Below are positions 1-12,945 of a stretch of DNA of 12,945 bases, piece by piece. The notes beneath the pieces were generated by a model. That model did no database searches. It was not told where the DNA came from and saw only the letters and a list, made by a program, of their open reading frames with translations. Positions within the stretch are counted from its first letter, which is position 1, and each line of letters opens with the position of its first letter. The DNA comes from Candidatus Vampirococcus lugosii (GTDB lineage: Bacteria; Patescibacteriota; Gracilibacteria; Absconditabacterales; Absconditicoccaceae). A program made the position numbers and the translations under genes. The stretch is taken from the NCBI RefSeq assembly GCF_018420025.1, contig NZ_JAEDAM010000035.1, forward strand, positions 1 through 12,945, written 5' to 3'.

Positions 1-286
1 ATATAGTTTTCGAATATGTTTACGATTCTTTTCTGTTAGTTTCTAATTTTTATGTTCTTTTTTTTGAGTACATGTTATATGTATATTCATATTTTGTTGT
101 TTTACACAAATAAAAATTTTATCTATTATATCTTTTTGTGTAAATAACACTAGTCTATATTACATTTCAGTATATTAGTAATATTAAGTTGAGCTGATTC
201 ATATAGAAAAATAAATTTTAATCAATTAAAAAAATATAAACTAAAATGGAAAAAAATACCTTGATATACAATTATTCGTAATATAA

Positions 287-1035
287 TCCAGAATACAAAT
301 AAAAAAGAACTTGAAAAAAATTAGAGAATATAGTGATAAATTATCTAAAATGAAAGAAACTAAAGATATTAAAGTTATATCTTTAGATGGTAAAGTTATA
401 AAATGAAGTTTTGATAATTTTAAAGATCAAAAAGCAATTCAAATATTTAGTGCTTTACTGAATTGAGAAATAATATTAGCTCATGAGGAAATAGATGAGA
501 AAACAAATGAAATTCCAATAGCTCAAAAATTTTTTGAAGAATTGTGATTAAAGTGAATAATTATTACTTTAGATGCTCTTCATTGTCAAAAAAAAACTTT
601 TAAAAAAATAATTGATTCCTGAAATGATGCAGTAATTCAATTAAAATGAAATCAAAAAAAATTAATGAAGAAATAGAGAAGAAACAAGAAATATTAAATT
701 TATATAAATATAAAACATTTATACTTTGACTATCTAAAGAATAGGAAAAATGTATAATAAATGTTATTGTTGTATATAGAAAAACAAAAGAAAAAAATAT
801 AAAAACAAAAAAATATGATTTTAAAACAGAAAAATCTTTTTATTTATCAACAAAATAGCTTACTGCAAAGGAATATTTAAAAATAATAAGATGACATTGG
901 GGAATTGAAAATAGAAATCATTATGTAAAAGATACATCTTTTTATGAAGATTCTTCTAGAATAAAAAAAAGTGCTGAAATAATATGATTACAAAATATTC
1001 ACTTTTTCTTTAAATGAACAGCCCTGATTTTATAA
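287..1035 (+). pseudogene. ISAs1-family (H-repeat-associated type) DDE transposase remnant: frameshifted, internal stops, internal deletion, N-terminal domain missing
   Basis: With TGA=Gly, frame 2 (350-673) reads MKETKDIKVISLDGKVIKGSFDNFKDQKAIQIFSALLNGEIILAHEEIDEKTNEIPIAQKFFEELGLKGIIITLDALHCQKKTFKKIIDSGNDAVIQLKGNQKKLMKK, then TAG at 674-676. This follows the ISAs1 core pattern IDGKtlR.S...DEKSNEI.aip.LL..L.lKGkiiT.DAmgCQk...GgDY..avKGNQ. Frame 1 (832-1032) reads KSFYLSTK*LTAKEYLKIIRGHWGIENRNHYVKDTSFYEDSSRIKKSAEIIGLQNI, with TAG at 856-858 and TAA at 1033-1035. This matches the C-terminal R.HW.IEN...ED motif. The interval 677-831 has stops in all frames and is shorter than the corresponding part of intact family members. 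Confidence 0.8.
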
Positions 1036-1138
1036 CACTAGAACTATTATCAAAAATGTTTTATCTAAACTCTCTATATCAAATTTAGTTATATCATGAC
1101 TATAATTTTATATTTGTCTATGCAAAACTCCTAAATAT

Positions 1139-1993
1139 TTAATATTTGTAAAAATGTGGAATAAGTAAAATTTTACTATCTAATAAATTATTTTTCATTT
1201 TAAATACAAAATTATTTACTTTTTCAGAAAATAATAAGTAGTTACTATAATCATAATATATTTCTGAATAAATAAATTTAACAATAATATCGTATTTATC
1301 AAAGTCATGATTATTTTTATTTTTTGAATTTGGATAAATAATTACTCCTATATTATTTATACTTCATATATATTCATTAAAATTTTCATTTTTTTTATAT
1401 TCTCATCAACAATTTTTTGAAAATATTTCAATAAAATTATCAATTTTTCAATCATAATTTATTCAAACATATATAGCTTCACATTGATATCAACTATATT
1501 TTAATCAATTTACTAATATATCAAAATTTTTAATTGAAATTTTTTCTGAATATCAAAATAAATCATCATAATATTGTTCCAAATATAATATTTTGGGTTC
1601 TAATAATAAATCTTTTTGCATCCATCAATAATCAAAACATATTAAATCATGTCAATTATTTGATGCAAAAACAATTAATCTTTTAGGAAAACAATATGTA
1701 AATTTGTTCATAGCTTCTATAATTTCATCTTCATACATATATTCAAAAACTACATCATAAAAAGATTGAACATATTCAATTTTATCAAATCCTGAAAAAA
1801 ACATTAGTTTGGGTTGATTATTTTGATCAAAATAAGTAGTAGGCAAAATATATCATCAATTACAAATTTTCATTAATTCTTTATATAAACTAGGTAATTT
1901 AAATCAAATTTCTTTTTCTTTATATTCTATATCTTCACAAGTGGCAGGAATATTTTTATTATTCCATCTCCAAAAAGAGTTTTTATTAATCAT
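1139..1993 (-). CDS. SMI1/KNR4 (SUKH-1) family immunity-like protein with an uncharacterised ~140-aa C-terminal extension (284 aa)
   Basis: I checked every minus-frame triplet from ATG (1993) to TAA (1139-1141); it is open under table 25 with many in-frame TGA. The track's 64-aa ORF 1652-1846 is an internal piece of it. N-terminal half: MINKNSFWRWNNKNIPATCEDIEYKEKEIGFKLPSLYKELMKICNGGYILP...LIVFASNNGHDLICFDYGWMQKDLLLEPKILYLEQ. This follows the SMI1_KNR4 pattern (ie..E..lg.kLP.dYkefl...NGG ... fa.dggGd.icfDy....ep.V..w.he). I do not recognise the C-terminal half (YSEKISIKNFDILVNGLKYSGYQCEAIYVGINYDGK...HFYKY). Confidence 0.7.
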
Positions 1994-2142
1994 ATTTAAA
2001 ATTATTTAATATTTAAAATTATTATTCAAAATAATTGACAAATAAACATTTATCTAAAAACTTTAAAAAAAACTAAAGTGTTCCATTTTCAAGACTAATT
2101 TATACTTTTTTTAAAGTAGTGACATTTAATATAATGTGGAAT

Positions 2143-2436
2143 CTAATCTTTATCAAAATCTTCTTCCCATTCTATTAGAACTTTTTCTAGAAAAGGTACA
2201 AAATTGCTATCTGCTAATATATTAATCTTTTCCAGTTTTTTAAAAACATCTTGTATTTCATTATGTGGAATAAATAATTCAAGAAAATTATTGGATTTTA
2301 CAAACTTCTGTTCCAAAATAGACCCATATTTAGGTAAACAATTTTCATTATAAAGGTAGCGAATTACAGATGAAAAGTGCCAAGCATCACTGTTATTTCC
2401 AAATTTTTTTATTAAATATTAAAATAATTTTTTCAT
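2143..2436 (-). pseudogene. Small hypothetical ORF interrupted by an in-frame TAA at codon 6 (possible decayed accessory or immunity-type gene)
   Basis: Minus strand reads ATG(2436) MKKLF, then TAA (2419-2421), then 91 open codons to TAG (2143-2145): YLIKKFGNNSDAWHFSSVIRYLYNENCLPKYGSILEQKFVKSNNFLELFIPHNEIQDVFKKLEKINILADSNFVPFLEKVLIEWEEDFDKD. There is no in-frame ATG or GTG after the stop, and the only TTG would give 57 aa. It contains no TGA codons. I recognise no family. Confidence 0.3.
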
Positions 2437-2673
2437 ATTATTGTAGGCATCTTTATAAAAGTATATAAGATTTTTATAAAAAAATGATTTAATTTGACTT
2501 TAAAAAAACTATTTTTTTCTTTTTTTTAATACTTTTTATAAAACCTTTTTATATTTTTTTCTATAATTTTACTGAAGGCCTGTAATAAAATTTTTACTAT
2601 TTTTAAGTAAAAATAAATATTTTTTATATTCTAAAATAGAATACTTGAATTTAAAAAATTTTTTATTTATATT

Positions 2674-2747
2674 CAGGGAGGCTAGGATTTGAACCTAGAG
2701 CACCAGCTTTGGAGAATAGTATGTTAAAACCAGTTAGACACCACCTT
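2674..2747 (-). tRNA. tRNA-Trp(CCA)-like element; imperfect cloverleaf, possibly a pseudo-tRNA or a recombination junction
   Basis: Reverse complement folds as AAGGTGG T GTCT AACTGGTTTTA ACAT A CTATT CTCCAAA GCTGG TGCT CTAGG TTCAAAT CCTAG CCTCCCT G. The T-arm is perfect (CTAGG/CCTAG, loop TTCAAAT). The anticodon loop is CU-CCA-AA. A1-U72 plus G73 is the bacterial tRNA-Trp identity pattern, and A14, G18G19 and A21 are in place. Against this: the acceptor stem pairs only 5/7, the D-stem has one mismatch plus one G-U with only one spacer nucleotide before it, and the anticodon stem has one mismatch plus two G-U. No CCA is encoded. Confidence 0.5.
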
Positions 2748-2953
2748 ACTTTATTTATAATAAATATAAATGTCTTTATATTATAAATATTTTTTTTAAG
2801 ATTTCAAATTTTTTTGGCTCTATTTTTTTGAGACAATACTTTTCTTTTAAACTGAAGGTTTATAAAGATATTAGAAGTCTCTTTATATAGTTATGTTTTA
2901 TGTTATATCAATATGCCATTCTTTTAAAAAGTTTGGCTTTAGTGTTTTTTCAT

Positions 2954-3361
2954 TTAGTAAAGGCATTTGTAATTCATATTTCAAAAAAGTTCTTGATTTA
3001 GTTCATATTCTAATTTTCAATAAATATTATTATCAATTTCAATTTCTACAATTTTGTAATTAAAATATTTTTCACATTTATTTTTATTTATTTTTTTGCT
3101 TATTTTATCTTGCAACACATTAACTGTATAATTTCTTTTAAATTTTTTAACTTCTTCCAATTTTTCTTGTGTTGATTTTACTAATAATCTTCTATTTTCT
3201 TTATCTTCATATTGTTTAGCGGGATTAAAACATAAAACATATTTTTTATCTTGTATTTCAAATTCTGATAATGTATGTTTATCAAATAAAGATTGTTGTA
3301 TTTTTTTATTATTTTCTGCTTTTTTCTTTAATTCTTTATGATTTAATCTAGAATAAAAAAA
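2954..3361 (-). pseudogene. IS4-superfamily (IS1634-like) DDE transposase internal fragment, no start codon
   Basis: Minus-frame triplets are open from just after TAG (3362-3364) to TAA (2954-2956), 135 aa: FFYSRLNHKELKKKAENNKKIQQSLFDKHTLSEFEIQDKKYVLCFNPAKQYEDKENRRLLVKSTQEKLEEVKKFKRNYTVNVLQDKISKKINKNKCEKYFNYKIVEIEIDNNIYGKLEYELNQELFGNMNYKCLY. It follows the conserved mid-region layout of IS1634-type transposases (r.vvc.NP.la..d...R..ll..te.eL.ki......r.......kigkvl.k.kv.KyF...i.d..f.y..n.e.i..e..ldG.yvl.T). The only in-frame ATG is 7 codons before the stop, and the flanks are non-coding. Confidence 0.55.
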
Positions 3362-3441
3362 CTATTTAAGACTTAAATAAACTTGATTTATTTAAGTTTT
3401 TTTTTATTATCATCGTTAATTTATATATAAAAATATAAAAT

Positions 3442-4956
3442 ATGAAAAAAGATAAATTAGCACTAATAATACTTGATTGAGTATGAATAAATGAAAAAAA
3501 ACCTGAACAAAATGCATTAATTCAAGCTAAAACACCGAATTTAGATAAATTGTGGGCATGAGAATACTCAAAAATTGAAGCTAGTTGAAAAAATGTATGA
3601 GTATCTGATGGTCAAATGTGAAATTCTGAAATATGACATATGACTATATGAGCTTGAAGAATTATAAAACAAATACCAACAAAAGTAAAAGATTTGTTGC
3701 AAACTTGAAAATTCAAAGATTTAAATGTTTACAAAGATTGATTAAAACATATACAAAAAAACAATAGCAATATACATATAATTCAATTATTTGGACCTTG
3801 ATGAGTTCATGCAAGTTATGAACATTTGTTATGATTTATAGATTTAATTCCATGAGATATATCTGTTTATTTACATCTTTTGTGAGATTGAAGAGATTTG
3901 GTGCCTAGATCTATGTTTTGATATATGAAAGATTTTTTGGAAATATTAGAAAACTATCCTAATATAAAAATATCTACAATTTGAGGAAGGTATTATGGGA
4001 TGGACAGAGATAATAATTGGGAAAGAATACAAAAATTTTATAAACAAATGATTTGAGATGATAATATAACTAATTTATCTATTTTGGATTATATAAAAAA
4101 ATCTTATGATAACGAAATTTTTGATGAATTTATAGAACCTACAAGTTTTACTTGAACAGAAAAAATTAAAGATTGAGATCTTGTATGTTTTTTAAATTTT
4201 AGATCTGATAGAGCAAAACAATTAACAAAAGTTTTTGTTGAGGAAAATTTCAATGAATTTGAAAGAAAAAATTTAAAAAATATAGAATTTATTTCTATGA
4301 CAAAATATTATTGAGAATATAAATGAAAATATTTTATAGAAGATGAAAATCTTGATAATATATTATGAGAAATACTTGAAAAAAATAATTTATCTCAATT
4401 ACATTTAGCTGAAACAGAAAAATTTGCTCATGTTACAAAATTTTTTAATTGATGAAAGGAAGTGAAATTTAAAAACGAAAAAGATATATTAGTAAAATCA
4501 CCAAAAGTAAAAAGTTATGATTTATGTCCTGAAATGTCAGCAGAATTAATATATGATGAGTTTGTCAAAAATATTAATAATTTTGACTTTTTTGTAATTA
4601 ATTTTGCAAATTGAGATATGGTTTGACATACTTGAGATATGCAAGCAACTATAAAAGCTATTGAAAAACTAGATTTCATATTATGAAATATTATTGATAT
4701 ATCTAATCAAAATTCTATAAAATTAATAATTACAGCAGATCATTGAAATTGTGAAGAAATGTGAACTGAAGAAAATAAAAAAACTTCTCATACAACAAAT
4801 CCAGTTCCTTTATGGTATATATCAAATTGAAAAACTCAAAAAATTAAAGAAAAATGATGACTAAAAGATATTGCTCCTACAATATTAGATATTTTGCAAA
4901 TTGAAATAGTATCTGAAATGGATTGAATATCTTTATTAAGTTGAGATGTTGAATAA
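3442..4956 (+). CDS. gpmI: 2,3-bisphosphoglycerate-independent phosphoglycerate mutase (504 aa)
   Basis: Frame 1 translated codon by codon with TGA=Gly, with no TAA/TAG until 4954-4956. Family motifs are present: [157 protein letters not shown]. I counted about 38 in-frame TGA codons, many at invariant glycines. Confidence 0.95.
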
Positions 4957-5004
4957 TTTAAAAATATTGTCAATATTAAACTCATCTTTGTAAACAAAAA
5001 ATAG

Positions 5005-5226
5005 TTAGTTTTGTGATGGCGAGTATTATTGTATTTTCTATTGAGATGCGGAGTAATAAGAATATTGATGAATATGCGACATAATAAAGAAACATTCATT
5101 TCAAGAAAGAATAGAAAAAAGTCTTTAAAAAAGTTTGTAAATCGATATAATTGTGTCAAACTTCATAAATGAATTGATAATAAAACACCATATGAAATTA
5201 TAGATGAGTTTTATCACTGAAAATAA
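5005..5226 (+). pseudogene. C-terminal remnant of an integrase-core (rve-type, IS3/IS481/IS30-like) transposase
   Basis: Frame 1 is open from after TAG (5002-5004) to TAA (5224-5226). The tail reads ...MRHNKETFISRKNRKKSLKKFVNRYNCVKLHKGIDNKTPYEIIDEFYHGK. This resembles the conserved end of rve transposases (f.s.eel...l..wv.yYN..R.H.slg..TP.e....). No catalytic core lies upstream because gpmI ends at 4956. The first in-frame ATG at 5068 would give only 52 aa. Confidence 0.4.
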
Positions 5227-5259
5227 AAAGTTGTAAACAATACTACCATTTCTTACAAA

Positions 5260-5757
5260 TTACCAATTTATATTTTCAATAGCTCATGACCAATTTGTAT
5301 TTTCTTCATCAATACCAGATAAAGTAAAATTAGATTGATAATGCCATTTATCACCGTCTTCATGAAGAATTTGTCAAGCTATTATATACTTTTTTCAGCT
5401 ATAAGCTATATGATAAATATCATCATCTCAAGGATTTACTGTATTTAATCTTTCTATTTGCAAAATATCTGATAATTTATTATCTCAACTTGAATTTTTT
5501 TCCATAAAAGATAAACTAAATCAAGTATAATATGTTCAACCAGTTCATTCTATTCCTCAAGTAAGATTTCAATTGATAAGATAAACATCAATTCAATCTG
5601 AAATTACTGATAAATCTGCTTTTACTCTAGCTTCTTTACTTTTTCATACAAACTGAGTTAATGCAATTCAAGATATTACTGATAATACTGCGATAATAGC
5701 TATTACCACTATCAACTCTACCATAGTAAATCATTTGTCTTTTAAATTAATTTTCAT
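5260..5757 (-). CDS. Type IV pilin / pseudopilin with prepilin-type N-terminal cleavage-methylation signal (165 aa)
   Basis: Full reverse complement translated under table 25: MKINLKDKG|FTMVELIVVIAIIAVLSVISGIALTQFVGKSKEARVKADLSVISDGIDVYLINGNLTGGIEGTGGTYYTGFSLSFMEKNSSGDNKLSDILQIERLNTVNPGDDDIYHIAYSGKKYIIAGQILHEDGDKWHYQSNFTLSGIDEENTNWSGAIENINW, with TAA at 5260-5262. It has the canonical class III signal: a short basic leader, Gly at -1, Phe+1 and Glu+5, then a hydrophobic helix. The -1 Gly is a TGA codon (plus-strand tca at 5731-5733). I counted 14 TGA codons. Confidence 0.85.
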
Positions 5758-5787
5758 TATTTTTTTTAAAAATTAAATTACATTTAA

Positions 5788-5816
5788 AGTATAAATAAAC
5801 AAATATCAAAAATCAA
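5788..5816 (-). promoter_or_regulatory. Candidate sigma70-type promoter of the downstream pilin gene (TTGATT - 17 nt - TATACT)
   Basis: The minus strand reads TTGATTtttgatatttgtttattTATACT, with -35 at plus 5811-5816 and -10 at plus 5788-5793, about 31 nt upstream of ATG 5757. The -35 is embedded in a 15-nt block, TTGATTTTTGATATT, that also occurs upstream of the other pilin gene. AT-rich background makes chance hexamer matches common. Confidence 0.4.
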
Positions 5817-5844
5817 CTTTATTTTAATAAAAATATTTTTCTAT

Positions 5845-5874
5845 AACAAAAAAACTCTCATTTAATGAGAGTTT
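5845..5874 (-). terminator. Rho-independent terminator after the upstream pilin gene
   Basis: Inverted repeat aaactctcat (5852-5861) / atgagagttt (5865-5874) with a 3-nt loop. On the minus strand the hairpin runs into a 7-T tract (AAACTCTCAT-TAA-ATGAGAGTTTTTTTG). It lies 26 nt downstream of the 5900-5902 stop. No T-run follows it on the plus strand. Confidence 0.65.
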
Positions 5875-5899
5875 CTTAAAAAGATTATTTATATTAATA

Positions 5900-6385
5900 T
5901 TACCAATCTATACCATTAACAACATTAGACCAATCATCTGCTGTCAAGTCTTCTCAAGATAAAGTGAAGTTATCATATTCAAGATACCATTCTCTGTCAC
6001 CATTATCATCTGGATCTAATTTTCAACCTATAACATATTTTTTAAGATCAGAAGATATATGATATGATTCACTACTATCAGGATGTACTGGCACAGTAGG
6101 AAAAATATCTTGTAATCAAGTATTATTATCCAAAAAACCTGTATTAAAAACTGTTCCACCAGTTCAATTTGTACCAGTAAGACCACTAACATTATCAGCT
6201 TGAGCTAAGTATGTATCAATTCATCTAGAAATTGTTCATATATCTGACTTAACTCTAGAATCTCTAGCTTGTCACACAAACTGAGTAAGTGCAAGACCTG
6301 CCACTACTGCTAATACTGCGATAATAGCTATTACTACTATCAATTCTACCATAGTAAATCACTTCTTATTCAAATTAATTCTCAT
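5900..6385 (-). CDS. Type IV pilin / pseudopilin, paralog of 5260-5757 (161 aa)
   Basis: Full reverse complement translated under table 25: MRINLNKKG|FTMVELIVVIAIIAVLAVVAGLALTQFVGQARDSRVKSDIGTISRGIDTYLAQADNVSGLTGTNGTGGTVFNTGFLDNNTGLQDIFPTVPVHPDSSESYHISSDLKKYVIGGKLDPDDNGDREWYLEYDNFTLSGEDLTADDWSNVVNGIDW, with TAA at 5900-5902. It has the same prepilin signal, and the -1 Gly is again TGA (plus-strand tca at 6359-6361). Confidence 0.85.
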
Positions 6386-6422
6386 TTTTCTTTTTTTTAT
6401 GATAAATAAAAAATGTATATAC

Positions 6423-6450
6423 ATTATACATATATAATATCAAAAATCAA
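6423..6450 (-). promoter_or_regulatory. Candidate sigma70-type promoter of the upstream pilin gene (TTGATT - 16 nt - TATAAT)
   Basis: The minus strand reads TTGATTtttgatattatatatgTATAAT, with -35 at plus 6445-6450 and -10 at plus 6423-6428, about 38 nt upstream of ATG 6385. It contains the same 15-nt TTGATTTTTGATATT block found upstream of the other pilin. Confidence 0.4.
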
Positions 6451-6749
6451 TAGTTTTTAATATTTTTTTGTAATAGACTATTTCAAAATATAGTAAAGAA
6501 AATAAAAAGACTTGATATTTTTTAAATTTTTGTTATATAAAAAATATGTTTGAAGTAAGTATAATTTAAAGTTTATTAATAATTAAATAACATTTCAATT
6601 CTAATTATTAATGTTGATAAATTTTTTGTTTATATAAATATTAAAGTATAATTAATATTAAAATAATTATAATATGGTTATTAAAAAATAAAATAAATAA
6701 TTTTTTAAATTATATATTTAAAGTATTATATATATAAATTATAGACAAA

Positions 6750-7712
6750 ATGCAAATTGTTGAAATTAAAGAAAATGAAAAATGACAAAGATTTGATAGA
6801 TTTTTGAGAAAATATTTAAAATATACTGATATAGCTCTCAAAAGTATATTTAAAGCTATAAGAAAGTGAGATATAAAAGTTAATTGAAGTAAATCTAAAG
6901 AAAGTTATATACTTAATATGTGAGACGAAATAGTTTTTAACTCATTTTTTTCAAGTCAAATAAAAGAAAGTCAAAAAGATAAAAATCATAAAATCAAAAA
7001 TATTAAAAAATCAAATATAGAAAAATTAATTTTATTTGAAGATGAATATTGGTTGGCAATAGATAAACCAAGTTGAATAGTAATTCATCCTTGAGACAAA
7101 AATTATAATACTATTACTTTAGTTGATTTATTACAAAATTATTTAAAATCAGATATTTGAACTTTTAAACCAATGTTTTGATATAGATTAGATAAAGATA
7201 CGAGTTGAATCATAATAGCAGGCAAAAAATATGAATCATTAAAATTATTAAATTTATTGATAAAAAATAGAAATACTAAAAAAAAATATATTGCTGTTGT
7301 GTTGTGAAAAATTAATAAAGAAGAAATTATTGATAATAATTTGGAAAAAGTATATAGCAAAAAACTCGGTAAAAATATAGTTATCTGTTCGTCAAATTGA
7401 CAAAGTGCAAAAACAATTGTAAAACCTATTAAACACAAATTTATAGAATGAATTTGATATATAACATTATTGGATATAGAAATAAAAACTGGTAGAATGC
7501 ATCAAATAAGAGTTCATCTCAAAAAAATAAAACATCCAGTTATTTGAGATTTAATTTATGGAAATAGTGAAAAAAATAAATTATTTTTAAATAAATTTTG
7601 AATAAATAGACAATTACTTCATAGTAGTGAATATTATTTTTATGATAGTATACAAAAAAAAAATATTAATATACACTCCCCTATTCCTCAAATAATAAAA
7701 AATATTTTTTAA
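6750..7712 (+). CDS. RluA-family (RluC/RluD-like) ribosomal large-subunit pseudouridine synthase with N-terminal S4-like domain (320 aa)
   Basis: Frame 3 translated line by line with TGA=Gly and open to TAA at 7710-7712. Motifs: GQRFDRFLRKYL...IFKAIRKGDIKVNG (S4-like), WLAIDKPSGIVIHPG, FGYRLDKDTSGIIIAGK (catalytic Asp motif HRLDkdTSG), IEIKTGRMHQIRVHL, VIGDLIYG, RQLLHSSEYYF. Confidence 0.9.
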
Positions 7713-7729
7713 TATAATATAATATTAAT

Positions 7730-8608
7730 ATGAAAGATAATATTTTGTTTGATTCTTACAAAGATATTTTGAATGATACAAGTTTAACAAGATTAGCTAC
7801 ACTTACAACAATTATTTATTCTATCATATTTGTAATATATGTAGTTTATCAAACATATTCTACAATTTCTGAAACAACAGACCAAAGTAAAACTATTGAT
7901 ATTGCTATTGAATATATTAGTTTTTTTATAAAAAATATAGAATTTGCAGGTTTTATTTTTATTTGAGCCATTATTTTAGCTATATGATATTTTTTGTTGC
8001 CACCAATAGCAGATTGAGCATTAATTAGTTATGTAAAAAATAAAAAACATGGTTGAAAAAAAGCATTATCAAAATGAATACTTAACTTTTTTCCAATGTT
8101 TGAATATAATGCAATGACAAGTGCAGTAAATTTTTTGGTATTTTTCATAGCAATAAGTAGAGCATATAGTATGTGAATTTTGAATAATATATTTATACAA
8201 ATTTTAATATGAATTTGGTGATTAGTTTTACTTTTTGCATCTATATTTTTTCATTATTCAAAATTTTTTATAATTCTCAAATGATTATGACCAATAGATG
8301 CAATGAAAGAAAGTATTTTTCTAACTTTTGAAAACTTTTTTTTGACAATAAAATTTGTATTTATAAGTTATTTACTTTATATTAGATTTATATTAAATAT
8401 ATTATTTGTAATATTTATACCTTTATTTTTGATTCGACTTAATGTTAAATTATGATTTTTTGATTCAAATATTACTAAATTTATGATTTATACATCATTT
8501 TGATTATTAATTATACTTACTGCATATATAAATTGAATTATAGAAGCATTTTTCATATCGTACTGGTACAAAGTTTTTGAAAAAACACAAGAAAACACAG
8601 AAGATTAA
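7730..8608 (+). CDS. Hypothetical polytopic integral membrane protein (292 aa), family not recognised
   Basis: The track ORF 7730-7966 continues through TGA codons in frame 2 to TAA at 8606-8608, checked line by line. The sequence has repeated long hydrophobic stretches: TTIIYSIIFVIYVVY, FAGFIFIGAIILAIGYFLL, AVNFLVFFIAI, ILIGIWGLVLLFASIFF, FVFISYLLYIRFILNILFVIFIPLFLI, MIYTSFGLLIILTAYINGIIEAFFI. It starts 17 nt after the pseudouridine synthase stop, suggesting co-transcription. Confidence 0.75.
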
Positions 8609-8717
8609 TTATTATATATTTAAAATAATTTACTAAAAATAAAAAACAGTTTGATATTGAAAAAAATGAGTAAATATTTATAATAGCACAAATTTTATGT
8701 ATTAACTTTTTATTGTT

Positions 8718-11009
8718 TTGGCAAAAAAAAAAACTAGTAAAAAATCAAAAAAAATTGTTATAAATAAATATAAAATAGCATTAATTTTATTAGCTATTTG
8801 TGTACTATTTTTCTTTACTGTTTTTATGGCATCAGATGGAACACCACTTTATCGAGTAATTGAATTTCCAACACATTTAATAATTTGAAAATATTGAAGT
8901 TTTCTATTTTTTTCTTTTACTACAATAATGGCTTTTTATATATTATATGATGAATCAATATTAAAGAAAAAAATATTTAAAAAACTTTTATTATTATTTA
9001 TTATATCTTGTGCTATAATTAGTTTTCCGATATTAGAAAGTAGTGGATCTTGATCTTTGGATCCTTATAATTTAGGTTGATGGACATGATATATTGCATT
9101 AATGATTATAAGTTTTCTTTTGTGACATCAAAAAGAACCTACTCAATATTTTACTTTGCTTATTTTTTTATGAGTTTTTATTCGATTATTATTTACTCTT
9201 AAAATTAAGTTTTCTGCACCACAAATTCAATTTGATATATGAGATTGAAGAAATACTAAAAAAAATGAAATTAAATGAAAAATTAAAGAAAAAAAGTCTA
9301 ATTTTTTGTCAAAGAAAGAAAATATATCAAAAGCATCTGATATTGTAAATGATATACCAAAAAAAGAAAATAAAGCAAAATTAATTTTTAAATCATTTTT
9401 TGAAAAAAAATCAAAAGATAATAATGAAAATAATGATATCAATAACGAAAATGATAATAATATTATAGAAAATAAAAAAGAAAATATTATAAATAAAAAT
9501 TTAAAACAAAATAATAATATACAAGAAACAAAACAAAATAATACACAAGAAGTAAAACAACAAAAATTATCTTTTCCTGAAGATAAACCTAGTTTTGATA
9601 TAAATATTTTGGATGATGAACAAGATCAATCTCAATATGAACTTGATGATAATTATTTGAGTGAAAAAGCAAATTCAATTATTAATAAATTGGATGAATT
9701 TATGATACCAGTTTCTTTTGAATGATATAATATATGACCTACAGTAATACAAATAAAAATTAAACCAGAAGCTTGAATAAAAATATCAAGAATAGAAAAC
9801 TTAAAAAAAGATTTAGCACTTTGATTAAAAACTAAATCTTTAAGAATTTTGGCTCCTATTCCTGGAACAGAATTTATTTGAATAGAAATACCAAATCCAA
9901 AACCTCAAATAGTTGCTCTTAGTCAAATACTTTGATCAAAAGAACTTGGAAATAATATGTCAAATCATTTAACTAATCTTTCATTATGAAAATGAATAGA
10001 TTGAAATATTGTTATTAAACCACTTGAAAAAATGCCACATCTTTTAGTTGCATGAGCTACTGGTAGTGGTAAATCTGTATGAGTTAATGATTTTATATTA
10101 TCATTATTATTTCAAAATAGTCCTAGTGAACTTAAATTTATAATGGTAGATCCAAAACAAGTAGAATTATGAATGTATGAATGAATACCTTATTTACTCT
10201 CCCCTATTATTACAGAACCTGAAAAGGCAGTAAAAATATTAAAACGAGCTGTTGAATTTATGAATTCTAGATATCAAAAACTTAAAAAAACTAAAGTAAG
10301 AAATATTGATCAATACAATCAAAAAGTACCAAAAGAAGAAAAAATGTATCGTTTAGTTATAATTATTGATGAATTAGCTGATCTTATGATGAGTAGTAAT
10401 AAAAAAGATACTGAAAATTATATAGCAAGAATAGCACAAATGGCTAGAGCTGTATGAATTCATCTAATAGTTGCTACACAAAGACCATCTGTTAATGTTA
10501 TTACTTGAGTTATTAAAGCTAATATTCCTACTAGAATAGCATTTGGTGTAGTTTCTGTAGTTGATAGTAGAACTATATTGGATAGTAAAGGTGCAGAAGA
10601 TTTGGTATGAAAATGAGATATGTTATATATGGATACTACTACCAAATTTCCTATGAGAATTCAAGCTCCATTTGTAGATACTGATGAAACTGAAAATGTA
10701 GTTTCAAGTATTAAAGAAAAATATATGCAATGACTTAAAGAAGAAGATATATATCATCCAGAAATTATAAATATATTGGAATCTAAACCTGAATATGCTT
10801 GATGATGAAATTGATCTGATTGATGAGATGATGAATTGATCGAACAAGCTATACAAATAATTACAGAAACAAGAAAAGCAAGTGCAACTATGTTACAAAG
10901 AAAATTAGGTATATGATTTGCAAGAGCTGCTAGACTTATGGATATTTTGGAAGAAAGATGAATAGTATGACCTGTAGATTGAGCTAAACCTAGAGAAATT
11001 TATGTATAA
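8718..11009 (+). CDS. ftsK: DNA translocase FtsK/SpoIIIE (about 763 aa; start codon uncertain)
   Basis: Frame 3 is open from 8706 to TAA at 11007-11009 under table 25 and joins the track fragments 9306-9725 and 10260-10457. Order of parts: N-terminal TM segments ([60 protein letters not shown]), an N/K/E-rich linker, then the motor domain. Motor motifs: [19 protein letters not shown] (Walker A), [25 protein letters not shown] (Walker B), [51 protein letters not shown]. The gamma domain is [30 protein letters not shown]. The proposed start is TTG at 8718 ([12 protein letters not shown]...). The first in-frame ATG (~8826) would remove the first TM helix. Confidence 0.9.
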
Positions 11010-11159
11010 TTCAAGATTTTAAATATTTAAATATTATAAAGACTTGAAAAGAATAAAAATTAAATTTTAGATAATTAAATTATAAATTTAAAAGACACGT
11101 CAATAAAATGAGTGGGTGAAAAATATTTAAAATTGCCAACACATTATATATATTTTTGT

Positions 11160-11187
11160 TTGATATTAATCAAAAAATATATATAAT
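11160..11187 (+). promoter_or_regulatory. Candidate promoter upstream of the ABC-F gene (TTGATA - 16 nt - TATAAT)
   Basis: ttgata at 11160-11165 and tataat at 11182-11187, about 26-38 nt upstream of the candidate ATGs. This is a hexamer match only in very AT-rich DNA, so it is weak. Confidence 0.25.
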
Positions 11188-11212
11188 GTAAATTAAATTA
11201 TTTATTTATTTA

Positions 11213-12685
11213 ATGAGTTTTGTTATGTCTGAAAAAAATAATGCGATACTTCGTTTTGATAATGTGTCATTTGATTACAATGATTGAGCTAATATAATTT
11301 TGAATGAAGCATCTTTTTCTGTTCGTGAAAATACGAAAATAACTATAATGTGACAAAATTGAGCTGGTAAATCTACCATATTTAAACTAATTACATGAGA
11401 ACTTAAACCTAAATCATGAAAAATAAATATAGTAAATTGAAATTCTGTTGCTATTGCTAGACAAGTAATTCCAAAAGAACAGTTTTTGTATACAGTAAGA
11501 GAATTTTTTGAACAAGTATTTGATGAAAAAGATTATCAATTAGATATGAAAATAAACAATATTCTCAAAGAAGTAAATCTAAAAACAAATTTAGATAAAA
11601 AAATAAAAGATTTTTCATGATGACAACAAGCAAGATTGCTTTTGGCTCAAGCTTTAATACAAGAACCAGATATATTACTTTTGGATGAACCTACAAATAA
11701 TTTAGATAAAGATTGAATATGAGATTTAATTTGATTTTTGCTTACATATTTAAAAACTGTTATAGTTATAAGTCATGATGCTGATTTTTTGAATATGTTT
11801 ACAGATTGAGTTTTATATTTAAATAAAAATGATAATACTGTAGAACAATATTGGTGAGATTATTATACAGTTTTGGAAGAAATAAAAAACCAAATAGAAA
11901 AAGAAAAATCTCAAAATGCAAGAGCAGAGAAAAAAATGAAAGATGCAAAAGAAAAAATTAATTATTTTGCAAATAAATGATGAAAAATGAGAAAAATAGC
12001 TAAAAAAATGAAAGAAGAAATAGAAGAAGTTGAAGATGAAAAAGTAATAGTGAGAAAAGATGATAAAACAATTCCTAATTTTGAAATTCCTTTTGATAAT
12101 TATAACGGTCCTATTGTTCAAATCAAAAATATAACTATAGTAAATAAAGAATGAGAATTACAAACTAATAAAGTGAAAATTCAGTTAAAGAAAAAAGAAA
12201 AACTTTTAATAAAATGACCAAACTGAATATGAAAATCTACTTTATTGAAAAGAATGGTAAATTGAAAAGATAATGATGCTAAAATTACAAGCGATGTAAA
12301 AATTTGATATTATAGTCAAGATTTTGATGCATTAGATATGAGTATGTCAGTTTGGGATTCTTTACATGAAATGAGTAATGAAGTTACTAATCAAGAAGTT
12401 TATGATACAGCTGGTAGATTTATGTTGGCTAAACTTATAAAGAGTAAAGTAGGAGCTTTATCAGAATGACAAAAATGACTTTTATGTTATGCAAGATTTA
12501 TAATACAAAGACCAGATTTATTAATTATGGATGAACCAAGTAATCATATTAATTTCCGTCATTTACCAGTAATAGCTGATGCATTAAATAATTATAAATG
12601 AGCTATGATAATGATAAGTCATGATGAAGAATTCTTGAGTAATATAAAAGATGTAGATGAATTAGATTTATCTTCGTTTTTGTAA
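11213..12685 (+). CDS. ABC-F family ATPase (tandem ABC domains, no TM domain; 490 aa from ATG 11213, alternative ATG 11225)
   Basis: Frame 2 translated line by line with TGA=Gly and open to TAA at 12683-12685. NBD1 motifs: MGQNGAGKST (Walker A), [12 protein letters not shown] (signature), [12 protein letters not shown] (Walker B), VISHD. A K/E-rich inter-domain linker follows ([44 protein letters not shown]). NBD2 motifs: [40 protein letters not shown]. Confidence 0.9.
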
Positions 12686-12720
12686 TTATACTAAAAACAT
12701 TTAATAATATTAGTATAATT
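12684..12720. other. 10-bp AT-rich inverted repeat bridging two convergent stop codons (possible weak bidirectional terminator)
   Basis: aattatacta (12684-12693) and tagtataatt (12711-12720) are exact reverse complements separated by 17 nt. They overlap the ABC-F TAA (12683-12685) and the IS630-like stop (12719-12721). The stem has a single G:C pair and there is no clear T-tract. Confidence 0.25.
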
Positions 12721-12945
12721 ATCTAATTATTTGAATTTTATTATTCAACAAACTAGATAATTTTTCCTTAAAAGTTAAATTAAATTCTCAGCAAATAGCC
12801 TTAATTATTTCTATAAAATCAAAAAAATTAGGAGTATATGTATTTTTTAATACTTTTTTTAAAAATTTCCAAACTCTTTCTATTAAATTTAAATTAGGTG
12901 AATATGGCGGTAAATAACACAGTTTTATTCACAGTTTTTCAGCTA
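12719..12945 (-). CDS. IS630/Tc1-mariner-family (DDE_3) transposase, C-terminal part only; 5' portion lies beyond the right window edge
   Basis: The minus frame is open from the window edge to TAA (12719-12721), checked triplet by triplet: AEKLGIKLCYLPPYSPNLNLIERVWKFLKKVLKNTYTPNFFDFIEIIKAICGEFNLTFKEKLSSLLNNKIQIIR. LPPYSPxLNxIERvW..lK is the hallmark IS630 motif around the last catalytic residue. It contains TGA-encoded Gly. Intact versus truncated cannot be judged from this window. Confidence 0.75.

Follow-up and report, generated by a model that had tools for sequence, protein, structure and literature searches.

Candidatus Vampirococcus lugosii is a predatory CPR bacterium of the Absconditabacteria/SR1 whose genome paper states that UGA encodes glycine and used Prodigal with table 25 (Moreira 2021, PMC8080830). 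Table 25 describes a code that is attributed to Rinke et al. 2013 where PMC8629427 and PMC8080830 cite it. A further departure from the standard code has been predicted for the Absconditabacterales, for which Shulgina and Eddy 2021 (eLife, PMC8629427) used Codetta to propose that the Arg codons CGA and CGG have been reassigned to Trp. CGA was predicted to be Trp in all eight Absconditabacterales listed, including the genome of one relative compared below (L004), and tRNA(UCG) was found in seven of these eight genomes and tRNA(ACG) in none (PMC8629427). V. lugosii is absent from their table. The reassignment has been repeated in 2026 papers, and no proteomic confirmation of CGA as Trp was found in the literature searched. 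Absconditicoccus praedator is a close cultured relative of V. lugosii.

Here, we analyze the genetic code of an entire chromosomal V. lugosii contig of 12,945 bp with a GC content of 21.2%, referred to as the window. Our results indicate, with a probability of roughly 0.9, that UGA is the main Gly codon on this contig, that UAA terminates, that UGG encodes Trp, and that CGA most probably encodes Trp as well. Because Moreira 2021 states that UGA is Gly and used table 25, the first of these assignments was already known for the V. lugosii genome; the observation is correct, but not new.

Results

Origin and gene content of the window

The original prediction, made from the sequence alone, had placed the window in the Gracilibacteria or Absconditabacteria, and this guess was right: V. 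lugosii belongs to the Absconditabacteria/SR1 (PMC8080830), which fall with the Gracilibacteria in GTDB class JAEDAM01, and the table 25 translation of the FtsK encoded in the window is identical (100%) to the NCBI entry 'DNA translocase FtsK [Candidatus Vampirococcus lugosii]' (P0001). Among the 120 closest FtsK relatives, those with a named source are nearly all from Absconditabacteria, Absconditabacterales, SR1, or Gracilibacteria, and the source-named proteins among the 110 homologues of the conserved membrane protein are all from Absconditabacteria or Gracilibacteria.

Eight genes were annotated (Table 1), all of which end with TAA. Together they comprise 2,986 codons, including 163 TGA, 39 GGN, and 18 TGG; TGA accounts for 81% of the Gly codons (163/202). 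The Arg-type codons are AGA (56), CGT (4), CGA (4), and AGG (1), with neither CGC nor CGG in any of the eight genes. The two pilin genes share a 181-nt repeat (family D1) with 79% identity, and the best PDB matches of the ABC-F ATPase are YheS, PoxtA, YbiT, Uup, and EttA.

Table 1. Annotated genes of the window and in-frame CGA codons of ftsK
Feature	Position	Strand	Details
SUKH-1 (SMI1/KNR4) family protein	1139..1993	-	284 aa, 13 TGA; PF09346 E=6.3e-16
gpmI, 2,3-bisphosphoglycerate-independent phosphoglycerate mutase	3442..4956	+	504 aa, 38 TGA, 3 TGG, TAA end
Type IV pilin-like protein 1	5260..5757	-	165 aa, 14 TGA; Pfam N_methyl E=1.7e-7
Type IV pilin-like protein 2	5900..6385	-	161 aa, 8 TGA; Pfam N_methyl E=3.2e-8
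RluA-family pseudouridine synthase	6750..7712	+	320 aa, 15 TGA; PF00849 E=3.4e-25
Conserved multi-pass membrane protein	7730..8608	+	292 aa, 13 TGA, 2 TGG, 1 CGA (8435-8437)
ftsK, DNA translocase	8718..11009	+	763 aa, TTG start, 38 TGA, 1 TGG, 3 CGA
CGA, FtsK N-terminal region	8853..8855	+	PLY[CGA]VIEF
CGA, FtsK transmembrane segment	9183..9185	+	LGVFI[CGA]LLF
CGA, near-invariant FtsK Trp	10245..10247	+	KILK[CGA]AVEFMNSRY
ABC-F family ATPase	11213..12685	+	490 aa, 24 TGA

UGA is a sense codon

Under the standard code, the TGA codons would be real stops in a pseudogenised region, or else sites of selenocysteine insertion or programmed read-through. The table 11 ORF track, with just 12 ORFs of at least 80 aa, the longest of 148 aa, is all that speaks for this reading. 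When TGA is read through, as the original prediction had argued it should be, ORFs of 767, 505, 497, 324, and 296 aa appear instead, and the ORF of the SUKH-1 family protein is open solely on this condition. TAA and TAG together make up 5.9% of all window positions, and the probability that 2,986 codons would contain neither, as observed in frame alongside the 163 TGA, is ~3e-79. The homologies, with E values down to 1e-103, are full-length, and TGA occupies catalytic glycines of essential enzymes. The standard code is refuted by the absence of in-frame TAA and TAG next to 163 TGA and by these full-length homologies, leaving it a practically negligible probability.

UGA encodes glycine

All coordinates and codon strings that the original prediction gave for TGA at motif glycines are exact. 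The Walker A motif of FtsK reads GCA TGA GCT ACT GGT AGT GGT AAA TCT, with TGA at 10053-10055, and that of the ABC-F ATPase reads ATG TGA CAA AAT TGA GCT GGT AAA TCT, with TGA at 11351-11353 and 11360-11362. The ABC signature is TTT TCA TGA TGA CAA (tandem TGA at 11618-11623). In the ABC-F protein, TGA is present in the two Walker A motifs as well as in the two signatures. With TGA written as g, the motifs GQMgNSEIgH (3610) and FFNgg (4441) are found in GpmI and DKDTSg (7191) in the RluA-family protein. The prepilin Gly(-1) is TGA on the minus strand in both pilins (plus-strand TCA at 5731-5733 in pilin 1 and 6359-6361 in pilin 2), and is followed in both by TTT ACT ATG GTA GAR TTG, that is, F-T-M-V-E-L.

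With TGA masked as X, GpmI, FtsK, the ABC-F ATPase, and the RluA-family protein were also aligned to homologues in the PDB whose source organisms use the standard code. The residue opposite a masked TGA is Gly at 104 of 181 positions, against a Gly background of 7.6%, and Trp at none. With one PDB target per protein, Gly is found at 54 of 99 positions (binomial p = 5e-34). GpmI aligns to 1ejj over residues 1-499 (E=1.7e-103) with Gly opposite 21 of 37 TGA, and to 5vpu with 23 of 37; the corresponding numbers are 17 of 28 for FtsK against 2iut (E=1.1e-100) and 5 of 11 for the RluA-family protein against RluD (E=1.3e-20), the latter including DKDTSg and hpG. All seven Pfam domains score higher with Gly than with Trp at TGA, for a total gain of ~249 bits; ABC_tran, for example, reaches 159.4 bits with Gly vs. 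95.8 with Trp, and Metalloenzyme (GpmI) 271.8 vs. 202.9. In orthologue codon alignments, the 264 partners of window TGA include 134 TGA, 62 GGN, and no TGG, and the partners of window TGG are TGG, CGA, or CGG.

These data also bear on the Mycoplasma-type code (table 4), in which UGA encodes Trp and which automatic gene callers do choose: of the 120 FtsK proteins in a large protein collection that are closest to that of the window, 75 have W at conserved Gly columns, and in the Logan translation of the window membrane protein (P0121) each TGA is rendered as W. Writing W at TGA costs every Pfam domain 17-69 bits, however, and implies an implausible Trp content of ~6%, whereas conserved Trp positions are still TGG, as in the GpmI motif DRDNNW (4003), where TGG aligns to W in the homologues, just as originally predicted. 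Table 4 is refuted by the lack of a single Trp among the 181 PDB positions and by the lower score of every domain, and we regard it as extremely unlikely. As judged from these comparisons, the assignments of UGA to Gly and UGG to Trp in the window genes are supported.

CGA most probably encodes tryptophan

Four CGA codons occur in frame, three in ftsK and one in the membrane protein gene. The most constrained one lies at a near-invariant Trp of FtsK, where it aligns to W in the E. coli and Pseudomonas aeruginosa proteins. The codon at this site is TGG in 77 of 83 loci, and CGA is found only in the window, L001/L002, L003, and L004 (SR1). The corresponding column of the 120 closest homologues is divided equally between R and W (60 each), and replacing R with W raises the FtsK_SpoIIIE score by 4.1 bits. 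At the CGA in the transmembrane segment of FtsK, the orthologous codons are TGG (L001 and L003), TTT (L006), and GCA (L004), and the column contains W (46), R (23), A (23), and Y (18). The CGA of the membrane protein has TGG as its orthologous codon in Absconditicoccus praedator and falls in a column of Y (78), R (13), W (11), and F (6). The N-terminal CGA of FtsK is located in a variable, uninformative column (CTA, GTA, ACT, and CAG in orthologues), again with no Arg or Lys partner.

The reverse exchange is also observed. Two window TGG codons of the membrane protein lie opposite CGA in relative L085, in columns of W70/R39 and R56/W54. As for CGG, one such codon of L004 corresponds to a TGG that the window shares with L001 and L003.

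It could be argued that table 25 is accurate as it stands and that the R sites are genuine, tolerated Trp-to-Arg substitutions. This would agree with the deposited FtsK (P0001), which has R at all three CGA sites, with the variable column of one of the four codons, and with the Lys that Tumebacillus, a standard-code organism, has at the FtsK Trp site. Genuine Arg would, however, be expected as AGA, which outnumbers CGA 56 to 4, and would be expected to alternate with AGA, CGT, and Lys codons. Yet the 16 orthologue partners of window CGA comprise no Arg or Lys codon, but five TGG and three CGA, whereas 116 of 120 partners of window AGA are Arg or Lys codons; the partner codons are phylogenetically non-independent, and Fisher p-values on these counts overstate significance. 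Furthermore, the R/W columns of FtsK (60/60) and of the membrane protein (39/70 and 56/54) are devoid of K, two CGA sites fall within hydrophobic membrane segments or columns of aromatic residues, and Codetta assigns CGA to Trp throughout the listed Absconditabacterales. Genuine Arg is therefore an improbable reading of these codons.

Alternatively, CGA might be in transition, being either ambiguously decoded as Arg and Trp or effectively unassigned and tolerated at permissive sites. The codon is indeed very rare (4/2,986), and decoding ambiguity is undetectable computationally according to Shulgina and Eddy 2021 (PMC8629427). On the other hand, four separate lineages with code 25 have kept CGA at the near-invariant Trp of FtsK. 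Such conservation at a functionally constrained site is hard to square with a codon that is poorly decoded or read as Arg half of the time, and a transitional state is unlikely. The comparisons argue that CGA is most probably read as Trp rather than Arg in V. lugosii, a case built on four codons, of which three are informative.

Discussion

The original prediction held that table 25 applies throughout the window. Its central part stands, as TGA encodes Gly and is neither Trp nor a stop; CGA behaves as Trp, so the table is probably incomplete. In particular, the premise that the other 61 codons are standard appears to fail at CGA (four codons, three informative). Of the existing tables, table 25 fits V. 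lugosii best, but it is probably not the complete code, which very likely departs from the standard one in at least two respects, UGA as Gly and CGA as Trp.

Translation with table 25 is nearly right for these genes, but it writes Arg at four sites of this contig that are likely to be Trp. If this is true, the curated GenBank table 25 proteome has Arg where Trp is inserted, including the near-invariant Trp of FtsK, and the reassignment has been missed by the public annotation of V. lugosii. It would also extend the unverified Arg-to-Trp reassignment of the Absconditabacterales to their most A+T-rich described member.

Going by established features of the lineage, strong A+T mutation pressure (21% GC) may have driven GGN Gly codons towards TGA, UGA would be decoded by a tRNA-Gly with anticodon UCA, and release factor 2 would have been lost, such that RF1 terminates at UAA and UAG only. 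CGA may be read by a tRNA(UCG) carrying Trp identity elements in place of the Arg tRNA, as predicted for Absconditabacterales. In the window, no tRNA gene was called at default thresholds, the sole candidate being a sub-threshold tRNA-Trp-like sequence, and none of the eight annotated genes encodes a release factor. Neither the window nor the compared relative loci carry a tRNA(UCG) or tRNA(CCG) of Trp identity, as marked by G73 and the lack of A20.

Compared with known codes, the window resembles table 25, which the deposited annotation of the contig uses, in having UGA as Gly, UGG as Trp, UAA and UAG as stops, and a low-GC Absconditabacteria host, but differs from it in that CGA behaves as Trp, whereas table 25 has CGA and CGG as Arg. 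With table 4, as used by Mycoplasma and Spiroplasma, it shares UGA as a sense codon, an A+T-rich reduced genome, and loss of RF2 as the presumed enabling step, but not the amino acid, which is Gly rather than Trp. The window also resembles the CGA/CGG-to-Trp code predicted for Absconditabacterales, in that UGA is Gly, conserved Trp positions can be occupied by CGA, the CGN box is depleted with AGA as the dominant Arg codon, and GC is low. The frequencies of CGA (~13 per 10,000 codons) and UGG (~60 per 10,000) fall within the ranges of 13-37 and 35-76 given by Shulgina and Eddy, although in-frame CGG is absent and the GC content of 21% is lower than in their reassigned clades (0.26-0.38). Capture of an Arg CGN-box codon by Trp at low GC is likewise seen in Anaerococcus and Onthovivens (Bacillota). 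In these genera, only CGG is reassigned and CGA stays Arg via tRNA(ICG), whereas in the CPR lineage CGA is affected and tRNA(ACG) is absent.

TGA is read as glycine throughout the contig

Under the standard bacterial code (table 11), the window, which has a G+C content of 21.2%, contains 12 open reading frames (ORFs) of at least 80 residues, the longest of 148 residues. This longest ORF (9279-9725) falls in the linker region of FtsK (~9210-9600, plus strand), an Asn/Lys-rich, low-complexity segment without glycine. When TGA is read through, as translation table 25 implies, ORFs of 767, 505, 497, 324, and 296 residues appear. Eight genes can be called, which together cover 69% of the contig: gpmI, ftsK, an ABC-F gene, an RluA-family pseudouridine synthase gene, a membrane protein gene, two type IV pilin-like genes, and a SUKH-1 gene. 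Among their 2,986 codons are 163 TGA, 39 GGN, and 18 TGG; glycine coding has thus shifted to TGA, with 81% of the glycine codons. No TAA or TAG occurs in frame, and TAA is the sole terminator (8/8 genes). Of the trinucleotides at all positions of the window, 5.9% are TAA or TAG, and the probability of such long frames free of both arising by chance is ~3e-79. The in-frame TGA codons, the lack of TAA and TAG over the same codons, and the homology of the long ORFs exclude TGA as a stop codon.

To find the residue encoded by TGA, all TGA (and CGA) codons were masked as X in the four best-conserved proteins, and these were compared with PDB sequences from standard-code organisms. GpmI matched 1ejj (E=1.7e-103), FtsK matched the Pseudomonas aeruginosa and Escherichia coli FtsK structures (about 1e-100), the ABC-F protein matched YheS, PoxtA, YbiT, Uup, and EttA, and the pseudouridine synthase matched RluD and RluC. 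The residue opposite the masked TGA was Gly at 104/181 positions and Trp at none, against a Gly background of 7.6% in the same alignments; with a single target per protein, Gly was found at 54/99 TGA positions (p = 5e-34). Every Pfam domain scores higher with TGA translated as Gly than as Trp, the differences summing to ~249 bits (see the table of domain scores). In codon alignments with related genomes, the 264 orthologous partners of window TGA codons comprise 134 TGA, 62 GGN, and no TGG. Tryptophan retains TGG, which is the codon used in the DRDNNW motif of GpmI and stands opposite W in the GpmI homologues of the PDB alignments. Table 4, in which UGA encodes Trp, is excluded by the absence of Trp opposite TGA and by the lower score of every domain, and like table 11 it gives a wrong translation of this contig. 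Because the PDB residue tally, the Pfam scores, the orthologous partner codons, and the placement of TGG opposite W all agree, we regard TGA = Gly as established for the V. lugosii contig.

Pfam domain scores (bits) with TGA translated as Gly or as Trp
Domain	Gly	Trp
Metalloenzyme	271.8	202.9
iPGM_N	202	172.5
FtsK_SpoIIIE	186.4	161.7
FtsK_gamma	88	67.1
FtsK_alpha	87.8	71
ABC_tran	159.4	95.8
PseudoU_synth_2	89.5	64.8

The original prediction had derived this code from TGA codons at invariant glycines, and on re-reading the window all of its coordinates and codon strings proved exact: the FtsK Walker A motif (10053-10055), the ABC-F Walker A motif (11351-11353 and 11360-11362), the ABC signature motif (TGA TGA at 11618-11623), the Gly(-1) codons of both prepilin cleavage sites (plus-strand TCA at 5731-5733 and 6359-6361), and the motifs of GpmI and the RluA-family protein. 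Its assignment of the DNA to the Gracilibacteria or Absconditabacteria was also right, the FtsK translation being 100% identical to the NCBI entry 'DNA translocase FtsK [Candidatus Vampirococcus lugosii]'. Observation, interpretation, and lineage are therefore correct, and all are already published for the same sequence. UGA = Gly is textbook knowledge for this lineage. The reassignment goes back to Campbell 2013 and Rinke 2013, as these are cited in PMC8629427 and PMC8080830, and in the V. lugosii genome paper (Moreira et al., PMC8080830) genes were called by Prodigal with table 25. The contig has thus already been annotated with UGA = Gly, and nothing changes on that point.

CGA, a very probable tryptophan codon

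Arginine in the window is encoded by AGA (56 codons), CGT (4), and AGG (1). CGA occurs in frame four times in the eight genes, three times in ftsK and once in the membrane protein gene, and CGG is absent. One of them, CGA 10245-10247, lies at a near-invariant tryptophan of FtsK (residue 510, in the context KILK[CGA]AVEFMNSRY) and aligns opposite the W of ALRWSVAEMERRY and ALRWCVNEMERRY in the FtsK structures of P. aeruginosa and E. coli. Across 83 FtsK loci, this site is TGG in 77, AAA in one, and CGA in five, namely the window, the related loci L001/L002 and L003, and L004 from an SR1 genome. The outgroup panel for this site came from a scan of genome contigs for FtsK, which returned mostly standard-code bacteria and not V. 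lugosii; in recoded genomes, tblastn matches are probably interrupted at TGA. In the corresponding column of the 120 closest protein homologues, R and W are equally frequent (60 each), irrespective of whether an entry was translated with table 4 or with table 25.

CGA 9183-9185, in an FtsK membrane segment, is replaced by TGG in L001 and L003 and by TTT in a further related locus, L006 (protein column W46/R23/A23/Y18). CGA 8435-8437 in the membrane protein gene corresponds to TGG in the cultured relative Absconditicoccus praedator, TAC in the relative L085, and TTA in the relative L084 (Y78/R13/W11/F6). The column of CGA 8853-8855 (FtsK) is variable. The exchange between CGA and TGG also runs in the reverse direction, with TGG codons of the window in the membrane protein and RluA-family genes lying opposite CGA in L085. 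The two Trp columns of the membrane protein family read W70/R39 and R56/W54, with no Lys in either. The CGA codons of the window have 16 orthologous partners, five of them TGG, three CGA, and not one an Arg or Lys codon; the 120 partners of window AGA include 116 Arg or Lys codons and neither TGG nor CGA, but as partner codons are not phylogenetically independent, Fisher p-values for this comparison are qualitative only. Replacing R by W at the CGA sites raises the FtsK_SpoIIIE match by 4.1 bits. Taken together, these alignments indicate that CGA very probably encodes Trp, not Arg, in V. lugosii.

Two observations concern the compared loci themselves. At each of three conserved Trp columns with TGG in the window, L085 (GCA_030429145.1, 40% GC) has CGA; use of CGA for Trp is thus heavier in this relative of higher G+C content. 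L003, L005, and L006 have record titles reading 'uncultured Candidatus Peribacteria'; since each of their FtsK genes contains 18-31 TGA as a frequent sense codon, these loci seem to come from code-25 lineages under a wrong label.

Decoding machinery and a tRNA-Trp-like sequence

From what is known of the lineage, UGA would be decoded by a tRNA-Gly(UCA), release factor RF2 would have been lost, and CGA would be decoded by a Trp-charged tRNA(UCG). For the whole V. lugosii assembly, 38 tRNAs have been reported. A tRNA scan of the window at default thresholds called no tRNA gene, and no Rfam family reached its gathering score. In related code-25 loci, tRNA scans recovered Ser(UGA), Leu(GAG), Arg(CCU), and His(GUG) only, with no UCA, UCG, CCG, or CCA anticodon among them.

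The window does contain a sequence resembling tRNA-Trp(CCA): its T arm is perfect, its anticodon loop reads CUCCAAA, and it has A1:U72 and G73. Four of its stem pairs are mismatched, the 3' CCA is not encoded, and its score with the Rfam tRNA model, 18.5 bits, falls short of the gathering score of 29 bits; ARAGORN reports it only when the threshold is relaxed (-ps80), and its fold is no better than that of shuffled sequences (z = +0.85). A metagenome scan for relatives returned canonical tRNA-Trp genes, which share the T arm and the anticodon loop alone, and no clearly recoded contig was among the matches. The surrounding ORFs are degenerate (2143-3361). The sequence is probably a decayed tRNA-Trp relic and not a working tRNA.

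Other genes and the contig ends

The C-terminus of both pilin-like proteins reads ...IxW, and TGG is their last sense codon. Annotations often list SUKH-1 family members as immunity proteins for polymorphic toxins; the SUKH-1 gene here has no toxin gene next to it. In the window, as in 3/3 relatives inspected (L083, L084, and L085, at 10001-~10900), the membrane protein gene immediately follows the RluA-family gene on its downstream side. All source-named homologues in its family are labelled Absconditabacteria or Gracilibacteria, and a few members match PF25231. A near-identical V. lugosii transposase to the IS630-type fragment at the right end is on record, and a search with the IS630-type transposase returned short contigs only. 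Repeated IS copies at both ends probably caused the assembly breaks.

Features of the window outside the four best-conserved genes
Feature	Position	Strand	Remarks
DDE_Tnp_1_assoc + DDE_Tnp_1 fragments (ISAs1/IS4-type)	154-1035	+	three frames; left end
SUKH-1 (SMI1/KNR4) family protein	1139-1993	-	
tRNA-Trp(CCA)-like sequence	2674-2747	-	45% G+C island in 21% GC DNA
Type IV pilin-like genes, tandem paralogues	5260-5757, 5900-6385	-	common 5' region of 181 nt, 79% identical (repeat D1)
Hypothetical multi-pass membrane protein	7730-8608	+	one CGA codon (8435-8437)
DDE_3 (IS630-type) transposase C-terminus	12719-12943	-	truncated by right contig end

Mistranslation in public records

Many public records of such proteins use the wrong code. 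Among the 120 closest FtsK relatives, 75 carry Trp at conserved Gly columns, as expected of table-4 mistranslation. For the membrane protein of the window, the Logan version (P0121 / L206, from a SRR13241709 contig lying wholly within the window) has W at 13/13 TGA positions. Such table-4 mistranslations of Absconditabacteria-type organisms degrade homology searches and structure prediction. The deposited table-25 FtsK protein has R at all three FtsK CGA sites, and with CGA very probably read as Trp, the public table-25 annotation would mistranslate this codon.

Comparison with published reassignments

The reassignment of CGA is among the earliest to have been proposed for a bacterial sense codon. 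To our knowledge, no NCBI or standard translation table has CGA or CGG as Trp in bacteria. A table-prediction tool of 2026 limits its choice to tables 11, 4, and 25. As CGA/CGG = Trp lies outside both the standard tables and such tools, absconditabacterial proteomes, that of V. lugosii included, would systematically carry Arg at Trp positions. With UGA = Gly already known for the same genome, the residual value of the contig lies in the very probable CGA = Trp.

A reading of CGA and CGG as Trp in Absconditabacteria, besides UGA as Gly, was predicted by Shulgina and Eddy (2021, PMC8629427) and restated in two 2026 papers. According to the same authors, CPR bacteria lack tRNA(ACG), CGA and CGG being served by tRNA(UCG) and tRNA(CCG), and experiment alone can establish decoding; the literature searched contained no proteomic or other experimental confirmation of CGA = Trp. 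Their source table lists a Codetta prediction of CGA = Trp in 8/8 Absconditabacterales and tRNA(UCG) in 7/8. The genome from which L004 derives, GCA_007115995.1 (SKJI01), belongs to their set; V. lugosii is absent from their files. Codon usage per 10,000 in their Absconditabacterales is 13-37 for CGA and 35-76 for UGG, and the window, with ~13 and ~60, fits both ranges. Judged from these sequence comparisons, CGA = Trp in V. lugosii is very probably a new organism-level instance of the published prediction.

Follow-up and report, generated by a model that had tools for sequence, protein, structure and literature searches.

The window analysed here is one complete contig of 12,945 bp. Between its genes for iPGM and a pseudouridine synthase lie two adjacent genes on the minus strand, here called A and B, which encode small proteins with prepilin-like N-termini (Table 1). 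The start of gene B was placed at 6385 and not at an in-frame ATG at 6424, because the resulting leader matches that of the paralog and because the 6424 ATG is overlapped by a TATAAT sequence. Both ORFs require translation table 25 (TGA = Gly); with table 11 they are reduced to fragments, there being 14 in-frame TGA codons in gene A and 8 in gene B. The glycine preceding the cleavage site (Gly-1), which is invariant in these prepilins, is encoded by TGA in both window pilins (5731-5733 in A, 6359-6361 in B) and in both close homologues, a neat internal confirmation that TGA is read as glycine. TGA also accounts for 147 of the 174 glycine codons in seven non-pilin genes of the window. The adjacent iPGM shares 52-57% identity with its best matches, and these carry the names Absconditicoccaceae, Gracilibacteria and SR1. 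Over 1.8 kb the contig is matched at 100% identity in sequencing run SRR13241709. With TGA at conserved glycines and relatives in the code-25 group (Gracilibacteria and Absconditabacteria-SR1), the host of the pilin pair is a code-25 CPR-type bacterium of the Gracilibacteria/Absconditabacteria group. Elsewhere the window contains decayed DNA, namely fragments of transposases, a pseudo-tRNA and 1.45 kb free of ORFs, and Rfam and ARAGORN searches of the window returned no RNA genes at threshold.

Table 1. Position and description of the features at the pilin locus, in window coordinates (a slash marks the predicted cleavage site in the leaders)
Feature	Position	Strand	Description
Pilin gene B (upstream copy)	5900..6385	-	161-aa prepilin, leader MRINLNKKG/FTMVE, table-25 ORF
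Pilin gene A (downstream copy)	5260..5757	-	165-aa prepilin, leader MKINLKDKG/FTMVE, table-25 ORF
Promoter-like site, gene B	6423..6450	-	TTGATT (6450-6445), 16 nt, TATAAT (6428-6423); consensus and paralog conservation
Promoter-like site, gene A	5788..5816	-	TTGATT (5816-5811), 17 nt, TATACT (5793-5788)
Intrinsic-terminator-like hairpin after gene B	5843..5877	-	13-bp stem AAGAAACUCUCAU/AUGAGAGUUUUUU, then U-rich tail
Weak hairpin and U-rich tract after gene A, possible terminator	5220..5258	-	hairpin 5231-5258

Both prepilins have a basic leader of nine residues that ends in Gly-1, followed by Phe+1 and Glu+5 (MKINLKDKG/FTMVELIVVIAIIAVL in A and MRINLNKKG/FTMVELIVVIAIIAVL in B), with mature lengths of 156 aa (A) and 152 aa (B). 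In the profile search that the first-pass annotation had suggested, the table-25 translations of A and B are recognized by the N_methyl profile PF07963 (30.9 and 33.2 bits, cut-off 21.2), and likewise by TIGR02532 (31.5 and 32.8 bits, cut-off 16.3). Leader, Gly-1, Phe+1, Glu+5, a hydrophobic stretch of about 20 residues and scores above the curated cut-offs together characterize type IV prepilins with class III signal peptides, and A and B are, judged by sequence, genuine type IV prepilin genes. When a profile of the close family was compared with PDB sequences, the best match was PilE1 (8pfb, E-value: 1.6e-9), covering residues 10-64 and thus the helix only. The N-terminal ~60 residues of the family also match solved major pilins and pseudopilins such as geopilin and PilA, and the helix alone is matched by thousands of database pilins.

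The two proteins are 47% identical, with 31/40 identical positions at the N-terminus and 48/128 in the remainder (~37% for the heads), in keeping with the earlier description of tandem, strongly diverged paralogs. The near-identity reported for the leader and helix extends to the DNA, where the two genes match exactly over 17 nt (positions 25-41 of the gene) and 24 nt (positions 52-75); these blocks may result from gene conversion, or from purifying selection combined with AT-biased codon use (dS 0.45 for codons 1-37 and 0.86 for the head, from few sites). All of the conserved head islands that had been listed were recovered in the pairwise alignment of A and B. Neither protein contains cysteine, as had been stated, although this feature is unremarkable, being normal in monoderm pilins such as Streptococcus sanguinis PilE1 and PilE2 (PMC10628169).

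A terminator between the genes and a promoter-like motif ahead of each had also been proposed, and both are present. The -35 elements of the two promoter-like sites fall within an exact 15-mer (TTGATTTTTGATATT) that occurs upstream of A at 5802-5816 and of B at 6436-6450, at distances of -59 and -65 from the respective ATGs. A shared word of at least this length was obtained in only 10 of 1000 shuffles, although promoter-like sites as such occur no more often in the AT-rich sequence than chance predicts (14 vs 18.6 expected). The hairpin between the genes (5849-5877) has a dG of -13.1 to -14.0 kcal/mol and a z-score of -3.3 to -4.9 relative to shuffled sequences; it emerged from a repeat search and folding, while a dedicated terminator scan reported none in the window. 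The hairpin that follows gene A is indistinguishable from shuffles (dG -4.8 kcal/mol, z -0.9). From these signals, A and B appear most likely to be transcribed independently. As each copy has a promoter-like box of its own and a strong terminator lies between them, the arrangement would be typical of major pilins, unlike the operons of minor pilins.

No family of its own was assigned to the pilin head in Pfam or NCBIfam. The head core (P-x-[DH]-P...Y-H-I...K-K-Y-x-I-x-G) can be aligned with a pilin family that is wider and mostly recoded, and with the helix removed this relationship is retained (hhalign probability 95%, E-value: 3.7e-8). The profile of the wider family in turn matches GspG, including the helix-less domain 2kep (positions 44-135, E-value: 5.4e-4). 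T2SSG was detected in 9 of 51 wider-family members, a weak signal, and for the nearer relatives of the window pilins the T2SSG score is only 16-18 bits (cut-off 21). Gene B is present in the database as P0001, in table-4 translation. The AF2 model, for which the table-4 translation was used so that 8 Gly positions were read as Trp (pLDDT 80.4, pTM 0.70), predicts a helix at 6-61, an alpha-beta loop and antiparallel strands (E108-114, 116-122, 133-137 and 140-144), which would be the topology expected of a pilin. Foldseek comparison of both models, each from the Trp-for-Gly translation, with the PDB gave no significant match (best E-values: 0.27 and 0.35), and a head-only profile of the close family had no match among PDB sequences.

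Among 1.84 billion representatives, only four belong to the close subfamily. Of the foreign homologues the closest, P0031, is encoded directly upstream of a PilT/PilU ATPase gene (TIGR01420, 406.7 bits vs a cut-off of 319), which lends indirect support to a link between the window pair and a retractile type IV pilus. A second tandem pair of the subfamily is found in another organism, at locus L002, where one copy has an in-frame TAA. The iPGM loci of relatives (L085-L087) contain no pilins and have beta-lactamase-like, enolase or other neighbours. A GTDB scan with the family alignment returned, among the matches listed, only PVC, CPR and other generic pilins and no family members; its patterns were those of the generic helix ([KQ]GFT[ML]VELI and VVIAIIA[VI]L) with glycine as GGN, so that TGA-coded sites were missed. 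In JGI metagenomes a family-specific degenerate pattern of 108 nt had 0 matches, and a broader pattern (TGA-Gly plus FTxVELIVVIAIIA) had two, both long modular pilins (475 and at least 733 aa) that are uninformative for the A/B pair. The Cys-free subfamily is confined to recoded lineages; while pilin genes are ordinary for these organisms, this subfamily is very rare.

Starting from what was observed directly, namely how the two genes are built, their class III signal motif and paralogy, the transcription signals around them and the pilT gene next to the homologue, we infer with a probability of roughly 0.7 that A and B are independently transcribed, paralogous type IV pilins, major-pilin-class subunits of a retractile, PilT-powered pilus in a monoderm-type code-25 CPR bacterium. 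The 9-aa leader and mature size of ~152-156 aa fit the T4a/major-pilin class. The hydrophobic N-terminal helix would insert each prepilin into the membrane, a prepilin peptidase would cut after Gly-1 to leave an N-terminal Phe, and Glu+5 together with the helix would drive polymerisation and form the filament core. The small head would pack on the outside and combine a beta-hairpin core that is conserved (P-x-[DH]-P...YHI...KKYxIxG) with an alpha-beta loop and a C-terminal segment that both vary. As the helices are near-identical and the heads differ, A and B could enter the same filament and give it a mosaic surface, comparable to that of S. sanguinis PilE1/PilE2, or either one alone could build a filament. 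Such a pilus might serve in host attachment or DNA uptake. In the literature, type IV pili are reported to be widespread in CPR bacteria, to be encoded by Vampirococcus and to be expressed by Gracilibacteria (PMC6744442, PMC11452946, PMC8080830).

The first-pass annotation drew attention to a pilin pair standing alone. No pil, gsp or com assembly genes were identified in the 12.9-kb window with Pfam and NCBIfam, nor was an A24 prepilin peptidase, so the description is accurate for this stretch. It is, however, an ordinary arrangement and not a remarkable one, and because the window is a single complete 12.9-kb contig, the absence of assembly genes from it has little bearing on the genome as a whole. 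Major pilin genes often lie away from those for assembly, an example being Neisseria pilE. A 292-aa multi-pass membrane protein (7730-8608) was considered as a prepilin peptidase and dropped, as it has no Pfam or NCBIfam match.

Among the closest known parallels for the pair is S. sanguinis PilE1/PilE2, likewise encoded by two paralogous genes of the major-pilin type in an organism of monoderm type, with the same canonical short leader, Phe+1 and Glu+5. In S. sanguinis the two genes are part of the pil locus, unlike the window pair. PilE1 and PilE2 show extensive identity to each other, whereas A and B are far more divergent, and no homology of the window heads to PilE1 is detectable. PilE1 and PilE2 co-polymerise stochastically, and their C-terminal tail is stabilised only on polymerisation, with no disulfide or metal staple of the kind found in diderms (PMC10628169). 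The pair also resembles CPR pilin repertoires (such as fam000005 of Meheust et al. 2019 and the clusters of several pilins in UBA5633 Paceibacteria), in which one genome encodes several small prepilins that share the ELIVVIAIIAVL helix with A and B. CPR pilins are associated with PilB, PilC, PilD, PilM and PilT, and roles in host attachment and DNA uptake have been proposed for them (PMC6744442, PMC9763046). Most of the CPR pilins retrieved have Cys-rich heads (e.g. P0004-P0006 and P0013) and CPR genomes are enriched in a disulfide oxidoreductase, while the window subfamily has no cysteine and, in contrast to these repertoires, comprises four close members from recoded lineages only.

A first alternative, which we consider unlikely, is that the pair is a variation locus, in which alternative major pilins, used singly or recombined, alter the pilus surface and with it host range or phage or receptor evasion. 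Divergence is indeed concentrated in surface-exposed parts of the pilin, with nucleotide identities of 9/30 (codons 61-70) and 11/30 (codons 151-160) vs 28/30 in the helix core, and the recurrence of tandem copies at L002, one interrupted by TAA, suggests birth-and-death turnover. Gene B also deviates in its glycine codons (9 GGN and 8 TGA, vs 27 and 147 in other genes; Fisher p 9e-4) and has a higher GC content, which would be compatible with import or recombination. Against this, pairwise dN/dS is below 1 everywhere (0.65 overall, 0.73 in the head, 0.29-0.44 in the helix region) and gives no signal of positive selection, with dS near saturation. Neither an invertible segment nor a convincing switch element was detected in the window, the inverted repeats being low-complexity AT-rich matches, and the databases hold no strain-level variants, the sole other copy being 100% identical. 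In Neisseria pilE/pilS, too, pilin sequences lie apart from assembly genes and combine a conserved N-terminus with a variable C-terminal part. The pilS copies, however, lack a promoter and the 5' part of the coding sequence and act as gene-conversion donors; A and B are full length, each with a leader, start codon and promoter-like box, no promoterless silent cassettes were found, and no recombination-initiating-like element was identified in the window, which sets the pair apart from a locus of this type. Co-assembly of two major pilins in one filament is an equally good explanation of the pair, and the host-range or antigenic-variation role put forward in the first-pass annotation is best treated as a hypothesis.

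For host attachment and DNA uptake in CPR bacteria, the leading candidate organelle is the type IV pilus, and host or prey specificity would be encoded in the pilin heads. It is a speculative proposal, and a doubtful one, that the Cys-free recoded-CPR subfamily evolves by tandem duplication and decay, and that two heads on one helix build a mosaic or switchable surface that sets host or prey attachment. If this were true, the locus would be a host-range determinant in a lineage without cultivated members, to which even the nearest relatives sequenced show only ~55% identity in a housekeeping enzyme. Repertoires of several pilins, and pilin genes that are unlinked, have already been described in CPR and monoderm bacteria. 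The locus contributes a Cys-free pilin subfamily that is rare, stems from a deep and unsampled code-25 lineage and has recurrent tandem copies, and otherwise leaves the existing picture unchanged.

It is also improbable that A and B, instead of being the main filament subunits, serve as minor pilins or as pseudopilins in a system that does not retract, for instance a Com-type pseudopilus for DNA uptake or a T2SS-like apparatus. Sub-threshold N-terminal similarity to GspG, GspH and ComGC would fit such a role, as would a head core that resembles the GspG/T2SSG motif: in GspG/PulG (PF08334; PDB 5wda and 2kep), as in the window family, alpha1 is followed by a small head with a P-x-D-P...Y-x-Y...K-Y-x-[IL] beta-hairpin core. 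CPR bacteria are, moreover, thought to rely on DNA uptake (PMC8080830, PMC6744442). The equivalog-model matches, however, fall far below their cut-offs and cover the helix only (TIGR01710 gspG: 27.2 and 29.0 bits vs 88.85; ComGC NF040999: 19.8 and 18.2 bits vs 75), and neither window protein matches T2SSG (PF08334) at E ≤ 1. Membership of GspG/PulG is thus not indicated, the link to GspG being transitive, via the wider family; in addition, the pair has no T2SS context and the family carries a C-terminal extension of its own (NFTLSG-x-D...W). Assignment to ComGC is likewise disfavoured, as there is no comG neighbour in the window and the mature proteins (~155 aa) are larger than ComGC (~90-100 aa; the NCBIfam profile has 84 positions). 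Instead of a comG- or gsp-like operon there are separate promoter-like sites and a terminator between the genes, and the homologue P0031 adjoins PilT, the retraction ATPase. Com and T2SS systems are not known to have PilT. The outer membrane required for a T2SS is thought to be absent in these organisms (PMC6744442).

Finally, one copy might be a duplicate that is silent or decaying and at present has no function, as the TAA-interrupted copy at L002 and the decayed DNA elsewhere in the window could suggest, but this is very improbable given that 161 and 165 codons are intact despite 53% amino-acid divergence, that Gly-1, Phe+1, Glu+5, the head core and the promoter-like box are kept in both genes, and that the low helix-region dN/dS points to continued constraint on both.

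For this pair, the best-supported interpretation is that each gene is its own transcription unit and encodes a type IV pilin of the major-pilin class, in a CPR bacterium of monoderm type. The descriptive elements of the first-pass annotation were all correct on checking: it had reported two minus-strand pilins of 165 aa (gene A, the downstream copy) and 161 aa (gene B, the upstream copy), and table-25 ORFs of these lengths were found, neither encoding any Cys, with the 17-nt and 24-nt nucleotide-identical blocks at gene positions 25-41 and 52-75. The leaders up to the cleavage point, MKINLKDKG (A) and MRINLNKKG (B), are followed in both proteins by the identical sequence FTMVELIVVIAIIAVL. Both proteins pass the N-methylation domain models PF07963 (30.9 bits for A and 33.2 bits for B, cut-off 21.2) and TIGR02532 (31.5 and 32.8 bits, cut-off 16.3). 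Global identity is 47%, distributed as 31 of the first 40 columns and 48 of the remaining 128. For gene B the start at 6385 is preferred to an upstream in-frame ATG at 6424, because the resulting leader matches that of the paralog and the TATAAT box overlaps the codon at 6424.

These translations depend on the genetic code. The window has a G+C content of approximately 20% and contains only short ORFs under the standard code, with long genes appearing under table 25 (TGA = Gly); in its seven non-pilin genes, TGA accounts for 147 of the 174 Gly codons. Gly-1 of the prepilin cleavage motif is itself encoded by TGA in both window pilins (5731-5733 and 6359-6361) and in P0003 and P0031, the close homologues from other organisms (contigs L002 and L003, respectively), while Trp would be expected there under table 4. 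TGA-coded Gly-1 thus serves as an internal functional check of code 25, in which TGA is read as Gly and neither as Trp nor as stop. Public database entries for these pilins (P0001 and P0002 from the window, P0003 and P0031) were translated with table 4 and show Trp at each of these positions, which lowers their Pfam scores: P0001, the entry for gene B, scores 16.7 bits against N_methyl versus 33.2 bits in the correct translation. Because the best relatives of the window iPGM are only 52-57% identical and are named Candidatus Absconditicoccaceae, Gracilibacteria, Absconditabacteria and SR1, the organism is taken to be a CPR bacterium using code 25, with no close relative among those sequenced.

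The proposed terminator between the genes is present as a 13-bp hairpin followed by a U-tract (dG -13 to -14 kcal/mol, z -3.3 to -4.9 versus shuffles), which was not picked up by an automated terminator scan. Gene A is followed by a weak hairpin (dG -4.8, z -0.9). Each gene does have a promoter-like motif ahead of it (TTGATT-16-TATAAT for B and TTGATT-17-TATACT for A). Matches of this kind are not above chance in window DNA (14 found, 18.6 expected). The two -35 elements fall within a 15-mer that the genes share exactly, located at -59 and -65 relative to their start codons, and a shared word of this length was reached in only 10 of 1000 shuffles.

Features of the window and tandem pilin copies of contig L002
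Contig	Feature	Position	Strand	Remarks
Window	DDE transposase fragment	350-676	+	
Window	Transposase fragment	859-1032		
Window	SUKH/SMI1-KNR4 protein	1139-1993	-	284 aa; PF09346, 59.6 bits
Window	Stretch without intact table-25 ORF	1994-3441		1.45 kb; stop-to-stop fragments only (e.g. 2146-2418 -, 2957-3361 -)
Window	Degenerate tRNA-like element	2674-2747	-	Rfam tRNA 18.5 bits, gathering score 29; ARAGORN negative
Window	iPGM	3442-4956	+	
Window	Pilin gene A	5260-5757	-	table-25 ORF, 165 aa
Window	Hairpin and U-tract	5849-5877		between the pilin genes
Window	Pilin gene B	5900-6385	-	table-25 ORF, 161 aa
Window	RluA-type pseudouridine synthase	6750-7712	+	
Window	Multi-pass membrane protein	7730-8608	+	292 aa; no Pfam or NCBIfam match
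Window	FtsK	8826-11009	+	
Window	ABC-F ATPase	11213-12685	+	
Window	DDE_3 transposase fragment	12719-12943	-	contig end
L002	Tandem pilin copies	1-105 and 454-973		

Matches of the window pilins to curated families and solved structures are confined to the first ~60 residues. NCBIfam equivalogs (Myxococcus PilA, GspG, GspH, ComGC and others) score far below their cut-offs and match the helix only, and PDB profile matches, such as those to Streptococcus sanguinis PilE1 (8pfb, 1.6e-9), geopilin and PilA, end at approximately residue 64. When 5.8 billion proteins were searched by a word index, P0003 and P0031 were the only clear relatives beyond the window's own P0001 and P0002. Similarly, exhaustive HMMER searching of 1.84 billion representatives placed these four alone below 1e-30, the next being P0143 at 1.7e-24. 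The head, the part after the N-terminal helix, is a rare sequence family.

Approximately 100 more proteins align across profile positions ~5-130. Many are Trp-rich (at least 4% Trp in 48 of 133), i.e. from recoded genomes read by table 4, and many of those in recoded genomes are modular pilins of 400-800 aa (P0144, P0149, P0153, P0156-P0158, P0174, P0190-P0193 and others; loci L088 and L089), in which an N-terminal pilin module (~5-130) is fused to large unannotated C-terminal regions. This layout recalls the bimodular PilB of S. sanguinis, and these proteins are candidate adhesins of code-25 CPR bacteria. The 51 short members of the wider family (alignment A6) share the core L..[IV]P.[DH]P...Y.[YI]...KY.[IV].[AG].LE, which reads LQDIFPTVPVHPDSSESYHISSDLKKYVIGGKLDPDD in the window protein. 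When helix-less heads of the window family and the wider family were compared, they matched with 95% probability (E 3.7e-8, 34 columns). The A6 profile matches both full-length GspG (5wda, positions 9-116, E 7.5e-13) and the helix-less GspG domain 2kep (positions 44-135, E 5.4e-4). Based on these profile comparisons, the head is best described as that of a small pilin, strongly diverged but with a beta-hairpin core resembling that of GspG. Membership in T2SSG (PF08334) was rejected: this domain was found in 9 of the 51 A6 members, reached only 16-18 bits in nearer relatives (cut-off 21) and was not found in the window proteins by Pfam search.

The sequence folded was P0001, which as a table-4 translation carries Trp at 8 Gly positions. 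A model from 22 sequences gave a pLDDT of 73.7, and one from the 51-sequence alignment gave a pLDDT of 80.4 and a pTM of 0.70. The latter model contains a helix (6-61), short alpha-beta-loop helices, four antiparallel strands (108-114, 116-122, 133-137 and 140-144) and a short C-terminal helix, a predicted topology that is the one expected of a pilin. Foldseek searches of the PDB with both models returned nothing significant (best E 0.27 and 0.35), and a head-only profile of the close family had no match among PDB sequences. A pilin fold of the head is thus plausible but unconfirmed.

As claimed, no pilus assembly genes occur in the window, which is a complete contig of only 12.9 kb. On its own contig (30% G+C, code 25), P0031 lies 130 nt upstream of a gene for a 377-aa ATPase identified as PilT/PilU by TIGR01420 (406.7 versus 319 bits). 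This bona fide PilT/PilU would link P0031 and its subfamily with type IV pili of the retractile kind, rather than with a Com or T2SS apparatus. In L003 (ENA ERZ27266011 k141_658427, 309-3142), P0031 and pilT are followed by a divergently oriented gene for a 316-aa Thioredoxin_4 (DsbA-like) protein whose linker is strongly acidic; such oxidoreductases are reported to be enriched in CPR and have been proposed to fold pilins, yet P0031 has no Cys. L002 (ENA ERZ27266014 k141_974429), the P0003 contig, opens within a further pilin ORF, of which only the C-terminal part is present; the initial 59 nt recur exactly close to the end of the downstream pilin gene, and the sequences diverge thereafter. 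The downstream copy carries an in-frame TAA (VAVND*DYTEF) where homologues read through, which makes it a pseudogene unless the stop is an error of assembly or sequencing. Tandem copies thus recur in the subfamily, as apparently does decay. The iPGM loci of relatives lack pilins, and the location of the pair is thus not conserved. The sole other database copy of the pair is in Logan run SRR13241709 (1,812 bp, 100% identical).

Between A and B, dN/dS (Nei-Gojobori) was 0.65 overall, 0.29-0.44 in the leader and helix and 0.73 in the head, with dS (0.45-0.86) near saturation. The two genes differ most at codons 61-70, just past the helix, and at codons 151-160, close to the C-terminus; the beta1-beta2 core is conserved. 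Such a distribution, with helix and core buried and loops exposed, is usual for pilins and is evidence neither for positive selection nor against diversification. Gene B is an outlier in Gly codons (9 GGN and 8 TGA, versus 27 and 147 in the seven non-pilin genes; Fisher p 9e-4), G+C content (31.7% versus 18-24% elsewhere) and GC3 (0.137 versus 0.065-0.106), which could reflect high expression, with avoidance of the reassigned codon, or import from a relative of ~30% G+C.

As type IV pilins, both prepilins would be processed between Gly and Phe (G/F) and polymerise through their nearly identical helix. A and B may be co-assembled or used alternatively. S. sanguinis PilE1 and PilE2 provide a model for co-assembly: they polymerise in a stochastic manner, and no disulfide or metal staple holds their C-terminal tail, which becomes stable only on polymerisation (PMC10628169). 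Earlier work on CPR has described type IV pili, multi-pilin repertoires and pilin clusters (PMC6744442, PMC9763046), and type IV pili specifically in Gracilibacteria and Absconditabacteria (PMC11452946, PMC8080830). Standing alone and lacking Cys, both stressed in the first-pass annotation, do not set the locus apart. The earlier interpretation is supported in part: the identification as pilins and the link to a pilus stood, but neither the special meaning given to the arrangement nor the role in host-range or antigenic variation did. No silent cassettes or switch element were found at the window pilin locus, and the variation hypothesis, though still viable, is unsupported. The locus is a rare subfamily of an already known kind of pilin.

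Elsewhere in the window, the ORF-free stretch suggests decayed genes and, together with the three transposase fragments, gives the contig a rearranged or mobile-element-scarred look. The tRNA-like element has a good T-arm, mismatched acceptor and anticodon stems and UCC (Gly) at the anticodon position, and is probably a tRNA pseudogene or integration scar. SUKH/SMI1 family members often confer immunity in polymorphic toxin systems. The one here has no toxin gene next to it, and its host being a putative episymbiont or predator, it may be an orphan immunity gene. The 292-aa membrane protein gene lies directly after the pseudouridine synthase gene and before ftsK. FtsK itself has a linker of ~130 residues between its membrane and alpha domains (~aa 140-270), extremely rich in Asn, Lys and Glu and of a low complexity typical of the AT-rich genome here.
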